From an uncultured Bacilli bacterium (GTDB lineage: Bacteria > Bacillota_I > Bacilli_A > RF39 > UBA660): a DNA stretch of 64,000 nucleotides. Both the position numbers and the translations under genes were made by a program. The stretch lies in NCBI GenBank assembly GCA_947629265.1, contig CANRCZ010000003.1, positions 8,359 through 72,358 on the forward strand, given 5' to 3'. The notes under the pieces were generated by a model. It was not told the origin of the DNA. It worked only from the letters and a program-made list of their open reading frames with translations, and did no database searches. Positions 1 through 64,000 of the stretch are shown here, one piece after another. Numbering within the stretch: the first letter of the stretch is position 1; each line of letters opens with the position of its first letter.

Positions 1-323
1 TCTAATTGATTTTTTAAAATTCCCATTTCTTTTAATAATTCTGGAGTAATAACTGCATCATTTTCAAATTTATTTAAGTCACTTAAATTGATTACGGCAT
101 ATTCTGTTTTAAATCTAGCATTAGTAAATCCTCTTTTACCAATTCTTCTGAATAATGGAGTTTGACCACCTTCAAAACCTAATCTAACTCCACCACCACT
201 TCTGGCGTTTTGTCCTTTATGTCCATGTCCAGATGTTTTTCCTGTTCCACTACCAGGACCTCTACCAACTCTTTTAGCTACAGTAGTAGCGCCAGCGTTT
301 GGTTTCATAGTATGAAGTTTCAT
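1..323 (-). CDS. rplO: 50S ribosomal protein L15, N-terminal part; gene continues beyond the window start. It directly follows rpsE with no rpmD (L30) between them.
   Basis: Reverse translation from 323 gives [44 protein letters not shown]..., a typical L15 N-terminus. Position is downstream of rpsE in the spc operon. Confidence 0.85.
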
Positions 324-904
324 TAAATCTCCTCTACTTTCTTACCGCGAAGTCTTGCAACCTCTTCTTTTGTTTTTTGAACTTTTAATGCATTTAAAGT
401 TGCATATGCCATATTAATTTTAGTATTTGAACCAAGTGATTTAGATAAAATATCTTTTACACCAGCTAATTCAAGTACATAACGTACTGGACCTCCAGCT
501 TTAATTCCTGTACCTTTTAAAGCAGGTTTAATGATTACTTTACTTGCACTTTGTACACCAATAGCTTCATGTGGTACAGTACCATTTACGATTGATACAT
601 TAATAATGTTTTTAGTAGCAGCTTCTGCAGCTTTTTTAATTGCATCTGGTACTTCGTTAGCTTTACCAGTTCCAATTCCAACTTTTCCTTTTCTATTACC
701 TACAACAACAGTAGCTGAGAAACGGAAATGTCTACCACCTTTAGTAACCTTAGTTACTCTTTTGATGTCGATAACTTCTTCATCATATAATTTGATTTTC
801 TTTGGACGTGGTTCTCTTTTTTTAGCATCTCTAGGTCTTTTATTGATTGGTTTTGTATTTTCCCTAGAATTTGCGTTTTCCACTACTTTATTAGTTTCTT
901 CCAC
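323..904 (-). CDS. rpsE: 30S ribosomal protein S5 with a ~40-aa basic N-terminal extension
   Basis: 193-aa ORF containing the S5 motif [22 protein letters not shown]; operon position. Confidence 0.9.
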
Positions 905-916
905 TTAAATCCTCCT

Positions 917-1279
917 TTAGAATATTAGACCGTTTTCACGTGCAGCCTCTGCTAAAGCTTTTACACGACCGTGATATAGATATCCACCTCTATCGAAAAC
1001 GACTTTTTCTATTTTTGCTTTCTTAGCTCTTTTAGCTATAAGTTCCCCTACTTTAGTAGCAGCTTCAATGTTACCACCATTTTCAAGTTTTAACTCTTTA
1101 TCGATTGTAGAAGCACTTACTAATGTAACACCTTTTTCATCATCAATGATTTGAGCAAAGATATTACTATTTGATCTAAACACATTAAGTCTTGGAACAC
1201 TAGCTGTGCCTTCAACTTTAGCTCTAACACGAGCATGTCTAGCTTGACGAACTTCATTACGAGCTACTTTTTTTATCAT
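917..1279 (-). CDS. rplR: 50S ribosomal protein L18
   Basis: 120-aa ORF with an L18-like C-terminus ([17 protein letters not shown]); spc operon order. Confidence 0.9.
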
Positions 1280-1304
1280 AAGTATATCTCTCCTTTACTA
1301 AAAG

Positions 1305-1835
1305 CTATGCTGCTTTCTTTCCTTCTTTACGACGAATATATTCGTCTTTATAACGGATACCTTTTCCTTTATAAGGTTCAGGTTGTCTTATCTTTCTAAT
1401 TTGTGCAGCAAATTCTCCAACAAGACATTTATCTATACCCTTAATTACCATTTCAGTATTACTTGGTACCTCAACAGTTAAACCCTCAGGTACATCGACA
1501 TACACAGGATGTGAATATCCAGCATTTACAGTAATTTTATTACCTTGTACAGCGAAACGATATCCAACACCTACGATTTCTAATCTTTTTTCATAACCAT
1601 CTGTAACACCTATAATCATATTTTTGATATTTGCATTAGCAGTACCATGAAATTTTTTATAAGCATCACTAGAACGTTTTACAGTTACTTCATTGTCGGT
1701 AACATCTATTGTTATATTTTCGTTAATTTCAGTAGAAAGTTCTCCTTTAGGACCTTTTACTGTAACGATATTGCCATTATTTGTAACTGTAACACCATTA
1801 GGTATTGTTAGTATTCTATTACCAATACGACTCAT
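1305..1835 (-). CDS. rplF: 50S ribosomal protein L6
   Basis: 176-aa ORF, L6-like; operon order. Confidence 0.9.
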   Translation of the reverse strand: MSRIGNRILTIPNGVTVTNNGNIVTVKGPKGELSTEINENITIDVTDNEVTVKRSSDAYKKFHGTANANIKNMIIGVTDGYEKRLEIVGVGYRFAVQGNKITVNAGYSHPVYVDVPEGLTVEVPSNTEMVIKGIDKCLVGEFAAQIRKIRQPEPYKGKGIRYKDEYIRRKEGKKAA

Positions 1836-1851
1836 AAATAATCCTCTCTTT

Positions 1852-2241
1852 CTACCAAATGTATGCTAATACCTCGCCACCTAAAGATTCTTTTTTAGCT
1901 TCTTTTCCAGTCATAACACCTTTAGATGTTGACACGATAGCGATACCTAAACCATTTAAAACAGTTGGTATTTCTTCAGATTTAGCATATACACGTAATC
2001 CTGGTTTTGAAATTCTTTTCAATCCAGTAATAATACGTTCTTTATTGTTATATTTTAATGTTAGTACAATAATATTTTGAATATTATTTTTCTTAATTTT
2101 ATAATCAGATATAAATCCTTCTTCTTTTAAGATACGTGCTATATCTTCTTTGATCTTAGATGCAGGTACCTCAACTTCTTTATATCTCATTTGGTTTGCG
2201 TTACGAATTCTCGTAAGCATATCTGCAATTGGATCTGTCAA
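1852..2241 (-). CDS. rpsH: 30S ribosomal protein S8
   Basis: 129-aa ORF, S8-like; operon order. Confidence 0.9.
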
Positions 2242-2253
2242 ATTAATTCCTCC

Positions 2254-2439
2254 TTACCAACTAGATTTTTTCATTCCTGGAATTTGTCCTTTGTATGCTA
2301 ATTCTCTAAAGCATATACGACAAATACCATATTTTTTAAGTACAGCATGTGGTCTACCACAACGAGTACATCTAGTATATTCGCGTACTTTAAATTTTGG
2401 TTTTCTTGATTGTTTTATTTTCATGCTTAATTTAGCCAT
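2254..2439 (-). CDS. rpsN: 30S ribosomal protein S14, type Z (zinc-binding, 61 aa)
   Basis: 61-aa ORF with a CxxC...CxxC zinc ribbon ([20 protein letters not shown]); operon order. Confidence 0.9.
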
Positions 2440-2454
2440 AATTTCCTCCTAATC

Positions 2455-2994
2455 CTACTTTTTGAAAGGCAAACCGATGCCTTTTAAAAGAGCTAGAGCT
2501 TCTTCATTAGTTTTTGCAGTAGTAACAAATACGATGTCCATACCACGAACCTTAACAACATTGTCAAATTCAATTTCGGTAAAGATTAATTGTTCATTAA
2601 GTCCTAACGTATAATTACCTCTACCGTCGAATGATTTTGGTGATATACCTCTAAAGTCCCTTACACGTGGTAGTGTAATACTTATTAATTTATCTAAGAA
2701 ATTATACATATTTTCACCACGTAGTGTTACTTTACATCCAATTCCTTGTCCTTCTCTAATTTTAAATCCTGCTATAGCTTTTTTAGCTTTAGTTATAACT
2801 GGTTTTTGACCTGTTATTATCTCTAAGTCTTGCATTGCAGCTTCTAACATTTTAGAATTACCTGCTGCATCACCAACACCCATATTAATGACAATTTTAT
2901 CTAATTTAGGTATTTCCATAACATTTTTATAAGCAAACTGTTCTTTTAAACTAGGTACGATTTCTTTATTATATTTTTCTTTTAGGCGGTTCAT
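2455..2994 (-). CDS. rplE: 50S ribosomal protein L5
   Basis: 179-aa ORF, L5-like; operon order. Confidence 0.9.
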
Positions 2995-3011
2995 AAATTT
3001 CCTCCTCTCAG

Positions 3012-3320
3012 CTAATCAAGACTTTCGCCTGATTTTTTTGCAATTCTAATTTTTTTACCTTTTTTATCAATTTGATGTCCTACTCTGGTTCTCTTCTTAG
3101 TCTTTGGATCGATCATCATTACATTTGAAGCGTGAATAGCTGCTTCTCTTTCTTCGATACTACCAGCTGATTGTCCATTACCTTTAACATGTTTTTTAAC
3201 GATGTTAACTCCCTCAACAACAACGCGGTTATCTTTCTTTAATACCTCGATAATCTTTCCTTCTTTACCTTTATCTTTACCAGCTATGACAACAACTTTA
3301 TCTCCTGTTTTAAAGTTCAT
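3012..3320 (-). CDS. rplX: 50S ribosomal protein L24
   Basis: 102-aa ORF with a KOW-like N-terminus ([21 protein letters not shown]). Confidence 0.9.
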
Positions 3321-3337
3321 GTTCTTCCTCCTTCAGG

Positions 3338-3706
3338 CTATAACACTTCTTTTGCAAGTGATACAATCTTCATATAATCTTTATCACGAATTTCACGTGC
3401 TACTGGTCCGAAAACACGAGTGCCAACAGGTGACTTATCATCTTTGATAATTACACATGCGTTATCATCAAACTTGATATATGACCCATCTTTTCTTCTA
3501 AGACCAGATTTTGTTCTAACAATAACAGCCTTAACAACTTTACCTTTTTTGACTGTTCCGTTAGGTATTGCTTTTTTAACAGTAACAACAACTGTATCTC
3601 CAATATTACCTGTTTTAACTTTGCTGCCACCTAGAACACGGATGACTGATACTTCACGAGCTCCAGAATTGTCAGCGACTTTTAAACGGCTTTCTTGTTG
3701 AATCAT
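3338..3706 (-). CDS. rplN: 50S ribosomal protein L14
   Basis: 122-aa ORF starting [17 protein letters not shown], characteristic of L14. Confidence 0.92.
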
Positions 3707-3725
3707 ATTCGGTCCTCCTTTACAA

Positions 3726-3986
3726 TTATAATATAATTGCTTTCTCTACTATTTCCACTAAACGATAGTGTTTTGTTCTAGATAGTGGTCTTGTTTCAGT
3801 AATACGTACTGTATCACCGATTTTAGCTTCATTTTTTTCATCATGAACAGCATATTTTTTTGAACTTTTTACACGTTTTCCATATAATGGGTCTTTTTTA
3901 TAAGTCTCTACTAATACAGTAATAGTTTTATCAGTTTTATCGCTGACTACTTTACCAACTAGTCCTTTTTTTACATTCTTTTCCAT
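3726..3986 (-). CDS. rpsQ: 30S ribosomal protein S17
   Basis: 86-aa ORF, S17-like; operon order. Confidence 0.9.
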
Positions 3987-4198
3987 TATTTTACCTCCCC
4001 ATCTAATTCACGTTCTTTTAAAACTGTTTTCATACGTGCAACTAATTTTCTAAGTTCTCTTATTCTTGAAGGTTTTTCTAAGCTTCCTGTAGCTTGACTA
4101 AAACGAAGATTGAATAATTCATGCTCAGTTTCTTCGATTTTCGCATTTATTGCTTCATTAGATAATTCTCTAATTTCTGTCATCTTCATTTTTATCAC
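3986..4198 (-). CDS. rpmC: 50S ribosomal protein L29. The true start is probably an internal Met, because the ORF overlaps the rplP stop.
   Basis: 70-aa ORF, L29-like ([29 protein letters not shown]). Confidence 0.85.
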
Positions 4199-4610
4199 CG
4201 CTTTCTTTCTTTACAAATTTACATTTGATTGGAAGCTTGTGCATTGCAAGTCTTAAAGCTTCACGAGCTACAGCTTCTTCAACACCTGCAACCTCAAACA
4301 TTATTTTACCTTCTTTTACAACAGCTACCCATTGTTCTGGTTGACCTTTACCTTTACCCATACGAGTTTCTAATGGTATTTTAGTTAATGATAAGTGTGG
4401 GAAAATATTAATCCAAATTTTACCACCACGTTTCATATAACGGTTCATAGCTACACGAGCAGCTTCGATTTGTTGTTGTGTAATCCATGCACCCTCCATA
4501 GCCATTAAGCCATAGTCACCAAAATGAAGAGTAGTATTACCTTTAGCTTTACCTTCATATGGTAGACGATGTGGTCTACGATATTTAGTTCTTTTTGGTA
4601 TTACTGCCAT
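4170..4610 (-). CDS. rplP: 50S ribosomal protein L16
   Basis: 146-aa ORF, L16-like ([19 protein letters not shown]). Confidence 0.9.
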
Positions 4611-5262
4611 TTACATTACCTCCTTTTTGTTTTGAGGTAAGGATTTCACCTTTATATATCCATACTTTAACACCGATTTTACCATAAGTTGTATTAGCTT
4701 CTTTATGGGCATAATCGATATCAGCTCTTAATGTATGTAAAGGGATAGTTCCTTCTGTATAACCTTCTGTACGAGCCATATCTGCTCCGCCTAAACGACC
4801 TGATACGGAAGTTTTAATTCCTAATGCTCCAGCTTTCATTGTATTTCTAATAGCTTTTTTCTGAGCTATTCTAAATGATACTCTGTTTTCAATTTGATGA
4901 GCTATATTTTCTGCTACTAGATTAGCATCGATATCAGGTTTTTTAATTTCTTTTATTGATATTTGAACATCTTCATCAGACACTTTAGATAAATCTGCTT
5001 TTAATTTATCAATCTCTTCACCACCATGTCCAATAATGACACCTGGTTTAGCTGTATTGATTATAACGTTAGTTTTACCGTTAGCTCTTTCAATTAAAAT
5101 ACTTGAAACAGCTGCGTTTTTTAACTTTTTATCTAAAAACTCTCTGATTTTGATATCTCTATTTAAGTATGTAGCAAAATCTTTATTTTCTGCATACCAA
5201 TCTGATTGCCAAGTTTTATTAATTCCTAATCTCATTCCATTAGGATTTACTTTTTGACCCAC
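4585..5262 (-). CDS. rpsC: 30S ribosomal protein S3
   Basis: 225-aa ORF with an S3 N-terminus ([24 protein letters not shown]) and a KH domain. Confidence 0.92.
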
Positions 5263-5277
5263 GAGTTTTCCTCCTTA

Positions 5278-5613
5278 CTATTTTTCATCACTAACAACGA
5301 TTGTTATATGACTTGATCTTTTCTTGATTGGATCGATGTGTCCTCTTGATCCAAATTTGAATCTTTTTAATGTTCTTCCTTCGTTAACATATGCTGTTTT
5401 AACATATAAATTAGCTTTGTTTAAGCCTAAATTATTTTCAGCATTAGCTACTGCAGAAGTTAATACTTTTTTAGTAATTCTTGCTGCTTCTTTATTTAGA
5501 TTACTTAATATTTTGTCAGCTTCAGTGACATCTTTTCCTCTAATTAAATCTACTACTAAACGGGTTTTACGAGGAGAGATGCGAACACCTTTAGCGATTG
5601 CTCTTGCTTCCAT
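5278..5613 (-). CDS. rplV: 50S ribosomal protein L22
   Basis: 111-aa ORF, L22-like. Confidence 0.9.
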   Translation of the reverse strand: MEARAIAKGVRISPRKTRLVVDLIRGKDVTEADKILSNLNKEAARITKKVLTSAVANAENNLGLNKANLYVKTAYVNEGRTLKRFKFGSRGHIDPIKKRSSHITIVVSDEK

Positions 5614-5634
5614 TTATATTCTCCTTCCTAATCC

Positions 5635-5907
5635 CTATTTTTTAACTTTGTCATCGCCATGTCCACCAAATTTGCGTGTCAATGCGAATTCTCCTAATTT
5701 ATGTCCAACCATATCTTCTGTTACATAAACAGGAATAAAATCTTTACCATTATGAACAGCAAATGTGTGTCCTACAAATTCAGGAAAAATTGTTGAACGG
5801 CGAGACCATGTTTTTATAACTTCTTTTTTGTTATCTTCATTTAATTTTTGAACCTTATCAAATAAATGTTTATCAACAAAAGGTCCTTTTTTAATACTTC
5901 TTGCCAT
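5635..5907 (-). CDS. rpsS: 30S ribosomal protein S19
   Basis: 90-aa ORF, S19-like ([15 protein letters not shown]). Confidence 0.92.
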
Positions 5908-5922
5908 CTAAATCATCCTTTC

Positions 5923-6753
5923 CTATTTTTTACGACGACGTACAATTAACTTATCAGATGCATTTTTATTTTTACGAGTTTTATATCCAAGAGCTGGTTT
6001 ACCCCAAGGAGTAACTGGCCCTTTACGTCCGATAGGTGCACGACCTTCACCACCACCATGTGGATGGTCATTAGGGTTCATAACAGAACCACGAACAGTT
6101 GGACGAATTCCCATGTGTCTTTTACGTCCTGCTTTTCCTAAATTAACTAATTCATGATCAGCATTTCCTACCTCACCAATAGTAGCACGGCAAGTACTTA
6201 ATACTTTTCTAACCTCACCACTAGTTAAACGAAGTAATGTATATTTTCCCTCACGTCCTAATATTTGAACGCTTGAACCAGCTGAACGAGCCATTTGGCC
6301 ACCTTTGCCAGCCATTAGTTCAACATTGTGAACCATTGTTCCTTCAGGAATGTTTGCAAGTGGTAAGCAGTTACCAACTTTGATATCAGCATTTTCGCCA
6401 CTTTCTATTTTATCTCCAACTTTTAAATTTTTAGGAGCTATAATATATCTTTTTTCGCCATCAGCGTAAGTAATTAAAGCAATGTTTGAACTTCTATTTG
6501 GATCGTATTCGATTGATGAAACTGTTCCGATAACACCGTCTTTATTTCTTTTGAAATCGATGATACGATATTTTCTTTTAGCTCCACCACCTTGGTGTCT
6601 TACTGTAATACGACCTTGATTGTTACGACCTCCGTTTTTCTTTAGTGTAACAGTCAATGATTTTTCTGGTGTTGACTTGGTAATTTCTTCATTGACTAAT
6701 GTTGTCATACCACGTCTACCAGGTGTTGTTGACTTATAACTTTTTATAGCCAT
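5923..6753 (-). CDS. rplB: 50S ribosomal protein L2
   Basis: 276-aa ORF, L2-like ([16 protein letters not shown]... [12 protein letters not shown]). Confidence 0.95.
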
Positions 6754-6764
6754 GTTATCTCCTC

Positions 6765-7046
6765 CTAGTTAAGTTCAATAGAACTTCCTTCTTTTAATTT
6801 AACAATTGCTTTCTTTACTTTATTTGTTTTACCAGTATAACGTCCAACACGTTTTTTCTTAGGTTTAACGTTAACTGTATTTACTTTTTCAACTTGAACG
6901 TCGAATAATTTTTCAACAGCTTGTTTAATTTGTGTTTTATTAGCATTGACGTCAACGCTAAATACAACAACATTGTTTTCTGCTAAAGAAGCTGTCTTTT
7001 CAGTTATGATTGGTGACTTAATTACTTTTCTATAAGCACTATTCAT
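6765..7046 (-). CDS. rplW: 50S ribosomal protein L23
   Basis: 93-aa ORF, L23-like; operon order. Confidence 0.9.
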
Positions 7047-7669
7047 TAAGCAAGCACCTCCTCGATAGCTTTAATAGCTTTCTCAGTAATGATCATGTTA
7101 TCTGAAGCAACAACATCATAAGTATTGATTTCATCGCTTTGTAATAAGATGACATTACTTAAATTACGTGTAGCTAAAATCATATTTTCATTTAATTCTT
7201 CTACAACGATAATAACTTTTTTATCAACTTTTAAGTTTTCTAGTACTTTCTTCACATCTTTAGTTTTGTTAGTTTCGATATTGAAATTGTCGATAACGAT
7301 TAGTTCTTTATCGATTACTTTGTAAGCTAAAGCTGATTTAAGTGCTAATCTTCTTTCTTTACGATTCATCTTTTTATCGTAACTTCTTGGATGTGGTCCA
7401 AATACGACTCCACCTTTTATCCATTGTGGTGCACGTGTACTACCTTGACGAGCACGTCCTGTACCTTTTTGACGCCATGGTTTTCTTCCACCACCGCTTA
7501 CCTCACTACGTGTTTTAGTATCATGAGTACCTTGTCTTAAAGAATTTCTAGTTAAAGTTAAAGCATCATATAAAACTGCATCATTTGGAACTATTCCCCA
7601 AATTTCTTCATTTAAAGTAATGTCCCCTACTTTTTTACCTTCAATATTTAAAACATCTTGTTTTTTCAT
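7046..7669 (-). CDS. rplD: 50S ribosomal protein L4
   Basis: 207-aa ORF, L4-like. Confidence 0.9.
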
Positions 7670-7678
7670 ATTAACCTC

Positions 7679-8461
7679 CTAGTTATTTTCACTTTCTTGA
7701 GTTTCTTCAGTTGTTTCTGGAGTTTCTTCTATATCACTTGGTTCTTCTGTAACAGTTTCTTGAACAGGTGTTACCTCTTCTACAGTCTCAACCTCAGTAA
7801 TGTATGAATTTAATTCTTCAGTTTCATTTACTTTATCAGGATTTTTTACAGCAGTTTTAATAATTACTAATCCTTTTTTAGGTCCTGGAATATTACCTTT
7901 AACTAAAATAACATTGTTTTCTAAATCAACTTTAACAATTTCAAGATTTTGAATTGTAACAGTATCTGTACCCATATGACCTGGTAAAGCTTTGCCTTTA
8001 AATACACGCATTGGTCTCATTGTACCCATTGAACCTGGTCCTCTATGATAATGTGAACCATGTCCCATAGGTCCTCTTGATTGGTTGTGTCTTTTAATAA
8101 CACCTTGGAACCCTTTACCTTTAGAGGTTCCTGTTACATCAATAACTTCTCCCTCAGTGAAGATATCAGCTTTGATTTCATCTCCAACTTTGTAATTATT
8201 GATATCTACACCTCTTATTTCTCTAAAGAAGCGCTTAGGTGTAGTATTAGCTTTGTTAGTAATACCAACAGAAGCTTTTGTAGCTAACTTTTCTCTCTTT
8301 GTATCAAATCCTAATTGAATTGCCTCATAGCCATCGTTTTCGATAGTTTTAACTTGTGTTACCACATTTGGTTCTACCTCGACGATAGTTACAGGAATTA
8401 ATTTGCCGGATTTTGTAAATACTTGAGTCATATCGCCTTTACGGCCTAAGATTCCTTTCAT
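7679..8461 (-). CDS. rplC: 50S ribosomal protein L3 with a ~50-aa acidic E/T-rich C-terminal extension
   Basis: 260-aa ORF with an L3 core; the tail ...[36 protein letters not shown] is non-canonical. Confidence 0.9.
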
Positions 8462-8475
8462 ATTTCCTCCTTATA

Positions 8476-8784
8476 TTATAGCTTTATTTGAATATCAACA
8501 CCGCTTGGAATTTCTAGATGTTGTAACGCATCTATAGTTTCCTTACTTGGATTATTGATAACAATAAGTCTCTTGTGTGTTTTTTTTTCGAATTGTTCAC
8601 GTGAATCTTTATATTTGTGAACAGCTCTTAAAATAGTAATTTTTTCTATTTCGGTTGGTAGTGGTACTGGACCGCTTACTTCTCCGCCTGTTCTTTTAAC
8701 AGTTTCAACGATTTTAGCGCAAGCATTATCTAATTTTCTATGTTCAAATGCTTTTAATCTAATGTTTACTTTTGTTTTAGACAT
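8476..8784 (-). CDS. rpsJ: 30S ribosomal protein S10
   Basis: 102-aa ORF, S10-like; first gene of the S10 operon. Confidence 0.92.
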
Positions 8785-8925
8785 TATTGTATATCCTCCT
8801 TTCGCCTATATCTAGTATAGACTTGCTCCGTGTAAAAACCTGATTTACCAGTTTCAACTTTTATTTTTTTACAACTTAACCTGGCGTATCAGCAACCTCA
8901 CACATCTAAGCATGCCACACTCATC

Positions 8926-8954
8926 ATTATACATAATAAATATATGAAAATCAA
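8926..8954 (-). promoter_or_regulatory. Sigma-A-type promoter of the S10 operon: TTGATT, 17-nt spacer, TATAAT. About 140-nt leader to rpsJ.
   Basis: On the minus strand: ttgattttcatatatttattatgtataat. Plus-strand coordinates: -10 at 8926-8931, -35 at 8949-8954. Confidence 0.5.
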
Positions 8955-8987
8955 GCTTTTTTTAAACTTTTTTTATTTTTATTTCAA

Positions 8988-9012
8988 AAAAAATAAAAAC
9001 ACCTTAGTGTTT
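8988..9012 (-). terminator. AT-rich hairpin (AAACAC-N4-GTGTTT) followed by a T-run, immediately downstream of the LicD-family gene.
   Basis: The minus strand reads aaacactaaggtgtttttatttttttt. Confidence 0.35.
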
Positions 9013-9996
9013 CTATTTATTCAAATAATACATTAAAGTTATTCCTAATATACATAGGGATATTCCTAAGAAGATAAAACTTAGATCGTCCCATATTACA
9101 AGGGCAATAATACCAAAAACTAATGTATAAAAGAAACCGATTTTCGATTTTACTACCTTATTAGGTTTATCAGATTTTAAATTTATATCATATGTATGTT
9201 TACAATATCTTTTATTAACAGGTGGAAATTCCATATAAGAATTACCATATTTACCAACTAGATAATTATGAGGATTATTCACGATAGGTAACTCAGTATC
9301 TTCAAATTTAACATATTGAACTGGATATATATCACTATATTTATAAGTAAAAGGTTTATTAGGATTTTTAAATGTCCATGTTAAATCATCAGCGAAATAT
9401 TCTGAATTTTTACATAACTTACCATAAAATTTAGCATTAAAACGATATAGAGCTTTTAAAGGAATAGGATTTATATATAGTGTTTCAAAGAATATAATAA
9501 TCGGCATCAAGATCGTATTAAATAATCTAAATGGTAAATCAATATATTTTTTATTAGACATGTGATCATATATAAATATATCAATAAAAATACCATCACA
9601 ATCCTTTAGACGATTTGGTAATAAACGACTATTTATCTCTCTTATATAAGTTTTCTTCTTTCTAATTTTCATAGCTGGCCAAGTAACAGTATATTTTTTG
9701 CTTTTTTCATAACAATGGTAACAATACTTACGTTTTGGTAAATCTTTGTCTAAAGCTTTTATAAATTTTTTAAACTCATCTCTAGACATAGCTATATCCA
9801 TATCATCATCCCATGGAATAAAGCCTTTATGTCTAACAGCTCCTAGACAAGAACCTGATGATAAAAAATAAGTAATATTATGTTTTTTACATATTGCATC
9901 AATATCTTTCATCATCTCTAAAAGTTCTAACTGTAATTCACGAACTGTTACCTTGCTGCCATCAGCGAACTGTTTTACAATATACTCATTTTCCAT
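9013..9996 (-). CDS. LicD-family (phosphocholine/phosphotransferase-like, DxD nucleotidyltransferase fold) protein with a C-terminal transmembrane segment
   Basis: 327-aa ORF with a WDDDMDIAM motif and a hydrophobic C-terminal helix; by the size and motif it matches the LicD family. Confidence 0.65.
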   Translation of the reverse strand: MENEYIVKQFADGSKVTVRELQLELLEMMKDIDAICKKHNITYFLSSGSCLGAVRHKGFIPWDDDMDIAMSRDEFKKFIKALDKDLPKRKYCYHCYEKSKKYTVTWPAMKIRKKKTYIREINSRLLPNRLKDCDGIFIDIFIYDHMSNKKYIDLPFRLFNTILMPIIIFFETLYINPIPLKALYRFNAKFYGKLCKNSEYFADDLTWTFKNPNKPFTYKYSDIYPVQYVKFEDTELPIVNNPHNYLVGKYGNSYMEFPPVNKRYCKHTYDINLKSDKPNKVVKSKIGFFYTLVFGIIALVIWDDLSFIFLGISLCILGITLMYYLNK

Positions 9997-10135
9997 AATA
10001 AATCCTCACTTCTTTCAAATTATATCATAATAATTATTATATTTGCAATAAATTACTTTGTCTTAAAATTCATCTATTAAAATTATATAGTTGTTAATTT
10101 ATTTTAATAACACAATAAAAAATAAGCCGTATGAC

Positions 10136-10354
10136 TTATTTAACAAATGGAATTAATCCCATAAAACGAGCTTTTTTTATCTCATTCGCTATATGTCTTT
10201 GATGTTCTGCACAAGCACCTGTAATTCTTCTTTGTAGAATTCTACCTTTATCGTTACTTATATATTTTTTTATAACTTCTACATTTTTATAATCAACTGG
10301 CTTACCAGCACACATTTGACAAACTTTTTTCTTTTTTCTACGAAATTCTGCCAT
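10136..10354 (-). CDS. rpsR: 30S ribosomal protein S18
   Basis: 72-aa ORF; rpsF-ssb-rpsR arrangement. Confidence 0.9.
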   Translation of the reverse strand: MAEFRRKKKKVCQMCAGKPVDYKNVEVIKKYISNDKGRILQRRITGACAEHQRHIANEIKKARFMGLIPFVK

Positions 10355-10370
10355 GTTTATCCTCCTTTAT

Positions 10371-10823
10371 TTATTCTAGGAAGTTATCATCGATCGATAC
10401 ACTATCACCAAATTCAGCGAAAGGATCGTTATCATTAATGTCGACATTTGGTGTATTATCAGGTATATATGTTGGTTCTGGTTGGTAATCATATGGTGAT
10501 GAATTATTAGTGTTTCTAGAACCTAAAAATTCAATCCTCTCAGCAACGATATCCGTCGTATAGACCTTTGCGCCATCTTTTTCATAACTCCCCGTTTGAA
10601 TACGTCCCTCAACCGCTATTTGTGAACCTTTATCTTGAAATTTACATAAATTTTCAGCTTGTTTATTCCAAACGACAATGTTTGGAAAATCAGCTGTAAC
10701 ATTACCATTTTTATCAGGCATACGATTTATACCGATACTAAAACGGCAATATGGAACATTGGCACCTGTATATTTCAATTCAGGTTTAGCTGTTAAACGA
10801 CCTATTAACATTACTCTATTCAT
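10371..10823 (-). CDS. ssb: Single-stranded DNA-binding protein
   Basis: 150-aa ORF with an OB-fold N-terminus (MNRVMLIGRLTAKPELKYT) and an acidic C-terminal tail ending DDNFLE. Confidence 0.9.
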   Translation of the reverse strand: MNRVMLIGRLTAKPELKYTGANVPYCRFSIGINRMPDKNGNVTADFPNIVVWNKQAENLCKFQDKGSQIAVEGRIQTGSYEKDGAKVYTTDIVAERIEFLGSRNTNNSSPYDYQPEPTYIPDNTPNVDINDNDPFAEFGDSVSIDDNFLE

Positions 10824-10834
10824 AATATTACCTC

Positions 10835-11125
10835 TTAATTTTCAATTTTTGTTATTAAATGACGAATAATATCACCACTTATTAATGCTAAACGATCAAA
10901 TTCATTTATAGCTTTATCATCTTCGCTTTCAATAGTGAATAGGTAATAATGACCACTCTTGAACTTTTTGATTTCATAAGCTAAATCTTTTTGACCTAAA
11001 TCTTGTTTATCGATTAATTTAGATCCATTTGATGTTATAACATTTTCAAAATTAGCAACAGTTTTTTCCATGTCATCATCGCTTAATGTTGGTCTAACAA
11101 TAAACATAATTTCATATTTACGCAT
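10835..11125 (-). CDS. rpsF: 30S ribosomal protein S6
   Basis: 96-aa ORF starting MRKYEIMFIVRP, an S6 signature. Confidence 0.9.
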   Translation of the reverse strand: MRKYEIMFIVRPTLSDDDMEKTVANFENVITSNGSKLIDKQDLGQKDLAYEIKKFKSGHYYLFTIESEDDKAINEFDRLALISGDIIRHLITKIEN

Positions 11126-11193
11126 TTCTACACCTCCTTACGGTCTATTGGCTTTTATAATAAAAGCAAGGAGCAAATTAATACTCGCTTAAG

Positions 11194-11222
11194 ATTATAA
11201 CAAATTAATTTATTTTTGTAAA
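11194..11222 (-). promoter_or_regulatory. Promoter of the rpsF-ssb-rpsR operon: TTTACA, 17-nt spacer, TATAAT.
   Basis: The minus strand reads tttacaaaaataaattaatttgttataat. The leader includes a GCTTTTATAATAAAAGC palindrome at 11150-11166. Confidence 0.5.
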
Positions 11223-11239
11223 CACTTTATAATCAAATT

Positions 11240-12337
11240 TTAAACATTAAATCTAAATAAGCAGATATCGCCATCTTGCATTACGTATTCTTTGCCCTCG
11301 ATACGTAACTTTCCAGCTTCTTTTACTTTTAATTCATTACCATATTCTTTTAGATCATCATAGCTCATAACCTCAGCTTTAATAAATCCTCTTTCAAAAT
11401 CACTATGAATAATACCTGCACAACTTGGTGCTTTCATACCTCTTTTAAAAGTCCAAGCTTTAACCTCATCCTTACCAGTTGTAAAGAATGTCGCTAAACC
11501 TAAAAGTTTATATGTAGCTTTTATAAGTTTATCTAAACCACTTTCTTTAATACCTAAATCAGCTAAAAATTCCATTTTATCATCGTCGTTTAATTCACTT
11601 AATTCCGACTCTATTTTAGCACTGACGATAACGACCTCAGAATCTTCACCCTTAGCATATTCTATGACACGATCAACATATTCATTACCATTAACGATAT
11701 CCGTTTCATCCACATTAGCCATATATATTATCGGTTTAAGAGTTAAAAAATTAAAATTTTTGATTAACTTTAGCTCATCTTCTTTAAATTCTAACTTTCT
11801 AAGTGGTATATTTTTTTCTAAAGCCTCTTTTATTCTAGTTAATAAACCAGCCTCTAATTTAATATCTTTATCACCAGTCATCATAGCTTTTTTACCAATT
11901 CTATTTAATCTAGTATTAGTTACCTCTAAATCAGATAACATAAGTTCAACATTGATTATCTCAATATCTCTAATTGGATCGACACCACCCTCGACATGAA
12001 TTATATTATCATCTTCAAAACACCTTACTACCTCGACGATCGCATCAACCTCTCTAATATGGCTTAAAAATTGATTACCAAGTCCCTCACCTAAAGATGC
12101 TCCTTTAACTAAACCAGCGATATCAGTAAATTCATATGAGGTCGGTGTTAATTTATTTGGCATATATAAATCTTCTAGTAACTCCAAACGTCTATCAGGT
12201 ACTGTTACGGTACCGACATTAGGATCAATAGTTGCAAAAGGGTAATTAGCCGCTAATATATTTTTTTTCGTAATCGCATTAAATAGGGTTGATTTTCCAA
12301 CATTTGGTAATCCTACTATTCCTGCTGTTAAACTCAT
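11240..12337 (-). CDS. ychF: Ribosome-binding ATPase YchF (Obg-family GTPase)
   Basis: 365-aa ORF with a G1 motif (GIVGLPNVGKSTLFNAIT) and a C-terminal TGS domain. Confidence 0.9.
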   Translation of the reverse strand: MSLTAGIVGLPNVGKSTLFNAITKKNILAANYPFATIDPNVGTVTVPDRRLELLEDLYMPNKLTPTSYEFTDIAGLVKGASLGEGLGNQFLSHIREVDAIVEVVRCFEDDNIIHVEGGVDPIRDIEIINVELMLSDLEVTNTRLNRIGKKAMMTGDKDIKLEAGLLTRIKEALEKNIPLRKLEFKEDELKLIKNFNFLTLKPIIYMANVDETDIVNGNEYVDRVIEYAKGEDSEVVIVSAKIESELSELNDDDKMEFLADLGIKESGLDKLIKATYKLLGLATFFTTGKDEVKAWTFKRGMKAPSCAGIIHSDFERGFIKAEVMSYDDLKEYGNELKVKEAGKLRIEGKEYVMQDGDICLFRFNV

Positions 12338-12357
12338 AAAATCACTCTTTCTATATA

Positions 12358-13887
12358 TTAAATAGTTGTATAAGTACCAACACCAATTGGGAAATTAATT
12401 AAATACCATAAACAAATTAATAATAACCAGAAAATCATAACACATAAAATGATAGGTAACATAACTTTTAAAGTTCCAAAAATACTAACTTGTTTCTTCT
12501 CATCAACGCGGTATTTCTCTAAGAACGCTAACATAATTATGAAATAAACAAAGAATGGAGTTATAGATTTACCGATAGCATCCGCTACTTTATAAATGAA
12601 CAATGTAAAGTTTGGTGTTATATTAGCACGCATAAATAAAGGTACGATCGTTGGTGTTATCAATTGCCATTTAGTTATTACATCTGGTATAAAAATACTG
12701 ATTATAATAACGACAAAGAAGAAAACGATAATAAGGGGTAAACCTGATATTTGTAATGTGCTTACCATTTCCACTAACTTAGCCCCAATAACCTCACCGA
12801 TATTAGTCCAATTTATAATCGCTGTAAGTTGTGATATAAAGAACATAAGAACAAACATAAAACCTAAATTTTCAAAGTTCTTAGATAAACTCAAACTATA
12901 ATCGTTACTACTTTTGATATTTCCTGATATCTTACCATAGATGAAACCGCTTATCATCATAATCAATGCTAGAATGATAACAATTCCCTCTTTAAATGGT
13001 GAACCATCACCGAACAATTTAGCGACATATGTACTAGCATCGTGATTTAATAATAATCCAGCTCCTGGTAAGTCAATATCGATTATCATGTAGATTATAA
13101 ATAATACAAACAATAAACTTGATATTGTTGCACAAATAACACCTTTTTTAGAAATATTTAATTCTTGTTCTTCTTTAAGGGCTATTTGACGTTTTGGATA
13201 TTTAGGTAAAATAAACCTACCAATTAACATAGTTAAGAAATAAGTTAAAATAACTGTTGATGCAATCATTATATATATATTAGAATATAGACTATAAGTA
13301 TAAGATTTATCGACATCAAAGGAAGCTGATAATTGGGTTATATCACCTAATAAATAATCATTATAATTAAAAATAATTCCTGTTCCATATCCTAAAGTAA
13401 TACCTAAATAAACGGTTATAATACCGATAATAGGATTTTTATCTAAGTATTTATACGCTACACCGACAAACGGTAACAAAAATAAATAGCTGTAGTCACC
13501 TATTACGGTACTTATGATACCTATTAGTACAGTTACAAAGATAATAACGTTTAATTTAACTTTCTTAATAGGTGAAAAAACAGCATTAAGTAGACCACTT
13601 TTTTCACATATACCAATTCCAAGTAGTGATATAATAACTACTACTAATGGTAAAAAATTTTGAAAGTTACTAATAACATTACCTATTAAATATTTAATAC
13701 CACTTACACTGATAATATTTTTAACTGTTACTATATTATCTTCTAAGACACCATTATTTATGATTGTTTTACTAGCTTGAAAACCGACAAATTTTAAAAT
13801 AAAACTCAAAATAGCTATAACAACAGCTAGTACTATAATGGTGGACACGGGACCATGAGTACTATTTTTTTTCTTTTTATTTCTCAT
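12358..13887 (-). CDS. Polytopic integral membrane transporter; family uncertain (possibly AbgT/YfcC-like)
   Basis: 509-aa ORF with about 12 predicted hydrophobic helices. No diagnostic motif recognised. Confidence 0.55.
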   Translation of the reverse strand: MRNKKKKNSTHGPVSTIIVLAVVIAILSFILKFVGFQASKTIINNGVLEDNIVTVKNIISVSGIKYLIGNVISNFQNFLPLVVVIISLLGIGICEKSGLLNAVFSPIKKVKLNVIIFVTVLIGIISTVIGDYSYLFLLPFVGVAYKYLDKNPIIGIITVYLGITLGYGTGIIFNYNDYLLGDITQLSASFDVDKSYTYSLYSNIYIMIASTVILTYFLTMLIGRFILPKYPKRQIALKEEQELNISKKGVICATISSLLFVLFIIYMIIDIDLPGAGLLLNHDASTYVAKLFGDGSPFKEGIVIILALIMMISGFIYGKISGNIKSSNDYSLSLSKNFENLGFMFVLMFFISQLTAIINWTNIGEVIGAKLVEMVSTLQISGLPLIIVFFFVVIIISIFIPDVITKWQLITPTIVPLFMRANITPNFTLFIYKVADAIGKSITPFFVYFIIMLAFLEKYRVDEKKQVSIFGTLKVMLPIILCVMIFWLLLICLWYLINFPIGVGTYTTI

Positions 13888-13896
13888 TATATCCTC

Positions 13897-14079
13897 CTAT
13901 AATTTAATTACTTTTTTTATTTTTTTATTAAAATCAATTCTAGATAACATAATACACCTACCACATTTAACACATTTTATTTTTATATCAGCACCTATCC
14001 TTACAATAGCAAATTCATTAGTTCCACAAGGATGGTCTTTCTTCATCATGACGATGCTACCTAGTTTATAATCATGCAT
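13897..14079 (-). CDS. DUF951-family small protein (Bacillus YyzM-like)
   Basis: 60-aa ORF with Cys pairs (CGTNEF...CVKCGRC); its position next to ychF/parB matches Bacillus synteny. Confidence 0.5.
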   Translation of the reverse strand: MHDYKLGSIVMMKKDHPCGTNEFAIVRIGADIKIKCVKCGRCIMLSRIDFNKKIKKVIKL

Positions 14080-14887
14080 TATGGATCACTAGTTTGTTGT
14101 ATGGTATTTCGATATTATGTTTATCTAGTTCTAATTTAATCTCACGCCTTAATTTTCTAGCTACCTCAAGATGCCTCATTGGTTTAGTTTCAACTGAAAT
14201 TTGATATTCGATACCAGATGAATTCAAATTAGAAATACCTAGTAATGTTACCTCACTTTTAATGTATTCTAATTCATCAGTTAATCTTATGCATAATTGA
14301 TTTAAAATCTTTTCTACTTTTTCAATTTTCATCTCATAAGCTACCTCAAAAGATACTAATGCTAATGAAGACTCTAAACTATGATTTATAACTTGTGTTA
14401 TATTGTGATTAGCGATGATTAAAACCTCACCAGTATGTGACTTAATTTTAGTCGTTTTTAATCCTAAAGCGATAACCTCACCTTTAAAGTCATTGATAGT
14501 TACAACATCACCAACTGCATATTGATTTTCTAATGTAATAGAAGCTCCTTGTAAAATATCTTTTAAGATATCTTGGAAAGCTAAACCGATTACAGCACTG
14601 ACTAATCCTAATGAGGTAATTATACTACTTGTTTGAATACCAAATATTTGTAAAATAACGATTACATTGATAATAATTATCAAACATTTTGCAATATTGT
14701 TAATAAGTACCTCGATAGATCTAGATCTTCTTTTATCGATATATCTATTTTTTTTACGGAACACTTTTTTAGTAATTTTTTTAATTAATGTATAAACTAT
14801 GAAAGAAATTAATATAGAAAAAATCGGACCGATAATTTCTTTTATTAAAATTGGTTCGTAAATGTTTTTAAGATCAGTAAAAAACAT
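14072..14887 (-). CDS. Small-conductance mechanosensitive channel (MscS family)
   Basis: 271-aa ORF with an N-terminal TM region and an MscS-like pore-helix segment (GLVSAVIGLAFQDILKDILQG). Confidence 0.75.
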   Translation of the reverse strand: MFFTDLKNIYEPILIKEIIGPIFSILISFIVYTLIKKITKKVFRKKNRYIDKRRSRSIEVLINNIAKCLIIIINVIVILQIFGIQTSSIITSLGLVSAVIGLAFQDILKDILQGASITLENQYAVGDVVTINDFKGEVIALGLKTTKIKSHTGEVLIIANHNITQVINHSLESSLALVSFEVAYEMKIEKVEKILNQLCIRLTDELEYIKSEVTLLGISNLNSSGIEYQISVETKPMRHLEVARKLRREIKLELDKHNIEIPYNKLVIHNA

Positions 14888-14891
14888 TTTA

Positions 14892-15773
14892 TCACTCCTT
14901 TATGTTTAATACTTCTAAAATACGATTTAGATCAGCTACATTAGTAAATGATATGATTATTTTTTTATCTTTTATTTTTATTTTAGTATCTAATTTATCT
15001 CTTAACATATTTTCAACATAAGTATAATCGTTATTATCATTATGTTTAGGTTTGTTGATTTTGACTTTTTTTTCTAAGTTTTCATCGGAAGCGATATTTT
15101 CGATATCACGAACATTCATATTTTCATCGACGATTTTATTCGCTAATTCGATAATTTTATTATCATCTTCTAATTTACTTAATATTCTAGCATGTCCCAT
15201 CGTTATATCTTTACTGTTTACCATGTTTTGAACCTCTAATGGTAATCTTAATAAACCTAAGATATTAGTGATATGACTACGGCTTTTACCTACTTTTTTA
15301 GCTAATTCATCTTGGGTTAAATGTAGTTCATCTAACATTAATTTATAAGCTGAAGCTTCTTCGACAGCTGATAAGTTTTCTCTTTGTAAATTTTCAAGTA
15401 AAGCGATCTCCATCATCTGTTCATCGGAAAAATCTCTTATAATAGCTGGTATTTTAGTAAGTCCGGCTTTTTTAGCAGCGCGAAATCTTCTTTCACCAGC
15501 GATGATATAGTAACCTTTAATACTTTTTTTAATTAGGATTGGTTGAAAAACACCATGTTCTTTTATAGACTCGGTTAATTCATCCAAAGCTTCGTTATCA
15601 AAAGTTTTTCTAGGTTGATATGGATTTGGTCTTAATTCATCTAAGTCTATCTCAAATATTTCTTCGTTATTTATGTTATCGTAAATATTTTTTTCAAATG
15701 ACTCGATATCTAGGTTTTCGGTATTGAATAATTGTTCTAAACCTCGACCTAAAGCTCTTTTTTTATTCTCCAT
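14892..15773 (-). CDS. parB: Chromosome partitioning protein ParB/Spo0J
   Basis: 293-aa ORF with the ParB N-terminal box GERRFRAA and an HTH. Immediately downstream of parA, with overlapping ends. Confidence 0.9.
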   Translation of the reverse strand: MENKKRALGRGLEQLFNTENLDIESFEKNIYDNINNEEIFEIDLDELRPNPYQPRKTFDNEALDELTESIKEHGVFQPILIKKSIKGYYIIAGERRFRAAKKAGLTKIPAIIRDFSDEQMMEIALLENLQRENLSAVEEASAYKLMLDELHLTQDELAKKVGKSRSHITNILGLLRLPLEVQNMVNSKDITMGHARILSKLEDDNKIIELANKIVDENMNVRDIENIASDENLEKKVKINKPKHNDNNDYTYVENMLRDKLDTKIKIKDKKIIISFTNVADLNRILEVLNIKE

Positions 15774-16560
15774 TACGTTCGATCACTTCCTTAGCTAAGT
15801 TAAGATATGCTTCTGTTCCTCTACTTGTTGAATCGTATAGTATTATTGGTTTTCCATGACTTGGTGCTTCTGATAGTTTAACAAGTCTAGGTATTATTGT
15901 ATCGTATACTCTTTCTTTAAAGTAACTTTTTATTTCTTCTACTACCTCTAATCCTAAGTTTGTTCTAGCATCTAACATTGTAAGAAGAACGCCCTCGATA
16001 TCTAAGGTTGGATTTATGTCTTTTTGAGCTAGCATAATTGTACTTAATAGTTGCATTATTCCCTCTAGTGCAAAGAATTCACATTGTACAGGAATAATAA
16101 CTGAATCAGCAGCTGTTAAAGCGTTTATGGTAAGAATACCTAATGATGGTGGACAATCGATTATTATGTAATCGAATAGATCTTTCGCTGGTAGCAAGTG
16201 TTTTTTTAGTTGACCACCTGATTTAAATGATGGATCTAATTTTGATTTTTCAACTAATTCTGTATCGATACCAGCTAGGTTAATAGTAGCTGGTATAGCA
16301 TATAGATTTTTACTTTTAGTTTTGATTACTACGTCTGATAATTCAGCTCTATCATTTAACAAATCGTATACACTTAAATTATAATCACTTTTTGAAATAC
16401 CTACTCCTGTTGTTGAATTTCCTTGTGGATCTAGATCAACTAGTAGGACTTTCTTTTTTAGATATCCAAGTGATGCGGAAAGGTTAATACTGGTTGTTGT
16501 TTTACCTACGCCACCCTTTTGATTAACTAATGCTATAATTTTCCCCATATTCTTCACCAT
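15763..16560 (-). CDS. parA: Chromosome partitioning ATPase ParA/Soj
   Basis: 265-aa ORF with a deviant Walker A (KGGVGKTTTSINL). Confidence 0.9.
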   Translation of the reverse strand: MVKNMGKIIALVNQKGGVGKTTTSINLSASLGYLKKKVLLVDLDPQGNSTTGVGISKSDYNLSVYDLLNDRAELSDVVIKTKSKNLYAIPATINLAGIDTELVEKSKLDPSFKSGGQLKKHLLPAKDLFDYIIIDCPPSLGILTINALTAADSVIIPVQCEFFALEGIMQLLSTIMLAQKDINPTLDIEGVLLTMLDARTNLGLEVVEEIKSYFKERVYDTIIPRLVKLSEAPSHGKPIILYDSTSRGTEAYLNLAKEVIERNGE

Positions 16561-16671
16561 CTCTTTAATAATCTACTATCCATTTTATCATAAATAGTTA
16601 TAAAAATCTATCATTTTATGACAATTATTTTATGACATGAAATCATTGTTATAATAAAAAAAGAAGATAAT

Positions 16672-17559
16672 CTATAACTTTTCGATTTCTTCTATACTTA
16701 AGCCTGTGTTTCTAGATATAACGTCAAAAGGAATACCATCAGTTTTTAGATTTTTAGCGATTTCGTTGGCTTTTTTCAATTCTCCTTGATTTATTCCTTG
16801 TTCTAAGCCATCTTCTCGAGCTTCGATGATTAGAGTGTTTCTTTCCATTTCTTCACGACTATAATCTGTGTATAGTTCCACAATGTCTTTATCCCTACTC
16901 CTTTTCTCTATCTCTTCTACTAGTTTTCCTTTTGTTTCTTTTGACATTAGATCATCACCTATCGCTTCCTCTATTTCTTCTAAGCTTGTTGCAGTTAATA
17001 ATTTGCACAATCTCGCTTTCTTTTCTTCATCTTTAGTATAACACATTTTTATCCCTCTTACCATATCTACGGAGATTATTTCGATATTTTCACTTAATAT
17101 TTTTCCACTTTCGTTTCTTAAATAATATCTTGAACATATCTTTTCTTGTCCACAATCAAAATTATTTAAACCTATTTGAATGGTCTTATTAATCTGACTA
17201 TAGTTATTATCTCCTCTTTCTAATTGTCTAGAGTGTACATTACATAAGTATACTAAATTTCTCTCTTGTATTCCTCTAGAACTATTATTATTTAATTCGA
17301 TATTTATCATATCGCCATCGTAGTCTAACAATAAGTCTACTTGTTCTCTTCTTTCTTTTTTGTTATATAACTCCAATTCCCTAGTTTTGATTTTCAATCT
17401 TCCTGTTATTTTTTCTAGAGGAATATCTGTTATAATCGATATTAAACTTTCTAGTATGTCGACATTCTTTTCCCTATTTAAAATATCAGTAAATACGAAA
17501 TCAAATGTCATTGGCAGTAACTTTAATTCTTTTTTATTTATGGTATTAATATTTTTCAT
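16672..17559 (-). CDS. Rpn-family recombination-promoting nuclease / putative transposase (PD-(D/E)XK, YhgA-like)
   Basis: 295-aa ORF. Has the N-terminal conserved region of Rpn/transposase_31 proteins and a C-terminal repeat-like tail (EQGINQGELKK...). Confidence 0.7.
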   Translation of the reverse strand: MKNINTINKKELKLLPMTFDFVFTDILNREKNVDILESLISIITDIPLEKITGRLKIKTRELELYNKKERREQVDLLLDYDGDMINIELNNNSSRGIQERNLVYLCNVHSRQLERGDNNYSQINKTIQIGLNNFDCGQEKICSRYYLRNESGKILSENIEIISVDMVRGIKMCYTKDEEKKARLCKLLTATSLEEIEEAIGDDLMSKETKGKLVEEIEKRSRDKDIVELYTDYSREEMERNTLIIEAREDGLEQGINQGELKKANEIAKNLKTDGIPFDVISRNTGLSIEEIEKL

Positions 17560-17889
17560 AATACCCTCCTTTCTGAAACCATGATATAAAAATCAAAAAT
17601 ATTTTTCAAATTACAGTTTTTCGCATTTTTGTTTAAAAAAATCGGCCTAAACTCAATTTCTGCTTAAGCAGAAATTAACGTTTTTTTCAAATTTCTGAGC
17701 GATTTTTGAATTTCTGTAATTTTTAAAAAATCGTACGCCATTATTCGACAATCGCTAGTTTACCCTTTAATTTCAACATAAAACCATACTAAAAATTTTT
17801 TTTAAATTTTTATACAAAATTTCAGATTTATTAAGAAAATACCATTTTTCAACATATTTTGACCAACGTTTTTAAATGTAAATCATTGA

Positions 17890-18762
17890 TTATTGGGGTG
17901 GTAATATTAAATTCCATGCATCTTGTCCAAATTCATCGTGTACTTTGCCTGTAGTTTGAATACCAGATTTTAGAACAATGACGGGCCGGAACCCGAGTGG
18001 GTGATAGCTGTAGCAGTAGGAAGAACCACCTTTCGAAGTCGCGTAAAGCAAGCAAGAGTCACCGTTACCGAGATCAGTTCCAGTATAGGTAGTAGCAAAC
18101 CAATACTCTGATCCAGTTGTTCGTAATGAATTACTAGCAGGAGTAATAGCGTCAAACTCAGCTTTAGTCATAGCATATGCATGCTCTGCATATGTTGAAT
18201 TTAAATATTGGTCTTTGGCACGTGCATCTAAGTTAGCTATACTATCACTTGCCTTAGGTCCATGATAGTAACATTCAGGTTGGCCGGCGTGGACTAGATA
18301 AACTTTTCCACTTTGTTTTTTTAATACACGCCAACCTTTTAACGTTGTTTTTAAATTTTCGCTCGAACACCATTCTACACTTGAATTTTTACTCTGTCCA
18401 CTTTTATAACCACCAAATCCTACTTGTGCTGGAATATCAGCTGATGAACTCCATGTACCTGCATTATACGCTACATAATCCCCTACTTGTGCTTTTTCTG
18501 ATAAATCATATGGAACTTTTTTCTCTAAATCAGATACTTGCTTCTTTAAATCATCAATTTGTACTAATGATTTATTAATTACGTCATCTAAAGCAGCTTT
18601 TACAGTTGTAGTTTTTCCATCTTTTCCAGTATAGCTCACTCCTGCACTAGTATATTCATCTAGTCCTCTACTTACACCATTCATTAATGCTACTCCTATT
18701 AATAGTCCAAAAGCAAAGACAAATCTTTTTTTATCAAAAATTCTTGTTAATATTTTTTTCAT
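17890..18762 (-). CDS. Secreted/surface protein, paralogue 1 of a four-member family in this window (N-terminal signal/TM, coiled-coil, Cys-containing globular domain)
   Basis: 290-aa ORF. Motifs shared with 54715.., 55710.. and 63792..: DGVSY, AL D[DE]LIN[KT]SL, GDYV.Y.AG.W, FGGYKA.TSKN.SV, GWRVLKK, YLVHAGQPECYYH, GFRPV[IV]VLKSG, DEFGQ.AW[KN]L. Confidence 0.8.
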   Translation of the reverse strand: MKKILTRIFDKKRFVFAFGLLIGVALMNGVSRGLDEYTSAGVSYTGKDGKTTTVKAALDDVINKSLVQIDDLKKQVSDLEKKVPYDLSEKAQVGDYVAYNAGTWSSSADIPAQVGFGGYKSGQSKNSSVEWCSSENLKTTLKGWRVLKKQSGKVYLVHAGQPECYYHGPKASDSIANLDARAKDQYLNSTYAEHAYAMTKAEFDAITPASNSLRTTGSEYWFATTYTGTDLGNGDSCLLYATSKGGSSYCYSYHPLGFRPVIVLKSGIQTTGKVHDEFGQDAWNLILPPQ

Positions 18763-18909
18763 TTAATCACCTCTATTATTAAAATAAATATTACTATATC
18801 TAAATATTACCATTTAATTTGACAAAATAATTTTATTGTAACCATTTAGTTTCATGTTATTTTTTAAGGATAGCCTAACAGTTACAATTTAAATAAAAGG
18901 TGATTTTAG

Positions 18910-19116
18910 GTGTATCTAAAAAATTTAAAAAAGCTAAGGTTAGAGAACGAATACACTCAAGAATATATTGCGAAATATTTAAAAATAAATCGTGTCGTTT
19001 ATTCTAGATATGAAACTGGTGTTAGAGATATACCAGTAGACTTACTAATCCAACTATCAAAGCTTTACAACAAAAGTATAGATTATATTGTAGAAAACGA
19101 AAAAAAGTTAGACTAA
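18910..19116 (+). CDS. XRE-family (Cro/C1) HTH transcriptional regulator, divergent from family paralogue 1
   Basis: 68-aa ORF with an HTH (TQEYIAKYLKINRVVYSRYETG). GTG start with RBS aaaaggtga. Confidence 0.7.
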   Translation: MYLKNLKKLRLENEYTQEYIAKYLKINRVVYSRYETGVRDIPVDLLIQLSKLYNKSIDYIVENEKKLD

Positions 19117-21107
19117 TCATCTAACTCTTTAAGCTTGTCAATTAATTCATTCTTCTTCATAGAAGAATATCCTTTAATACCTTTTTCCTTTGCTAAATCC
19201 TTTAAATCAGCTATAGATAAATCATCGATACTAGCTTCCTTAAAATCAGACTCATCAATTTCACCATCATCATTAGGTAGACAACCATTATTAACTAAAT
19301 ACTTAATTTGTTCCTTAGTTAAAGTTTCTTTCTCTAATAACGCATTAGCAATTAAATCCAATAAATCCATATTTTCCTTAATTACCTTAGTAGCTTTTTT
19401 ATAACAATCATCAATAATAGAACGCATCTCTTGATCGATTTCAAAAGCTACCTGACTTGAGAAATTACGGCTTTTATTATAATCTCTACCTAAGAAGACA
19501 CTACCTTGTTGTTGCTCTAACTGCATAGGACCTAACTTACTCATACCATACTCAGTAACCATAGCACGAGCTATCTTAGTAGCTTGCTCAAAATCATTGT
19601 GAGCTCCCGTTGTTACCTCTTTAAAAATCAACTCTTCAGCGATACGACCACCAAGTAGACCACATATCGTTTCAAGTAACTCATTCTTAGTAGATAAGAA
19701 AGTTTCCTCCTTAGGTAACATTAAATTGTAACCACCAGCTTGCCCTCTTGGTATAATAGTTATCTTTTGAACCTCATTAGCGCCATCTAACTTAATACCT
19801 AAAACAGCATGACCAGCCTCATGATAAGCTACTACTTTCTTCTCATGTTCCGTATACTTACGACTTACCTTAGCTGGACCCATCAAAACACGATCATGAG
19901 CTTCATCGATCTCAGCCATCGTAATCGCTTTCTTACCACGTCTAACCGTAAGCAAAGCTGCCTCATTAAGTAAATTTTCAAGATCAGCACCACTAAAACC
20001 TACTGTTCTTTCAGCTATATTTTTTAAAGTGATACCCTCAGCAAAAGTCTTGTTTTTAGCATGAACCTCAAGTATTTCCTCACGACCTTTTTTATCAGGA
20101 AGAGATACCTGTACTTGCCTATCAAAACGTCCTGGACGTAGTAAAGCTGGATCTAAGACGTCAGGTCTATTAGTTGCAGCAATAATGATAATTCCCTCAT
20201 TAGCACCAAAACCATCCATCTCAGTTAATAATTGGTTAAGTGTTTGTTCTCTCTCATCATGACCACCACCGATACCAGAACCTCTTTGACGTCCAACAGC
20301 ATCGATCTCATCAATAAAGATCAAACATGGAGCACTATGCTTAGCTTGTTTAAACATATCACGAACACGGCTAGCTCCAACACCGACAAATAATTCAACA
20401 AAATCAGAACCACTTATATAATAAAATGGTACATTAGCTTCCCCAGCTACCGCTTTAGCTAATAAAGTTTTACCAGTTCCAGGAGGACCTACTAATAAAA
20501 CACCCTTAGGTATTCTAGCGCCCATCTTTTGGAACTTAGCAGGATTTTTAAGAAAATCAATTAACTCTTGAACTTCCTCTTTTTCCTCAGCTAAACCAGC
20601 TACATTCTTAAATGTTACTTTATCCTTATCTTCATTCAAACGAGCTCTACTTTTACCAAAATCCATTGACTTATTAGCATTACCCATTTGTTTATTTATA
20701 AAGAAGAAAGCTACCGCTACAATAATAACAAGTGGCAAAACATTCGCCAAAAATAACAAGATCGTACTTGATGATGGATCAGCTTTTGTATTGATCGTAA
20801 ACGATTTCAATCTACTAGCTGATAAAACTTGATTCATTACTTGATCAGATAAAGGAACTCTTAAAAAGAAACTCTCATTTTTATCATAATCACTAGTTTT
20901 ACCAACGATTTCATAAACACTAGCATTTGACTTAGGTGTAATAGTTATTTCCGTAACTTTTCCCTTATTTACTTGCGTCATAAATTCATCATAACTCAAA
21001 TAATTTACCTTAACATTCGCTAAATTGATAAAATATAAAATACCAATCATAATAACAAATATTAATAAATAAGGTGCTAAACCCCTTCTAACAGTTTTCT
21101 TATTCAT
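19113..21107 (-). CDS. ftsH: ATP-dependent zinc metalloprotease FtsH with a C-terminal Rho_N/SAP-like appendix
   Basis: 664-aa ORF with an AAA Walker A ([13 protein letters not shown]), an SRH motif and the HEAGHA zinc motif. The tail ...[31 protein letters not shown] resembles the Rho N-terminal domain. Confidence 0.95.
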
Positions 21108-21120
21108 TGACTTTCCTCCT

Positions 21121-22446
21121 TTAATAGTACCTTAGTATTATATCATACTTTTCACTATTTGTTTTATTAAATTGCGATTTTTTTAGATTAGGTAACCAAA
21201 CAACGTTGTCATTACTATCGACAACCACTGGCCACATATCCCTTTTTATTTTGTCAATTTTACTATCGATAAAAATATCGTTAATTTTTTTACTACCATT
21301 CATATTCTTAACATACATTCTATCACCATTATGGCGAGTTCTAACCCTAAGTGGTAATTTAATATCATTACTATTTAAACGACATATATCATTACCATTA
21401 CTATCACACTCATCAACTATATCAATACAGTGACCATTAGGTAAACTAACATGATCAATAATTTCGATTTCATAACCATCCGCTACCTCTAACTCAGGTG
21501 TAAAACTAATCTTATCATATTTCTTAACCACCTTAATATTATTAGGTAAATAAATATAACCATTACCTTTCTTACTTACAATTAAATCACTAATTAACTG
21601 TTCATGTCTATCCGTAATAAGCATTAAATCATCTTGATAAATAATCTCTAAAATTTTATCGATTACCCTCGTTTTAATTAAATCATCCAAACCATTAAAA
21701 TCCTTTAAATATAAAGTATTATCTTTATATAACGTATCAAAAACTTTATCAACCTCTTTATCTATATAATTATTATATGCTAATATCGTTCTACTAAACT
21801 TATAAAATTTTTTATGAACATTTTTATCTTCCTTTTTAAGCATAGGTACAACATACTTACGATATCTATTTCTCGTATAAACGTCCTTTTTATTAGAATT
21901 ATCAATAGCATAAGGTATACCATTAATATTGTCATAATCTTCAAGTTCCTCTTTAGTCATCTCAATTAACGGTCTTATAATCTTATAACCATTCATATCA
22001 GATAATTTAGCAAAACCGGCATACCCTCTTAAAGTAGAACCTCTAACTAGACGCATTAAAATCGTTTCCATTAAATCATCAGCATGATGCGCTGTAAGTA
22101 AATAATTAGAATTATATTTTTTAATAAGCTCTTCAAAATAATTATACCTTTTTACCCTAGCTTCATTATGAAAATTATCATCACCATAACTATCGATGAT
22201 CATATATTCAAATATGACCTTATTTTGATGACAATACTCTTCAACATTTAAAGCCTCATCAAAACTTTCCTTTCTAACATTATGATTAACATGAGCACAG
22301 ATAATATTTATACTTATTTTTTCTCTTAACTTTATTAATAAATGTAATAAAGCCATCGAATCAGGTCCACCACTAACCGCTACAACAACATTATCATTTT
22401 CCTTAAATCCAACACCTTTTAATAGATAATTATACACATTCTTCAT
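21121..22446 (-). CDS. tilS: tRNA(Ile)-lysidine synthetase
   Basis: 441-aa ORF with a PP-loop (VAVSGGPDSMALLHLL). Confidence 0.85.
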   Translation of the reverse strand: MKNVYNYLLKGVGFKENDNVVVAVSGGPDSMALLHLLIKLREKISINIICAHVNHNVRKESFDEALNVEEYCHQNKVIFEYMIIDSYGDDNFHNEARVKRYNYFEELIKKYNSNYLLTAHHADDLMETILMRLVRGSTLRGYAGFAKLSDMNGYKIIRPLIEMTKEELEDYDNINGIPYAIDNSNKKDVYTRNRYRKYVVPMLKKEDKNVHKKFYKFSRTILAYNNYIDKEVDKVFDTLYKDNTLYLKDFNGLDDLIKTRVIDKILEIIYQDDLMLITDRHEQLISDLIVSKKGNGYIYLPNNIKVVKKYDKISFTPELEVADGYEIEIIDHVSLPNGHCIDIVDECDSNGNDICRLNSNDIKLPLRVRTRHNGDRMYVKNMNGSKKINDIFIDSKIDKIKRDMWPVVVDSNDNVVWLPNLKKSQFNKTNSEKYDIILRYY

Positions 22447-22449
22447 AAA

Positions 22450-23112
22450 TTACCACTCGATTTCTTTCATATTATTATCCTTTAAAAACTTATTAGTTCT
22501 AGAAAATGGTCGACTACCAAAAAAACCACGATTAGCGGATAAAGGAGATGGATGGACACTTTCAATAATTAAATGTTTTTTATTTTTAATTAAATCTTTC
22601 TTGCTTCTAGCATAACTACCCCATAAAATAAATACCATCGGTTCTTCCCTAGCGCCTAATTTTTCAATTACCTTATCAGTAAACTCTTCCCAACCTTTAC
22701 CTTTATGTGATAGAGGACTATCCTTAACAACAGTCATAATAGAATTTAATAAAAGTACCCCTTGAATAGCCCAATCAGTTAGATCAGTATTATTTCTTTT
22801 AATCCCTAAATCATTATATAATTCAATAAAAATATTTCTTAAAGATGGTGGCATAGCAACTCCTTGTTTAACCGAAAAAGATAAACCATGTGCCTCATTT
22901 TCTCCATGATATGGATCTTGCCCTAAAATAACCACTTTAACTTTATCAAAATCAGTATATTTCATCGCATTAAATATATTTTTATATTCTGGATAAATAA
23001 TTTTATTTTTATATTCACTTTTAACAAATATACCTAAATCTCTAAAATAATCTTTTTTATATTCATCTTCTAATTCCTTATCCCACATTTCATTAATCAT
23101 AAAGATCACCAC
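22450..23112 (-). CDS. ung: Uracil-DNA glycosylase (family 1)
   Basis: 220-aa ORF with GQDPYHG and HPSPLSA motifs. Confidence 0.85.
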   Translation of the reverse strand: MVIFMINEMWDKELEDEYKKDYFRDLGIFVKSEYKNKIIYPEYKNIFNAMKYTDFDKVKVVILGQDPYHGENEAHGLSFSVKQGVAMPPSLRNIFIELYNDLGIKRNNTDLTDWAIQGVLLLNSIMTVVKDSPLSHKGKGWEEFTDKVIEKLGAREEPMVFILWGSYARSKKDLIKNKKHLIIESVHPSPLSANRGFFGSRPFSRTNKFLKDNNMKEIEW

Positions 23113-23116
23113 TTAA

Positions 23117-24433
23117 TTATTCTACCATATTTTTAGATTTATAACAATCCGTCTCTAAAACTACCACCTCAACTAAATTAAGTAGTGCATAGATATTGAT
23201 AATCGATAATATCGCAACAAAACTATCGATAATATTCCATAATAAATTCGCTGGCGCTATCGAACCAATAAACAATAAAAATAAAACGATCATTTTAAAT
23301 AATAATAATTTTTTAGAACTAATCTTACTAACTAAAAAATTTAAACTAGCTTCCCCATAATAATAACCAGTTAAAATTGTCGAAAAAGAAAATAAAAAAA
23401 TAAAAACAAACAATATCATATTACCTATTTGACCAAAATGATAAGTAAACGCTAAAGAGATAATCTCAATACCATTAATATCATCTAAAATTAAACTTTG
23501 ATAAGGACTTAATAATATTAAAAAACAAGTCGCTGTACAAATTAATAAACCCGTAATATAGACACCTAATATCTGAACATAACCTTGCTTACTAGGTATT
23601 TTAGTATTAGATGAAGCCGATAAAATAGCTGCCGTACCGACACCTGCTTCACTAGAAAATATACCCCTTTGAATACCAACTATAATAGTAGTGATAATAC
23701 CACCATGAACAGCCTTAAAATTTAAACCACTTTTAACAATACTAACAATAATACCAGGTACTTTATCAATATTTATAACTACAACATATAAAACGACCAA
23801 CATATAAAGTAAAGACATTATAGGAACTAACTTACTACTTACTTTAGCAATCTCCTTAGCCCCACCAATAATACATAAACCCGTAATAATAATAATTACC
23901 ATACCAACAATCATCGGATTAATACTTATAATAGCATTAACAGACTTAGCTATCGTATTAGCTTGTATCCCTAAAAAACCACCGATATAGCTGATAATTA
24001 TAATGATACTATAAATGATACCTAGTTTTTTAAGTCCTAAACCATTAGTAATATAATAACTTGGTCCACCTTTATTAAGCTTATCATCCTTTTTCCGATA
24101 AATTACACCTAAAACTGTTTCCGCATACGCTAAAACACTACTTAATATCGTAATAATCCATAACCATAAAATACTACCAACTCCACCAATATAGATACCT
24201 AAAGCGATACCAGCTATACTACCAACTCCAATTTTACCACCCAAAGTCATCATTAAAGTTTCCAAAGTTGTAAGACCACTACCCGTACTTTTATCCTTTA
24301 AATTACGAAATATTTCCTTAAAATCAAACTGAATAAACCGTAATTTATAAGTATAATAAATGCTTGATAAAATTAGTAATGAGGTGGCAATCGCCCATAA
24401 TATTTTATTTGTTAATACTAACACATGTATCAC
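23117..24433 (-). CDS. Alanine/glycine:cation symporter (AGCS family)
   Basis: 438-aa polytopic membrane ORF with an AGCS-like segment (GGVGSILWLWIITILSS...YRKKDD). Confidence 0.65.
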   Translation of the reverse strand: MIHVLVLTNKILWAIATSLLILSSIYYTYKLRFIQFDFKEIFRNLKDKSTGSGLTTLETLMMTLGGKIGVGSIAGIALGIYIGGVGSILWLWIITILSSVLAYAETVLGVIYRKKDDKLNKGGPSYYITNGLGLKKLGIIYSIIIIISYIGGFLGIQANTIAKSVNAIISINPMIVGMVIIIITGLCIIGGAKEIAKVSSKLVPIMSLLYMLVVLYVVVINIDKVPGIIVSIVKSGLNFKAVHGGIITTIIVGIQRGIFSSEAGVGTAAILSASSNTKIPSKQGYVQILGVYITGLLICTATCFLILLSPYQSLILDDINGIEIISLAFTYHFGQIGNMILFVFIFLFSFSTILTGYYYGEASLNFLVSKISSKKLLLFKMIVLFLLFIGSIAPANLLWNIIDSFVAILSIINIYALLNLVEVVVLETDCYKSKNMVE

Positions 24434-24502
24434 CTATAATATTATATGATTTTTTATTGTCAAATAATTGGATATTAAGTAGATAATAAAAACATCCAAT
24501 TA

Positions 24503-25333
24503 TTACTGAATGTTTAAATTATTCGCTAAATCAATAAAAATATCGATACTTAACTGTTCCGCTCTAGCAGTTAAATCAAAATTATATTTTTTTAATACCT
24601 CATTTACTTTATCTAAGTCATAATCCTTTAAATTATTTCTAAGATTTTTTCTTTTCATTTTAAAAGCATCCTTTACTAACTTAAAAAATAAAGTTTCATC
24701 ATTAACTTTTAAATTATTTTCTTTTTTATTAAACATTACTACAATACTATCGACATTTGGTTTAGGCATAAATACATTTTTAGAAATATCTAATACCTTT
24801 TTAATATCATAATAATAACTTAAATAAATAGATAAAGAAGAATAATCCTTAGAATTAGGTTTAGCTTTAAACCTATCACCTACCTCTTTTTGAACCATAA
24901 CGACGATCTTATCAGGTAATATCTTATCTTCAATTAATTTAATAATGATCGGTGTCGTTATATAATATGGTAAATTCGCTACGACATAAAGTTTTTTATA
25001 ACTATATTTTTTAATATCTTCTTTAACATTAGATAATAAGAAATCTTCATATTTAATCTCTAAATTATCACTTTGTACCATATGATCTAATATTGGTTTT
25101 AATCGCGTATCTATCTCATAACATAAAACATTTTTAGCCTTTTCAACTAACGAACCTGTTAAAGCCCCAGCTCCTGGTCCAATCTCTATTACTAAAGTAT
25201 CTTTATCGATTTCTGATTTATTTATAATACTATTAATTATATTAGCATCAATAATAAAATTTTGACCGTACATTTTTTTAAAATCAAAACCATTACTATC
25301 TAGTATTTCCTTTAATTTTGTAATTGAATACAT
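24503..25333 (-). CDS. rsmA: 16S rRNA (adenine1518/1519-N6)-dimethyltransferase
   Basis: 276-aa ORF with GQNFIID and the SAM motif IEIGPGAGALT. Confidence 0.9.
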   Translation of the reverse strand: MYSITKLKEILDSNGFDFKKMYGQNFIIDANIINSIINKSEIDKDTLVIEIGPGAGALTGSLVEKAKNVLCYEIDTRLKPILDHMVQSDNLEIKYEDFLLSNVKEDIKKYSYKKLYVVANLPYYITTPIIIKLIEDKILPDKIVVMVQKEVGDRFKAKPNSKDYSSLSIYLSYYYDIKKVLDISKNVFMPKPNVDSIVVMFNKKENNLKVNDETLFFKLVKDAFKMKRKNLRNNLKDYDLDKVNEVLKKYNFDLTARAEQLSIDIFIDLANNLNIQ

Positions 25334-25347
25334 AAAATCACTTCCAA

Positions 25348-26109
25348 TTATATATTAAAAATATTTTTAGCATTTTTAAAAGTTTCATCAAAAACTTTTT
25401 CTATATCAATACCTTTGATACTAGCGATTTCTTTAGCCACATAATATACATTATAAGGTTCATTTTTCATACCTCTAAATGGTTCAGGTGTTAAATAAGG
25501 ACTATCTGTTTCTAAAACTAGATGAGATAAATCAGTATTTAATACTACCTCTTTTATTTTTGAACTATTTTTAAAAGTCAAAACTCCACCAATACCTAAA
25601 TACATACCTAAATTAATAAATTTTTTAGACATTTCTAAACTATAACTATAACAGTGCATAATCGCCTTAGTATCTAAATATTTTTCTAGTATTTCATAAG
25701 TATCTAAAGCTGCATCCCTCGAATGAACAACAATCGGACATTTTAATTTATTCGCTAAAAGGATCTGTTTAATAAAAGCATCATGTTGTCTATCTTTATC
25801 AGTATCATCATAATGATAATCCAAACCGATCTCACCAATACCTACTATCTTAGGATTTTTTAATTGTTCCTCTAATATATTTAAACTATCAGAAGAAAAA
25901 TCATCTAACTCACTAGGATGAAAACCGATTGTACCATAGATATTAGGATATTTGTTTACTAAGTCAATAACCTCTAAATTAGATTTACTATCATACCCAC
26001 TAGCGATAATAATATTATCTTTCATCTTCATAATAATATCATCTAAATTATCATAATCCTCTTTCAAAAGATGACAATGTGTATCTACCATCATACTGAT
26101 CACTCCCAT
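25348..26109 (-). CDS. tatD: TatD-family metal-dependent DNase/hydrolase
   Basis: 253-aa ORF with MVDTHCHL and GEIGLDYH motifs. Confidence 0.85.
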   Translation of the reverse strand: MGVISMMVDTHCHLLKEDYDNLDDIIMKMKDNIIIASGYDSKSNLEVIDLVNKYPNIYGTIGFHPSELDDFSSDSLNILEEQLKNPKIVGIGEIGLDYHYDDTDKDRQHDAFIKQILLANKLKCPIVVHSRDAALDTYEILEKYLDTKAIMHCYSYSLEMSKKFINLGMYLGIGGVLTFKNSSKIKEVVLNTDLSHLVLETDSPYLTPEPFRGMKNEPYNVYYVAKEIASIKGIDIEKVFDETFKNAKNIFNI

Positions 26110-26185
26110 TCAAATTTGTAATCGATATAAATATCATACCATAGTTATAACTAAATTACATCAGCCAAAAGAAAAAAGTTACATA

Positions 26186-26380
26186 TCAGTAACTATCATC
26201 TATATCATCCATTTTTCCCCATACTTTAACATAAACCAATCGAACACCACAAAAAAGCATTAAAAATAAATACAAAATATCGATTGATTGCTTACTATTT
26301 ACAGCTTCTAAAAAAACTAAAGACATTAAAACTAAAAACGTTAAAGACACAATTCTTTCCTCCATTTTAGTTGCTTTCAT
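26186..26380 (-). CDS. Small hypothetical membrane protein
   Basis: 64-aa ORF with two hydrophobic segments. No other support. Confidence 0.3.
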   Translation of the reverse strand: MKATKMEERIVSLTFLVLMSLVFLEAVNSKQSIDILYLFLMLFCGVRLVYVKVWGKMDDIDDSY

Positions 26381-26479
26381 AAATATCTCCTTTTTTCGCT
26401 ACAAGACCATCATATCATATATTTTTAAAACATTTGTAAAAAAGTGTCGAAAGTTTATAATAAAGTGTAAAGGAAATAT

Positions 26480-27010
26480 CTATTCACTTAAATACTTGTT
26501 AAAAAAGTTAGCTGCTATCAAAGCTATTTTCTCTTCTAATTCCGTAATCTTATCATCAGTCGATAAAATAATAACCATACCCATCATATCACCATTGACA
26601 ATGATCGGTTTCATAACATAAGTACATTCAATTTCCTTATCTTGAACGATTTCCAACGTTTTCTTATGCTTTTCTAGTATATTCTCTCTTCTAGTTATTA
26701 AATTTATCATCTTTTCACTCAATTCCTTATTTTGAAAATCCTTTTTCAAACTACCTGATACAGCGATAATACTATCATTATCAGTAATAATTACATTATG
26801 TTTCAAAAAAGAATGCATAGAATCTGTAAAGTCTTGAGCAAAATCACCTAACCTTTTAACTAATGAATACTTTCTTAAAATAATTTGATCATGATCAACA
26901 TATATCTCAACATTTTCCCCATCTCTAATACGCATTGTTTTTCTAATTTCTTTTGGTATAACAATTCTACCTAATTCATCGATTCTTCTAACAACTCCAG
27001 TTGTTTTCAT
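26480..27010 (-). CDS. AbrB/SpoVT-family regulator (SpoVT/AbrB N-domain plus a GAF-like C-domain)
   Basis: 176-aa ORF with the swapped-hairpin motif GVVRRIDELGRIVIPKEIRKTMRI. Position downstream of mfd matches mfd-spoVT synteny in Bacillus. Confidence 0.7.
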   Translation of the reverse strand: MKTTGVVRRIDELGRIVIPKEIRKTMRIRDGENVEIYVDHDQIILRKYSLVKRLGDFAQDFTDSMHSFLKHNVIITDNDSIIAVSGSLKKDFQNKELSEKMINLITRRENILEKHKKTLEIVQDKEIECTYVMKPIIVNGDMMGMVIILSTDDKITELEEKIALIAANFFNKYLSE

Positions 27011-27065
27011 CTTTTTACCTCCTTAATTTTATTGTGAATAAAATTAAAGAAAATATACCAAAATA

Positions 27066-30000
27066 TTAATGTGTATTTTTTACATTATATACTTTTTTAA
27101 CCGTTTCTAACAGTTTTATTAAATAATAAATAAAGTGTTCATCTAAATTAATCGTATCTAAAGTGATAATTAAACATTTTTGTTTCATACTAAAACGGAA
27201 TTTACGACTTATATCATTGACAGCCATAAATAACTCATCACCATCGATATTATTAGTAATTTCTTCTGGTAAAGTAATTTCAATAAAATTAGGTGTCTGT
27301 CTAACCTTAGTAATATTTAGATCACCGGCTAATTTTTCAAACCACTCTTCATGCATATAGATTAACATATTATCAGATATACGACCAAATCTATCCTCAA
27401 TATTCTCTTTTACTTTTAATAATTTCTCATAAGAATCGATCGAATTGATTTCTTTATGAATTTCGATTTTTAAATCAGTATCTGCTACATACTCATCATC
27501 GATCGTAGTCGCCACATTAATAAGCGATTTTTCGGTGTTTATCTCTTTTTTAACGGGTATACCTTTTAATTTATTAACCTCTTCATTAAGCATACTAAGA
27601 TATAACTCGATACCGACACTATCGATAAAACCAGCTTGTTCACTACCTAAAATATCACCAGCACCTCTAATCGATAGATCACGCATAGCAATACTAAAAC
27701 CACTACCTAATTCAGTAAATTCTTTGATCGTTTCTAGCCTTTTACTAGCGGTTTCAGAAATATTCTTATTAGGTTTATACATTAAATAACAATAAGCGAT
27801 TTTATCACTACGACCAACTCGGCCTCTTAATTGATATAGTTGTGATAAACCAAATTTATCAGCATCGATAATAATTAAAGTATTGACGTTAGGCATATCG
27901 ATACCTGTTTCAATAATAGTTGTACATAGCAAAATATCAAATTCCTTATTCATAAATTTAATCATGATATTTTCTAATTCATCTTTTTGCATTCGACCAT
28001 GAGCATAAACGATCTTAACGTCAGGCATCAATTTTTGTAATTCACTTTTTTTATTTTCGATCGTTTCAACACTATTATATAAGATAAATACTTGACCATC
28101 ACGGGCTAATTCCTTATAAATAGCGTCCTTAATGATAACACTATTTTCTTCTAACACATAAGTTTGGACAGGATATCGATTTACTGGTGGTGTTTCAATT
28201 AAAGATAAACTCCTAATACCTGCCATCGACATTTGCAACGTACGAGGAATTGGTGTAGCCGATAAAGTTAAAACGTCAATATTATTTTTATAACTTTTAA
28301 TCTTCTCCTTATGTTTTACACCAAAACGTTGTTCCTCATCAATTACTAGTAAACCTAAATCTTTAAAAATAATATCGTCACTTAGTATCCGATGAGTACC
28401 TATTAAAATATCGATTTTACCCTCTTTAACGTCTTCGATAATCTCTTTCATTTTTTTAGTTGATACAAAACGATTTAATAACGCTATATTAACACCTGTA
28501 TTTTCAAATCTTCTTATCGCATTTTTATAATGTTGACTAGATAATATCGTCGTAGGACATAAATATGCCACTTGTTTTTTAGATAAAACCGCTTTATACA
28601 TAGCTCTAAAAGCTACCTCGGTTTTACCATATCCAACATCACCACATAACAAGCGATCCATCGGATGATTTGACTCCATATCTCTTTTGATTTCTTCACT
28701 AACACGGTGTTGATCGACCGTCTCTTCATAATCAAAATGACTTTCAAATTCGTATTGATCTTGATCATCTTTAATAAACGCAAAACCTTTACTATTTTCT
28801 CTTTTAGCATATAGTTTTAATAAATCAGATGCGATACTTTCAATTTTCTTTCTAACTCTTAACTTAGTTTTAGCCCAATCACTACTACCTAATTTATTTA
28901 CCTTTGGTACGATACTATCATTAGATGAATACTTACTTAACAAATCGATTTTTTCAACGGGAATATATAATTTATCGCCACCTTGATATTCGATAGTAAG
29001 ATAATCTTTTAAAATTTTATTTTGATTTAAAGTTTTTAACCCGATATAGCGTCCAATACCATGAACACTATGAACAATATAATCCCCAATATTAAGTTTG
29101 GTTAAATCTTTAATTTTCGTACCATATTTAAAATTACTTTTATAATGGGCTACTGACTCTTTTTTATTAAATATTTCAGCTTCACTTATGACGACATAAT
29201 TATCAAATAGAAAACCGAACTTAATTTTTTTAATTATCAAGTTAATTTTTTTATCATAAATTTCATTTTCATTAGTTACGACAAAATTTTTATTTTCTAT
29301 GTTGTCGATAATTCGATTTATTTGGTATCTACTAGATAGACAGATAATGACCGTTTTATTTTTTTCGATATACATATTAAGTCGTTTATTGACGTCGACT
29401 AAACTATTAGAAAATGGTTCGATCGCATATGTATTATAATTATCTAATGATTTAGCGAAATTTACTTTATTATCATATTTGGTAAAATAAATACTTTTAA
29501 TTTTATTAACCTCATCTAAATTAAACATGTATTTATCATCAGTTTCATTACTTATATTATAATCATTTATCTCATCTAATAATATCTTATTTTCATTTAA
29601 AATATCATTGTAATCTTCATAAAATAAAACTGGATTTTTTAAATAATTACTAAGATTAGCGACGATTTCATATTTAGGTAAATGCTTTTGATTTTTATCA
29701 TCGACACTTTTTGAGGTAATAAATTCTGTATTAGGTTTTATGATTACGTCTAAAGTATTATCGATTGTCTTTTGAGTATCAGCATCAAAAATACGAATTG
29801 AATCTAAAGTATCACCCCAAAATTCTAATCTGATTGGATTAGTAGCGGTTATCGGAAAAATATCGATAATGTAACCTCGAACAGCGATATCACCTGTCTT
29901 ATTTACGACGGTTGTATTTTCATAGCCGATATCATATAGATCAGATACTAGTTTTTTCATATTATATTCATTATCTTTTTTAATACTTATATATCTTTTT

Positions 30001-30359
30001 TCATAAGCTTTTTTAAGTGGTAAATATCTTAAGTATCCCATTAAATTAGTAATTACTATCTGTTTATCATCATTAATTAAAGAATCTAAAGTTTCTAAAC
30101 GAGTAATTTTAAATTCAGGACTGATGGCGATTGACTCACTAGTTAAAAAATCATCCATAGGAAATAATAAAACATTATCAGTATAATTATTTAAAATTTG
30201 ATACATTTTATTAGCTTGATATAATGTGCTTGTTAAAACGATAATACCACAATTATTTTTTTTATAATAATTATATACATATATACCCTTTAACTCATCT
30301 GTTAAACCAGCTACGTTTTCACTATCATAATTATCAAACATTTTATCTATGAAAGACAT
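27066..30359 (-). CDS. mfd: Transcription-repair coupling factor
   Basis: 1097-aa ORF with UvrB-like N-domains, a superfamily-2 helicase core (GDVGYGKTEVAFRA, DEEQRFG) and a TRG motif. Confidence 0.95.
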   Translation of the reverse strand: MSFIDKMFDNYDSENVAGLTDELKGIYVYNYYKKNNCGIIVLTSTLYQANKMYQILNNYTDNVLLFPMDDFLTSESIAISPEFKITRLETLDSLINDDKQIVITNLMGYLRYLPLKKAYEKRYISIKKDNEYNMKKLVSDLYDIGYENTTVVNKTGDIAVRGYIIDIFPITATNPIRLEFWGDTLDSIRIFDADTQKTIDNTLDVIIKPNTEFITSKSVDDKNQKHLPKYEIVANLSNYLKNPVLFYEDYNDILNENKILLDEINDYNISNETDDKYMFNLDEVNKIKSIYFTKYDNKVNFAKSLDNYNTYAIEPFSNSLVDVNKRLNMYIEKNKTVIICLSSRYQINRIIDNIENKNFVVTNENEIYDKKINLIIKKIKFGFLFDNYVVISEAEIFNKKESVAHYKSNFKYGTKIKDLTKLNIGDYIVHSVHGIGRYIGLKTLNQNKILKDYLTIEYQGGDKLYIPVEKIDLLSKYSSNDSIVPKVNKLGSSDWAKTKLRVRKKIESIASDLLKLYAKRENSKGFAFIKDDQDQYEFESHFDYEETVDQHRVSEEIKRDMESNHPMDRLLCGDVGYGKTEVAFRAMYKAVLSKKQVAYLCPTTILSSQHYKNAIRRFENTGVNIALLNRFVSTKKMKEIIEDVKEGKIDILIGTHRILSDDIIFKDLGLLVIDEEQRFGVKHKEKIKSYKNNIDVLTLSATPIPRTLQMSMAGIRSLSLIETPPVNRYPVQTYVLEENSVIIKDAIYKELARDGQVFILYNSVETIENKKSELQKLMPDVKIVYAHGRMQKDELENIMIKFMNKEFDILLCTTIIETGIDMPNVNTLIIIDADKFGLSQLYQLRGRVGRSDKIAYCYLMYKPNKNISETASKRLETIKEFTELGSGFSIAMRDLSIRGAGDILGSEQAGFIDSVGIELYLSMLNEEVNKLKGIPVKKEINTEKSLINVATTIDDEYVADTDLKIEIHKEINSIDSYEKLLKVKENIEDRFGRISDNMLIYMHEEWFEKLAGDLNITKVRQTPNFIEITLPEEITNNIDGDELFMAVNDISRKFRFSMKQKCLIITLDTINLDEHFIYYLIKLLETVKKVYNVKNTH

Positions 30360-30406
30360 ATTAAACTCCTCCTTTTAATTAACGACCAAAAAGGATACTA
30401 TTCGTA

Positions 30407-30967
30407 TCACTTACGGTTATATTTATTCATTAAGTTATCGAACGACATATTCAAATAATCATTAAATATATCAGGTACGATATCGATAATTTCTTTGATT
30501 TTATTTGCTTCATCAAGTGGTATTTTACCTAGTACATAATCTTTAGTATCGGCATTTTTATCATTTGATATACCTATTTTTAAACGTTTATATTCATTTG
30601 TTTTTAAATTATGCTCGATATTTTTTAAACCATTATGACCACCGCTACTACCTTTTTGCTTTAGTTTATATTTACCAACTGGTAAATCTAAGTCATCACA
30701 GATGATTAAGATATCATCAATAGGTATTTTAAAATAATTAACATAATTTATTAAAACGTCACCTGATAGATTTATATACTTTTGGGGTTTCAATAAGATT
30801 ATATCTTCATCATTAATCTTTATTTTAGTGAATTTACCACCAAATTTATCTTTATCGATTGCAGTATGATATTTTCTAGCGATATTATCAATAGCTTGAA
30901 AACCGACATTGTGTCTGGTGTGTTCATACTCTCTTCCAATATTTCCCAATCCGACTATTAATTTCAT
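30407..30967 (-). CDS. pth: Peptidyl-tRNA hydrolase
   Basis: 186-aa ORF starting MKLIVGLGNIGREYEHTRHNVGF. Confidence 0.9.
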   Translation of the reverse strand: MKLIVGLGNIGREYEHTRHNVGFQAIDNIARKYHTAIDKDKFGGKFTKIKINDEDIILLKPQKYINLSGDVLINYVNYFKIPIDDILIICDDLDLPVGKYKLKQKGSSGGHNGLKNIEHNLKTNEYKRLKIGISNDKNADTKDYVLGKIPLDEANKIKEIIDIVPDIFNDYLNMSFDNLMNKYNRK

Positions 30968-31806
30968 TCTTCACCTCGATGATATATTTTATATATTTCA
31001 CTTTTTGATATTTTCCGCAATTTTGCAACCTCTTTAATAGCTTGTTTTGAATCATAACCTTGAGCTATAAATTCTTCAATATGTTCAGTAATTGACAAGT
31101 TGTCATAGTTTTTCTCTTTTATTTCACCATCCACGATTATTACTAATTCACCTTTAATGTCAACCATTTGTCCTTTGATTTCTGAAACGGTTCCGCGATA
31201 TATTTCTTCGTATTTCTTTGATATTTCCCGGGAAATTGATATTTTTCTATTTCCCAGAATTTCTAATATATCGTCTAAGGTTTCAATTATTCGATGGGGT
31301 GACTCATAAAAAATCATAGTGTATGGTAGATCACTTAATTTTTGTAATTCTTTTTGTTTTTTAGAATGTTTATTATTTAAAAAACCATAAAATAAAAATG
31401 GTTGTGAACTTAATCCTGATGTAATTAAAGCTGGTATCAAAGCGGTTGGTCCAGGTAAGGCTACAACATTGTAATTATTTTCGATCGCTATTTTGACTAG
31501 TTCATAACCGGGATCACTTATAATAGGAGTGCCTCTATCAGTTACAATACCGACATCAAAACCATTTTTTAAATAAGATAGCAGTTTATTATCGTTTTTA
31601 TGTTCATTGAAATTGTGACTAGATATTAGTTTTTTATTTATATCTAAGGATTTTAATAATAAACCAGTTACTCTTGTATCTTCGGAAAAAATAACCTCGA
31701 CTTTTTTTAATGTATTGATAGCCCGCAAAGTTATATCTTCCATATTGCCGATGGGGGTTGGTATTAGATAAACTGTTGGACTATTATCATAACTTTTTTG
31801 TGACAT
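30964..31806 (-). CDS. rsmI: 16S rRNA (cytidine1402-2'-O)-methyltransferase (tetrapyrrole-methylase fold)
   Basis: 280-aa ORF, YabC/RsmI-like (LYLIPTPIGN, SDPG). Confidence 0.85.
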   Translation of the reverse strand: MSQKSYDNSPTVYLIPTPIGNMEDITLRAINTLKKVEVIFSEDTRVTGLLLKSLDINKKLISSHNFNEHKNDNKLLSYLKNGFDVGIVTDRGTPIISDPGYELVKIAIENNYNVVALPGPTALIPALITSGLSSQPFLFYGFLNNKHSKKQKELQKLSDLPYTMIFYESPHRIIETLDDILEILGNRKISISREISKKYEEIYRGTVSEIKGQMVDIKGELVIIVDGEIKEKNYDNLSITEHIEEFIAQGYDSKQAIKEVAKLRKISKSEIYKIYHRGEE

Positions 31807-31816
31807 AATTCACCCT

Positions 31817-32536
31817 CTAACTAAAGTATTTTTTAATTTGATCGGTATAACTGCCATCATCATTATGTGTATAAAGTGGTTCTAATATTTTAAGATCGGG
31901 TTTACCGTTTTTGACACCCTCGATTAATAAAATATTAGCTTCTTTATTTTGATTAGGATAAACTAATTGAATTTTTTTAGGTTCGATATTGTATTTTCGC
32001 ATTACCTCAATTATATCAACAAGTCTCTCAGGACGATGAACTAGTGATAAGATACCATTATTTTTAAGTAATTTGCGACTTATTTTAAGTATATCTTCTA
32101 ATGTTAATTTAACCTCATGACGTGCTATTACTTTGTACTCACTATCATTAAAAGCTGATTTATCATTTATTTTAAAGTAAGGTGGATTACAGGTTATTAA
32201 ATCATAACTTTCAGTTGGTTGTAAGTTTGCATATTCTTTTATATCTTGATTTATTATTTTAATCTGTTTTTCTAAATTGTTGTATTGTACTGATTTAACT
32301 GCTAAAGTTGATACCTCTTTTTGAATTTCAATACCTGTAATTTTTGCCTTAGTTTTTAATGATAGAATTATCGGTATAATAGCATTGCCTGTTCCAATAT
32401 CTAAAATATTTTTAACAGTTTTATTTATCGTTACAAAGTTTGGGAGAAGAATAGAATCTAATGAAAATTTAAACATATCAGTATTTTGATATATTTTAAT
32501 ATTTTCATAACCTAATATGTAATTTAAGTCTTCCAA
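31817..32536 (-). CDS. SAM-dependent methyltransferase, YabB/TrmN6-like
   Basis: 239-aa ORF with the N6-MTase motif NPPY (CNPPYFK) and SAM motif DIGTGNAIIP. Confidence 0.7.
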   Translation of the reverse strand: MEDLNYILGYENIKIYQNTDMFKFSLDSILLPNFVTINKTVKNILDIGTGNAIIPIILSLKTKAKITGIEIQKEVSTLAVKSVQYNNLEKQIKIINQDIKEYANLQPTESYDLITCNPPYFKINDKSAFNDSEYKVIARHEVKLTLEDILKISRKLLKNNGILSLVHRPERLVDIIEVMRKYNIEPKKIQLVYPNQNKEANILLIEGVKNGKPDLKILEPLYTHNDDGSYTDQIKKYFS

Positions 32537-33214
32537 CTATTTTACCTCTTCTGTTTCTTTATAACAATCGTTTTCATATCTTAAACAACATAGTAATCTT
32601 CCACATATACCGTTTACTTTATTAGGTGTTAGTGCTAAATTTTGTCTTTTAGCCATCGAAATTGAAACACTATCAAATTCTTTTAAAAATCTAGCACAAC
32701 ATAATTTTTGACCACATACGCCATAACCACCAACTTGTCCAGCTTTGTCACGTACACCCATTTGTCTTAGTTCGATACGGGTATGATAGATACTTGCTAA
32801 GTCTTTGGCTAAGTCTCTAAAGTCAACTCTTTTTTCAGCATAAAATCTAAAAATCAATTGTTCTCTATTGAAAGTATAAAAAGCATCGATCAATTTCATA
32901 TCTAATTTGTATTTTTTTATTAATTCGTTACATTTTTTTAAAGCATATTTGGATTCTTTGAGATTTTCAACATGTTTAAGATAATCTTTTTTAGTTGCTA
33001 ATTTAACGATTTCAGTTAATTCTTTATTTAATTTAGTTTCATCGATATTGTGAATTTCGGTAACTATTTTACCAAATTGTAATCCTATATCGGTTTTAAC
33101 TAAAACATTGTAACCTTTTTTAATTTGTTTTTCATATTTTTCATTGACAATAAAGTAAGTCATTCGACCATTTTTTTCAAATGTTACTCCAACTATCTTC
33201 TTCAACTTTGTCAC
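32537..33214 (-). CDS. ricT: PSP1-domain protein (YaaT/RicT-like)
   Basis: 225-aa ORF with a Cys-rich C-terminus. Position between holB and yabB/rsmI as in Bacillus. Confidence 0.65.
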   Translation of the reverse strand: MTKLKKIVGVTFEKNGRMTYFIVNEKYEKQIKKGYNVLVKTDIGLQFGKIVTEIHNIDETKLNKELTEIVKLATKKDYLKHVENLKESKYALKKCNELIKKYKLDMKLIDAFYTFNREQLIFRFYAEKRVDFRDLAKDLASIYHTRIELRQMGVRDKAGQVGGYGVCGQKLCCARFLKEFDSVSISMAKRQNLALTPNKVNGICGRLLCCLRYENDCYKETEEVK

Positions 33215-34148
33215 CCCTTACTATGTCTATAATGTATTTATCTATTAGTAAATTTGTATTTGCATTGTAGTTTATTTTATCTTTGGTATCAATTGAAATT
33301 AATAATTTATTATTTAAGGTTTCTAGTGTGTTATTATTTTTAATGTCATCGGTATCGTAATTGTTAAAGAATTCTTTTTTTTGATTGATTTTTTCGTTGA
33401 TGATATCTTTATAGTATAGAATTATGATATCGAATGCAAAAATTATTTCATTTTTTTCTTTAAAAATACTATGAAATAATTTATTAGTATATATTATACT
33501 ATCTAATTTTTTATTTTCAATAGTATTTATAAATGTAATGACATTTTGAATTTTTTCTTTTAGTAAGTCAGTATCTTCGGTTATATCAAATGGTATTTTG
33601 ATGGTATCTTGTAATTTTTGGATATAATCTAGTTCGTTATTTTGATTTTTATTGAAATTGATAATTTGACAACGTGATATGATCGTATCTTTAACTTGGT
33701 ATAGGTTGTCCGCTATTAATAAGGCGATTACGTTAGCTTCTGGTTCTTCGATAAATTTTAAAATTGAATTGGCTGATGATTCATTTAGCCTATCGGCATT
33801 TTTTATTATATATATTTTTTTATTAGCTTCGACGGCTTTATAGCTGAATTCTTGTTGTAGTTCTTCTAATTGTTCTTTTTTTATCCAAAGACCATCTGGT
33901 TCGATTATTTTTAGTTCTGAAAAGATATTTTTATCGATTTTTTCACATTGTGTACATTTTCCGCAATCTGTTTTAAGTGTTTTATTATAAGGACATAGTA
34001 TATATTTTACAAATGCTATGATCATGTTATAAGCATTTTTATTACCTTTGGTTTCAAACAGGTAAGCATGGCTTAATCTATCTTTTTTTATAGCATTTTT
34101 TAATATTTGATAAACGATTTTTTGTTCTTCTTTATAATCATCAAGCAT
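33177..34148 (-). CDS. holB: DNA polymerase III delta' subunit
   Basis: 323-aa ORF with an AAA+-like N-terminus (LSHAYLFETKGNKNAY) and a Cys cluster (CGKCTQCEKI); synteny. Confidence 0.75.
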   Translation of the reverse strand: MLDDYKEEQKIVYQILKNAIKKDRLSHAYLFETKGNKNAYNMIIAFVKYILCPYNKTLKTDCGKCTQCEKIDKNIFSELKIIEPDGLWIKKEQLEELQQEFSYKAVEANKKIYIIKNADRLNESSANSILKFIEEPEANVIALLIADNLYQVKDTIISRCQIINFNKNQNNELDYIQKLQDTIKIPFDITEDTDLLKEKIQNVITFINTIENKKLDSIIYTNKLFHSIFKEKNEIIFAFDIIILYYKDIINEKINQKKEFFNNYDTDDIKNNNTLETLNNKLLISIDTKDKINYNANTNLLIDKYIIDIVRGDKVEEDSWSNI

Positions 34149-34159
34149 ACTACCCTCCT

Positions 34160-34348
34160 TTAAAATACTAAAACGTGAATTATTATAAACGCTAATAATG
34201 CTGGAAAACCTAAAATGGTTGTTACGAGCAGTGTAATTACATTTATAGGTATAATTATTTTAAGTGGTGCTGCTAGGATATTATATCCATATAGTAGAAA
34301 ACCACTGAAAACTAATTTTTTTAGAAACAACCATCCTTTTTTTAACAT
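34160..34348 (-). CDS. Small hydrophobic membrane protein. The slot between recR and holB is occupied by bofA/yaaL in Bacillus.
   Basis: 62-aa ORF with two TM helices. Confidence 0.3.
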   Translation of the reverse strand: MLKKGWLFLKKLVFSGFLLYGYNILAAPLKIIIPINVITLLVTTILGFPALLAFIIIHVLVF

Positions 34349-34385
34349 ATTATCACCTAATCTATCATATTTGATAGATATGATT

Positions 34386-34988
34386 TTATGCTACGTCTTT
34401 ACGATTTTCTAGGGCCATTTCTAGTGTTAGGCTATCTAGGTATTCCATTTCAACACCAAGTGGAACACCATGGGCGATTTTGGTAACTTTGACATTTTTA
34501 TTTTCTAACATTTTTGATATGTATAATGTCGTTGTTTCTCCCTCGATACTAGGTTTAACGGCTATGATTATTTCTTTTATTTTTTCTTTTTCAATTCTAT
34601 CTAATAATGAAAAGATATTTATATCTTCAGGATTGATACCATCTAGTGGTGATATTAATCCATCTAGGACATGATACATTCCGTGATAGCTTCCTAATTT
34701 TTCAAATAAAATAACGTTTTTAGGATCTTCGACAATACATATTGTTTTGGTATCTCTATCTTTTTCGTGTTTGCATATTTCGCATAAATCAGAATCGGCT
34801 AAATTATTACATTTTTTACAACGGGTTATCTTTTTTTTGACATTTTTTAATGATTCAGCAAATAGATTTAGTATTTCATCATCCATATCTAAAGTTGAAA
34901 GTGCTAAACGTTCAGCACTTTTTTCACCGATGGATGGAAATTTTTTAAAACATTCGATTAAATCAATTATTATTTTTGGATAATTCAT
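34386..34988 (-). CDS. recR: Recombination protein RecR
   Basis: 200-aa ORF with a C4 zinc finger (CKKCNNLADSDLCEIC) and a Toprim domain. Confidence 0.9.
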   Translation of the reverse strand: MNYPKIIIDLIECFKKFPSIGEKSAERLALSTLDMDDEILNLFAESLKNVKKKITRCKKCNNLADSDLCEICKHEKDRDTKTICIVEDPKNVILFEKLGSYHGMYHVLDGLISPLDGINPEDINIFSLLDRIEKEKIKEIIIAVKPSIEGETTTLYISKMLENKNVKVTKIAHGVPLGVEMEYLDSLTLEMALENRKDVA

Positions 34989-35284
34989 TAAAATAAACCT
35001 GGCATTCCATTTGTATATTTTCCTAATTTATCATTAGTTTCTTTGTCTATTTGTTTTATACAATCATTTACTGCTACCATAATCATATCTTGTAAGGCTT
35101 CGATATCGTCTTTTTCTAATGAATCAACGTCAATTTTGACATCGGTTATTTCTTTAGTACCTTTCATTTTTATTTCGACAAATGAAGATTTACTTGTGTA
35201 TTCTTTTTCATCGATTTCGTTTTTTGTATTCATCATTTCTTTTTGTAATTTTTGTGCTTGTTTAAGCATAGCTTGCATATTCAT
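34988..35284 (-). CDS. ybaB: Nucleoid-associated protein YbaB/EbfC
   Basis: 98-aa ORF lying between dnaX and recR. Confidence 0.85.
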   Translation of the reverse strand: MNMQAMLKQAQKLQKEMMNTKNEIDEKEYTSKSSFVEIKMKGTKEITDVKIDVDSLEKDDIEALQDMIMVAVNDCIKQIDKETNDKLGKYTNGMPGLF

Positions 35285-35299
35285 ATTCTTTCCCTCTTT

Positions 35300-36949
35300 C
35301 TAGCTATATTCGATTATTTCATCGAATAGTTCTTCTATTTCTGTATTTTTTTTCATATCTAATGTAGGTTCTTCAATATATTCGTATTTTTTTAATTTAT
35401 TATTAAATTCTTGTTTTATGTTATTCCAGTTTTCTTGGTCAACAGCGACGGTTTTATATTGTTTATCAAATTGCTCTGACAACATTTTATCTATTTCGTA
35501 CATTTTTTCATTAAAGTTATCACTGTCGCGACTATTACCAAAGACGAAGATTATATATTCATCGCTTGCAGCTTTTAATTCACCATCGATGATCATTGCT
35601 GCTAGTTCACTATAATCTGGATTGATTATCAACAATCTAATTTCTTCTATCTTGCTTTTCAAGGATAAAAGTTGCTTTTTGTCAAATTTACACAAACAAT
35701 TATTTATCCTTATATTTACTAATTTTTCAAGATTTTTATCTTTTATTTTTTCAGTTTTTGGTTCTATCTTTTTATTTTGTTTTTCTACTTTTTTATTTTC
35801 TTCTTGTTGTGGTTTATTATTTATTTGTTCTTGTTTTATTACCTGTATATTTTGGATATTTTCTTGTTTTGGTTGTTTATAATTGATTATTTCGATTAAA
35901 GTCATTTCAAAGATAATTTTTACATTGCTGGCTTTTTTCATATTGTATATTGCTTCATTAAATATTTTTATATATCGTATAATTTTTTCGTTATCAAATT
36001 TTTTACTTAATTCATCGTATATACTTTTTTCTTCACTATCTTCGACAAAGAAATTTTCAACATTAATATTTAATAAAACATTTTTTAAAAATAAAATAAT
36101 TTCTTCGGTTAATTTTATAAAATTTTTACCATCATTATCATACTGTTCGATCAATTTGAAAGTATATTCATAATCGTTATCTACTATTGCTGTAATGAAT
36201 TCTTTTAGTTTAGCTTGCGCGATCGTTCCATTTATTTCATGGACATCATCGATTGTTATTTTATCATCGGCATACGCTACTACTTGATCTAAAATGCTTA
36301 AAGCATCACGCATACATCCATCAGATAGTCTTGAAATTTCTTTTAAAACATTATCTTCTGCATCGATATTTTCTTGTTTAATAATGTATTTAAGTCGATC
36401 TATCATATTATTTAAACCGATTTTTTTGAAATCGAAGCGTTGACACCTCGATAAAATGGTAATAGGTATTTTATGAGGTTCTGTGGTAGCTAAAATAAAG
36501 ACTGCGTGGTTTGGTGGTTCTTCTAATGTTTTTAGTAAGGCATTGAAAGCACCAGTTGTTAACATATGAACCTCATCTATTATATATACTTTATATTTTC
36601 CAACTGATGGTACTAAATTAACTTTGTTTCTTAGTTCTCTTATTTCATCGACACCATTGTTGGAAGCTGCATCGATTTCGATTATATCAATTGTTTGTTT
36701 ATTATTTATTTGTGTACAACTAACACATTTATTACAAGGTATATATTCTTTAAGGTTTTCGCAGTTTATTGTCTTAGCTAATATCTTTGCAACGCTTGTT
36801 TTACCAGTTCCTCTAGGACCAGTAAATAGATATGCATGACTTAGTTTATTTTTTAATATTGCGTTTTTTAATGTTTTTATAATAACGTCTTGTCCTACTA
36901 CCTCATCAAAGTTATTAGGTCGATATTTTCTATACAACGTTTGATACAA
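35300..36949 (-). CDS. dnaX: DNA polymerase III subunits gamma/tau
   Basis: 549-aa ORF with an AAA+ Walker A (GPRGTGKTSVAKILAK) and a zinc module (CNKCVSC). Confidence 0.92.
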   Translation of the reverse strand: MYQTLYRKYRPNNFDEVVGQDVIIKTLKNAILKNKLSHAYLFTGPRGTGKTSVAKILAKTINCENLKEYIPCNKCVSCTQINNKQTIDIIEIDAASNNGVDEIRELRNKVNLVPSVGKYKVYIIDEVHMLTTGAFNALLKTLEEPPNHAVFILATTEPHKIPITILSRCQRFDFKKIGLNNMIDRLKYIIKQENIDAEDNVLKEISRLSDGCMRDALSILDQVVAYADDKITIDDVHEINGTIAQAKLKEFITAIVDNDYEYTFKLIEQYDNDGKNFIKLTEEIILFLKNVLLNINVENFFVEDSEEKSIYDELSKKFDNEKIIRYIKIFNEAIYNMKKASNVKIIFEMTLIEIINYKQPKQENIQNIQVIKQEQINNKPQQEENKKVEKQNKKIEPKTEKIKDKNLEKLVNIRINNCLCKFDKKQLLSLKSKIEEIRLLIINPDYSELAAMIIDGELKAASDEYIIFVFGNSRDSDNFNEKMYEIDKMLSEQFDKQYKTVAVDQENWNNIKQEFNNKLKKYEYIEEPTLDMKKNTEIEELFDEIIEYS

Positions 36950-37020
36950 TTTATCACCTCATTTACCTATATAGTATAACATTTTTAAGCTTATTTTTAA
37001 AGAAAAGAATTTATTATAAA

Positions 37021-37543
37021 AAATATGTTTCACGTGAAACATTGGTCATTCGTTTTATTATTTTTATTACGTTGATTCTATGTTTCACGTGAAACATTAG
37101 CTATTCGTTTTATTATTCTTACTACGTTATGTTTATGTTTCAAGTGAAACATTAGTTATTCGTTTTATTATTTTTATTACGTTGATTTTATGTTTCACGT
37201 GAAACATTGATTATTCATTTAATTATTTTTATTACGTTGATTTTATGTTTCACGTGAAACATTGATTATTCATTTAATTATTTTTATTACGTTGATTTTA
37301 TGTTTCACGTGAAACATTAGCTATTTACTTTATTATTCTTACTACGTTAAGTTTATGTTTCACGTGAAACATTGGTTATTCATTTTACTATTTTTATTAC
37401 GTTAGTTTTATGTTTCACGTGAAACATTAGCTATTTGTTTTATTATTTTTATTACGTTAGTTTTATGTTTCACGTGAAACATTAGTTATTCGTTTTATTA
37501 TTCTTACTACGTTAATTCAATGTTTCACGTGAAACATTGATCA
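37021..37543. repeat. parS: Tandem array of 10 copies of a ~55-bp unit. Each unit contains the palindromic parS consensus TGTTTCACGTGAAACA. Copies start at 37026, 37081, 37137 (CAAGTG variant), 37191, 37246, 37301, 37356, 37411, 37466 and 37521.
   Basis: Read directly from the sequence. The 16-bp palindrome is identical to the canonical ParB-binding parS. The inter-palindrome segments are near-identical to each other, so they are not unique spacers. Confidence 0.85.
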
Positions 37544-37972
37544 TCATCTTAATGATTTAAAAAAATCTTTCAATAATCCTGCTGTTTCTTCTGATAGAAT
37601 ATCACCAACAATATTTATTTTTTTTATATCACTATTGTGTATTGCACCAAAATTTTCATTTATACTACCATATACTATATTATTAATTCTTGATTGCATT
37701 ATAGCCCCTAAACACATACTACATGGTTCAATAGTTGTATATAACGTACAATTATCAAGATGCCATGTTTTTAATTTCTTACACGCTTTTTCAATTGCTA
37801 TAATTTCAGCATGCTTAGTAGCTATATTTTTATATTCTTTTTGATTGTACCCCCTAGCTATTACCTTATCGTTATATACGATAATAGCCCCTATAGGTAC
37901 ATCACCTTTTTTTAAAGCTTTCTTAGCTTCTTTTATAGCTAATGCCATATATTTTTCATGCATTTTTATCAC
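37544..37972 (-). CDS. tadA: tRNA-specific adenosine deaminase
   Basis: 142-aa ORF with CDA zinc motifs HAEIIAI and PCSMC. Confidence 0.9.
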   Translation of the reverse strand: MIKMHEKYMALAIKEAKKALKKGDVPIGAIIVYNDKVIARGYNQKEYKNIATKHAEIIAIEKACKKLKTWHLDNCTLYTTIEPCSMCLGAIMQSRINNIVYGSINENFGAIHNSDIKKINIVGDILSEETAGLLKDFFKSLR

Positions 37973-37979
37973 CTACAAA

Positions 37980-38060
37980 AAAGCACACACATTAAGTGAT
38001 CCTTAAGGCTGCTGTTTTCCAACTCTGACCTGGTTCGAATATTAATGTTGTGCTATCTAT
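37980..38060 (-). ncRNA. ffs: Small bacterial SRP RNA (4.5S/scRNA), about 75-85 nt
   Basis: The minus strand reads ...GAACCAGGUCAGAGUUGGAAAACAGCAGCC..., the conserved domain-IV motif. A terminal helix forms between AGCACAACAUUAA and UUAAUGUGUGUGCU. Position adjacent to tadA/dnaX matches Bacillus. Confidence 0.6.
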
Positions 38061-38090
38061 AATATATAATAATTAAAAAAAATAATCAAT

Positions 38091-38106
38091 GTTTCACGTG
38101 AAACAT
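38091..38106. promoter_or_regulatory. parS: Isolated 11th perfect parS site (TGTTTCACGTGAAACA). It overlaps the -35 (TTGATT) of the putative ffs promoter on the minus strand.
   Basis: Exact palindrome in the sequence. On the minus strand downstream: ttgatt-N17-tatatt-N6-AGCACA. Confidence 0.75.
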
Positions 38107-38123
38107 TGACCACTTTTTTTAAA

Positions 38124-40574
38124 TTAATTTTCTTCGATTTCTTCTTCATCTACTTTTTCAATTTTTTCAATAATAGCTACAGAACTTACTTTTTGTTCAT
38201 CTTTCAAATTAATTAATTTAACACCTTGAGCTACTCTACCAGTTACTGATATTTGCTCAATTGGTAATCTTATTATAATTCCACTATTAGTAATAATCAT
38301 TAGATCCTCTTCACCAGTTGTTGTTTTAAACGCTACTATATTTCCGTTTTTAGATGTTACATTTAGAGCTTTAACACCTTTGCTTCCTCTATGAGTCATT
38401 CTATATTCTTCTAACTTAGTACGTTTTCCATATCCATTTTCAGTTACTACTAAAATTTCATCATCTGGTTTAGCAATTTCACAACCTACACATATACCAT
38501 CACCAACATCGATTCCTTTAACACCAGTAGCTGTACGTCCAGTTATTCTTATTTCTTTTTCTTCATATCTAATCATACGACCATTGCTAGATGCCATTAA
38601 TATCTCATCATTACCACTAGTCTTTTTAACAGATATCAATTGATCATCATCTCTTAAGGTTATAGCTATCTTACCATTAGATCTTATATTATCGAACTCT
38701 TTTATGTTGGTTCTCTTGATTAAACCATTTTGTGTACAAAATACAATATATTTATTTTGTTCTTCTTTTTCAACCTTTAGTATAACTTTAACCTCTTCAT
38801 CTTTCTCAATTGGTAATAAATTGATAATTGGTAAGCCTTTAGATTGACGATTAAATAATGGTACCTCGTATCCTTTGATACGGTAAACTTTACCTCTATT
38901 TGTAAAGATTAATAAGTAATCATGAGTTGTCATCGAAATTAAACTTTGAGCGAAATCTTCTTCGTTAGTTGTCATTCCTTTAATTCCGACTCCACCACGG
39001 TTTTGACTTTTATATGTTTCACTTGGTGTACGTTTTATATATCCTTTGTTAGTAAGTGTTATAACGATATCTTCGACTGGTATTAATGATTCATCTTCAA
39101 TATAATCAATAGCTGTCATATCGATCTTAGTTCTTCTTTCATCAGAATATTTATTTTTAATTTCTGTAAGTTCATTTTTAATTATTTCAAGAATCTTTTC
39201 TTCACTAGCTAAGATAGCTGTTAATTCTTCGATAGTTGCTAATAATTCTTTTAATTCTTCTTCAATTTTATCTCTTTCTAAGCCTGTTAAACGACGTAAT
39301 TTCATTTCAAGAATAGCTTTAGCTTGAGTTTCTGTCAAGTTAAATCTTGAAATTAATTGTTCAGTTGCTTCTAAATCGTTTTTAGCAGCTTTAAGTAAAG
39401 CGATTACAGCATCGATATTATCTAAGGCTATTTTTAACCCCTCTAAGATATGTGCTCTTGCTCGAGCTTTTTCTAATTCAAATTTAGTTCTTCTAATAAT
39501 GACTAATTTTTGATGATCGACATACTTTTCTAGCATTTCTTTTAATGATAATATTCTTGGTTCATTATCGACTAAAGCTAGGGTATTTACACCATATGAC
39601 GTTTGTAGTGAGGTATGTTTATATAAATTATTTAATACGACATTGGCATTTGCATCTCTTTTTAAATCGATTATAATTTTTATACCACTACGATCTGATG
39701 ATAAATCTCTAATATCGGTAATACCATCGATAATTTTTTCTTTAACTAAATCAGCGATTCTTTCGATTAAAGAAGCCTTATTTACCATATAAGGTATTTC
39801 GGACACAATTATTTGTTGCTTATTATTTGATAAGGTTTCTATCTCAGCTTTACTGCGGATAGTGATAATTCCTTTACCTATTTCATAAGCTTTCTTAATT
39901 GAACTATTACCTAAAATTAAACCACCGGTTGGAAAGTCAGGACCTTTAATATATTCCATTAATCCTAATGTATCAATATCAGGATTATCGATTAAAGCGA
40001 TCGTTCCATCGATAACCTCACCTAAATTATGTGGTGGAATATTAGTTGCCATACCAACAGCGATACCAGTTGAACCATTAACTAAAAGGTTAGGAAATCT
40101 TGATGGTAAAACGGTTGGTTCTTTTTCCGTTTCATCAAAGTTAGGAATAAAATCGATCGTATCTTTATTAATATCTCTTACTAATTCGATACTTAGTTTT
40201 GACATACGAGCTTCGGTATAACGCATAGCGGCAGCGCCATCACCATCGATTGAACCAAAGTTACCATGACCATCGACTAAGGTATAACGATATGAGAAAT
40301 CTTGAGCCATTCTAACTAAAGCCTCATAGATACTTGAGTCACCATGAGGGTGATATTTACCCATGACGTCTCCGACGATACGAGCTGATTTACGATAAGG
40401 AGCACTAGCATTCGTACCAACTAATTCACTTAAACCATAGATAATTCTTCTTTGAACAGGTTTTAAACCATCTCTTACATCAGGTAAGGCACGTGATGCT
40501 ATAACACTCATAGCATAATCTATAAAAGAATTTTCAATTTCTTTGGAAAATTTTATTGTTTCTAATCTATCCAT
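38124..40574 (-). CDS. gyrA: DNA gyrase subunit A
   Basis: 816-aa ORF with the active-site region AAMRYTEAR and C-terminal beta-pinwheel repeats. Sits downstream of gyrB. Confidence 0.95.
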
Positions 40575-40583
40575 AATACCCTC

Positions 40584-43638
<3,055 letters not shown>

Positions 43639-43795
43639 ATAACACCCTCTTTTTTAATTTTAATGCCGTTTTTTTTAAAAATGACCTTAACATGTACTCC
43701 TATACACATATATAATTATACCATAAAAATAAAGAAAAAATAAGCCTTTTTTATCTTTTAAGCTTATTTTTTATAACAAATTATTCTGTTTTATT

Positions 43796-44323
43796 TTAGA
43801 TGATTATTTTTTCTTGATACATCTCATTTTTTCGTGTATTTATTATCTCTTTTAATAGTTTAGCTTTTTTTAATTGATTGTTAACTGTATAGTAAGATTT
43901 ATCAACTTGGATAGTAGAACCATTGGTAAAACATATTTGTGTATTTTTACCACATTTATTGATTTGGCTTAAATTCGCTAAATTAATCCATATACACCGA
44001 TCATCTCTAGTTGATGATAATGGAAAAAATATTATGTTGTTACTTTCTTCTATAATAATCGGTAATTTAGAGTTTAATCCAATTATATTTTTTGTTCCTG
44101 TAATCCGTCCAATATAAGAACTACCATAATAGTTACAATTATAATCTAGGATATTGATAATTTTATCTTCGATATGGTAACTATGTTTAGTTTCGATTAT
44201 ATGAACCATATTTCTATTTTTTCCAATCAATGCTAAGGTATCTTTAGTTATATTGTATTTAGACATACCATAACCCCCTCCCCAGCTAATATTAAATAAT
44301 ATTTTATTGTCGATAATTATCAA
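43796..44323 (-). CDS. comK: ComK-family competence transcription factor homologue
   Basis: 175-aa ORF with blocks resembling B. subtilis ComK: YYGSSYIGRITGT (cf. FFGSSYAGRKAGT), IFFPLSSTRDDRCIWI (cf. FLFPTLSSTRPQCGWI), FTNGSTIQVDKSY (cf. FSNGKTMELPISY). The comparison is from memory of the ComK sequence. Confidence 0.55.
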   Translation of the reverse strand: MIIIDNKILFNISWGGGYGMSKYNITKDTLALIGKNRNMVHIIETKHSYHIEDKIINILDYNCNYYGSSYIGRITGTKNIIGLNSKLPIIIEESNNIIFFPLSSTRDDRCIWINLANLSQINKCGKNTQICFTNGSTIQVDKSYYTVNNQLKKAKLLKEIINTRKNEMYQEKIII

Positions 44324-44346
44324 AAAAACTCTCTTTACGAAAGTTT

Positions 44347-45468
44347 TTATATTGTTCTAATTGGAACGACTAATTGAATAAGTTTATCATCGTCGACATT
44401 TTTAATAATAATTGGTCTAATATCACCACTGAATAATAATTCGATATTTTCACATTCTAAGGCTTTTACTGCTTCCATCATAAATTTAGAAGAGAATGAT
44501 ATGTTTATATTTTCATCATTATTTTTAGTAGCATCGATCTGTTCTTCGACATTTCCGATTTCAGGAATATTTGATGATATGACGATTTCATTTTCTTTGG
44601 TTACTAAGTTAATAGTATTTTTTTCTTCTTCGTTAGTAAATAATGAAGCTCGATCTAGTGCATTATAAAATTCATTTAAGTTAAGTTGAACTTTTAAGAA
44701 ATAATCAGTTGGTATTAATGCGGATAAGTTTGGAAAATTACCATTGATCAATCTAGACATAAAGATAATGTTATCAAATTTAAAGATTATTTTATTGCTG
44801 AAGATATGTAATTCGATATTATCTTCGTTATCACTTAATAGACGCATTAATTCGTTTAAGTTTCTAGTTGGAATGATGATATTGATTTCTTCTTTTAATG
44901 ACTCTGGTAATTCGACGATTTTTTTACTAGCGCGGTAAGAGTCAGTTGCACTTATTTCCATAATATTATTTTCACATTTAAAATTGATACCCATTAAAAC
45001 TGGTTTAGATTCTTGATTTGATGAAGCAAAGGCTGTTTGTCTAATGATATTTTTAAATGTTTGTTTATTTAATATGATAGGATCTTTATTTTCTTTTAAA
45101 TCTAAGATAGGAAATTCTGATGGAATATTACAATTTAAGTTTGTTGATGATTGTTTAGTTTCAATAATGATCTTATTATCGATTACCTCTTCAATATGGA
45201 TGATATCGTTTGGTAATTTTTTTACTATTTCATATATATATCTACCTGATACTAATATTTCACCATATGAATTTATTTTAGCGATATCTTTTTTATCGAT
45301 AAAAGTTTTAATAGCGATATCGTTATCGGTACTTAATAGATATAATCCCTCTTCGGTTAATTCAAATTTTATACAGTTTAAAACTGGTATCATATTTTTT
45401 GTAGATATTCCTTTAATTACATAGTTTAAATGTTCAATTAAAATACTTTGTTTGATTTCTAAATTCAT
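44347..45468 (-). CDS. dnaN: DNA polymerase III beta sliding clamp
   Basis: 373-aa ORF immediately downstream of dnaA, with a three-domain clamp-like sequence. Confidence 0.9.
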   Translation of the reverse strand: MNLEIKQSILIEHLNYVIKGISTKNMIPVLNCIKFELTEEGLYLLSTDNDIAIKTFIDKKDIAKINSYGEILVSGRYIYEIVKKLPNDIIHIEEVIDNKIIIETKQSSTNLNCNIPSEFPILDLKENKDPIILNKQTFKNIIRQTAFASSNQESKPVLMGINFKCENNIMEISATDSYRASKKIVELPESLKEEINIIIPTRNLNELMRLLSDNEDNIELHIFSNKIIFKFDNIIFMSRLINGNFPNLSALIPTDYFLKVQLNLNEFYNALDRASLFTNEEEKNTINLVTKENEIVISSNIPEIGNVEEQIDATKNNDENINISFSSKFMMEAVKALECENIELLFSGDIRPIIIKNVDDDKLIQLVVPIRTI

Positions 45469-45607
45469 AAATCCTCCTTTATATTTATTTTAATTATATT
45501 TATATTATAGGTGTAGAAAATGTTTAAAACTTAGTTTGATATTATAATACAACCAATTAAGTGTGTCAATAAGTTTATTTATTAAACATTTTATCGACAT
45601 TTATTTG

Positions 45608-46957
45608 TCAGTTAATGGTCTTAATCAATTTTTTTATTTCAATTTCTAGGTTAGGATCTTTCGCTATCTGTTTTTTAATCTTTTCAACAGCATGCATAAC
45701 GGTCGTATGGGTTTTTCCACCAAATTCGATACCTATTTTAGCGAGTGGTTGATCGAATTCTAGTCTACATATGTACATAGCTATTTGTCTAGGGGTATTG
45801 ATATTCGCTAATCTTTTAGTACCTCTTATTTCTTCAAGGGTTATATTATAATGTTCGGCTACAACTTGTTGGACTTGTTGAATTTTATTTTTAGAATGAA
45901 GATTGTCTTTAAATTCTTCTTTTAAAGCTTCCATCGCGATATCTAAAGTAATAATACCGGAGTTCATCATCGTTGCATAAGCGACAACTCTCGTGATCGT
46001 ACCCTCTAGTTTTCTTATGTCACTAGTACAGTTACTAGCGATATATTCTTTAACATTTTGTGGAAAATTACCGTTTATCATGTGACCCGCTACTTTATTG
46101 TCGATAATATCCATCCTTAAATTAAATTCTGGTGGTAGAATATCGATGCTTAAGCCCCATGTAAACCTAGTTCTAAGTCTTTCTTCTAGTAATTTTAAGT
46201 CTTCTGGCGATCTATCTGATGATATTATTATTTGTTTATTATTGTCGTGTAGGACATTAAAGGTATTGAAAAATTCTTGTTGTGTCTGATTAGCGCTACC
46301 TAAGTACTGAATATCATCGATAATAAGAACGTCAATATCTCGGTATTTCTTTTTGAAAAATTCGACATTATCAAAGTTATTATTAGCTTTTTTACGACTA
46401 ATACCGACAAAATCATCAACAAATTGTTCACAAGTAACATATAGAACTTTTTTCTTGCTGTTATTTACAATATAGTTACCAATAGCATGCATCAGGTGGG
46501 TTTTACCAAGTCCGCTCGAACTATACATAAATAAAGGATTATACATTGTACCTGGGTGTTCAGCGACTGCTAAAGCTGTAAGTTTCGCTAATCTGTTGCT
46601 CTCTCCTACGATGAAATTATCGAATGTATATTTAGAATTTAAGTTCGATTCAAATGCTAAAGTTGATGGAACACCGATATCATCAGTATCAATTTCAATA
46701 TTTTTTTCGATTTCTTCTGGTAATAGATATTCAAATTTAAAGTTAGAACCCGCGATTTCATTAAATATTTCTACTATTAATGAGTTATAGTTTTCTTTTA
46801 AATTCTTTTTAGTGACATGATAAGGTACGATGACCTTGGCGGTATCACCACTTAAATCATATAGTTCGGTATTAGAAAACCATGTTTCAAATGCCATCGG
46901 AGATAATTCTGGTTTGATTTTTTCTAAAAATGCATTCCATAGTTTTATCTTATCCAC
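45608..46957 (-). CDS. dnaA: Chromosomal replication initiator DnaA (GTG start)
   Basis: 449-aa ORF with an AAA+ domain (GLGKTHLMHAIGN) and a C-terminal DnaA-box-binding HTH. Confidence 0.95.
   Translation of the reverse strand: MDKIKLWNAFLEKIKPELSPMAFETWFSNTELYDLSGDTAKVIVPYHVTKKNLKENYNSLIVEIFNEIAGSNFKFEYLLPEEIEKNIEIDTDDIGVPSTLAFESNLNSKYTFDNFIVGESNRLAKLTALAVAEHPGTMYNPLFMYSSSGLGKTHLMHAIGNYIVNNSKKKVLYVTCEQFVDDFVGISRKKANNNFDNVEFFKKKYRDIDVLIIDDIQYLGSANQTQQEFFNTFNVLHDNNKQIIISSDRSPEDLKLLEERLRTRFTWGLSIDILPPEFNLRMDIIDNKVAGHMINGNFPQNVKEYIASNCTSDIRKLEGTITRVVAYATMMNSGIITLDIAMEALKEEFKDNLHSKNKIQQVQQVVAEHYNITLEEIRGTKRLANINTPRQIAMYICRLEFDQPLAKIGIEFGGKTHTTVMHAVEKIKKQIAKDPNLEIEIKKLIKTIN
46949..46957 (+). promoter_or_regulatory. 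Perfect consensus DnaA box TTATCCACA overlapping the dnaA start codon
   Basis: The sequence reads cttatccacaacc; the last three bases (CAC) are the reverse complement of the dnaA GTG start. Confidence 0.5.
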
Positions 46958-47440
46958 AACCAGTCACCTCCATATAAAGTTAAATCTACTTACATTGTAC
47001 TACCTTTTTAAGTAAAAAAAAAGAAAAAATGTCGAAAAAAGTAATAAAAAATGAAATAAACAGACTTTTGAACATTAAATTTATCATATTTTATCAAAGT
47101 TTAGAAAGTTTTGAACAATTTTGTCGACAATTTTAATTAAAATTAGCCTAATGTTGAAAGTTTTATACACTAAAATGTTCAAAACTATGTATATTTATTA
47201 AAATACTTGATGATTTGAATGTTTAAAACTATGTTAAAAGATAAAAATTAGAATAATTTTGATAATCTGATATGTTCAATACTAATTATTTATCCAAATT
47301 TTAGACATTAAATAATTAAAAAATTAGAAATAATACTAAAAAAGCTATAATAAACATAAACTTTTAATTGACAAAAGCAGATTTAATCTATATAATTGAA
47401 AGAGCAATGCAAAAATTATAGATAATAGGAGGTGTATGCT
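46958..47440. other. oriC: Candidate oriC / divergent promoter region between dnaA and rpmH. Very AT-rich, with repeated AATGTT(C/T)AAAACTATG and TTTTGAACA motifs and a TTATCCAAA box.
   Basis: dnaA-rpmH divergent arrangement. Motifs at ~47061, 47108, 47174, 47218, 47270 and 47291. A related copy sits at ~45521 in the dnaA-dnaN spacer. Confidence 0.45.
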
Positions 47441-47563
47441 ATGAAAAGAACATTCCAACCTAATAATAGAAAAAGAAGTAAAAAACAAGGTTTTTTTTCT
47501 CGTATGAAATCTGGAATAATAAATCGTAGAAGAAAAAAAGGAAGAAAAGTATTATCTAGATAA
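47441..47563 (+). CDS. rpmH: 50S ribosomal protein L34 (40 aa)
   Basis: ATG preceded by AGGAGG. Translation [40 protein letters not shown]. Upstream of rnpA. Confidence 0.85.
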
Positions 47564-47610
47564 ATCAACCACTTTTTAGTGGCTTTTTCTTTAGAAAGAC
47601 GAGTGATGTA

Positions 47611-47934
47611 ATGAAAAAAATCAACATTTTAAAATCAAATCTTGATTTTAATCGAATAATTAGAACTTATAAACCAATCAAAAGTAAAAATTTTGTAATA
47701 TATTTTGAATATAATACTAATGACACTTATCATTTTGGTATATCAGTATCTAAAAAAATCGGTAATGCTGTTACTAGAAATAAATATAAAAGAAGAATAA
47801 GATCCATAATTTCTAAAAAAAGCTATAAAAATAATTTCAATTGTATTATAATATTAAAGAAGAGTGTTTTAGAATGTAGTTATAAAGAATTAGAAGAGGA
47901 ATTATTAGATAATATGAAAAAGGTGATTAAATGA
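47611..47934 (+). CDS. rnpA: Ribonuclease P protein component
   Basis: 107-aa basic ORF between rpmH and yidC. Confidence 0.85.
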   Translation: MKKINILKSNLDFNRIIRTYKPIKSKNFVIYFEYNTNDTYHFGISVSKKIGNAVTRNKYKRRIRSIISKKSYKNNFNCIIILKKSVLECSYKELEEELLDNMKKVIK

Positions 47935-48947
47935 AAAAGAACATAATAAAGATAAGTGCCATTATTTTGATGGTTATCAGTTTAACAGGTTGTACCAAAT
48001 ACGTAAAAATTAACAAAAATCAGATTAAAAATAACGAAACCGGTCAAGTATTAGTTAAAAATATCTTGTGTAAAACCGATAATATCGAAAAAGAATACGA
48101 TAAAGCTTTTAAAGAATATTATGATAAATTAGATAAAGATGAAAAAATTAAAGATAAAGATAAAAAAGAAGCATTAAATTCAATTGAAAAAGTAACGAAA
48201 GAAATGAATATTTCTAAACTACAAAATTGTCAAGATATGAAAATTGTCGGTACTTACGATGGTTTATGGACAACTTTCTTCGTAAGACCACTAGCGTGGA
48301 TTATCATTAACTTAGGTAAATTAGTAAAAAGCTACGGTCTATCACTTATCATTATAACTATTCTAATTAGATTGATCGTTTGGCCATTTACTAAAAAGAC
48401 CGCTATGCAATCTGAAAATCTAAAGAAAGCGCAACCAGAATTAGAAAAATTAGAAAAGAAATATCGCAATAAAACTGATCAACAAAGTCAGATGCAAAAA
48501 AGTCAAGAAATGTTATTCATATATAAGAAATATAACATTAATCCAATGTCCAGCTGTCTATTTGCTTTCATTCAAATTCCATTATTCTTTGCATTCTTAG
48601 AAGCTATAAATAGAATACCAGCTATCTTTGAAGAAACGTTCTTAGGTTTCCAATTAGGAACGAGTCCTTTAACCGCTATCTTAAAAGGTGAATATATATA
48701 TATAATATTGATAGTTATTATCCCCGTAGCGACATATTATTCATTTAAGTTAAATGCTACAGCATCGATGAATAAAGAGCAGGAAGCTCAAATGAAGATG
48801 ATGACTAATATTATGGTCGTATTTATGACTATTACCGCTGGTAGTATATCAAGTGGTATCGCTATATACTGGATCGTCTCACAATTATTTACTATAGCAC
48901 AAAACTTATTAGTTAAAAGGAGTAAGGATAATGTTAAAAATAAATGA
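47931..48947 (+). CDS. yidC: Membrane protein insertase YidC/Oxa1 (lipoprotein-type signal, LTGC)
   Basis: 338-aa ORF with a lipobox N-terminus and about five TM helices; synteny rnpA-yidC-jag. Confidence 0.85.
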   Translation: MKKNIIKISAIILMVISLTGCTKYVKINKNQIKNNETGQVLVKNILCKTDNIEKEYDKAFKEYYDKLDKDEKIKDKDKKEALNSIEKVTKEMNISKLQNCQDMKIVGTYDGLWTTFFVRPLAWIIINLGKLVKSYGLSLIIITILIRLIVWPFTKKTAMQSENLKKAQPELEKLEKKYRNKTDQQSQMQKSQEMLFIYKKYNINPMSSCLFAFIQIPLFFAFLEAINRIPAIFEETFLGFQLGTSPLTAILKGEYIYIILIVIIPVATYYSFKLNATASMNKEQEAQMKMMTNIMVVFMTITAGSISSGIAIYWIVSQLFTIAQNLLVKRSKDNVKNK

Positions 48948-49545
48948 GTTCGAGGGTAAAACCTTAGAAGAAGCAACTAATAAAGCTATAACAGAATTAA
49001 ATGCTAACTTAGATGAAATATTTATTAGTGATAGTGTCGAAGAAACTGGAAAATTATTTAAAAGTACCAAACATGTGATTAAAGTTATCGAGGTAACAGA
49101 ATTAAAAAGATATATAAAGGAGATCATCGCTGATTTAAGTAGATTATTAGAAATTGATCTAAATTCAGAAATAAGAGTTCATGAAAATATCTTCAATGTT
49201 CTACTAGTATCATCAAATAATGCTATATTAATAGGAAAAGAGGGTAAAACTTTAGAAGCTATCCAAACTTTAATAAGACAGATTGTTCAAAACAATACTG
49301 ATATGGATATAAAAGTCAATATCGATATCGCTGATTATAAAAATAATAAAATTAAAAACTTAGAACGCGTTGTTAAAAAAATAGCATATGAGGTTCAAAA
49401 AAGTAAAGTTGAAGCTTCATTAGATCCAATGAATTCTTTTGAAAGAAGAGCTATTCATAATTTAATTAAAGATATGGATCATTTAACAACCGAAAGTATC
49501 GGTGAGGGTAAAAATAGACATATCGTCATAAAATATGTAGAATAA
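48931..49545 (+). CDS. jag: RNA-binding protein Jag/KhpB (KH + R3H domains)
   Basis: 204-aa ORF; synteny after yidC. Confidence 0.8.
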   Translation: MLKINEFEGKTLEEATNKAITELNANLDEIFISDSVEETGKLFKSTKHVIKVIEVTELKRYIKEIIADLSRLLEIDLNSEIRVHENIFNVLLVSSNNAILIGKEGKTLEAIQTLIRQIVQNNTDMDIKVNIDIADYKNNKIKNLERVVKKIAYEVQKSKVEASLDPMNSFERRAIHNLIKDMDHLTTESIGEGKNRHIVIKYVE

Positions 49546-49582
49546 TGTTTTATAACATTATTTTTTTAAGAAAGGTGATTAA

Positions 49583-50080
49583 ATGAAAAAAAAATATTAC
49601 GAAGAATATTTAAAAATCATTGATCCTATTATAAATAACGAAGAATATATCAAAAGAAAAACGTACCGTCATCATCAAAATAAAACCGTCTATGATCATT
49701 GTCTTCAAGTATCTTACTTATCTTATAAAATTGCTAGACCTATACCTTATATTGATGAAAAAAGTGTAGCTATCGGCGGTATCTTACATGATTTTTATAA
49801 TGAACCTTGGATGCATAAAAAAGAAAGAGCACCTTTTTTTAAAAAGCATGGTTTTGTTCATGCTAAAGAAGCTTTAGATAATTCCTATAAATATTTTCCC
49901 GAGTTAATGAATAAAAAAACCGCTAATGTCATCTTAAGACACATGTTTCCTCTTAATATCGTTCCACCTAAATATTTAGAAAGTTGGATTGTAACGATGG
50001 TCGATAAGATTGTTTCGATGGAAATTTTCTTTCAAAAAGAAACCTTGTCACAAATATTTAAAATAGGAAGGAGTGTCTAA
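49583..50080 (+). CDS. HD-domain phosphohydrolase-like protein
   Basis: 165-aa ORF with H...HD-type residues (GGILHDFYNEPW). Confidence 0.45.
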   Translation: MKKKYYEEYLKIIDPIINNEEYIKRKTYRHHQNKTVYDHCLQVSYLSYKIARPIPYIDEKSVAIGGILHDFYNEPWMHKKERAPFFKKHGFVHAKEALDNSYKYFPELMNKKTANVILRHMFPLNIVPPKYLESWIVTMVDKIVSMEIFFQKETLSQIFKIGRSV

Positions 50081-51436
50081 ATGGATACAACTATAGCAGC
50101 GATTTCAACCTCTTTATCACCATCTTCGATATCGATAATAAGAGTAAGTGGTAAAGATGCCATATCTATAACTAATAAGATATTTAAAGGTAAAGATTTA
50201 GATAAAGTAAAAAGTCATACGATTAATTATGGTTATATCGTCGATAATGATGAAATAGTCGACGAGGTATTAGTATCAGTTATGCGAGCTCCTAAAACTT
50301 TTACGATGGAAGATGTAACCGAAATAAATTGTCACGGTGGAATTATTCCTACTAAAAGAGTCCTAGAATTATTATATCTAAATGGCTGTGTTCCCGCTGA
50401 ACCTGGTGAATTTACTAAAAGAGCATTTTTAAATGGTCGCATTGATTTATTAGAAGCTGAATCAGTTATGGATTTAATCGAAGCTAAAACCGATGAAATG
50501 GGAGCTATCGCTATCAATCAACTAAGTGGACAAGTTTCTAATATGATAAAAGAATTAAGAAATGAGGTTATGGATGTTCTAGCGAATATCGAGGTTAATA
50601 TCGATTATCCAGAATATGATGATATCGAACAAATAACTAATAAAAAAGTTTTTGATAAATTAAATAATATCAAAGATAAAATTGAAATAATTTTAAAAAA
50701 TAGTGAAAATGGTCAACTATATAAAACCGGTATTAAAACAGCCATCATCGGTAAACCAAATGTCGGTAAAAGTAGCTTACTTAATAATTTATTAGAAGAA
50801 GAAAAAGCGATTGTAACTGATATCGAGGGTACAACTAGAGATATTGTCGAGGGACAGATCAATTTAAACGGTGTAATTTTAAATCTAATCGATACCGCTG
50901 GTATAAGAAAAACTAATGATATTATCGAAGAAATCGGTGTAAATAAAAGTATTAAAATGATCGAAGAAGCTGATTTAATACTATATTTATTAAATAATAA
51001 TGAAGAAATTACCGAAAACGATATCAAATTAATTAATGAAATAAAAAATAAAAATCATATTATCATTATCAATAAAATCGATTTAGAAAATAAATTAAAC
51101 ATTGATAATTTAAATTTAGATAATGTTATTAAAATAAGTATTAAAGAAAATACTGGTATCGATGATTTAAAAAATAAGATAATTGAATTATTCAATTTAA
51201 ACAAAATCACTAATAAAGATATGAAATATTTAACTAATGCTAGAAGCATATCCCTTTTAAGACAATCATTAGATATTGTAAATGAAATACTATCTAATAA
51301 CTATGAAGACGTATTGATCGATATGTTAGAAATAGATATTAAATCACTATGGGAAAAACTAGGTTCAATTATCGGTGAAACATATGATGATGAATTAATA
51401 GATCAAATATTCAGTCGCTTTTGTCTTGGAAAATAA
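50081..51436 (+). CDS. mnmE: tRNA modification GTPase MnmE
   Basis: 451-aa ORF with a G-domain (GKPNVGKSSLLN, DTAG) and a C-terminal ...CLGK tail. Confidence 0.9.
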   Translation: MDTTIAAISTSLSPSSISIIRVSGKDAISITNKIFKGKDLDKVKSHTINYGYIVDNDEIVDEVLVSVMRAPKTFTMEDVTEINCHGGIIPTKRVLELLYLNGCVPAEPGEFTKRAFLNGRIDLLEAESVMDLIEAKTDEMGAIAINQLSGQVSNMIKELRNEVMDVLANIEVNIDYPEYDDIEQITNKKVFDKLNNIKDKIEIILKNSENGQLYKTGIKTAIIGKPNVGKSSLLNNLLEEEKAIVTDIEGTTRDIVEGQINLNGVILNLIDTAGIRKTNDIIEEIGVNKSIKMIEEADLILYLLNNNEEITENDIKLINEIKNKNHIIIINKIDLENKLNIDNLNLDNVIKISIKENTGIDDLKNKIIELFNLNKITNKDMKYLTNARSISLLRQSLDIVNEILSNNYEDVLIDMLEIDIKSLWEKLGSIIGETYDDELIDQIFSRFCLGK

Positions 51437-51513
51437 TTCACAAAAATGTGAATTTTTTTAAGATATCATTTGTAATTAAAATATATAAATAGTATAATAC
51501 AAAAAGACAGGAA

Positions 51514-53397
51514 GTGACCAAATTGAAATATGAAATAATCGTTGTCGGTGGTGGTCATGCTGGATGTGAAGCATCGTTAGCATGCGCTAGAAAAAATCAT
51601 CAAACATTATTAATAACTGGTAATATAAATAATATCGCTGATATGCCTTGTAATCCATCAATTGGTGGATCCGCTAAAGGAATTGTCGTAAGAGAAATCG
51701 ATGCCTTAGGTGGTGAAATGGGTAAAAATGCTGATAAAGCTCAAATTCAAATTAAAATGTTGAACTATAAAAAAGGTCCAGCTGTTCAAGCTTTAAGAGC
51801 CCAAGCTGATAAAATAACTTATCCTAAAGAAATGTTAAAAACATTAAAAAGTACGAAAAATCTAGAAATTAAAGAAGCTATGGTTGAAGACTTAATCGTA
51901 AGTGATAATAAAATTAAAGGTGTTATTTTAAGTAACGGTGAAAAAATTTATTGTGATGCTTTAATTTTAACAACTGGTACTTATTTAAAAGCTGATATAT
52001 TAGTAGGTAATACTAGAAGAAGAGAGGGACCACATGGTGAAAAGCCATCTAATTATTTAAGTGATAACTTAAAAAAATTAGGTTTTAAAATTAAAAGATT
52101 AAAAACAGGAACACCACAGCGTATCGCGAAAGATAGTATCGATTTTGAAAAAACAAAAATTGAATACGGTGATGATACCTATCATACCTTTAGTTTTGAT
52201 GATAAACCTAATTATAAAATTGAAGATCAAATACCATGTCATTTAGTATATACAAATGCCCTTACCCATAAAATAATAAGAGATAATTTAAGTAAATCTA
52301 GTATGTATGGTGGTTTAGATGATATTGAGGGAGTTGGTCCTAGATATTGTCCATCTATTGAAGATAAAGTCGTACGTTTCGCTGATAAAGAAAAACACCA
52401 GTTATTTTTAGAGCCAGAAAGTTTATATTATGATGATATCTATATCCAAGGTTTTTCAACATCGATGCCTCATGATATCCAAGAAGAAATGGTTCATAGT
52501 ATCGTTGGTCTTGAACATGCTAAAATCTTAAAATATGCTTATGCTATCGAATATGATGCTATCTACCCTACTCAGTTAAAAAGGTCACTAGAAACAAAAA
52601 TAATTGAAAACTTATTTACCGCTGGTCAAATAAATGGAACGAGTGGTTATGAAGAAGCTGCTTGTCAAGGTTTAATCGCTGGAATAAATGCTTCTTTAAA
52701 ACTAGAGGGTAAAGAACCATTAATATTAAAAAGAAATGAAGCTTATATTGGTGTTTTAATCGATGATTTAGTTTCAAAAGGTATTAAAGATCCATATCGA
52801 TTACTTACCTCACGAGCTGAATATAGATTATTATTACGTCACGATAATGCTGATTTAAGACTTAGAGAACATGGTTATCAAGTTGGTTTGATCGATGAAG
52901 AACGTTATCAAAAATATTTAGATAAAATTAAAGATATTGAAAAATTGAAAGAAGAATTAAAAATCACTAAATTAAAACCAACGGAAGAGGTCAATAATTA
53001 CTTAATATCATTATCATCCGCTCCTTTAAAAGATGGTATATCATTATATGATTTATTAAAAAGAACGGAAATAAATTTTGAAAATATTGAAAAATACTTT
53101 AAATTTGATTACGATGATGAGATTAAAGAAGAGGTTTTAATTCAAATTAAATACGAGGGTTATATTAAAAAAGCGAACGCTGAAGCTTTAAAAATGATAA
53201 AATTAGAAAATCAAAAAATACCTGATGATATCGATTATCAAAAAATAAGAAATATCGCTAGTGAAGCTAGGCAAAAATTAGAAGAGGTTAGACCAGAATC
53301 AATCGGTCAAGCTATAAGAATAAGTGGTGTAAATCCAACTGATATATCAATATTATCAGTATATATTAAAAAGGAATATCGAAATGAACAAAGATAA
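51514..53397 (+). CDS. mnmG: tRNA uridine 5-carboxymethylaminomethyl modification enzyme MnmG. The probable real start is the TTG at 51523, preceded by AGGAAG.
   Basis: 627-aa ORF with an FAD motif (IVVGGGHAGCEA). A TATAAT sits at 51493-51498. Confidence 0.93.
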   Translation: MTKLKYEIIVVGGGHAGCEASLACARKNHQTLLITGNINNIADMPCNPSIGGSAKGIVVREIDALGGEMGKNADKAQIQIKMLNYKKGPAVQALRAQADKITYPKEMLKTLKSTKNLEIKEAMVEDLIVSDNKIKGVILSNGEKIYCDALILTTGTYLKADILVGNTRRREGPHGEKPSNYLSDNLKKLGFKIKRLKTGTPQRIAKDSIDFEKTKIEYGDDTYHTFSFDDKPNYKIEDQIPCHLVYTNALTHKIIRDNLSKSSMYGGLDDIEGVGPRYCPSIEDKVVRFADKEKHQLFLEPESLYYDDIYIQGFSTSMPHDIQEEMVHSIVGLEHAKILKYAYAIEYDAIYPTQLKRSLETKIIENLFTAGQINGTSGYEEAACQGLIAGINASLKLEGKEPLILKRNEAYIGVLIDDLVSKGIKDPYRLLTSRAEYRLLLRHDNADLRLREHGYQVGLIDEERYQKYLDKIKDIEKLKEELKITKLKPTEEVNNYLISLSSAPLKDGISLYDLLKRTEINFENIEKYFKFDYDDEIKEEVLIQIKYEGYIKKANAEALKMIKLENQKIPDDIDYQKIRNIASEARQKLEEVRPESIGQAIRISGVNPTDISILSVYIKKEYRNEQR

Positions 53398-54088
53398 ATT
53401 TATAGAAGAATTAAAAAAAATTAATATTGTAATTAATGATGATCAACTTGATAAGTTAGAAGAATATTACAATATATTGATTGAACAAAATAAAGTTATG
53501 AATTTAACAGGTATAACCTTAAAAGAAGACGTTTATTTAAAACACTTTTATGATAGTTTAACTTTAAATAAAATCATTGATCTTAATAATATAACTACCC
53601 TACTTGATATGGGAACAGGTGCTGGTTTTCCAGGTTTAGTAATTAAGATTGTCTTTCCAAATATTAAAGTAACTTTAGTTGATGCTTTAAATAAACGGGT
53701 AAATTTTTTAAATATGGTTAAAGAAAAATTAGGATTAGATGATTTAGAAATCATTCATGCAAGATGTGAAGAATATGCTAAAGAAATAAAAGAAAAATAT
53801 GATCTTGTAACCGCTAGAGCGGTCGCTCATCTATCTAATTTATTAGAGTATTCAGCTTCAACTATTAAAATAAATGGTTATTTTGTAGCTATGAAAGCTA
53901 ATATCGATGAGGAATTAAAAGAAAGTGAAAATGCTTTAGAAAAGTTAAATTTAAAATTGGATGAAAAATTAGAATTTAATTTACCGATTGAAAATAGTAA
54001 AAGAACTTTGTTAAAATTTAAAAAAATTTCTAAAACAAGTAGTAAGTATCCTAGAAATTATAATGAAATTAAAAAGAAAAGGTTATAA
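53384..54088 (+). CDS. rsmG: 16S rRNA (guanine527-N7)-methyltransferase
   Basis: 234-aa ORF with the SAM motif LDMGTGAGFPGLV; synteny after mnmG. Confidence 0.9.
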   Translation: MNKDKFIEELKKINIVINDDQLDKLEEYYNILIEQNKVMNLTGITLKEDVYLKHFYDSLTLNKIIDLNNITTLLDMGTGAGFPGLVIKIVFPNIKVTLVDALNKRVNFLNMVKEKLGLDDLEIIHARCEEYAKEIKEKYDLVTARAVAHLSNLLEYSASTIKINGYFVAMKANIDEELKESENALEKLNLKLDEKLEFNLPIENSKRTLLKFKKISKTSSKYPRNYNEIKKKRL

Positions 54089-54124
54089 AATACGTCATAA
54101 TGATAGACGTATTTTTAATACACT

Positions 54125-54568
54125 TTATAAATTGTTGTTAGTAGGAACTATATAGCCATCACAGTGTTTACATTTAAAGATCGGTTCGGAATTTAATTGA
54201 TTACCTACTTTATTAGCGGTTTTGATTAATTCAACTAGATCGTAAGGAATTTCTGTTTCATAATCGCATCTATTACATTTATATTTTTTAAAGTTATTAT
54301 TATCTATGTTATTAGTTTCTAAATTTTTATTATCTTCATCGATAAAAAATTTATACATATCAACGCCTAATATTAAGGAAATTCTATATAAAGCACCTAA
54401 TGAAAAAGATTGGTGTTTTTTACTTTCTAATCCTGAAACAAATGAAAGAGAATAGTTTATTTTTTCCGCTAATTTGGCTTGTGTTAACTTTTTTTCTTTA
54501 CGATATTTTTTAACATTTAAACCAACAACTCCATATATATAATTTTCATCATCTTTATTAAATGTCAT
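54125..54568 (-). CDS. XRE-family HTH regulator with a C-terminal CxxC...CxxC zinc-ribbon-like domain, divergent from family paralogue 2
   Basis: 147-aa ORF with an HTH (LTQAKLAEKINYSLSFVSGLE) and Cys pairs (CNRCDYE...CKHCDG). Confidence 0.6.
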   Translation of the reverse strand: MTFNKDDENYIYGVVGLNVKKYRKEKKLTQAKLAEKINYSLSFVSGLESKKHQSFSLGALYRISLILGVDMYKFFIDEDNKNLETNNIDNNNFKKYKCNRCDYETEIPYDLVELIKTANKVGNQLNSEPIFKCKHCDGYIVPTNNNL

Positions 54569-54714
54569 AATCCACCTCTAGTAATATTATCTAATATAAA
54601 TGTCATTAATTTATAGTAATATTTGTACAATTATTATTTAATTTTTTATAAAAATTGTAAAAATAATACAACTTTTCATATAATTATGGTATAATATTGT
54701 AAAAATAGAGGGAG

Positions 54715-55593
54715 ATGATTATGAAAATGTTTAATTATTTGAAAAAATATTACAAGTTAGTTATATCATTTGTTTTAGGTGTAATGATAACTACTATGGT
54801 AGGTTATGGAGTTGGTTATGCTGTTGATAATATACCTAGTGATGGTGTTAGTTATGTAAAGAATAATAAAACTATTACTGTTAAACAAGCTTTAGATGAG
54901 TTAATAAATACGTCACTAACTAGAATTGATGATTTGGAAGCAAAGGCTAAAATTTATAAGTATGCTTATTTATATGATGCCGTTAATGTTGGAGATTATG
55001 TAGATTATGATGCTGGTAATTGGACAGCTGACGTTCCAATACCAAGTGTAGTAGGAGAATTTGGTGGATATAAAGCTAATACAAGTAAAAATGCTAGTGT
55101 GGTATGTTGGGAGCCAAGAGGTACAACAGACTTGAAAGGCTGGCGTGTACTTAAAAAAGTAAATAACCAAGTCTACCTAGTCCACGCTGGCCAACCTGAG
55201 TGTCATTATCACAAAAATGGATATAATGATACAAGTATCGAAGCTTTAAATAAACGAGCAAATGAATATAAGAATGAATATGCGGTGTCCGCTCATGCTA
55301 TGAATTATCAAGAAGCATATGATATTGATAAAACTGAATTAGATGTTGCTACCAATAATGATTTACGAAAAACTGGAGCATTTTATTATCTGGCAACACC
55401 TTACCAAACTGAAGATGATAAAAATTGGTTGTATGGTGTTAGGCAAGATGGTGCTATAACTTATATAGGTTATGCAACTGGTCTAGCGACTGGCTTTCGT
55501 CCTGTTGTAGTTTTAAAAGCAGGTATTTTAACGACAGGAAAAGGAACAGATGAATTTGGACAACCTGCATGGAAACTAGTTGAAATGAAATAA
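54715..55593 (+). CDS. Secreted/surface protein, paralogue 2 (intact ATG start, no poly-G)
   Basis: 292-aa ORF sharing the family motifs. RBS gagggag. A TGgTATAAT extended -10 sits at ~54680. Confidence 0.8.
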   Translation: MIMKMFNYLKKYYKLVISFVLGVMITTMVGYGVGYAVDNIPSDGVSYVKNNKTITVKQALDELINTSLTRIDDLEAKAKIYKYAYLYDAVNVGDYVDYDAGNWTADVPIPSVVGEFGGYKANTSKNASVVCWEPRGTTDLKGWRVLKKVNNQVYLVHAGQPECHYHKNGYNDTSIEALNKRANEYKNEYAVSAHAMNYQEAYDIDKTELDVATNNDLRKTGAFYYLATPYQTEDDKNWLYGVRQDGAITYIGYATGLATGFRPVVVLKAGILTTGKGTDEFGQPAWKLVEMK

Positions 55594-55709
55594 TGTAGTT
55601 GAGCTGATAATTCAACTTTTTTTCTTTCACCAAAATAAAACAGTATTGAAAATATAATATAAATTTAGTATAATTGATATGTAAAATAAAATAGGAGTAG
55701 ACAAGAAAA

Positions 55710-56514
55710 ATGAAAGAGAAAATAAAGCTTGGGGGGGGGTTATCTACTAATAATTTTGGTACTATTAGTAGTAACTAATGGTATTACGTATGGAGCTAGT
55801 CAGTTAACTAGCGATGGTGTGAGCTACCAGAAAAATGGTGAAACTATAACAGTGACGAAAGCGCTAGACGATTTAATCAATACGTCACTAACTAAAATTG
55901 ATGAATTAGAGGCAAAAGCTAAAATTTATAGATATGCTGAATTGGTAGACGTTGTTGAAATTGGAGATTATGTAAATTATGATGCTGGTAAATGGTCTAC
56001 GTCGAAAACAAAGCCAGAAAGTCAGGGGCAGTTCGGTGGATATAATGCTAATACTAGCAAAAATGCCAGTGTTGCATGTTACGAAGAAACAGCTCCAAAA
56101 TATCAAGGATGGAGAGTTTTGTCAAAAGATACAAATTCTAGAACTGTAACTATCATTCATGCTGGTCAACCCGAATGTTATTATCATGCTAGTGGATATA
56201 GCGATGCAAGTGTAGAACTTTTAAATAAAGAAGCAGAACAATATATGAATACATATGCAAAGTCAGCACGTTCAATTATTGGAGATGACATAAATTCTTT
56301 GGGTGGTAATGATTTAAGAAATATCGGATCAGAATATTGGTTGGCGTCTAAGAATGGTCAATACCATTTATATATGGTTCGTGCATCAGGTGGAGAAGCA
56401 TGGTCTCATACTGCTGCAATGGGTTTCCGTCCAGTAATTGTCTTAAAATCTGAAACATTAACCAATGGTAAAATAAAAGATCAATTTAATAATGATGCTT
56501 GGAAACTAATTTAA
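55710..56514 (+). CDS. Secreted/surface protein, paralogue 3. Putatively phase-variable and currently out of frame: ATG...poly-G(9) in frame 1, the rest of the ORF in frame 2.
   Basis: ATG at 55710 with RBS taggag. MKEKIKLGGG then runs into a stop. The 261-aa ORF 55729-56514 is in the +1 frame; G8 instead of G9 would fuse the two. Confidence 0.7.
55731..55739 (+). repeat. Homopolymeric G(9) tract in the 5' coding region; candidate slipped-strand phase-variation switch
   Basis: Counted directly: gctt-GGGGGGGGG-ttatc. Confidence 0.9.
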
Positions 56515-56610
56515 CTATATATATAAAAGATTAATCACTAACAAAATTAATCTTTTTTTATTATTTCCCAAAAATTGATTGCATTATTTTCAAAAATATA
56601 GTATCATTGT

Positions 56611-58176
56611 ATGTATAAGAATAAGAAAGGGTGTACTGGTATGAATATAGAAAGAGAAGTACAAATTTTAAATATAAATGATATTTTGCCTAATAGATTT
56701 CAACCAAGAATTACCTTTGATGAAAAAGCTATCATGGAATTAGCGGAATCAATCAAAACTCATGGTGTAATTCAACCAATTGTCGTAAGAAAAGTAGCAG
56801 ATAAATATGAAATTATCGCTGGTGAAAGAAGATATAAAGCTAGTATCATCGCAGGTAAAACAACCATTCCAGCTATTGTAACTGATTTAGATGATAAAGA
56901 TAGTGCCGAGGTAGCGTTAATTGAAAACGTTCAAAGACAAGATTTAACACCTATCGAAGAAGCTATATCTTATAAAAAAATCTTAGATATGGGATATCTA
57001 AATCAATCAGAACTAGCAACAAAATTAGGCAAAACACAATCAACAATCGCTAATAAACTACGTCTTTTAAATTTAACAGACGAGGTTCAAGAAGCATTAT
57101 TAAAAGAAAAAATATCTGAAAGACACGCCCGTTCTTTATTAAAATTGGATAAATCTAAACAAAATGAAATGCTTAATCGTATTATAACTGAACGAATGAC
57201 AGTTAGAAAAACCGATGAAGAAATTGCAAAAATAACTAACAACGTCGAAATGTTAGATTTCGGCAAAAAGGAGGATGTGTCTATGAATAATCAAATAAAT
57301 AGTTCTAATATTCCAACTTCACCAATAATTGAACCAAATCCTATGAATAACGTGCCAAACGTACCAAATGTTTCTCAAGACTTAAATGTTGATAATATGG
57401 TACCAGAACCAAATATCGAACCATTCAATATCGATACTTTATCTACTAATGATAATCTTCAAACAGTACCAACATCAAATAGCTATTTAGATGAAATACC
57501 AACAACAGAAACTATCAATCCAGGATTTATGGATATTAATAAAATCGAAGCTGAAGCTACTAATATCAATCCTACTATGGGTAATAGCGGTTCATTCATT
57601 AATAATGAACCAAACCAAAACCTAGATAGCATAATTAATCAACCAACATATACAACACCAATTGATCAACCAAATGATAATGGTCAACCAGCAGGTGGAA
57701 GATTTTTCTCTAATCAAATAGAAGAACCTAATCAACCTCAAGATAATAATTTAGATAATATGTTTGATAGTAACAACATATTTACTCAAGATATGAATTT
57801 TAATCAACCACAATTTGATCAACCATATCAAAATCAAACCAATAACGCTAACAACAATGCTGGCTTTAACCCAGCTTTAGCAAGTTTTAACTTAGGTAGT
57901 CAACCACAATTTGATGCTCCACAACCAGAACCAGCACCACAAAATATAAATACAAGTGTTGTTGAACTTGGTGGAACAGGATTTATGAACGAAGAACCAA
58001 TCTTACAACCATTAATGAACAATAACGAACCAGTTGTTAGACATGATATGAAAGAAGCTATATCAATAATTAGAAGCTGTTCAAAACAAATTGAAAACTT
58101 AGGATTTAAGTTAGACGTTGAAGAGATAGATTTTGAAAATTTCTATCAAGCAACATTCAAAATCGAAAAACCATAA
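56611..58176 (+). CDS. ParB/Noc-family paralogue: ParB N-domain, HTH, then a ~300-aa N/Q/P-rich low-complexity region and a short C-terminal domain. The likely start is the ATG at 56641 after RBS agaaaggg.
   Basis: 521-aa ORF. GERRYKAS arginine patch, HTH (QSELATKLGKTQSTIANKL), then ...NNQINSSNIPTSPIIEPNPMNNVPNVPNVSQ...QPQFDQPYQNQTNNANNNAGFNPA... Confidence 0.75.
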   Translation: MYKNKKGCTGMNIEREVQILNINDILPNRFQPRITFDEKAIMELAESIKTHGVIQPIVVRKVADKYEIIAGERRYKASIIAGKTTIPAIVTDLDDKDSAEVALIENVQRQDLTPIEEAISYKKILDMGYLNQSELATKLGKTQSTIANKLRLLNLTDEVQEALLKEKISERHARSLLKLDKSKQNEMLNRIITERMTVRKTDEEIAKITNNVEMLDFGKKEDVSMNNQINSSNIPTSPIIEPNPMNNVPNVPNVSQDLNVDNMVPEPNIEPFNIDTLSTNDNLQTVPTSNSYLDEIPTTETINPGFMDINKIEAEATNINPTMGNSGSFINNEPNQNLDSIINQPTYTTPIDQPNDNGQPAGGRFFSNQIEEPNQPQDNNLDNMFDSNNIFTQDMNFNQPQFDQPYQNQTNNANNNAGFNPALASFNLGSQPQFDAPQPEPAPQNINTSVVELGGTGFMNEEPILQPLMNNNEPVVRHDMKEAISIIRSCSKQIENLGFKLDVEEIDFENFYQATFKIEKP

Positions 58177-58256
58177 AATTACATTTATTATGTAATTTTT
58201 TTAATCTTTAAATTATCACAATTATATGATATTATATATCAAGAAAGAGGAATAAT

Positions 58257-58688
58257 ATGGACTTATATAATATGCTTACTAATATATCAAATATCGATAT
58301 TGAAACCGAAATAAAAAATGCAATCACTAAAATAAAAAAAGAATACAACAATCTAACAACCGATAGAACATGTTTTATATATAGTAGTTTAATATATGAA
58401 GAACTATCAAAAAAACATATTTTAACAAAAATAATAAGTACTAAAGATTTTAATATGGAATATGAGCATCGTTTTATCTTAATCCCCTATCAACAAGATA
58501 ACTACTTTTTAATCGATTTAACATATCAACAATTCTTTAATAAAGTACCTACTTATTTTCAAAGTTTAATCGAAAATGGTTATCAACTAGTAACTAAAGA
58601 TGATATTAAATTTTATATCGATTTAATTATAAACGCTACGTCAAAAAAGATTACTAATAATGAACAAAATAAATATAGTTCCAAATAA
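58257..58688 (+). CDS. Hypothetical protein
   Basis: 143-aa ORF with no recognisable motifs. Confidence 0.45.
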   Translation: MDLYNMLTNISNIDIETEIKNAITKIKKEYNNLTTDRTCFIYSSLIYEELSKKHILTKIISTKDFNMEYEHRFILIPYQQDNYFLIDLTYQQFFNKVPTYFQSLIENGYQLVTKDDIKFYIDLIINATSKKITNNEQNKYSSK

Positions 58689-58701
58689 AAAATAGGTTAT
58701 C

Positions 58702-59205
58702 CTATTTTTTTATAAATAATTTTTTAATTTTATCTAATAATCCACTTAAATATAAAATATTTAAGATTAAACAAATTAATGTTAAAGATAGTGCAAAATC
58801 TTTCATATTTTGACAAGGTCTACTAGGAATATAACCAAAACCATTTGTTATTTCAAGTAAAAGATAAAATACAAAGATGATTAAAGTTCCTAATGACATA
58901 TCAAGTATTTTCATTTTTAAAACCTTTTTTTCAATATCACTATATTGTGCAACCTTTGTTAATATATCCTTTGTTTCACTATTCATTTTATCACTCTTCC
59001 TCTCTCCATTAATGATTTCTCTAATATCGACGTCATAAAAATCCGCTAATTCAACTATAATACTTAAATCAGGCATATTATTCCCTGTTTCCCAACGAGA
59101 TACGGTTCTGTTTGATACATTAAATTTTTCAGCTAATTGTTCTTGAGTTAAATTTTTTTCTATTCGTAATCTTTTTAAGAAAATTCCAATTTTTCCTTGA
59201 TCCAT
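58702..59205 (-). CDS. Membrane-anchored XRE-family HTH regulator (N-terminal HTH plus two C-terminal TM helices)
   Basis: 167-aa ORF with an HTH (LTQEQLAEKFNVSNRTVSRWETG) and hydrophobic C-terminal segments. Confidence 0.6.
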   Translation of the reverse strand: MDQGKIGIFLKRLRIEKNLTQEQLAEKFNVSNRTVSRWETGNNMPDLSIIVELADFYDVDIREIINGERKSDKMNSETKDILTKVAQYSDIEKKVLKMKILDMSLGTLIIFVFYLLLEITNGFGYIPSRPCQNMKDFALSLTLICLILNILYLSGLLDKIKKLFIKK

Positions 59206-59351
59206 ATTTTGTAACTCCTCCTTTCAAATTAATCATAATATAATTGATTAATAAATTACACGACATAAAATGAGAATGACATTTTTAATAGATTTTATCT
59301 TAAAAATTTATTTAATTATAACATTATTCATAAAAAAACATCAATTGATGT

Positions 59352-60305
59352 TTATATAACAAAGACTAGTGTATAGTAAACAGCGAATAAAACTAACATT
59401 ATACCACCCTCTAATTTAGTAATTTTTCTATCTGTTGTTGCAAAGATAAAGATTAATAAAGAAGAGATAATCAACATAACTAAATCCATCATTTGAAAAC
59501 TTGTCGGTGTAATCGTTCCAAATATCGCTACTGGAATACCTAAGACTACACAAATATTAAATATGTTACTACCGATAATATTACCAACTAATAGATCCTG
59601 CTCCCCTTTTTTAGAAGATACGATAGTCGTAACTAATTCTGGTAATGACGTACCAAACGCTATGATAGTAAGAGCGATAATTCTATCACTTAATCCTAAT
59701 ATCCTAGCGATACTTGATGCATTATCAACTACTAGATCACTACCGATAATTATACCGATAATACCTACTATTACTAAAATAAGCGATTTACCTAATCTAA
59801 ATTGTGGTTTTTCATTATCTTTTTTTTCTTTTTTTTGTAATGCTAATGTAATTAAATAATAGACGAATACAGTAAAAAATAACAATATAACTAAAGCATC
59901 AGAACGAGTTATTTGATTTACAGTATAATTCGCTAATTTAACATCCAAAAATATTACTACTAATAAGGTCGATATTAATAATGCAAGTGGTAATTCTTTA
60001 CGTACAGTATTATCCTTAATTTTAATTGGACATATAATAGCCGCAATACCTAAAATTAATAAAATATTTAATATATTACTACCGATGACGTTTCCTAAAA
60101 CCATATCCGTACTACCAGACGCTAAAGCACTCATCGATACAGCAAATTCAGGAGCACTAGTACCAAAAGCTACGATCGTTAAACCTATCAACATTTTAGG
60201 AACTTTAAAATTTTGAGCAGTTGAAGATGCTCCGTCGACAAAAATATCAGCACCTTTAATTAAAAATATAAATCCAAGTATCAATAATAAAATATTGAAA
60301 AACAT
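59352..60305 (-). CDS. Ca2+/Na+ antiporter (CaCA family, YrbG-like)
   Basis: 317-aa ORF with two alpha-repeats (GNVIGSNILN, GNIIGSNIFN). Confidence 0.8.
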   Translation of the reverse strand: MFFNILLLILGFIFLIKGADIFVDGASSTAQNFKVPKMLIGLTIVAFGTSAPEFAVSMSALASGSTDMVLGNVIGSNILNILLILGIAAIICPIKIKDNTVRKELPLALLISTLLVVIFLDVKLANYTVNQITRSDALVILLFFTVFVYYLITLALQKKEKKDNEKPQFRLGKSLILVIVGIIGIIIGSDLVVDNASSIARILGLSDRIIALTIIAFGTSLPELVTTIVSSKKGEQDLLVGNIIGSNIFNICVVLGIPVAIFGTITPTSFQMMDLVMLIISSLLIFIFATTDRKITKLEGGIMLVLFAVYYTLVFVI

Positions 60306-60568
60306 TTTATCACTCTCCTACTATGTAATTGTATCATAAAATTTATAGTTATTGAATTATAATTTAATTTATTATATATAAATATATATTGTTTATAATA
60401 TTTTTATATGAAAGTTTAGTTACCTTGTCTTATCATAAAATAAATGTTAAAATAAATTATTGGAAAGTATCTTATTATTTTGTGATAACATTTGTATTCT
60501 ATTAAAAAAGTTAGATTTTAAAAATAAAATTTAGATACGAATTTTATAGTTATAGTAAGGAGGCATTT

Positions 60569-62518
60569 ATGTTTAAACTAGTATCAAAATATAAACCAAG
60601 TGGTGATCAACCCCAAGCTATTAAAAAACTAGTAGATGGTGTTAATAATGGTGAAAAATATCAAGTATTACTAGGAGCTACTGGAACTGGTAAAACTTTT
60701 ACTATCGCTAATGTTATAAAAGAAATTAATAAACCAACTTTAGTTTTAGCTCATAATAAAACTTTAGCTGGCCAACTTTATGCTGAATTAAAAGAGCTAT
60801 TTCCAGATAATCATGTTGAATATTTTGTATCCTACTACGACTATTATCAGCCTGAAGCATATGTCGCTAAAACTGATACATATATCGAAAAAGATGCCGC
60901 TATCAACGATGAAATAGATGAATTAAGACATGCAGCAACCTCAGCCTTATTAAACAATCAAGACGTCATTGTCGTAGCTAGTGTATCATGTATCTACGGT
61001 ATTGGTGAAATAGAAGACTATCGCGACAAAATGCTAACTTTAAACGTCGGTGATGAAATATCAAGAGAAGAAACGATGGTAAAATTAGTTGATATGTTGT
61101 ATGAAAGAAACAATATCGAACTTAAAAGAGGAACTTTTAGAGCTCGTGGTGATGTCTTAGAAATAATGCCCATAAATCAACATGGTAAAGCTATTAGAGT
61201 TGATTTTTTCGGTGATGAAATCGATAAAATCGTCGAATATGATACCCTTACTGGTACAGTTACAAGTAATAAAAAAAGTATATCCCTTTTTCCAGCTAGT
61301 CACTTTGTAACTAGTGAAGAAAAATTACATAAAGCTGTCGATAATATTAAAATAGAATTAGAAGAGAGATTAAAATATTTTAAAGAAAACAATAAATTGT
61401 TAGAATATCAACGTTTGATGGAAAGAACTAATTACGATATTGAAATGTTGTTAGAAACAGGATCATGTAGAGGTGTTGAAAACTACTCAAGACATATGGC
61501 TTTAAAAGAAGCTGGCGCTACCCCTACTACCCTAATCGATTTTTTTCAAGGTGATTACTTATTAATCGTCGATGAATCACATGTTACCTTACCTCAAGTA
61601 AGAGGTATGTATAATGGTGATCAAGCTAGAAAAAAAGTATTAGTTGATTATGGTTTTAGATTACCAAGTGCTATGGATAACCGACCATTAAAATTTGATG
61701 AATTTGAAAAGAAAATTGATCAAGTTATCTGTGTATCCGCTACCCCAGGTGATTATGAACTAGAAAAATCTAACAATGTCGTTGAACAGATAATTAGACC
61801 AACTGGTTTATTAGATCCTCTAATCGAGGTTAAACCAACCAAAGGTCAAATTGATGATTTATTAGAACAGATTAATAATACTAAAGCAAAAGATGAAAGA
61901 GTTTTAATTACAACCTTAACTATTAGAATGGCTGAAGAACTAACTAGTTACCTTAAAAATTTAGATATTAAAGTAGCATATCTTCATAGTGAAATTAAAA
62001 CCTTAGAAAGACTTAAAATTATTAGAGATTTAAGATTAGGTAAATACGACGTTTTAGTTGGTATAAACTTATTAAGAGAGGGTTTGGATATACCAGAGGT
62101 ATCTTTAATTGCTATTATGGATGCTGATAAACAAGGTTTTTTAAGAAGCTCAAGGAGTTTAATTCAAACTATAGGTAGAGCCGCTAGAAATAGTAACGGA
62201 AAAGTTATCATGTATGCTGATAGTATCAGTGAATCGATGGAATACGCTATTAATGAAACTAAAAGACGACGTGAAATTCAAGAAAAATATAATAAAGAAC
62301 ATAATATTGTACCAAAGACTATTATTAAAGAAATAAGGGATGTAATCTCTAATAATAATGAATTAGAAGAAACTAATGAGCAACAATTAACTAAAGAAGA
62401 AAGAGCTAAAATGATTGTCGATGTTGAAAATGAAATGCATAAAGCAGCTAAGGAACTAGATTTTGAAAGAGCTATGGAATTAAGAGATATTTTATACGAA
62501 TTAAAACAAAATAAGTAA
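60569..62518 (+). CDS. uvrB: Excinuclease ABC subunit B
   Basis: 649-aa ORF with Walker A ([10 protein letters not shown]), helicase motifs and a C-terminal UVR domain. Confidence 0.95.
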
Positions 62519-62540
62519 AATATGTTATAATAGTAAAGAG

Positions 62541-62942
62541 ATGATGAAAATGAAACGAATAGATAAAATTTTAGAAACAGGTATTTATATAGTAGGTTAT
62601 GCTTTAATTTTGGTAGCTATGTCGCAAATATTTGTTAAGACGATTCAAATAGATAATAGTTTATTTGGATTATGGGGATTATTGATATCGTTAGTTATCT
62701 TTATAATGAATAAAACTGTTAAACCGATTATCTTTAAATTAACCCTACCAATAACCGCTTTAACCTTAGGAATATTTTATCCGTTTATTAACTTGTTTAT
62801 ATTAAAACTAGTAGATTTTATCTTTTTAAATCATTTTAATATCAGAGGTATCGTTATGAGTTTTTTAATCGCTATATTAATATCATTTGTTAATATGGTT
62901 ATGGACAAGATAATCATTCAACCATTATTAAGGAGGAGATAA
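62541..62942 (+). CDS. Small integral membrane protein (possibly DUF360/YvlD-like)
   Basis: 133-aa ORF with 3-4 TM helices, upstream of lgt. Confidence 0.4.
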   Translation: MMKMKRIDKILETGIYIVGYALILVAMSQIFVKTIQIDNSLFGLWGLLISLVIFIMNKTVKPIIFKLTLPITALTLGIFYPFINLFILKLVDFIFLNHFNIRGIVMSFLIAILISFVNMVMDKIIIQPLLRRR

Positions 62943-62943
62943 A

Positions 62944-63720
62944 ATGAACCCTATCGCTATTAAAATAGGAATTGTTAGTATTTATTGGTATTCAATTATT
63001 TTAGTTGTAGCTTTTTTATTAGGAGGTTTACTAGCTTTAAAAGAAGCTAAAAAAAGAAATATTCAAACTGACGTTATGATCGATTATTTCTTTTATTTAG
63101 TACCTATTTCATTAATTGGAGCTAGGTTATATTATGTAATTTTTAACTTTAGTTATTATCAAGAAAATTTGATAGATATTTTTAAAGTATGGGAAGGTGG
63201 ATTAGCTATTCATGGTGGTGTTATAGCCGGTTTACTTGTAACTTATTTTTATACTAAGAAAAAAGATATACCTCTTTTAAAAATGACTGATATTATGGTA
63301 GTTAGTTTAATATTAGGACAAGCTATTGGTAGATGGGGAAATTTTTTAAATCAGGAAGCTTATGGACCAGCTATATCATTAAGTGGACTTGAAAGTTTAC
63401 ATATTCCTAAATTTATTATTGATGGAATGAATATCGGTGGTGTTTATTATCAACCAACTTTCTTGTATGAGTCAATATGGTGTTTAATTGGTTTTATCAT
63501 TATTTATTTAATTAGAAGATTTAAAAAGAATAATGTTGGTGAGGTCACATCATATTATTTGGTATGGTATGGCATTGGTCGATTATTGATTGAGGGTTTT
63601 AGACAAGATAGTTTAATGTTATTTGATTTTAAAGTAGCTCAAATTGTATCAGCTATTATGATATTAGTTGGTATTATTATATTTAATTATTCTCTTAATA
63701 AAAATGTCAAGTATGAATAG
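62944..63720 (+). CDS. lgt: Prolipoprotein diacylglyceryl transferase
   Basis: 258-aa ORF, Lgt-like (YWYSIILVVAF, GARLYYVIFN, GGLAIHGG, signature QEAYG). Confidence 0.85.
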   Translation: MNPIAIKIGIVSIYWYSIILVVAFLLGGLLALKEAKKRNIQTDVMIDYFFYLVPISLIGARLYYVIFNFSYYQENLIDIFKVWEGGLAIHGGVIAGLLVTYFYTKKKDIPLLKMTDIMVVSLILGQAIGRWGNFLNQEAYGPAISLSGLESLHIPKFIIDGMNIGGVYYQPTFLYESIWCLIGFIIIYLIRRFKKNNVGEVTSYYLVWYGIGRLLIEGFRQDSLMLFDFKVAQIVSAIMILVGIIIFNYSLNKNVKYE

Positions 63721-63791
63721 TTAATATGTTGAAAATATGATATAAATATTATATAATTAGGATGTAAAATAAAGAAAAGGAGACAAGAGAA

Positions 63792-64000
63792 ATGAAAGAA
63801 AAAATAAGGCTTGGGGGGGGGTTATTTACTAATAATTTTAATACTATTAGTGGTAACTAATGGTATAACGTATGGAGCTAGTCAGTTGACTAGCGATGGT
63901 GTGAGCTACCAGAAACAAGATGGAAATTTAACAACGGTGAAAAGTGCGTTGGATGAGTTGATAACCAAATCATCTAAAGTTAATGATTTGGAGAAAAAAG
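63792..64000 (+). CDS. Secreted/surface protein, paralogue 4, 5' part. Carries the same ATG...poly-G(9) arrangement and is out of frame, so putatively phase-OFF. Continues beyond the window.
   Basis: RBS aaaggag. ATG at 63792: MKEKIRLGGG then a stop. The +1 frame encodes GGGYLLIILILLVVTNGITYGASQLTSDGVSYQKQDGNLTTVKSALDELI..., which matches the family. Confidence 0.7.
63813..63821 (+). repeat. Homopolymeric G(9) tract; second candidate phase-variation switch
   Basis: Counted directly: ggctt-GGGGGGGGG-ttatt. Confidence 0.9.

Follow-up and report, generated by a model that had tools for sequence, protein, structure and literature searches.

Introduction

The iterated centromere of the F plasmid, sopC, is made up of 12 tandem 43-bp repeats, each containing a 16-bp inverted repeat that is bound by SopB, and one of these repeats is enough for function. 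In P. aeruginosa, one parS is likewise reported to suffice for segregation. Most species carry one to four putative parS on their chromosomes, with up to 20 or more in some (PMC10786196). C. glutamicum possesses ten parS distributed over 35 kb, a single one of which suffices, such that the redundancy has been read as robustness (PMC7083940), and an element composed of "two consecutive parS" is known from Streptomyces (PMC7229854). There is ongoing debate as to why several parS are retained on chromosomes if a single one is enough.

The number of sites has been varied in vitro, where more parS make for a greater force of ParB-mediated condensation (7, 13 and 26 copies being effective, 1, 2 and 4 not) and where synthetic parS arrays show an enhanced ParB signal and a condensation that scales with site number (PMC8299390). 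Work on ParB loading, sliding and condensation relies on synthetic multi-parS arrays, and a natural array of ten copies is relevant to it. In the literature that our search covered, tandem parS arrays were found only as plasmid or synthetic cases (the principal survey of parS, Livny et al. 2007, falls outside this coverage and may tabulate natural chromosomal arrays), and the words "tandem" and "clustered" are absent from the main review of chromosomal ParB proteins (PMC7022226).

Here we describe a natural ten-copy array in a 64-kb stretch of DNA from an uncultured low-GC member of the Bacilli, which was analyzed as a whole and is referred to as the window. Judging from its sequence and from that of its relatives, we consider it likely that this array is the main chromosomal centromere of the organism, that is, a functional multi-site ParB loading array expanded by tandem duplication.

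Results

Ten 16-bp palindromic parS sites are arranged head-to-tail between positions 37026 and 37536 at an exact 55-bp period (511 bp, 24% GC), each of the ten units being composed of a single palindrome, the 16-bp core, and a 39-bp linker. Tandem Repeats Finder reports the region as one array (37024-37538, period 55, 9.4 copies, 88% matches). The original prediction had placed ten parS with a 55-bp period into the dnaX-tadA spacer, nine of them perfect and one a CAAGTG variant, and had taken the palindrome for the exact ParB/Spo0J consensus. All of this was confirmed, as ten starts were found exactly 55 bp apart from 37026 to 37521 and the palindrome matches the canonical parS, TGTTNCACGTGAAACA. 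The perfect core, TGTTTCACGTGAAACA, is present in nine of the ten units, namely in parS 1 (37026..37041), which is nearest to dnaX and only 24 bp from the -35 hexamer of a candidate dnaX promoter, in parS 2 (37081..37096), in parS 4 (37191..37206) and parS 5 (37246..37261), in parS 6 (37301..37316), parS 7 (37356..37371), parS 8 (37411..37426) and parS 9 (37466..37481), and in parS 10 (37521..37536), which lies 7 bp past the tadA stop codon. The third unit, parS 3 (37136..37151), carries the single-mismatch variant TGTTTCAAGTGAAACA (C8A). The conserved block comprises 18-19 bp, i.e. the palindrome plus flank, ATGTTTCACGTGAAACAT(T).

When the 64-kb window was searched at up to two mismatches, an eleventh site was added, parS 11 (38090..38105), which is again perfect and is located between gyrA and ffs, 18 bp past the gyrA stop. 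A terminator-like palindrome flanked by T-runs surrounds this site, which directly adjoins a candidate promoter of ffs. The window thus contains ten perfect and one single-mismatch site, all eleven within 1.1 kb, and no further parS was detected in it even at up to three mismatches, in and around parB included, although others may be present in the rest of the genome. Dinucleotide-preserving shuffles of the window contained no match when two mismatches were allowed and 0.45 on average when three were.

The linkers had been described as near-identical 39-mers. Their length is indeed 39 bp, but their near-identity did not hold up, given that pairwise identity ranges from 72 to 100% with a mean of 83%, that the longest invariant stretch is 6 nt, and that units 4 and 5, which represent the latest duplication, are the sole identical pair. 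Across the ten units, changes amount to 1/160 in the cores vs 38/351 in the linkers (Fisher p=7e-6). With linkers that have diverged by about 17% and cores that have been kept, every site appears, as far as sequence can tell, to be under selection. This is unlike what a young neutral amplification would predict, and the alternative that the array is a recently amplified element, which the original prediction had also entertained, is thus largely refuted; only units 4 and 5 look recent. The identity of these two units and a longest exact internal repeat of 97 bp nevertheless indicate that duplication is still ongoing.

The array is preceded by tadA, encoding tRNA adenosine deaminase (37544..37972), and directly followed by dnaX, encoding DNA polymerase III gamma/tau (35300..36949), both predicted neighbors being confirmed by Pfam. 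At rising coordinates beyond tadA come ffs, the gene for the small SRP RNA (37968..38064, identified by Rfam), and then, according to Pfam, gyrA (38124..40574), gyrB (40584-42515), recF (42502-43638), a ComK-like gene (43796-44323), dnaN (44347-45468) and dnaA (45608-46957); ybaB and then recR are found downstream of dnaX. Every gene around the array is on the minus strand. Because the first codons of the tadA open reading frame overlap ffs, translation of tadA probably begins with the ATG at 37963. The stretch from the array to the dnaX start holds a candidate dnaX promoter (36973..37001, minus strand), recognized only by its match to the consensus, with TTTAAA, a 17-nt spacer and a TG-extended TATACT.

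The cumulative GC skew is lowest at 44-46 kb, and from 47931 on the genes yidC, mnmE, mnmG and rsmG are in the opposite orientation. The origin is therefore assigned to the dnaA region, where the GC-skew minimum, together with the spacer of 974 bp between dnaA and yidC (46958-47930), points to the probable oriC. DnaA boxes, one of which is perfect and situated at the dnaA start, do not exceed chance in the window (28 vs 22 expected), so the placement of oriC rests on gene order and GC skew. Having been predicted to lie some 10 kb from dnaA, the array is in fact separated by 8.1 kb from the 3' end of dnaA, by 9.4 kb from its start and by about 9.5 kb from oriC. The dnaA-dnaN-recF-gyrBA order established by Pfam, the GC skew and the distance of 9.4 kb thus agree in placing these parS near the replication origin.

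The parAB operon at 14892-16560, which had been claimed at a distance of about 21 kb, was verified for both genes and is 20.5 kb away from the array. Its parB gene (14892..15773, minus strand) encodes a Spo0J-type protein of 293 aa with ParB_N and HTH_ParB domains, and parA (soj; 15763..16560, minus strand), with AAA_31/CbiA domains, is immediately upstream of it; there is no parS in or beside parB. The ParB protein displays an N-terminal LGRGL ParA-contact motif and a GERRFRA CTP-binding motif, and its best PDB match is B. subtilis Spo0J (6sdk, E 9e-64). In the ParB/Noc family, four positions (173, 179, 184 and 201) set the specificity for parS vs NBS (PMC7383237). The ParB encoded here has R173, I179, R184 and G201, in the context GKSR(173)...MG(201)HAR, and is of the parS type at both specificity-switching positions. 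On these grounds it is the predicted binder of the array. The genome thus encodes, along with ParA, a ParB that has the parS-type residues and the CTP motif expected of a cognate partner.

A second ParB paralogue had been noted at 56611. Its membership in the ParB family is upheld (521 aa; 56611..58176, plus strand; with a long N/Q/P-rich region), but the protein is Noc-like and should bind NBS and not the parS array. This follows from its residues at the specificity positions, Q173, K179, N184 and R201 (GKTQ(173)STIANK(179)...SER(201)HAR), the Noc type being defined by Q173, K179 and/or K184, and R201 where the protein contacts DNA, and from its PDB matches, which favor Noc (7ng0/7nfu, E 1e-59) over Spo0J (E 1e-45). 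Its gene lies downstream of rsmG and near to where noc is usually found, with two ORFs without a Pfam match in between. A perfect Noc-binding site, ATTTCCCGGGAAAT, occurs once in the window, at 31223, a weak indication in view of the 22 out of 100 shuffles with at least one match at up to two mismatches.

As relatives we used nine DnaX homologues that are 55-60% identical to the window's DnaX and retrieved the dnaX locus for each. The window's DnaX itself is found in a single NCBI contig of 73.6 kb, with its nearest homologues being about 60% identical. In these relatives, which belong to an uncultured Bacilli clade, the order gyrB-gyrA-ffs-tadA-dnaX-ybaB-recR is kept, and parS occur in the post-gyrA as well as in the tadA-dnaX spacer (the gyrA side being unassembled in P0006/P0007 and P0008). 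The comparison of the dnaX-tadA spacer that had been proposed thus shows that copy number varies, from 1 to at least 8 in the relatives, as against 10 in the window; after gyrA, the relatives have 1-5. Given as sites after gyrA and sites between tadA and dnaX, the counts are 1 and 1 in P0082 (L138, L139), 2 and 2 in P0048 (L129, L130), 1 and 3 in P0066 (L131), 3 and 2 in P0023 (L137), 3 and 2, the latter 36 bp apart, in P0004 (L132-L134), 5 and 2 in P0020 (L126-L128), and 1 and 10, the latter with a 55-bp period, in the window. P0006/P0007 (L121, L122, L135, L136) have at least 8 sites with a 39-bp period between tadA and dnaX, and P0008 (L123-L125) has at least 3 intact sites and a further one truncated where the contig ends, with a 37-bp period. 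All seven contigs (7/7) of P0006/P0007 and P0008 end inside the array, 116-386 bp upstream of dnaX, a pattern characteristic of repeats at which short-read assemblies fall apart. Strain variation in unit order between L136 and L121/L135 was considered and rejected, as the dnaX-proximal units are the same (G-A-G-A variants) and the contigs end at different points.

The linkers of the relatives' arrays are unrelated to those of the window, and the surrounding intergenic DNA is otherwise unalignable, meaning that in all nine relatives parS has been kept and the flanking intergenic DNA has not. Site variants found in the relatives (TGTTCCACGTGAAACA, TGTTTCACGTGGAACA, AGTTTCACGTGGAACA) differ at positions 1, 5 and 12, which is where natural parS sites degenerate (PMC5450999). 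In a DnaX tree, P0006/P0007 group with P0008 (75% identity) and the window is on a separate branch, from which it follows that large arrays arose at least twice in the clade. In the relatives, a parS comes after the tadA stop, and parS 10, being located at the corresponding place, is the probable seed of the array. A linker motif common to the lineages was sought and not found, the invariant TACGTT of the window being absent from the linkers of its relatives; a second protein that would bind to the linkers is thus unsupported.

Tight clusters were then surveyed in public sequences by three scans. The first covered one genome per GTDB species with a query of two perfect parS 20-50 bp apart and the second covered metagenomes with a query of three perfect parS, each yielding at least 120 loci, from many phyla in the case of the genomes. 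Among the matches listed, the first scan comprised 87 doublets (the adjacent doublets of Streptomyces were recovered), 30 triplets and three larger clusters, of 5, 7 and 8 sites, and the second comprised clusters of 3 (88 loci), 4 (11), 5 (12), 6 (4), 7 (2), 8 (2) and 10 (1) sites. The third scan, of IMG/VR viral contigs, returned 106 with parS pairs and one with eight sites; mobile elements, too, carry host-type parS arrays. With the window's proteins as probes, parA was located within 600 bp of the cluster at 55/120 genome and 65/120 metagenome loci among the matches listed, the clusters near parA typically lying between rsmG and parA. Clusters adjacent to gyrA accounted for 2/120 of the genome loci listed.

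Pairs and triplets of closely spaced parS are hence common, in most cases a short way upstream of parA. Arrays of 7-10 sites are seldom seen, yet they turn up repeatedly, with that of the window sharing the top rank in size among the 346 loci listed across the three scans. The location at dnaX with parAB 20.5 kb off is particular to the window's clade. The architecture as such recurs upstream of parA in Clostridia and others, and along gyrA-tadA-dnaX in this Bacilli clade after parAB left rsmG. The claim that the array is unlike known chromosomes can therefore be maintained for model organisms only, considering the clade-wide clusters at the same locus and the tight clusters in many phyla. Because of truncation at contig ends, the array sizes in public assemblies are underestimates.

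Discussion

Several lines of evidence lead us to read the array as a centromere. First, its sites are canonical (ten plus one), none of them is expected by chance, and none occurs elsewhere in the 64 kb. Second, a cognate ParB and ParA are encoded, the position is origin-proximal, and conservation is evident both for each site and, across the clade, for the locus. Third, similar tandem arrays stand beside parAB in unrelated lineages.

The mechanism that we propose begins with Spo0J-type ParB dimers, which, given the identity of the sites with canonical parS and the specificity residues of the protein, would bind to each 16-bp palindrome. ParB would then bind CTP, close into a clamp and slide onto the flanking DNA, as is established for the family. 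Ten tandem entry sites would increase the loading flux and the local ParB concentration, so that the partition complex would robustly serve the segregation of origins by ParA and, probably, the loading of SMC. The array itself would derive from an ancestral parS immediately behind the tadA stop, through duplication in tandem; the relatives have either 1-3 sites there or independently expanded arrays. In helical turns, spacings of 55, 39, 37 and 36 bp correspond to 5.2, 3.7, 3.5 and 3.4, with no common phase, and this absence of helical phasing favors independent loading sites over a wrapped cooperative nucleoprotein. The "super-loader" or "kinetochore-like hub" that the original prediction had in mind is plausible, and it agrees with the dependence of in vitro condensation on parS number (PMC8299390).

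The main rival to the centromere reading accepts that the units are ParB-binding sites but holds that their high copy number has no selected function, having accumulated at a repeat with palindromes by replication slippage or unequal recombination, perhaps promoted by bound ParB, with one or two sites being enough. We regard this as rather unlikely. It would account well for the ongoing duplication inferred from the identical units 4 and 5 and from the 97-bp exact repeat, and for the fact that relatives with the same gene order range from 1 to 10 or more copies. Moreover, ten copies need not be of benefit, since one site has been enough in every tested system, reportedly in P. aeruginosa and likewise in F sopC. 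The same has been documented for C. glutamicum (PMC7083940), and clamps loaded at interior sites could be blocked by ParB at the neighboring sites, so that the flux need not scale with the number of copies. However, all of the older, diverged units retain their core, which would be unexpected for neutral extras, and large arrays have emerged at least twice in the clade and time and again in other phyla, which hints at selection or else at a strong bias in mutation.

A regulatory role would be assigned to the array if ParB, bound at it or spreading from it, tuned the dnaX promoter, and site 11 tuned ffs, thus coupling clamp-loader expression to the ParB/CTP status in a manner akin to plasmid ParB/KorB repression. 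The placement of parS 1 only 24 bp upstream of the candidate dnaX -35 and of site 11 next to the candidate ffs promoter, the distance of 58-115 bp between the last parS and the dnaX start codon in all nine relatives, and the occurrence of arrays in the parAB promoter region of other lineages are all in line with such operators, and in P. aeruginosa the intergenic parS3 and parS4 do repress adjacent genes (PMC7022226). In B. subtilis, on the other hand, Spo0J leaves the expression of parS-adjacent genes unchanged (PMC7022226). Furthermore, a single operator would be enough for repression, any intergenic site in a compact genome comes to lie near a promoter, and sites right after the gyrA and tadA stops speak for a placement that is intergenic and not promoter-specific. 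We thus deem it improbable that the array is first and foremost an operator; in the immediate vicinity of the dnaX promoter, regulatory and centromere roles are nonetheless inseparable, and this counts to some extent against the centromere reading.

That a short repeat was misassembled in a metagenome-assembled genome, producing the array or its copy number, is very improbable. The contig does come from such a genome, NCBI has the window's DnaX on one contig only, the contigs of relatives break inside arrays and thus attest to the trouble that these repeats cause to assemblers, and a second assembly of the species was found neither by exact DnaX look-up in the contig index nor by a metagenome scan for 3 perfect sites with a 55-bp period. 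Yet nine of the ten units are distinct, must hence be present in the reads and are beyond what an assembler could have invented; with a longest exact repeat of 97 bp, an error is conceivable only in the copy number of units 4 and 5, which are identical, and arrays occur at the same locus in independent assemblies of relatives.

Least credible of all, and barely so, is a repeat unrelated to ParB that would act through transcript hairpins (terminators or stabilizers) or would be CRISPR- or REP-like, because, even if site 11, behind gyrA, is part of a hairpin that resembles a terminator and has T-runs, some sites of relatives resemble intrinsic terminators and the array RNA folds strongly (z = -12), this fold is trivially due to the palindromes and hence uninformative, the hairpins on the sense (minus) strand of the array are followed by A-rich sequence without U-runs, a terminator is called at site 11 only and in 0/10 array units, no Rfam family matches the array, the "spacers" are 72-100% (on average 83%) identical to each other and the repeat is only 16-19 bp long (CRISPR having repeats of about 28-37 bp and unique spacers, usually accompanied by cas genes) between the housekeeping genes gyrA, ffs, tadA and dnaX, and the 16-mer is the exact universal parS, conserved where its flanks are not. 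In Rfam searches at gathering and permissive thresholds the SRP RNA was the only hit, sub-threshold matches to rox2 and to plant miRNAs inside the array being artefacts of the palindromes.

Having weighed these alternatives, we return to the centromere reading and to what it may imply more broadly. Dense tandem parS could tentatively be seen as a convergent class of "regional" centromere, overlooked because short-read assemblies break at it, in which copy number is selected and sets the ParB flux and the size of the partition complex, and in which ParB may itself promote expansion by slippage; this is possible, although we would not put it above even odds or close to them. In any case, the ten copies of the window, together with the 1 to at least 8 found at this locus in its relatives, constitute a ready-made series for the effects of site number and spacing, which bears on loading flux, partition-complex size, SMC recruitment and the expression of neighboring genes. 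Metagenome-assembled genomes systematically contain such arrays in shortened form, since short-read assembly breaks at them, immediately upstream of dnaX or parA.

How, then, does the array compare with systems that have been described? With the chromosomal parS of the B. subtilis type (TGTTNCACGTGAAACA) it shares the identical 16-bp sequence, the origin-proximal position, a Spo0J-type ParB and a Soj-type ParA. The parS of model chromosomes are, however, spaced kilobases apart, whereas the window has 11 within 1.1 kb and none in or next to parB. C. glutamicum, and Streptomyces with its more than 20 parS, resemble the window in having multiple redundant sites close to oriC, but their clusters are kilobases wide and form no regular tandem repeat, the density in the window being about 100 times higher. 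In packing many B. subtilis-type parS into a short piece of DNA, the window resembles the synthetic arrays of 7x to 39x parS (PMC8299390); those are man-made, and the arrays of the window and its relatives are their natural counterparts.

Also comparable are the arrays upstream of parA in uncultured bacteria, for example those of L083 (Lachnospiraceae, 8x46 bp), L173 (8x37 bp), L161 (8x~61 bp), L103, L240 and L093, which have the same consensus parS in a regular tandem of 5-8 copies with AT-rich linkers. They differ from the array of the window in that the latter is situated between tadA and dnaX, its parAB having moved elsewhere.

Among plasmid centromeres, those of type Ib/II (parC/ParR, pSM19035 heptads), whose short direct iterons are contiguous, in helical phase and bound by a ribbon-helix-helix protein, do not fit, as the window has 16-bp palindromes that are 39 bp apart, unphased and flanked by housekeeping genes. 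As proposed in the original prediction, the architecture is plasmid-like and stands nearer to the iterated sopC of F than to the dispersed parS of model chromosomes. As in sopC and plasmid type Ia centromeres generally, direct repeats of ~40-55 bp (here 55 bp x10) hold one inverted repeat each, i.e. one palindromic site for a ParB-family protein, in copies far beyond need. Unlike the array, sopC is plasmid-borne, directly downstream of sopAB and specific to SopB in sequence, and its 43-bp period is close to helical phasing (4.1 turns, vs 5.2 for the 55 bp of the window). The array of the window is no plasmid partition cassette beside its own parAB; it is built of the universal chromosomal parS, lies 20.5 kb from parAB and belongs to a chromosome, which carries dnaA. 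The array described here is evidence that tandem parS on bacterial chromosomes are reported less often than they occur, and it would be a compact, plasmid-style chromosomal centromere, an uncommon form of a well-known system.

Discussion

Tandem parS arrays are systematically truncated or lost in metagenome-assembled genomes, because independent short-read assemblies stop inside them. Among the dnaX loci of relatives, seven (L121, L122, L123, L124, L125, L135 and L136) have a contig end within the array, 116-386 bp upstream of dnaX, and the contigs of two further loci, L231 and L216, also stop inside a tandem array.

Tandem parS also occurs in other lineages (loci L083, L161, L173, L103, L240, L093, L160, L191 and others) and on mobile elements. 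Collinsella species carry a conserved parS triplet with a 39-bp period, and parS pairs of the host-type consensus are present on 106 putative viral contigs from IMG/VR (L260-L365). One of these, L347, holds eight sites with a 38-bp period (6137-6460), flanked by ORFs for which Pfam comparison gave no match. Mobile elements may exploit the host ParABS system for their own inheritance.

Some parS sites may serve a double role as terminators. The further site after gyrA, parS 11, forms the centre of a palindrome with 25-nt arms and T/A runs on either side (window 38073-38122), which was called as a bidirectional intrinsic terminator, and several relatives' parS sites look similarly terminator-like (e.g. 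L126, the dnaX locus of relative P0020, at 3250-3285). Separately, in the tadA-dnaX spacer of the same relative (L126, ~3885-3900), a near-perfect palindrome resembling a Noc-binding site, ATTTCCTGGGAAAT, directly adjoins a parS.

A PD-(D/E)XK (Rpn-like) transposase-family gene (16672-17559, minus strand) adjoins parA. The parAB operon is absent from its customary site after rsmG/noc, which suggests that it has been relocated in this genome. Between rsmG and the Noc-like ParB paralogue lie two plus-strand ORFs of 292 and 261 aa (54715-56514), neither of which gave a match upon Pfam comparison. The paralogue itself (56611-58176, plus strand, 521 aa) has an architecture that is unusual for a Noc: ParB_N and HTH (~210 aa) are followed by a ~250-aa low-complexity N/Q/P-rich stretch and a short C-terminal domain, and whereas B. 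subtilis Noc has an N-terminal amphipathic helix, none of that kind is obvious in its sequence. The dnaN-recF interval, which in B. subtilis and its close relatives is occupied by a small S4-like gene (yaaA), here contains a ComK-family protein gene (43796-44323, minus strand; Pfam PF06338, E 6e-35).

What the first reader, a model, noticed from the sequence alone, without database searches (positions are those of the whole stretch)
43796..44323. ComK-like competence master regulator inserted between dnaN and recF
The 175-aa protein matches B. subtilis ComK blocks (GSSY.GR..GT, FFPLSSTR..C.WI, F[TS]NG.T...SY). In Bacillus, the dnaN-recF slot holds the tiny S4-like yaaA, not comK. A ComK homologue in a ~28% GC organism whose origin region otherwise resembles Mollicutes/Erysipelotrichia would imply a natural-competence regulon. 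It lies immediately downstream of dnaN with only a 23-bp gap, so it may be co-transcribed.
Basis: partly seen in the sequence, partly recalled or inferred. Interest (0 to 1): 0.6.

Follow-up and report, generated by a model that had tools for sequence, protein, structure and literature searches.

The report
ComK-family regulator gene beside the replication origin
This is a real, intact ComK-family transcription-factor gene with its own promoter, held between dnaN and recF across a whole lineage of uncultured low-GC gut and rumen bacteria. It is a new member of a known family, and nothing here shows whether it switches on DNA uptake.

Summary
The gene is real and belongs to the ComK family (Pfam PF06338, E=4e-35, full length; 30% identity to B. 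subtilis ComK). Three details need correction.

- **Length.** The protein is 156 aa, starting at ATG 44266 behind a GGGGAGGGGG ribosome-binding site, not 175 aa.
- **Gap to dnaN.** The gap is therefore 80 bp, not 23. It holds a terminator-like hairpin and a promoter, so co-transcription with dnaN is not favoured.
- **Origin of the gene.** It is not a recent insertion. About 90 of 93 related loci show the same dnaA-dnaN-comK-recF-gyrB order.

The clade is a short form of 147-157 aa. It lacks the C-terminal ~35-residue tail that B. subtilis ComK needs to activate transcription.

The unexpected result is in the promoter. Across the clade it carries 2-4 direct TTCGACA boxes in exact 10-bp phase. 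These are about 150-fold enriched, always in one orientation, and usually sit 11 nt upstream of the -10 element. TTCGACA is the reverse complement of the Spo0A box TGTCGAA, and the window also encodes SpoVT. This suggests direct Spo0A control, as is known for B. subtilis comK.

No late competence genes and no K-box enrichment were found in the 64 kb. The claimed competence regulon therefore remains untested. Verdict: a new member of a known kind, of moderate interest.

The parts
43796..44266 (-). comK-family coding sequence (156 aa plus stop), short tail-less form
   Evidence: Pfam PF06338 E=4e-35, full length. Start chosen from the homologue alignment and the RBS. AF2 model has mean pLDDT 93.4.
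44274..44283 (-). ribosome-binding site GGGGAGGGGG, 7 nt upstream of ATG 44266
   Evidence: Read directly from the sequence. An equivalent GGGAGG/GGGGG site sits before the ATG in all orthologous loci.
44291..44301 (-). -10 region with two overlapping candidates: TATTAT (44301..44296) and TTTAAT (44296..44291)
   Evidence: TTGATA-16-TATTAT scores 10/12. TTTAAT lies 11 nt after the proximal box, which is the spacing seen in 28 of 43 orthologous promoters.
44306..44316 (-). proximal box TTATCGACAAT (core ATCGACA at 44314..44308). It matches the Spo0A box in 6 of 7 positions and the DnaA box TTATCCACA in 8 of 9
   Evidence: The clade consensus is TTCGACA(A/T)A.
44318..44324 (-). second, degenerate box TTTGATA, 10 bp upstream of the proximal box. 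It also supplies the -35-like TTGATA hexamer
   Evidence: It is in 10-bp phase with the proximal box. It corresponds to the weak middle box (TTtgAcA) of the clade profile.
44322..44348 (-). terminator-like hairpin plus U-run immediately after the dnaN stop codon
   Evidence: RNA fold dG -8.8 kcal/mol, z -3.52. A hairpin plus T-run is at the same place in the relatives.
43729..43772 (-). terminator-like hairpin plus U-run downstream of comK
   Evidence: RNA fold dG -12.1 kcal/mol, z -3.08.
43694..43723 (-). recF's own promoter (extended -10 TGGTATAAT at 43723..43715) and conserved 5' leader hairpin GTATAGGAGTAC (43705..43694). This is context showing that recF does not depend on comK transcription
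   Evidence: TGnTATAAT is present in nearly all of the 62 unique comK-recF spacers, and the GT[AG]TAGG motif in 42 of them.
44347..45468 (-). dnaN (upstream neighbour)
   Evidence: translation. Pfam DNA_pol3_beta on the orthologues.
42502..43638 (-). recF (downstream neighbour)
   Evidence: translation. Pfam SMC_N on the orthologues.

Best explanation
Shown: window 43796..44266 (minus strand) encodes an intact, conserved 156-aa ComK-family DNA-binding protein. Shown: its position between dnaN and recF, next to oriC, is fixed across a whole lineage of uncultured low-GC Bacilli from gut and rumen. Inferred from sequence and conservation: it is a monocistronic unit. A hairpin plus U-run follows dnaN, the gene has its own promoter and a strong RBS, and a second hairpin precedes recF's own TGnTATAAT promoter. 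Inferred: transcription is controlled through 2-4 direct TTCGACA(A/T)A boxes in 10-bp phase that overlap the -35 and spacer region. No proper -35 sits at 17 bp. A TTGACA-like middle box sits 21 bp from the -10, and the proximal box ends 11 nt before it. These boxes match the Spo0A '0A box' (TGTCGAA, tandem boxes separated by 3 bp), so the most likely regulator is Spo0A~P. The link would be the same as in B. subtilis, where Spo0A~P binds PcomK directly, but here it is built into a compact spoIIG/spoIIE-like promoter. Inferred by homology only: the protein turns on (or modulates) DNA-uptake and recombination genes, or a K-state-like programme, at entry into stationary phase or sporulation. Because it lacks the C-terminal tail that B. 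subtilis ComK needs for cooperative activation, its way of acting on target promoters probably differs from the B. subtilis tetramer-on-K-box model.
For: Selection: 17 invariant and 13 near-invariant columns among 34 clade members at 34-52% identity. Synteny: and the tblastn survey of 93 loci. Transcription unit: promoter TTGATA-16-TATTAT, hairpins, recF promoter. Boxes: TCGACA occurs at 7.26/kb in 70 unique dnaN-comK spacers against 0.049/kb in 370 kb of flanks; 72 are forward and 2 reverse; spacings are 10 bp (29 times) and 20 bp (36 times). 44 of 70 spacers have at least 2 phased boxes, against 0 of 59 comK-recF spacers and 0.01 expected in shuffles; the -10 is 11 nt after the proximal box in 28 of 43. 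Arrays are essentially confined to this promoter (76 pairs inside, 9 outside). 0A-box definition and geometry: core TGTCGAA flanked by A/T and conserved from Bacillus to C. difficile (PMC3485338); Spo0A dimers on boxes separated by 3 bp (PMC2731898). Spo0A~P binds PcomK directly in B. subtilis (PMC3297582). Sporulation heritage: SpoVT in the window, SpoVT_C E=4.5e-32. spo0A is reported in most related uncultured orders (PMC10868615).
Against: No late competence gene lies in the 64 kb. AT-boxes number 23 against 23.6 expected. K-box-like sites number 7 against 9.5+-4. The protein lacks the ~35-aa C-terminal tail whose removal abolishes activation by B. subtilis ComK (preprint 10.64898/2026.03.17.710445, citing Susanna 2006). 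The presence of spo0A in this genome or its relatives could not be checked. The window's own promoter has only one 6/7 box plus one degenerate box. That box is equally close to a DnaA box (TTATCGACA, 8/9), and the promoter also reads as an ordinary TTGATA-16-TATTAT sigma-A promoter with the box inside the spacer, which would fit repression rather than activation. The 21-22 bp spacing rule for Spo0A-activated promoters is from my memory and was not verified in a paper here.
Confidence: 0.55

Rival explanations
1. The phased TTCGACA direct repeats are ComK's own operator, giving positive autoregulation as in B. subtilis. In this clade ComK would then recognise direct repeats rather than A4N5T4 boxes, in the manner of LytTR-type regulators.
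For: The boxes travel with comK even where the gene sits elsewhere (pcrA-ligA-comK-cca-dnaD in L048, L066 and L068, with NGACA/TCTACA phased boxes). The strongest boxes are 20 bp apart with a weak middle box. The AF2 model's best solved-structure matches are LytTR domains: 3d6w E=6.8e-3, prob 1.0; ComE 4cbv; AgrA 4xqn. These domains bind direct repeats. Some sublineages have a different phased box (AAAAGGAAAA twice in L022, L037 and L072), as expected if the site co-evolves with a fast-evolving factor. ComK is only 50% identical where its neighbours are 76-92% identical.
Against: The 7-mer and its A/T flanks equal the Spo0A consensus exactly, and the 7+3 bp geometry is the Spo0A one (PMC3485338, PMC2731898). 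A coincidence of that kind is unlikely. The structural similarity is weak (TM 0.37-0.5). The proximal box ends at about -24, closer to the -10 than LytTR activator sites usually lie (my knowledge).
Confidence: 0.2
2. The protein is a ComK-family DNA-binding protein that does not control transformation. Lacking the activation tail, it acts as a repressor or as a regulator of DNA replication and repair functions near which it is always encoded.
For: It lacks the tail needed for activation in B. subtilis (preprint 10.64898/2026.03.17.710445). It always sits among DNA-metabolism genes, either dnaN/recF or pcrA-ligA/cca-dnaD-nth. No com genes or K-box signal occur in the window.
Against: It is transcriptionally insulated from its neighbours. 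All experimentally studied ComK-family members that I know of regulate competence genes. 64 kb is too small a sample to say that com genes are absent.
Confidence: 0.25
3. One reading: comK is a recent insertion that rides on the dnaN transcript across a 23-bp gap.
For: The maximal ORF from TTG 44323 does leave 23 bp. The hairpin after dnaN is AU-rich and was not called by the simple terminator scan, so some read-through is possible.
Against: The order is conserved in about 90 of 93 loci. The homologues' N-termini and the RBS place the start at 44266. The hairpin has z -3.5. A conserved boxed promoter sits in the gap. GC content matches that of the neighbours.
Confidence: 0.07
4. The boxes are variant DnaA boxes, so comK is tied to DnaA and replication status rather than to Spo0A.
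For: The window box TTATCGACA matches 8 of 9 DnaA-box positions, and the same 9-mer recurs at 45591 (dnaA-dnaN spacer) and at 46107. 14 of 70 relatives have a perfect inverted DnaA-box pair (TTATCCAC-N-GTGGAWAA) in the same spacer. The locus is next to oriC.
Against: In the clade the base before TCGACA is T in 75% of cases, and G is invariant where a DnaA box has C. The same loci use canonical TTATCCAC elsewhere, so the two motifs are distinct.
Confidence: 0.07

Closest known systems
Bacillus subtilis ComK (competence master regulator, 192 aa)
   Same: Same Pfam family. It aligns over residues 9-157 at 30% identity, with the C..(Y/F)GSS..GR, K.P, FP, C.W, F.NG and SY...NQ blocks conserved. Its promoter is also bound directly by Spo0A~P (PMC3297582).
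   Different: The window protein lacks the N-terminal ~8 and the C-terminal ~35 residues. That tail is required for activation and inter-box cooperativity in B. subtilis. The chromosomal location differs, since B. subtilis has yaaA in the dnaN-recF slot (my knowledge). Its promoter has a compact phased array of consensus 0A-type boxes in place of scattered near-consensus sites plus K-boxes with Rok, CodY and DegU inputs. No K-box signal was found here.
Other ComK-family members (Staphylococcus aureus ComK1/ComK2, Listeria ComK, B. cereus ComK1/2, B. coagulans ComK)
   Same: They are ComK-domain proteins in Bacilli, some of them in species with little or no demonstrable transformation (PMC12491500, PMC3536758).
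   Different: Those are mostly the long ~190-aa form. In the exhaustive search, the window's nearest relatives are 145-157 aa, and the ~192-aa forms appear only at E around 1e-16 to 1e-19. None is reported at dnaN-recF; a three-term literature search found nothing.
Spo0A-dependent sigma-A promoters (spoIIG, spoIIE; tandem 0A boxes at abrB and phage phi29/Nf promoters)
   Same: TGTCGAA core with A/T flanks. Tandem boxes separated by 3 bp. Boxes overlapping a mis-spaced -35-like element (PMC3485338, PMC2731898; the 21-22 bp spacing is from my knowledge).
   Different: The downstream gene is comK. An extra strong box lies at about -30..-24. Binding by Spo0A is not demonstrated, and spo0A is not confirmed in these genomes.
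LytTR DNA-binding domains (AgrA, ComE, B. cereus 3d6w)
   Same: They are the best structural matches to the AF2 model. A 2026 preprint independently groups ComK with LytTR, RemA and SwrD folds (PMC13232269).
   Different: The similarity is weak (E 7e-3 to 0.2, TM 0.35-0.5, 8-13% identity). There is no sequence relationship, and ComK has an added long C-terminal helix.

Membership tests
ComK family (Pfam PF06338) | Significant full-length match to the family profile | tested here: met
   E=4e-35, 121.3 bits against a cut-off of 22.3, profile positions 2-150 of 152. All 135 listed relatives carry PF06338.
ComK family (Pfam PF06338) | Conserved core blocks shared with B. subtilis ComK | tested here: met
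The invariant columns are C44, G48, S49, S50, G53, R54, K67, P69, E74, F81, P82, F113, Q131 and L138.
B. subtilis-type competence master regulator | C-terminal ~35-residue tail needed for transcription activation and inter-box cooperativity | tested here: not met
   The protein ends about 10 residues after the position aligned to B. subtilis residue 157. Clade lengths are 145-157 aa against about 192 aa for the long forms. The requirement is described in preprint 10.64898/2026.03.17.710445.
B. subtilis-type competence master regulator | K-boxes (paired AAAA-N5-TTTT) at its own promoter and at target promoters | tested here: inconclusive
   In the window, AT-boxes number 23 against 23.6 expected and K-box-like sites 7 against 9.5+-4. 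One 2-mismatch K-box-like site spans the comK promoter (44293-44336). In the orthologous promoters 18 of 70 have one, against 6.4+-2.5 in shuffles, but these arise mostly from terminator A/T runs and their positions vary.
B. subtilis-type competence master regulator | Late competence operons (comG, comE, comF, dprA, ssbB) present and under its control | not testable with these tools
   None lies in the 64 kb. The organism is otherwise represented only by 1-5 kb contigs.
Spo0A-controlled promoter | 0A-box core TGTCGAA (here read as TTCGACA) with A/T flanks | tested here: met
   In the clade, 41 of 70 spacers have the exact 7-mer and 52 of 70 the exact TCGACA. This is about a 150-fold enrichment with 72 forward against 2 reverse. 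The window itself has ATCGACA (6/7) plus TTTGATA.
Spo0A-controlled promoter | Tandem boxes separated by 3 bp (10-bp phase) | tested here: met
   Spacings are 10 bp (29 times) and 20 bp (36 times), with almost nothing else. The geometry is described in PMC2731898.
Spo0A-controlled promoter | spo0A present in the same genome, and Spo0A binding to the site | not testable with these tools
   The only support is indirect. spoVT is in the window, and spo0A is reported for RF39, RFN20 families CAG-631 and CAG-449, and Erysipelotrichales, but not for CAG-288 or CAG-826 (PMC10868615). The window's taxon is unknown.
YaaA/RlbA-type S4-like occupant of the dnaN-recF slot (Bacillus arrangement) | A small S4-domain ORF between dnaN and recF | tested here: not met
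   The only minus-strand ORF of 50 aa or more listed between 43639 and 44346 is the ComK gene, and its only Pfam hit is ComK; ORFs below 50 aa were not listed. The 157-bp comK-recF spacer holds a hairpin, recF's promoter and a leader.

The most novel reading that the evidence does not exclude
In this lineage ComK itself, a tail-less protein with a LytTR-like fold, has switched specificity from A4N5T4 K-boxes to phased TTCGACA direct repeats that mimic Spo0A boxes. ComK and Spo0A would then compete or cooperate on the same operators. In lineages that lost spo0A, ComK would have inherited part of the Spo0A regulon.
Probability: 0.12. Interest if true: 0.7.

Novelty: new member of a known kind. 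Interest (0 to 1): 0.4.

Why it matters
These bacteria are abundant gut and rumen Bacilli with no cultured representatives and small, AT-rich genomes. A conserved ComK gene suggests that they keep a developmental switch related to competence. Its promoter suggests that this switch is hard-wired to the sporulation master regulator. If so, horizontal gene uptake in this lineage would be coupled to the decision to sporulate. The compact promoter would also be a clean natural model of the Spo0A-to-ComK link, which in B. subtilis is buried under Rok, CodY, DegU and AbrB inputs. The tail-less form also tests, in nature, the recent claim that ComK's disordered tail is essential for function. None of this changes the basic picture: it is a ComK-family gene that a standard annotation pipeline would already name as such.

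Tried and rejected
- **NCBIfam scan:** no hit.
- **PDB sequence search:** no solved ComK.
- **Structure job:** It was rerun with alignment A2.
- **Walking beyond the window:** looking up proteins at the window's edges found only 0.9-2.4 kb contigs from samples ERZ27249635 and ERZ27249643. The rest of the genome, including spo0A and the com operons, could not be examined.
- **Cluster look-up:** it returned no names or taxa.
- **K-box and AT-box statistics:** they gave no signal in the window. In orthologous promoters the enrichment was confounded by the terminators.
- **Rfam:** nothing in the dnaN-recF region; only SRP RNA and an S10 leader elsewhere.
- **Literature searches:** nothing on comK at dnaN-recF or on competence in RF39, RFN20 or Tenericutes-like lineages.
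- **Considered and rejected:**
  - A pseudogene or chance ORF, because of strong conservation.
  - Recent horizontal insertion, because of conserved synteny and matching GC.
  - TTG 44323 as the start codon.
  - A small leader peptide upstream of recF, because it has no RBS and is not conserved as an ORF.

Full report
**Observation.** The ORF reported at 43796..44323 exists on the minus strand. The gene order on that strand is dnaA (46957..45608), dnaN (45468..44347), the ORF, recF (43638..42502), gyrB and gyrA. GC skew changes sign near 47 kb, so this is the origin region of a ~27% GC genome. The 156-aa core matches Pfam ComK (PF06338) with E=4e-35 over profile positions 2-150 of 152. NCBIfam gave no hit. 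The family assignment is therefore secure.

**Corrections to the gene model.** All homologues begin 1-3 residues before the conserved Y-(E/N)-I. ATG 44266 is preceded by GGGGAGGGGG at 44283..44274. The TTG at 44323 belongs to a TTGATA hexamer that forms a promoter-like site, TTGATA-16-TATTAT. The protein is thus 156 aa and the gap to dnaN is 80 bp.
- The gap begins with a hairpin plus U-run right after the dnaN stop (dG -8.8 kcal/mol, z -3.5).
- A second hairpin follows comK (dG -12.1 kcal/mol, z -3.1).
- recF then has its own extended -10 promoter, TGGTATAAT.

Co-transcription with dnaN is not the favoured reading, although some read-through cannot be excluded.

**Not an insertion.** A genome-collection scan, exact-protein look-ups and a metagenome scan gave 93 related loci. 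A tblastn survey with the window's DnaA, DnaN, ComK, RecF and GyrB shows dnaA-dnaN-comK-recF-gyrB in about 90 of them. DnaA identity to the window runs from 35 to 86%. The samples include cattle rumen, human gut (including Hadza) and others.

Three loci (L048, L066, L068) instead have pcrA-ligA-comK-cca-dnaD-nth. A few have extra DNA between dnaN and comK. ComK evolves faster than its neighbours. In L003 it is 50% identical where DnaA, DnaN, RecF and GyrB are 86, 83, 76 and 92%. Even so, 17 columns are invariant across 34 members.

An exhaustive HMMER search of 1.84 billion representatives finds a small family: 982 at E<=1e-3, 291 at E<=1e-10 and only one at E<=1e-30.

**A short, tail-less form.** The nearest relatives are 145-157 aa. 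The ~192-aa Bacillus-type proteins appear only at E around 1e-16 to 1e-19, with extra residues at both ends. The window protein ends about ten residues after the position aligned to B. subtilis residue 157. In B. subtilis, deleting the C-terminal 35 residues abolishes activation. A 2026 preprint attributes inter-box cooperativity to this disordered tail (10.64898/2026.03.17.710445). This clade therefore lacks a feature that the model ComK needs.

The AF2 model is confident (pLDDT 93.4). No ComK structure is solved. The best solved-structure matches are weak LytTR-domain hits, a resemblance already noted in a preprint (PMC13232269).

**The promoter.** Comparing 70 unique dnaN-comK spacers shows one architecture:
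1. The dnaN terminator hairpin plus T-run.
2. Two to four direct TTCGACA(A/T)A boxes in exact 10-bp phase.
3. Eleven nucleotides.
4. A -10 element (TATAAG, TATAGT or TATTAT, often preceded by TG).
5. A short leader and a GGGAGG RBS.

The statistics are strong:
- TCGACA occurs at 7.26 per kb in these spacers against 0.049 per kb in 370 kb of flanking sequence.
- 72 copies are forward and 2 reverse, and spacings are 10 and 20 bp almost exclusively.
- 44 of 70 spacers have two or more phased boxes, against 0 of 59 comK-recF spacers and 0.01 expected in shuffles.
- Phased pairs are essentially confined to this promoter, and the few outside are DnaA-box-like TTTCCACA in oriC.

No -35 hexamer sits at 17 bp. 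The weak middle box reads TTGACA-like, 21 bp from the -10.

**Identity of the boxes.** TTCGACA is the reverse complement of the Spo0A box TGTCGAA. That core is flanked by A/T and is conserved from Bacillus to C. difficile (PMC3485338). Spo0A dimers occupy boxes separated by 3 bp (PMC2731898). B. subtilis PcomK is bound directly by Spo0A~P at activating and repressing sites (PMC3297582). From my own knowledge, Spo0A-activated sigma-A promoters such as spoIIG and spoIIE have a -35-like element 21-22 bp from the -10, overlapped by 0A boxes.

The window encodes SpoVT (SpoVT_C E=4.5e-32). A phylogenomic study reports spo0A in most of the related uncultured orders (PMC10868615). Direct Spo0A control is therefore my preferred reading.

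It is not proven, for three reasons:
- spo0A could not be looked for in these genomes.
- The window's own promoter has only one 6/7 box plus a degenerate one.
- That box, TTATCGACA, also matches 8 of 9 DnaA-box positions, and it lies inside the spacer of a normal-looking sigma-A promoter.

**Competence.** No comG, comE, comF, dprA or ssbB lies in the 64 kb; the single ssb is the housekeeping rpsF-ssb copy. AAAA-N5-TTTT boxes occur at chance frequency, 23 against 23.6. K-box-like pairs number 7 against 9.5+-4. One 2-mismatch K-box-like site spans the comK promoter. The excess of such sites in orthologous promoters (18 of 70 against 6.4) comes mainly from terminator A/T runs at variable positions. 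The claimed competence regulon is therefore neither supported nor refuted.

**Rivals.**
- (a) The boxes are ComK's own operator. Points in favour are the LytTR-like fold, the fact that the boxes travel with the gene, and alternative box types in some sublineages.
- (b) The tail-less protein is not a competence activator at all.
- (d) The boxes are DnaA boxes, which is unlikely because G is invariant where DnaA boxes have C and canonical TTATCCAC is used nearby.

**Verdict.** This is a genuine ComK-family gene and a new member of a known kind. It has a lineage-wide origin-proximal position not found in the literature searched, a tail-less architecture and a strikingly conserved Spo0A-type promoter. 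Interest is moderate.

Noticed in passing
window 43694-43723 (minus strand); comK-recF spacers of L001-L093: recF has a strongly conserved extended -10 promoter (TGnTATAAT). About 9 nt after it comes a conserved small palindromic element (GTATAGGAGTAC or GTGTAGGTATACAC) at the predicted 5' end of a 60-70 nt leader. The GT[AG]TAGG motif is present in 42 of 62 unique spacers. There is no Rfam match.
   Followed up: partly
L004, L005, L028, L046, L050, L054, L079, L083, L088, L089, L091 and others, directly after dnaN; also L006, L009, L041, L053, L080 and L092 near the comK RBS: Inverted pairs of perfect DnaA-box halves (TTATCCAC-N4-9-GTGGAWAA) form the dnaN terminator hairpin or a leader hairpin in 14 of 70 spacers. 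They may be DnaA-binding sites next to comK.
   Followed up: partly
L022-L024, L037, L072 (dnaN-comK spacer): These loci lack TCGACA boxes. At the same place they carry two AAAAGGAAAA repeats in 10-bp phase, upstream of a TATTATAC -10 element. This may be a rewired promoter, conceivably in lineages without spo0A.
   Followed up: no
L048, L066, L068: A minority sublineage has comK between pcrA-ligA and cca-dnaD-nth instead of dnaN-recF. The phased boxes are still present but degenerate (TCTACA, NGACA).
   Followed up: partly
window 26480-27010 (minus strand): A SpoVT homologue (AbrB-type N-terminus plus SpoVT_C, E=4.5e-32) lies directly after mfd, as in B. subtilis. However, spoIIE, yabP and yabQ are absent from the stretch leading to tilS-ftsH. 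This points to a sporulating or formerly sporulating ancestry for this ~27% GC organism.
   Followed up: partly
window 17890-18762 (minus), 54715-55593 (plus), 55729-56514 (plus): Three paralogous ~260-290 aa proteins share an N-terminal membrane anchor and conserved blocks (G.SY....KT.TVK.ALD.LIN.SL..IDDL, GWRVLKK, HAGQPECYYH, GFRPV.VLK). The one that was scanned has no Pfam match.
   Followed up: no
window 56611-58176 (plus strand): A second ParB/Noc-like protein of 521 aa has a ~300-residue N/Q/P-rich low-complexity C-terminal half. It is separate from the soj-spo0J pair at 14892-16560.
   Followed up: no
window 16672-17559 (minus strand) and 17791-17848: A PD-(D/E)XK 'transposase' (Rpn-like, PF12784) gene lies here. 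Just upstream is the window's only near-perfect K-box-like pair (AAAA-N5-TTTT twice with a 31-bp spacer, 1 mismatch).
   Followed up: no
window 37968-38064 (minus strand) and 8802-8916 (minus strand): Rfam finds a small SRP RNA (59.6 bits) and an S10-Clostridia ribosomal-protein leader (36.1 bits, just above the family's threshold).
   Followed up: no
window 45591 (plus strand), 46107 and 44316 (minus strand); 47030: The 9-mer TTATCGACA recurs three times around dnaA and dnaN. A single exact TGTCGAA lies about 70 bp upstream of the dnaA start. Canonical TTATCCACA boxes are few in this oriC region.
   Followed up: partly

What the first reader, a model, noticed from the sequence alone, without database searches (positions are those of the whole stretch)
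54125..56514. Uncharacterised multigene family of secreted/surface proteins; this locus holds two tandem copies plus a divergent XRE regulator between rsmG and the noc-like gene
Four paralogues lie in 64 kb (17890-18762 minus strand, 54715-55593, 55710-56514, 63792 onward). They share an N-terminal signal/TM helix, a short coiled-coil and a globular domain with invariant blocks: FGGY.A.TSKNASV.C, GWRVL.K, H-AGQPECYYH, GFRPV[IV]VLKSG, DEFGQ.AW[KN]L. I do not recognise the domain. In Bacillus the rsmG-noc junction is contiguous, so this locus looks inserted. The density of family members and the phase-variable members suggest a variable surface antigen or adhesin system.
Basis: partly seen in the sequence, partly recalled or inferred. 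Interest (0 to 1): 0.8.

Follow-up and report, generated by a model that had tools for sequence, protein, structure and literature searches.

The report
Poly-G-switched family of secreted lectin-like proteins
An uncultured AT-rich gut bacterium carries about forty copies of a small exported protein with a lectin-like binding domain. More than half of the copies start with the same promoter, start codon and run of nine G bases that leaves them out of frame, which looks like a switchable repertoire of surface or adhesion proteins.

Summary
Four paralogues (42-50% identical) lie at 54715-55593, 55710-56514, 17890-18762(-) and 63793 to the window end. An XRE gene (54125-54568) is divergent from the first.

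Public data hold about 43 paralogues, apparently from one genome. About 25 share a portable 5' cassette: promoter, ribosome-binding site, ATG, Lys-rich leader and a G9 tract. These two G9 runs are the only G or C runs of 7 or more in the 64 kb window.

G9 puts the ATG out of frame; G8 or G11 would restore a textbook signal peptide. Every tract I could read is G9, and no copy is in the ON frame. Phase variation is therefore designed in but not shown. Programmed frameshifting on the rare-codon GGG run remains a live alternative.

The parts
54125..54568 (-). XRE-type regulator gene (147 aa), divergent from paralogue A. It has an N-terminal HTH and a C-terminal half with two CxxC pairs (zinc-ribbon-like).
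   Evidence: Pfam HTH_3 7e-10, with weak zinc-finger matches. NCBIfam gives XRE-family matches only.
54655..54684 (+). Promoter-like site upstream of paralogue A (TTGTAA-18-TATAAT).
   Evidence: Consensus scan, 10 of 12. This is a pattern match only.
54715..55593 (+). Paralogue A (292 aa; the public annotation starts two codons later, 290 aa, P0198). It has an intact conventional signal peptide, a beta-hairpin, a helix and a lectin-like domain.
   Evidence: ORF; family alignment; AlphaFold model with pLDDT above 90 over most of residues 85-290; P0198.
55646..55674 (+). Promoter of the poly-G cassette of paralogue B (TTGAAA-17-TATAAT). It is conserved in the cassettes of D and L039; the L038-end copy is cut by its contig end at the -35 element.
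   Evidence: Best promoter match in the region, 11 of 12; cassette alignment.
55710..55739 (+). Switch module of B: ATG AAA GAG AAA ATA AAG CTT followed by G9 (55731-55739).
   Evidence: Sequence; homopolymer scan. With G9 the ATG frame stops after 22 codons; with G8 it gives a 268-aa protein with a complete signal peptide.
55710..56514 (+). Paralogue B, frameshifted at the G9 tract. The body frame is open from 55729.
   Evidence: The sequence and G9 are identical in two further metagenome samples, L037 and L042.
17890..18762 (-). Paralogue C (290 aa, identical to P0029), with a conventional signal peptide.
   Evidence: It is 100% identical in L035 and L036.
18910..19116 (+). Small XRE HTH gene (68 aa), divergent from paralogue C.
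   Evidence: ORF; HTH_3 recorded for the identical gene in L036.
63729..63757 (+). Promoter of the poly-G cassette of paralogue D (TTGAAA-17-TATAAT). The hexamers were read by eye from the sequence.
   Evidence: Sequence; alignment with B and the other cassettes.
63793..64000 (+). Paralogue D, 5' part, with G9 at 63813-63821, again out of frame with its ATG. The rest lies beyond the window (P0027 and P0189 are its downstream-start gene calls).
   Evidence: The near-identical copy in L041 is also G9.

Best explanation
WHAT IT IS. This is a large paralogous family of small exported proteins, about 27 kDa when mature. Each has four parts:
- a Sec-type signal peptide with a probable [S/T]-Y-[G/A] cleavage site;
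- a conserved beta-hairpin motif (VSYxxxGxxxTVKxALDELI);
- a helix of about 25 residues;
- a decorated C-type-lectin-like domain of about 200 residues that is remotely related to DUF6273.

WHAT IT DOES (INFERRED). The domain most likely binds a ligand outside the cell, such as a host or microbial glycan or protein. The main variable patch is the segment between YWLA and GFRPV.

HOW IT IS CONTROLLED. Expression follows two modes.
- About 17 copies, including A and C, have ordinary leaders. Where the upstream DNA is visible they sit next to a divergent XRE regulator.
- About 25 copies, including B and D, carry a portable 5' cassette: a consensus promoter, a ribosome-binding site, ATG, a Lys-rich leader and G9.
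Slipped-strand mispairing in that tract would switch each gene between OFF (G9 or G10) and ON (G8 or G11). Because G9 is the modal length, most copies are silent in most cells. Each cell would then display only a small, shifting subset of the repertoire.

SHOWN VERSUS INFERRED.
- Shown: the family, the fold, the cassette, the frame logic and the non-random placement of the tracts.
- Inferred: export and cleavage, ligand binding, and actual switching at the DNA level.
For: FAMILY.
- Four paralogues lie in the window.
- Only 46 relatives exist among 5.8 billion clustered proteins. Thirty-eight of them are on NCBI contigs, nearly all as single-member clusters.
- Four more NCBI members are hidden inside clusters, including A itself as P0198. 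This indicates about 43 copies in one assembly.

FOLD.
- The AlphaFold model has mean pLDDT 83, with values above 90 over most of the domain.
- Five of the top seven viral matches are phage DUF6273 proteins.
- There are weak sequence links. Four of 42 family members match PF19789, best 6.8e-5. Among wider relatives, P0058 scores 31.9 bits on DUF6273 and P0067 matches FGE-sulfatase.
- DUF6273 domains are C-type-lectin-fold targets of diversity-generating retroelements in phages, some interpreted as receptor-binding proteins (PMC10743442, PMC11792537).

EXTRACELLULAR CONTEXT.
- A profile search finds 1196 cluster representatives.
- In those checked, the domain follows prepilin N_methyl leaders, Big_2, HYR or fn3 spacers, membrane anchors or Listeria-Bacteroides repeats.

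SWITCH.
- The only two G or C runs of 7 or more in the window fall at the same codon of two paralogues.
- The cassette is conserved from the -35 element to the signal peptide in the copies whose upstream DNA is held (B, D, L039). A short version of it is also grafted onto a prepilin gene, P0042.
- G8 restores MKEKIKLGGGYLLIILVLLVVTNGITYGA|SQ.
- GGG makes up only 2.3% of Gly codons in 18 housekeeping ORFs. The run is therefore not explained by coding needs.
- In C. jejuni, mutational bias holds phase-variable tracts mainly at G9 and G10 (PMC8355987).

VARIABILITY. The highest alignment entropy is at A residues 231-259, between YWLA and GFRPV.
Against: - No tract-length polymorphism was seen. 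All seven DNA-level copies are G9: B in three samples, D, two in L038, L039 and L041.
- Six further 'MGGGY' gene calls also imply G9.
- None of about 25 cassette-bearing members is in the ON frame. If the three frames were equally likely, the chance of that is about 2e-5 (my own arithmetic).
- No anchor (lipobox, LPXTG or wall-binding module) is present, so surface retention is unproven.
- The conserved His, Glu and Cys residues in HAGQPECYYH could mark a metal or catalytic site rather than a binding site.
- No ligand is known for any DUF6273 domain. [quoted passage not shown]
Confidence: 0.58

Rival explanations
1. Programmed recoding. G9 is the functional, selected state. The ATG frame is joined to the body frame by a +1 slip of tRNA-Gly on the rare-codon run GGG GGG GGG, or by RNA polymerase slippage that makes G8 or G11 transcripts. 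Every cassette gene would then be expressed at a low, tunable level without any change in the DNA.
For: - G9 is invariant in every tract that could be read, across at least nine distinct genes and three samples of the same gene.
- No ON allele exists among about 25 members.
- GGG is a very rare codon here, 12 of 517 Gly codons. That favours ribosome pausing.
- A G run lets tRNA-Gly re-pair perfectly in the +1 frame, and it resembles a Shine-Dalgarno stimulator as in prfB (own knowledge).
- The slipped product is identical to the G8 product, LGGGY.
Against: - No A-site stop or other classic +1 stimulator follows the run.
- RNA polymerase slippage is best documented on A or T runs, not G runs (own knowledge).
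- The sample is small and coverage is low, and C. jejuni shows that mutational bias alone can hold tracts near G9.
- G or C homopolymers at the 5' end of surface-protein genes are the classic signature of DNA-level phase variation.
Confidence: 0.2
2. The poly-G copies are inactive. They would be decaying pseudogenes, or silent donor cassettes that recombine into the expressed, intact-leader copies (A and C type), as with pilS/pilE or vls systems.
For: - All the cassette copies are out of frame.
- P0001 (L037) is a mosaic. Its first 50 residues are identical to paralogue P0025 and the rest is identical to A.
- PD-(D/E)XK 'transposase' genes and an IS element lie next to family members.
Against: - Each copy whose upstream DNA is held keeps a near-consensus promoter, and all keep a strong ribosome-binding site, an ATG and a complete open body frame.
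- The only lesion is the same single-base offset in every copy. Decay would not produce that.
- The mosaic comes from a contig with 1.9x coverage and may be an assembly chimera.
Confidence: 0.1
3. The conserved domain is an enzyme or metal-dependent module of the FGE/EgtB-like branch of the C-type-lectin fold, not an adhesin. The family would then diversify substrate range rather than antigenicity.
For: - His157, Glu162, Cys163, His166 and Cys131 are nearly invariant in the close family.
- One distant relative matches FGE-sulfatase.
Against: - The Cys residues are not conserved across the wider superfamily, and the His and Glu residues reach only about 60-70%.
- The best structural matches are non-catalytic binding domains.
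- The domain sits at the tip of pilin-like and Ig-repeat proteins.
Confidence: 0.07

Closest known systems
[quoted passage not shown]
   Same: - They share the motif order WRVL ... YWL ... G-x-R-P-V.
- Both are extracellular and occur in gut Firmicutes and their phages.
- The variable segment lies just before the GFRP strand, close to where phage variable regions map, at the C-terminus of DUF6273.
   Different: - The three complete window copies (A, B, C) do not reach the Pfam threshold.
- This family has an extra N-terminal subdomain (GDYVxYDAGxW, FGGY) and the HAGQPECYYH block.
- Diversity comes from about 43 paralogues and a poly-G cassette, not from a retroelement.
Simple-sequence contingency loci (poly-G genes of Campylobacter jejuni, Neisseria and Haemophilus; CAAAA repeats after the start codon of Streptococcus pyogenes sclB)
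   Same: - A hypermutable-looking tract sits in the first codons of exported-protein genes.
- Tract length sets the reading frame.
- Many such loci occur in one genome.
- G9 is the modal length, as in C. jejuni.
   Different: - One identical cassette is shared by about 25 paralogues, so a single tract length is ON for all of them.
- Every copy is seen in the same OFF state.
- The host is an uncultured low-GC member of the Bacilli.
- Switching itself has not been observed.
Mycoplasma variable surface protein families (Vlp, Vsp, Vsa, M. penetrans P35/mpl)
   Same: - A large paralogous family shares a conserved 5' block (promoter plus signal sequence) ahead of divergent bodies.
- Homopolymer- or recombination-based ON/OFF control occurs in an AT-rich relative of the Firmicutes.
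   Different: - There is no lipobox Cys, so these are not lipoproteins.
- The bodies are globular lectin-like domains, not repetitive or disordered.
- The tract lies in the coding region rather than in the promoter spacer.
Animal type II C-type lectin receptors and collectins (DC-SIGN, langerin, tetranectin)
   Different: - There is no detectable sequence relationship.
- There is no EPN or QPD Ca2+ loop.
- Oligomerisation through the helix is untested.
- This is an analogy of architecture only.

Membership tests
Pfam DUF6273 (PF19789) | Score at or above the Pfam gathering threshold (23.5 bits) against the family HMM | tested here: not met
   A, B and C give no PF19789 match even at E up to 1. 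Four of 42 family members give weak matches, best 6.8e-5. D's product carries a 'weak' precomputed hit.
Pfam DUF6273 (PF19789) | Structural similarity to a solved DUF6273 domain | tested here: met
   [not shown]
[quoted passage not shown] | Core fold shared with solved CTLDs | tested here: met
   [not shown]
[quoted passage not shown] | Canonical Ca2+ and carbohydrate-binding long loop (EPN or QPD motif) | not tested
   No model coordinates were available to map such a loop. No such motif was placed on the alignment, so carbohydrate binding is not implied.
Simple-sequence-repeat phase-variable (contingency) genes | A repeat tract in the promoter or 5' coding region whose length sets ON or OFF | tested here: met
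   G9 lies 21 nt after the ATG in B and D. G9 gives a stop after 22 codons; G8 gives a full 268-aa ORF.
Simple-sequence-repeat phase-variable (contingency) genes | Tract over-represented relative to genome composition | tested here: met
   These are the only two G or C runs of 7 or more in 64 kb at 28.7% GC. None occurs in 252 kb of related loci apart from the copy of B in L037.
Simple-sequence-repeat phase-variable (contingency) genes | Tract length differs between cells, strains or samples | tested here: not met
   All seven DNA-level copies are G9, including gene B in three samples. All 'MGGGY' gene calls also imply G9. Only consensus assemblies at 2-4x coverage could be read; raw reads were not available.
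Type IV pilin / pseudopilin | Prepilin leader ending in G followed by F-T-L-I-E (N_methyl, TIGR02532) | tested here: not met
   There is no N_methyl match in A, B or C. Relatives P0037 and P0042, and several distant homologues, do have it.
Targets of diversity-generating retroelements | A nearby reverse transcriptase and a template repeat matching the variable region | tested here: inconclusive
   No extra copy of any family segment exists in the window beyond the four genes. No reverse transcriptase was looked for genome-wide, and only the window could be searched.
Mycoplasma-type variable lipoproteins | Lipobox with an invariant Cys at the end of the signal peptide | tested here: not met
   There is no Cys in the first 60 residues of A, B (ON form) or C.

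The most novel reading that the evidence does not exclude
G9 is not an OFF state. It is a conserved recoding signal. A run of three very rare GGG codons, placed inside the signal-peptide coding region of about 25 paralogues, forces a +1 ribosomal slip (or RNA polymerase slippage). This would give stochastic, translation-level mosaic expression of a lectin repertoire, carried by a portable 'frameshift cassette' that can also be grafted onto other genes such as a prepilin.
Probability: 0.18. Interest if true: 0.85.

Novelty: new variant of a known kind. Interest (0 to 1): 0.62.

Why it matters
Large switchable surface-protein repertoires are well known in pathogens such as Neisseria, Campylobacter and Mycoplasma. 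Among gut commensals they are mostly known as invertible promoters in Bacteroides.

This case is different in three ways.
- The host is an uncultured low-GC gut member of the Bacilli that appears to devote about 43 genes to one lectin-like module.
- About 25 of those genes share one portable promoter/ATG/G9 cassette.
- It gives the DUF6273-like fold a second, retroelement-independent route to diversity. That fold is common in gut Firmicutes and their phages and has no known ligand.

The uniform G9, all-OFF state is directly testable with existing reads. Either outcome is informative: a sparse-expression antigenic variation system, or a new recoding signal.

Tried and rejected
SEARCHES THAT GAVE NOTHING.
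- Pfam, NCBIfam and PHROGs on A, B and C found nothing usable.
- Sequence searches of the PDB, with a single protein and with the family profile, found no true match.
- The afdb50 fold library was unavailable.

ATTEMPTS TO FIND ON ALLELES OR OTHER TRACT LENGTHS.
- Two JGI metagenome scans, one with the leader pattern and one with the signal-peptide pattern, gave 0 hits.
- An IMG/VR scan gave 0 hits.
- A protein search with the reconstructed ON N-terminus gave no hits.
- Two NCBI-only family members tried (P0008, P0006) were not retrievable as DNA.

SYNTENY.
- The 34 loci from distant relatives carry no rsmG, noc, ftsH or soj neighbours. The 'insertion' claim therefore could not be tested.
- I first read L040 as the same rsmG-XRE locus. 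This was wrong: its flanks do not match the window.

READINGS REJECTED FOR THE WINDOW COPIES.
- Lipoprotein: there is no lipobox Cys.
- Sortase substrate: there is no LPXTG motif.
- Prepilin: there is no GFTLIE motif.
- TTG at 55729 as the true start: it has no ribosome-binding site. The upstream ATG has a conserved AGGAG and supplies the Lys-rich n-region that a signal peptide needs.
- Sequencing artefact: G9 recurs in the source assembly and in independent ENA metagenome assemblies.
- Invertible promoter: no convincing flanking inverted repeats were found.
Full report
OBSERVATION

The window is 28.7% GC and spans the replication origin. dnaA lies at 45608-46957 on the minus strand, and mnmE, mnmG and rsmG lie on the plus strand.

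tblastn of the three complete family proteins against the window finds exactly four paralogous stretches:
- A at 54715-55593 (+);
- B at 55729-56514 (+), with an upstream ATG at 55710;
- C at 17890-18762 (-);
- D from 63793 (+), matched over 63850-63999 and cut by the window end.

Identities are 42-50% and E-values reach 1e-75.

The gene at 54125-54568 (-) is an XRE regulator. It matches HTH_3 at 7e-10 and has two CxxC pairs downstream. The flanking genes are rsmG and a ParB/Noc-like gene. The quoted conserved blocks are all present in a 42-sequence alignment.

WHAT THE DOMAIN IS

No Pfam, NCBIfam or PHROG family matches A, B or C. No PDB sequence matches either.

An AlphaFold model built on the family alignment is confident, with mean pLDDT 83 and values above 90 over most of residues 85-290. 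It predicts these elements:
- an N-terminal helix (residues 3-28);
- a disordered linker;
- a beta-hairpin (46-55);
- a helix (56-80);
- a globular alpha/beta domain.

Foldseek against viral models returns DUF6273 phage proteins as five of the top seven matches. In phages, DUF6273 is a C-type-lectin-fold target of diversity-generating retroelements, in proteins some of which are interpreted as receptor-binding.

Weak sequence links agree with this placement.
- Four of 42 family members touch PF19789.
- Distant relatives reach the DUF6273 threshold or match FGE-sulfatase.

It has its own signature: an extra N-terminal subdomain (G-D-x-V-x-Y-D-A-G-x-W and F-G-G-Y) and the block V-H-A-G-x-P-E-x-Y-Y-H.

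WHERE THE DOMAIN OCCURS

An exhaustive profile search finds 1196 cluster representatives at E up to 0.001. In those I checked, the domain is the C-terminal tip of several kinds of protein:
- proteins with prepilin N_methyl leaders and Ig-like spacers;
- 640-aa proteins with an N-terminal membrane anchor;
- short Lys-rich anchored proteins;
- giant proteins, where it is repeated up to 11 times.

Genome hits come from uncultured gut Bacilli and other Bacillota from rabbit, human, ruminant and chicken samples, plus a few bins labelled Clostridia and Muribaculaceae. All of this argues for a binding module outside the cell.

The window copies have no lipobox, LPXTG motif or prepilin motif. Their N-termini look like Sec signal peptides: a basic n-region, an 11-17-residue (22 in A) hydrophobic core, and then [S/T]-Y-[G/A]. 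They may therefore be released rather than anchored. This is an inference, because no signal-peptide predictor was available.

FAMILY SIZE

Only 46 proteins in 5.8 billion match A.
- C equals P0029 and A equals P0198, apart from the start codon. P0029 and P0198, like P0027 (D's downstream-start call), are recorded on an NCBI contig of 73,636 bp, which probably holds the window.
- Thirty-eight hits are NCBI proteins, nearly all in single-member clusters, on 20 contigs. Four more NCBI members sit inside ENA-led clusters.
- Counting B as well, this indicates about 43 paralogues in one assembly. That they all come from one genome is an inference.

About 17 of them have ordinary N-termini. About 25 start MGGGY, MVTNG or MTSDG, which are gene calls truncated downstream of a poly-G tract.

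THE POLY-G CASSETTE

B and D share a conserved 5' block. It consists of:
- TTGAAA-17-TATAAT, the best promoter match in the region;
- AGGAG;
- ATG AAA GAR AAA ATA ARG CTT;
- G9;
- the hydrophobic core of the signal peptide.

The same block occurs in L038, L039 and L041. A short version, from the ribosome-binding site to the G9, is grafted onto a prepilin gene, P0042.

The two G9 runs are the only G or C runs of 7 or more in the window. By my own arithmetic about 0.003 would be expected. None occurs in 252 kb of distant-relative loci.

With G9 the ATG frame stops after 22 codons. With G8 it reads MKEKIKLGGGYLLIILVLLVVTNGITYGASQ..., a textbook signal peptide. GGG is 2.3% of Gly codons in 18 housekeeping ORFs, so the run is not there for coding reasons. 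This is the anatomy of a simple-sequence contingency switch.

THE CATCH

Every tract I could read is exactly G9.
- At the DNA level: B in the window and in two other samples (L037, L042), D, two copies in L038, L039 and L041.
- At the protein level: six MGGGY gene calls imply G9.
- No member starts MKEKI[KR]LGGG.

The switch is therefore seen only in one state, and that state is OFF. Two readings fit.

(a) Sparse-expression phase variation. G9 is the mutational mode, as in C. jejuni, where bias confines tracts mainly to G9 and G10. Because all copies share one cassette, the same length is OFF for all of them. Consensus assemblies at 2-4x coverage would then show G9 everywhere, while a few percent of cells carry G8 at any one locus.

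(b) Programmed recoding. This would be a +1 slip of tRNA-Gly on three rare GGG codons, or RNA polymerase slippage.

I favour (a) because it is the established behaviour of such tracts. However, (b) is not excluded, and the invariance is more than I would expect from drift alone.

A third reading, silent donor cassettes, fits poorly. Each copy keeps a ribosome-binding site, an ATG and an open body, and those whose upstream DNA is held keep a near-consensus promoter.

OTHER FEATURES

- The intact-leader copies with visible upstream DNA (A, C and P0005 in L040) each have a divergent XRE-type HTH gene next to them. The three regulators are not orthologous.
- The most variable part of the family is A residues 231-259, between YWLA and GFRPV. 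This is close to where phage variable regions map, at the C-terminus of DUF6273.
- P0001 (L037) is a mosaic of P0025 (first 50 residues) and A (the rest). This is either recombination between paralogues or an assembly chimera at 1.9x coverage.
- The family genes are somewhat richer in GC (35-36%) than their surroundings.
- I could not test whether the rsmG-noc interval is an insertion. No close relative without the genes was retrievable, and distant relatives show no shared synteny.

VERDICT

This is a new, large paralogous family of exported lectin-like (remote DUF6273) proteins with a portable poly-G cassette.

It is a new variant of two known kinds: the C-type-lectin / DUF6273 binding domain and the contingency-locus multigene family. 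Switching, surface display and the ligand remain to be shown. The uniform G9 state is the most interesting open point.

Noticed in passing
window 37024-37538 and 38090-38105: A tandem array of 55-nt units (9.4 copies, 88% matches). Each unit holds the perfect palindrome TGTTTCACGTGAAACA, which is the canonical ParB/Spo0J parS site (own knowledge). There are ten sites in the array plus one more 550 nt away, against 0 expected by chance. They lie about 8-10 kb from dnaA. Chromosomal parS sites are normally dispersed, so a plasmid-centromere-like array is unusual.
   Followed up: partly
window 14892-16560 (soj, spo0J, minus strand) versus 56611-58176 (noc-like, plus strand): The noc-like gene and soj/spo0J lie on opposite sides of the origin, whereas in B. 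subtilis noc, soj and spo0J are contiguous (own knowledge). Paralogue C and a PD-(D/E)XK 'transposase' gene sit between ftsH and soj. This could reflect an origin-spanning rearrangement.
   Followed up: no
window 16672-17559 (-); L038 1387-2199; L038 2326-3668 and L039 157-1499: PDDEXK_2 (Rpn-like 'transposase') genes lie directly beside family members in two separate loci. An IS element (HTH_Tnp_2 plus rve) lies beside two poly-G copies. This may be relevant to shuffling or spread of the family.
   Followed up: no
window 56611-58176: The Noc-like ParB protein has a C-terminal extension of about 300 aa that is rich in Asn, Gln and Pro and of low complexity. It scores below the NCBIfam nucleoid_noc cut-off (282 versus 315 bits).
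   Followed up: no
L037 1-177 versus window 54715-54836: In another metagenome sample, the 5' end of gene A (first 50 codons) is replaced by the 5' end of a different paralogue (P0025), while the rest is 99.75% identical to the window. This is either recombination between paralogues or an assembly chimera (coverage 1.9x).
   Followed up: partly
P0054 (2947 aa, distant relative) residues 2497-2545: A giant protein with 11 copies of the domain also matches Pfam MpPF1, 'M. penetrans paralogue family 1' (38 bits, above the threshold). This hints that this Mycoplasma paralogue family belongs to the same fold superfamily.
   Followed up: no
P0033 (L039) versus P0194: Two versions of the same paralogue that are otherwise identical differ by a 17-residue in-frame deletion that removes the conserved GWRVL strand. 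This is either a variant allele or an assembly error.
   Followed up: no
window 58702-59205 (-): A third XRE-type HTH gene in the window. It has a C-terminal half that looks membrane-spanning and lies just downstream of the noc-like gene.
   Followed up: no

What the first reader, a model, noticed from the sequence alone, without database searches (positions are those of the whole stretch)
55710..55745. Poly-G(9) tract right after the start codon puts surface-protein paralogue 3 out of frame: a candidate ON/OFF phase-variation switch
ATG(55710)-AAAGAGAAAATAAAGCTT-G9 reads MKEKIKLGGG and then reaches a stop after 13 more codons. The 261-aa body of the gene (signal-like YLLIILVLLVVTNG...) sits in the +1 frame. 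Deleting one G (G8) fuses the ATG to the full ORF; G10 does not. This is the classic slipped-strand mispairing design of contingency loci.
Basis: seen in the sequence. Interest (0 to 1): 0.85.

Follow-up and report, generated by a model that had tools for sequence, protein, structure and literature searches.

The report
Poly-G frameshift switch in surface-protein genes
A run of nine G's just after the start codon puts this surface-protein gene out of frame; the same device sits in dozens of related genes of uncultured gut bacteria, so it is most likely a slippage ON/OFF switch caught OFF, a known kind of device in a new family.

Summary
ATG 55710, seven codons (MKEKIKL) and G9 at 55731-55739 are followed by a stop at 55776-55778. 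The 261-codon body lies in the +1 frame, and G8 or G11 would fuse it to the ATG. G9 occurs twice in the 64-kb window (0.02 expected), both times at the same place in paralogues; the second is at 63813-63821.

The tract belongs to a roughly 180-bp 5' cassette: a TTGAAA-17-TATAAT promoter, SD, ATG, a 7-codon leader, the tract and a signal/anchor segment. The cassette is 87-96% identical between paralogues, whereas the bodies are 60-67% identical. The bodies encode a helical stalk plus a C-type-lectin-like (DUF6273-like) head.

Ten further cassette copies were read as DNA. Nine have G9. A prepilin-type relative has G7, and its in-frame length is also G8. Seventeen database proteins start MGGG, which corresponds to the G9 phase. 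None of about 40 tract genes is in the ON phase, yet all bodies are intact. Relatives with an interrupted tract read straight through the same 7-residue leader.

Best reading (about 0.6): a replication-slippage phase switch whose majority state is OFF, as shown experimentally for Bifidobacterium breve pilus genes. Switching itself was not observed. RNA-level or ribosomal recoding of a fixed G9 (about 0.15) and TTG initiation remain open. This is a new member of a known kind.

The parts
55646..55674 (+). Sigma-70-type promoter, TTGAAA-17 nt-TATAAT. It marks the 5' edge of the conserved cassette.
   Evidence: Matches 11 of 12 consensus positions. Conserved in all paralogous cassettes, while the sequence upstream of the -35 is unrelated.
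55693..55697 (+). Shine-Dalgarno AGGAG, 12 nt upstream of ATG 55710 (GGAG with a 9-nt spacer in the second cassette).
   Evidence: Read from the sequence. No comparable SD lies 5-10 nt upstream of the TTG at 55729.
55710..55730 (+). Start codon plus a 7-codon basic leader, MKEKIKL.
   Evidence: The two leader variants differ by GAG/GAA (synonymous) and AAG/AGG (K/R). Relatives with an interrupted tract have a Met and a 7-residue leader in frame.
55731..55739 (+). Poly-G tract, nine G's. It is the frame-setting element: G8 or G11 is in frame, G9, G10 or G7 is out of frame.
55740..55778 (+). Out-of-frame tail read from the ATG at G9 (LSTNNFGTISSN, then TAA). The OFF product is a 22-aa peptide.
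   Evidence: This frame shows no coding constraint: 0 synonymous against 68 non-synonymous pairwise codon differences.
55729..56514 (+). Body reading frame. It encodes the hydrophobic signal/anchor segment (GGGYLLIILVLLVVTNGITYGA), a helical stalk and a C-type-lectin-like head. The in-frame TTG at 55729 overlaps the first G of the tract.
56526..56559 (+). AT-rich hairpin (AAAGATTAAT / ATTAATCTTT) followed by a T run. It is a probable terminator, which would make the gene monocistronic.
   Evidence: Read from the sequence. Not called by the consensus scan, which requires at least 3 G-C pairs, so this is an inference.
63729..64000 (+). Second copy of the same cassette and the start of paralogue 4. 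Promoter 63729-63757, GGAG 63779-63782, ATG 63792, leader MKEKIRL, G9 63813-63821, body in the +1 frame. The gene is cut by the window end.
   Evidence: Orthologues L017 and L018 also carry G9.
54715..55593 (+). Paralogue 2, without a tract. It has an ordinary basic N-terminus plus a transmembrane segment and the same stalk and head.
   Evidence: 49-50% aa identity to paralogue 3. Its 5' cassette is swapped in a near-identical strain (L021).
17890..18762 (-). Paralogue 1, without a tract (MKKILTRIFDKKRF...).

Best explanation
The tract is the frame-setting element of a slipped-strand (replication-slippage) ON/OFF switch. The switch is built into a shared 5' expression cassette of a multigene family of surface proteins in an uncultured low-G+C gut bacterium.

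- **Initiation.** Transcription starts from a near-consensus promoter. Ribosomes start at the SD-served ATG 55710 and read seven codons and then the G run.
- **G9 (the state in this window).** Ribosomes terminate after 22 codons and no surface protein is made.
- **G8 (loss of one G during replication, or G11).** The basic leader MKEKIKL is joined to GGGYLLIILVLLVV.... This gives an N-terminal signal/anchor that exports a helical stalk carrying a C-type-lectin-like binding head.
- **Population behaviour.** G9 is the resting majority state. Each of the several tract-bearing paralogues is ON only in a minority of cells, which yields population heterogeneity in surface or adhesin repertoire.

Shown here: the anatomy, the frame relations, coding constraint in the body frame, family-wide conservation of the cassette, and one relative at G7 with the same in-frame length.

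Inferred: that tract length actually changes at useful frequency, that G8 cells exist, and that the protein is surface-exposed and binds a ligand.
For: 1. The G9 tract is non-random and sits at the same place in two paralogues of the window.
2. The promoter, SD and ATG are positioned for the upstream start and are conserved as a cassette. The cassette is 87-96% nt identical between paralogues, against 60-67% for the bodies.
3. Downstream of the tract, substitutions fall only on body-frame codon positions 1 and 3. Pairwise differing codons are 44 synonymous / 36 non-synonymous in the body frame and 0 / 68 in the ATG frame. Translation must therefore enter the body frame at or before the tract.
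4. All tract-free paralogues have 3-6 K/R residues before the hydrophobic segment. Only the ATG leader supplies this feature for the tract genes.
5. Locus L022 is a prepilin-type relative from another study. It has SD-ATG, a 7-codon basic leader (MRRKIVH) and G7, and its in-frame length is also G8. Length therefore differs on both sides of one common ON length.
6. Relatives with an interrupted tract are read continuously from a 7-residue leader: P0058 MITKCKN-GKG-Y... and P0126 MKKQTYV-SGG-T.... P0320 is the same pilin-lectin protein as P0043 and P0182 but with an ordinary MKKKG leader.
7. Bodies of about 40 tract genes are intact ORFs of 245-420 codons in a 29% G+C genome, so they are maintained by selection.
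8. There is an experimental precedent with the same layout: a start ORF of about 8 codons, a G tract and the body in another frame, with the reference OFF and needing -1. ON cells were 3-6.5% in vitro and 13-30% in mouse gut (PMC9187656).
9. The product is a plausible target for such variation. It is a C-type-lectin-like / DUF6273-like head, and relatives fuse that head to Big_2 domains and to prepilin N-termini.
Against: - No length variation was seen at this locus. Four assemblies of near-identical strains all show G9.
- All 11 copies of the signal-anchor cassette read as DNA (this locus in four assemblies, paralogue 4 in three, and three other paralogues) have G9.
- Seventeen database proteins start MGGG, which corresponds to exactly G9 wherever the next residue is Y (16 of them); P0211 starts MGGGA, so only its phase is inferred.
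- No ON-phase allele is present among about 40 genes. In classical contingency loci, tract lengths and ON/OFF states differ freely between strains, so this uniformity is unusual.
- The ENA contigs have only 1.9-4x coverage and come largely from one study, so within-population heterogeneity could not be assessed.
- The single G7 copy rests on one 3.75x contig.
Confidence: 0.6

Rival explanations
1. The DNA is fixed at G9 and the frameshift is corrected during expression ('pseudo-pseudogene'). One route is RNA polymerase slippage on the 9-nt homopolymer, producing some G8 or G11 mRNAs. The other is +1 ribosomal slippage of tRNA-Gly on GGG GGG GGG U, where the 0-frame A-site codon GGG is rare and the +1-frame codon GGU is the commonest Gly codon. 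The result would be constitutive low-level expression rather than an ON/OFF switch.
For: - G9 is invariant in all copies of the signal-anchor cassette, and no in-frame allele exists anywhere.
- Nine nucleotides equals the RNA-DNA hybrid length at which bacterial RNAP slips efficiently on A or T runs (review PMC5009743).
- GGG is rare here: 28 of 15,334 codons, or 3.3% of Gly codons, against 551 GGT.
- Low-level compensatory frameshifting on G runs is documented for herpesvirus thymidine kinase (PMC5009743).
- The same idea was raised for the B. breve pilus genes before they were tested.
Against: - L022 has G7 and would need a shift in the opposite direction, so no single programmed ribosomal mechanism fits both.
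- Efficient programmed RNAP slippage is documented for A/T runs rather than G runs. It usually adds bases, whereas -1 or +2 is needed here.
- There is no conserved stimulator. The only hairpin starts 18 nt after the tract and the fold is not significant (z -1.76). Rfam gives no match.
- The B. breve case was resolved as DNA-level slippage.
Confidence: 0.15
2. G9 is the expressing state. Translation starts at the TTG (55729) that overlaps the first G of the tract, giving MGGGYLLIIL.... The upstream ATG would open only a short overlapping leader ORF. A variant of this idea is a three-state switch: G8 gives a strong long-leader form, G9 a weak short form, and G10 or G7 nothing.
For: - At G9 the TTG is in frame with the body.
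- In the prepilin-type cassette, CAT followed by the G run would place an ATG in frame at G9.
- Short forms such as MGGGYSTLKNKG|FTLIELL (P0043) and MGGGYLSNLSIKKTRS plus a transmembrane segment (P0183) would be complete signals.
- The G9 phase is by far the commonest state.
Against: - No SD lies 5-10 nt upstream of the TTG in either leader variant, nor upstream of the tract ATG in L022. A canonical SD serves the upstream ATG in both cassette types.
- Ribosomes starting at the upstream ATG read across the TTG.
- MGGGYLLIILVLLVV would lack the basic N-region that every other paralogue has.
- Relatives with an interrupted tract start at the upstream Met.
- A T before a G run yields an NTG codon by chance in most cases.
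Confidence: 0.1
3. There is no function: the tract is a decaying pseudogene frameshift, or a homopolymer miscall in the assembly.
For: - The gene is out of frame in every copy.
- Several gene callers truncated the genes to MVTNG... or MTSDG....
- Homopolymers are error-prone in sequencing, and the ENA contigs have low coverage.
Against: - The same G9 was recovered in 12 cassette copies (the two in the window plus ten fetched) from five sources, four ENA samples plus the window.
- About 40 genes keep intact bodies with 36 invariant residues in the alignment of 35 short-form family members.
- The body frame shows a synonymous-biased substitution pattern right after the tract.
- The promoter, SD and ATG are all conserved.
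- A random 261-codon frame at this base composition would be closed by stops; this point is an inference from composition.
Confidence: 0.05

Closest known systems
Bifidobacterium breve UCC2003 sortase-pilus G-tract switch (bbr_0113a/b, bbr_1889a/b; PMC9187656)
   Same: - It is also in a Gram-positive gut commensal.
- The layout matches: a start codon plus a very short first ORF carrying the beginning of the secretion signal, then a poly-G tract, then the body in another frame.
- The reference and majority state is OFF and needs -1 G to be ON.
- The product is a surface adhesion structure.
   Different: - The host there is a high-G+C actinobacterium, with tracts of G10-G12 that differ between strains. 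Here the genome is 29% G+C and G9 is uniform.
- Here the tract belongs to a cassette shared by many paralogues of a different protein (a C-type-lectin-like head on a stalk, with no LPXTG) and by prepilin-type genes.
- Switching here is not demonstrated.
Poly-G/C contingency loci of Campylobacter jejuni, Neisseria and Haemophilus (from established knowledge; e.g. PMC6321876, PMC5084427 listed)
   Same: - A homopolymeric G tract lies in the 5' coding region of surface-structure genes.
- The frame is set by tract length.
- The tract stands out against the genome's base composition.
   Different: - Those are Gram-negative pathogens, and tract lengths and ON/OFF states vary between isolates.
- Here there is no variation at consensus level and no ON allele.
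- All data here come from metagenome consensus sequences, not from clones.
Mycoplasma variable surface protein families (M. hyorhinis Vlp, M. bovis Vsp, M. hominis Vaa); recalled from established knowledge, not tested here
   Same: - They are multigene families with a highly conserved 5' cassette (promoter through signal peptide) joined to divergent bodies.
- A homopolymer in the cassette controls expression.
- 5' cassettes are exchanged between genes. Compare the cassette swap of paralogue 2 between near-identical strains.
   Different: - Those are lipoproteins with poly-A tracts, located in the promoter spacer (Vlp) or in the coding region (Vaa), or they use site-specific inversion (Vsp).
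- Here the tract is poly-G and lies after codon 7.
- There is no lipobox.
- The organism uses the standard code: its ORFs are intact under table 11.
Recoding on homopolymers: prfB +1 frameshift, Thermus dnaX / Shigella mxiE transcriptional slippage, HSV thymidine-kinase G-string frameshifting (PMC5009743)
   Same: - There is a conserved out-of-frame junction at a homopolymer of about 9 nt.
- CTT precedes the shift site, as in prfB.
- A rare 0-frame codon is present.
   Different: - There is no correctly spaced SD-like stimulator and no stop codon in the A site.
- The run is G, not A or T.
- The required direction differs between the G9 and G7 relatives.
DUF6273 / C-type-lectin-fold binding domains (N-terminal domain of the Thomasclavelia ramosa IgA peptidase; Legionella Lcl C-terminal domain; DGR target proteins)
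   Same: - PF19789 is recorded for paralogue 4 (P0034).
- DUF6273 is the N-terminal domain of that IgA peptidase (PMC12402451).
   Different: - Pfam does not match paralogue 3 itself at E <= 1.
- No DGR elements were looked for or seen.
- Diversity here comes from paralogy plus the tract, not from mutagenic retrohoming.

Membership tests
SSR-mediated phase-variable (contingency) locus | Homopolymeric or short tandem repeat tract of slippage-prone length within the promoter or 5' coding region | tested here: met
   G9 at 55731-55739, starting at codon 8. It is one of only two G or C runs of 6 or more in 64 kb, with 0.02 expected.
SSR-mediated phase-variable (contingency) locus | Tract length decides whether the start codon is in frame with the functional ORF | tested here: met
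   G8 and G11 fuse ATG 55710 to the 261-codon body. G9, G10 and G7 do not. The body frame is constrained from the first codon after the tract.
SSR-mediated phase-variable (contingency) locus | Tract length differs between strains, paralogues or cells | tested here: inconclusive
   11 of 12 DNA copies are G9, including this locus in 4 assemblies. One prepilin-type relative is G7. Several pilin-type genes are called from internal starts, which implies neither the G8 nor the G9 phase. No read-level data were available.
SSR-mediated phase-variable (contingency) locus | Reversible, high-frequency ON/OFF switching of the product | not testable with these tools
   This needs clonal populations or UMI-corrected deep sequencing together with protein detection.
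SSR-mediated phase-variable (contingency) locus | The gene product is a surface or host-interaction structure | tested here: met
   The protein has an N-terminal signal/anchor, a helical stalk and a C-type-lectin-like head. Relatives fuse the head to Big_2 domains and to prepilin N-termini. Surface location itself is an inference.
Programmed transcriptional slippage | Homopolymer of about 9 or more nt, typically A or T, conserved in length among homologues | tested here: inconclusive
   The length of 9 is conserved in the signal-anchor cassette. However, the base is G, and a relative has G7.
Programmed transcriptional slippage | mRNA population heterogeneous in run length while the DNA is homogeneous | not testable with these tools
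   No RNA data were available.
Programmed +1 ribosomal frameshift (prfB/Ty1-like) | P-site codon able to re-pair in +1, together with a slow 0-frame A-site codon | tested here: met
   In GGG GGG GGG U, the GGG codon makes up 3.3% of Gly codons while GGT is the commonest. The tRNA repertoire is unknown: no tRNA gene lies in the window.
Programmed +1 ribosomal frameshift (prfB/Ty1-like) | Same shift direction and site conserved across homologues, with conserved stimulators | tested here: not met
   The G7 relative needs the opposite direction. There is no significant structure, no Rfam element, and no correctly spaced SD-like element.
DUF6273 (PF19789) / C-type-lectin-like fold | Significant match to the Pfam model | tested here: not met
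   Paralogues 2 and 3 give no Pfam family at E <= 1. Paralogue 4 (P0034) and P0182 carry precomputed PF19789 hits, and the hit in L018 is weak.
DUF6273 (PF19789) / C-type-lectin-like fold | Structural similarity of the globular domain | tested here: met
   [not shown]

The most novel reading that the evidence does not exclude
The G9 is not a switch but a fixed, selected recoding site shared by a whole family of surface-protein and pilin genes. Every copy would be permanently out of frame in the DNA and expressed only through +1 ribosomal slippage on three rare GGG codons, through RNA-polymerase slippage on a hybrid-length G run, or both. This would set a low, tunable level of each adhesin. It would be the first family-wide use of poly-G recoding in bacteria.
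Probability: 0.15. Interest if true: 0.8.

Novelty: new member of a known kind. Interest (0 to 1): 0.5.

Why it matters
If the switch works as proposed, an uncultured low-G+C gut bacterium carries a multigene repertoire of lectin-like surface proteins and pilin-tip proteins. Each would be gated by the same poly-G cassette and kept OFF in most cells.

That would extend simple-sequence phase variation to uncultured gut Bacilli. It is best known from Gram-negative pathogens and mycoplasmas, with one proven case in Bifidobacterium. It would also make it a family-wide mechanism for antigenic or adhesive heterogeneity.

There are practical consequences:
- Gene callers mis-start or truncate all of these genes (MGGGY..., MVTNG..., MTSDG...), so the family is systematically mis-annotated.
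- Metagenome consensus sequences hide the expressing subpopulation.
- The complete absence of in-frame alleles among about 40 genes is a concrete, testable anomaly. It discriminates a DNA switch from RNA-level recoding.

Tried and rejected
- **Protein-profile scan of GTDB species genomes.** It gave only 3 distant loci, none with a G run of 6 or more and none with the cassette's conserved block. The source genomes are apparently not species representatives.
- **DNA-pattern scan of JGI metagenomes** for the conserved signal-peptide block. It gave 11 hits, all chance matches in unrelated sequence.
- **Leader-plus-tract pattern in viral contigs.** No hits.
- **Exact-protein look-ups of NCBI-sourced homologues** (P0034, P0020, P0005) and of window paralogue 2. 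None is on record, so the tracts of the NCBI MAG paralogues could be inferred only from called N-termini.
- **Using gene-caller start choice as a proxy for tract length.** Rejected, because L019 and window paralogue 4 are G9 but were called MVTNG and MTSDG. Only MGGG and in-frame leaders are informative.
- **Pfam on paralogues 2 and 3.** Nothing.
- **Downstream hairpin as a frameshift stimulator.** Rejected: it starts 18 nt after the tract, and z is -1.76 for the whole 149 nt.
- **Rfam on the region.** No match.
- **dN/dS between orthologues of this gene.** Uninformative, with 0-1 differences.
- **Literature search for phase variation in Erysipelotrichaceae.** Nothing relevant.
- **tRNA-Gly repertoire.** There is no tRNA gene in the window.

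Full report
**1. The observation**

The window reads ...AATAGGAGTAGACAAGAAAA ATG AAA GAG AAA ATA AAG CTT GGG GGG GGG TTA TCT ..., with ATG at 55710 and nine G's at 55731-55739. From the ATG the frame gives MKEKIKLGGGLSTNNFGTISSN and stops at TAA 55776-55778. The long ORF (55729-56514, 261 aa counted from an in-frame TTG) lies in the +1 frame. One G fewer gives MKEKIKLGGGYLLIILVLLVVTNG.... G11 would also fuse the frames; G10 and G7 would not.

The window is 28.7% G+C and contains no other G or C run of six or more. Shuffles give 0.02 G9 runs against two observed. The second G9 (63813-63821) sits at the identical position of another paralogue (ATG 63792, leader MKEKIRL) and is out of frame in the same way.

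**2. What surrounds it**

The window covers the chromosomal origin region. dnaA, dnaN, recF, gyrB and gyrA lie on the minus strand left of about 47 kb. mnmE, mnmG, rsmG, parB, uvrB and lgt lie on the plus strand to the right. The GC-skew minimum is at 44-48 kb.

Four paralogues of one protein are present: 17890-18762 (-), 54715-55593 (+), the gene in question, and 63792 to beyond 64000 (+). Only the last two carry the tract.

Aligning the 5' regions of all tract-bearing copies shows a sharply bounded cassette. It begins exactly at a near-consensus promoter (TTGAAA-17-TATAAT, 55646-55674, 11 of 12 positions). It runs through the SD (AGGAG 55693-55697), the ATG, the seven-codon leader, the tract and the hydrophobic segment, as far as ...TSDGVSY. 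The cassette is 87-96% identical at the nucleotide level between paralogues whose bodies are only 60-67% identical.

**3. Which frames are translated**

Downstream of the tract the variable columns fall only on codon positions 1 and 3 of the body frame. Pairwise differing codons are 44 synonymous / 36 non-synonymous (all L/I/V/F-type or D-G/E-S changes) in the body frame, and 0 / 68 in the ATG frame. The hydrophobic segment is therefore translated in the body frame right from the tract. This excludes the internal GTG (MVTNG) and TTG (MTSDG) starts that several gene callers chose.

Upstream, the only canonical SD serves the ATG, with 9-12 nt spacing. Nothing comparable precedes the TTG at 55729. 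Every tract-free paralogue has 3-6 Lys/Arg residues before its hydrophobic segment, and for the tract genes only the ATG leader supplies that.

**4. The product**

An AlphaFold model (pLDDT 85.7, above 95 in the head) shows an N-terminal helix, a long helical stalk and a globular head.

The N-terminal domain of the IgA peptidase is annotated DUF6273 (PMC12402451). Paralogue 4 has a recorded PF19789 hit, but Pfam does not match paralogue 3 directly.

The domain family is large, with 1,432 representatives at E <= 1e-3, including giant proteins carrying 10-11 matched stretches. Close relatives insert Big_2 domains or replace the anchor by a prepilin N-terminus. An exported ligand-binding protein is the reasonable inference.

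**5. Tract length elsewhere**

| Copy | Source | Tract |
|---|---|---|
| This locus | L004, L020, L021; 99.75-99.94% identical to the window | G9 |
| Paralogue 4 | L017, L018 | G9 |
| Other paralogues | L016, L019, L023 | G9 |

Seventeen database proteins begin MGGG. Where the next residue is Y (16 of them), NTG GGG GGG GGT TAT corresponds to exactly G9.

The one exception is L022, from a different study. It is a prepilin-type relative: SD, ATG AGA AGA AAA ATA GTA CAT, then G7. The body is YLSNFSINKTKG|FTLIELL..., which G8 would fuse. It has the same 7-codon basic leader, the same GGG-Y junction and the same in-frame length, but it is off by -1 instead of +1. Several other pilin-type genes were called from inside or after the FTLIELL motif (P0055, P0056, P0316, P0191). 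That implies neither the G8 nor the G9 phase.

No protein anywhere has the leader joined in frame through a G run.

Relatives with an interrupted tract do read straight through from a 7-residue leader: P0058 MITKCKN-GKG-YFLENTNKKG|FTLIELL and P0126 MKKQTYV-SGG-TLQKSKG|FTLIELL. Ordinary prepilin leaders in this group are only 4-8 residues. P0320 is the same pilin-lectin protein as P0043 and P0182 but has a normal MKKKG leader.

**6. Interpretation**

The anatomy and the comparative data say that the ATG is the real start and that the G8 phase is the full-length configuration. The tract has been kept, with the gene out of frame, in about 40 genes whose bodies remain intact. That combination rules out simple pseudogenes and assembly error. 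It leaves a DNA-level switch with OFF as the majority state, or correction at the RNA or ribosome level.

I favour the DNA switch at about 0.6, for four reasons:
- It is the established behaviour of such tracts.
- G7 and G9 flank one common ON length.
- All my data are low-coverage metagenome consensus sequences, which report only the majority allele.
- The one experimentally dissected Gram-positive gut example has the same layout and the same consensus-OFF behaviour. That is B. breve UCC2003: a start ORF of about 8 codons, a G tract, and the body in another frame. Its reference needs -1, and ON cells are 3-6.5% in culture and 13-30% in mice (PMC9187656).

**7. What remains unexplained**

The uniformity of G9 and the total absence of ON alleles are unusual for contingency loci. 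They keep recoding alive as a rival, at about 0.15.
- In its favour: GGG is rare (3.3% of Gly codons); GGG GGG GGG U offers perfect +1 re-pairing with a common +1-frame codon; and nine nucleotides equals the RNAP hybrid length.
- Against it: the G7 relative needs the opposite direction, there are no stimulators, and programmed RNAP slippage is documented for A/T runs.

Initiation at the TTG that overlaps the tract (about 0.1) is disfavoured by the SD placement, the missing basic N-region and the read-through relatives. It could still give a weak short form.

**8. Novelty and verdict**

This is a new member of a known kind: a poly-G frame switch in the 5' coding region of surface-protein genes. 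The new elements are the host (an uncultured low-G+C gut Bacilli lineage), the protein family (a DUF6273-like lectin head on a stalk or a pilin), and the packaging of the tract in a shared, exchangeable 5' cassette. Compare the cassette swap of paralogue 2 between near-identical strains.

The design is confirmed and extended, switching is not shown, and at consensus level the tract is invariant.

Noticed in passing
window 63729-64000: A second complete copy of the promoter-SD-ATG-leader-G9 cassette (ATG 63792, G9 63813-63821) drives paralogue 4, which is cut by the window end. It is out of frame in the same way.
   Followed up: yes
window 54600-54837 versus L021 1-177: In a strain 99.75% identical over the rest of the locus, paralogue 2 carries a completely different promoter and N-terminus (MKLINKLLSQKKF..., as in P0014 and P0021) on the same body. 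The 5' cassettes of this family are therefore exchanged by recombination.
   Followed up: partly
L022 2070-2180: A prepilin-type relative downstream of recA has the same design with G7: SD, ATG, MRRKIVH, G7, then YLSNFSINKTKG|FTLIELL in another frame. P0043, P0182, P0090 and P0323 are the G9-phase forms, and P0320 is the same protein with a plain MKKKG leader.
   Followed up: partly
L016 157-1499: One tract-bearing paralogue lies directly downstream of an IS3-type transposase pair (HTH_Tnp_2 and rve).
   Followed up: no
window 16672-17559 (-): A PD-(D/E)XK-family transposase-like ORF sits next to tract-free paralogue 1 (17890-18762).
   Followed up: no
window 44000-48000: This is the chromosomal replication origin region. 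dnaA (45608-46957, -) and dnaN are on one side, and the mnmE operon genes are on the other. The cumulative GC-skew minimum falls here. Both tract genes are co-oriented with replication, with the G run on the leading strand.
   Followed up: partly
window 55757-55786: A 13-bp hairpin lies inside the signal-peptide coding region and contains the OFF-frame stop codon. The fold of the whole 149 nt is not significant (z -1.76).
   Followed up: partly
window 56611-58176: The ParB/Noc-like protein has an unusually long Asn/Gln/Pro-rich low-complexity C-terminal half. It is about 511-521 aa, depending on the start codon chosen.
   Followed up: no
window 59238-59246: A 9-nt intergenic indel (ATATAATTG) distinguishes the window from the otherwise near-identical L020.
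   Followed up: no
protein family (P0172, P0173, P0181, P0266): The lectin-like head domain also occurs as 8-11 matched stretches in giant proteins of 1,940-5,654 aa. The family has 1,432 representatives at E <= 1e-3.
   Followed up: no
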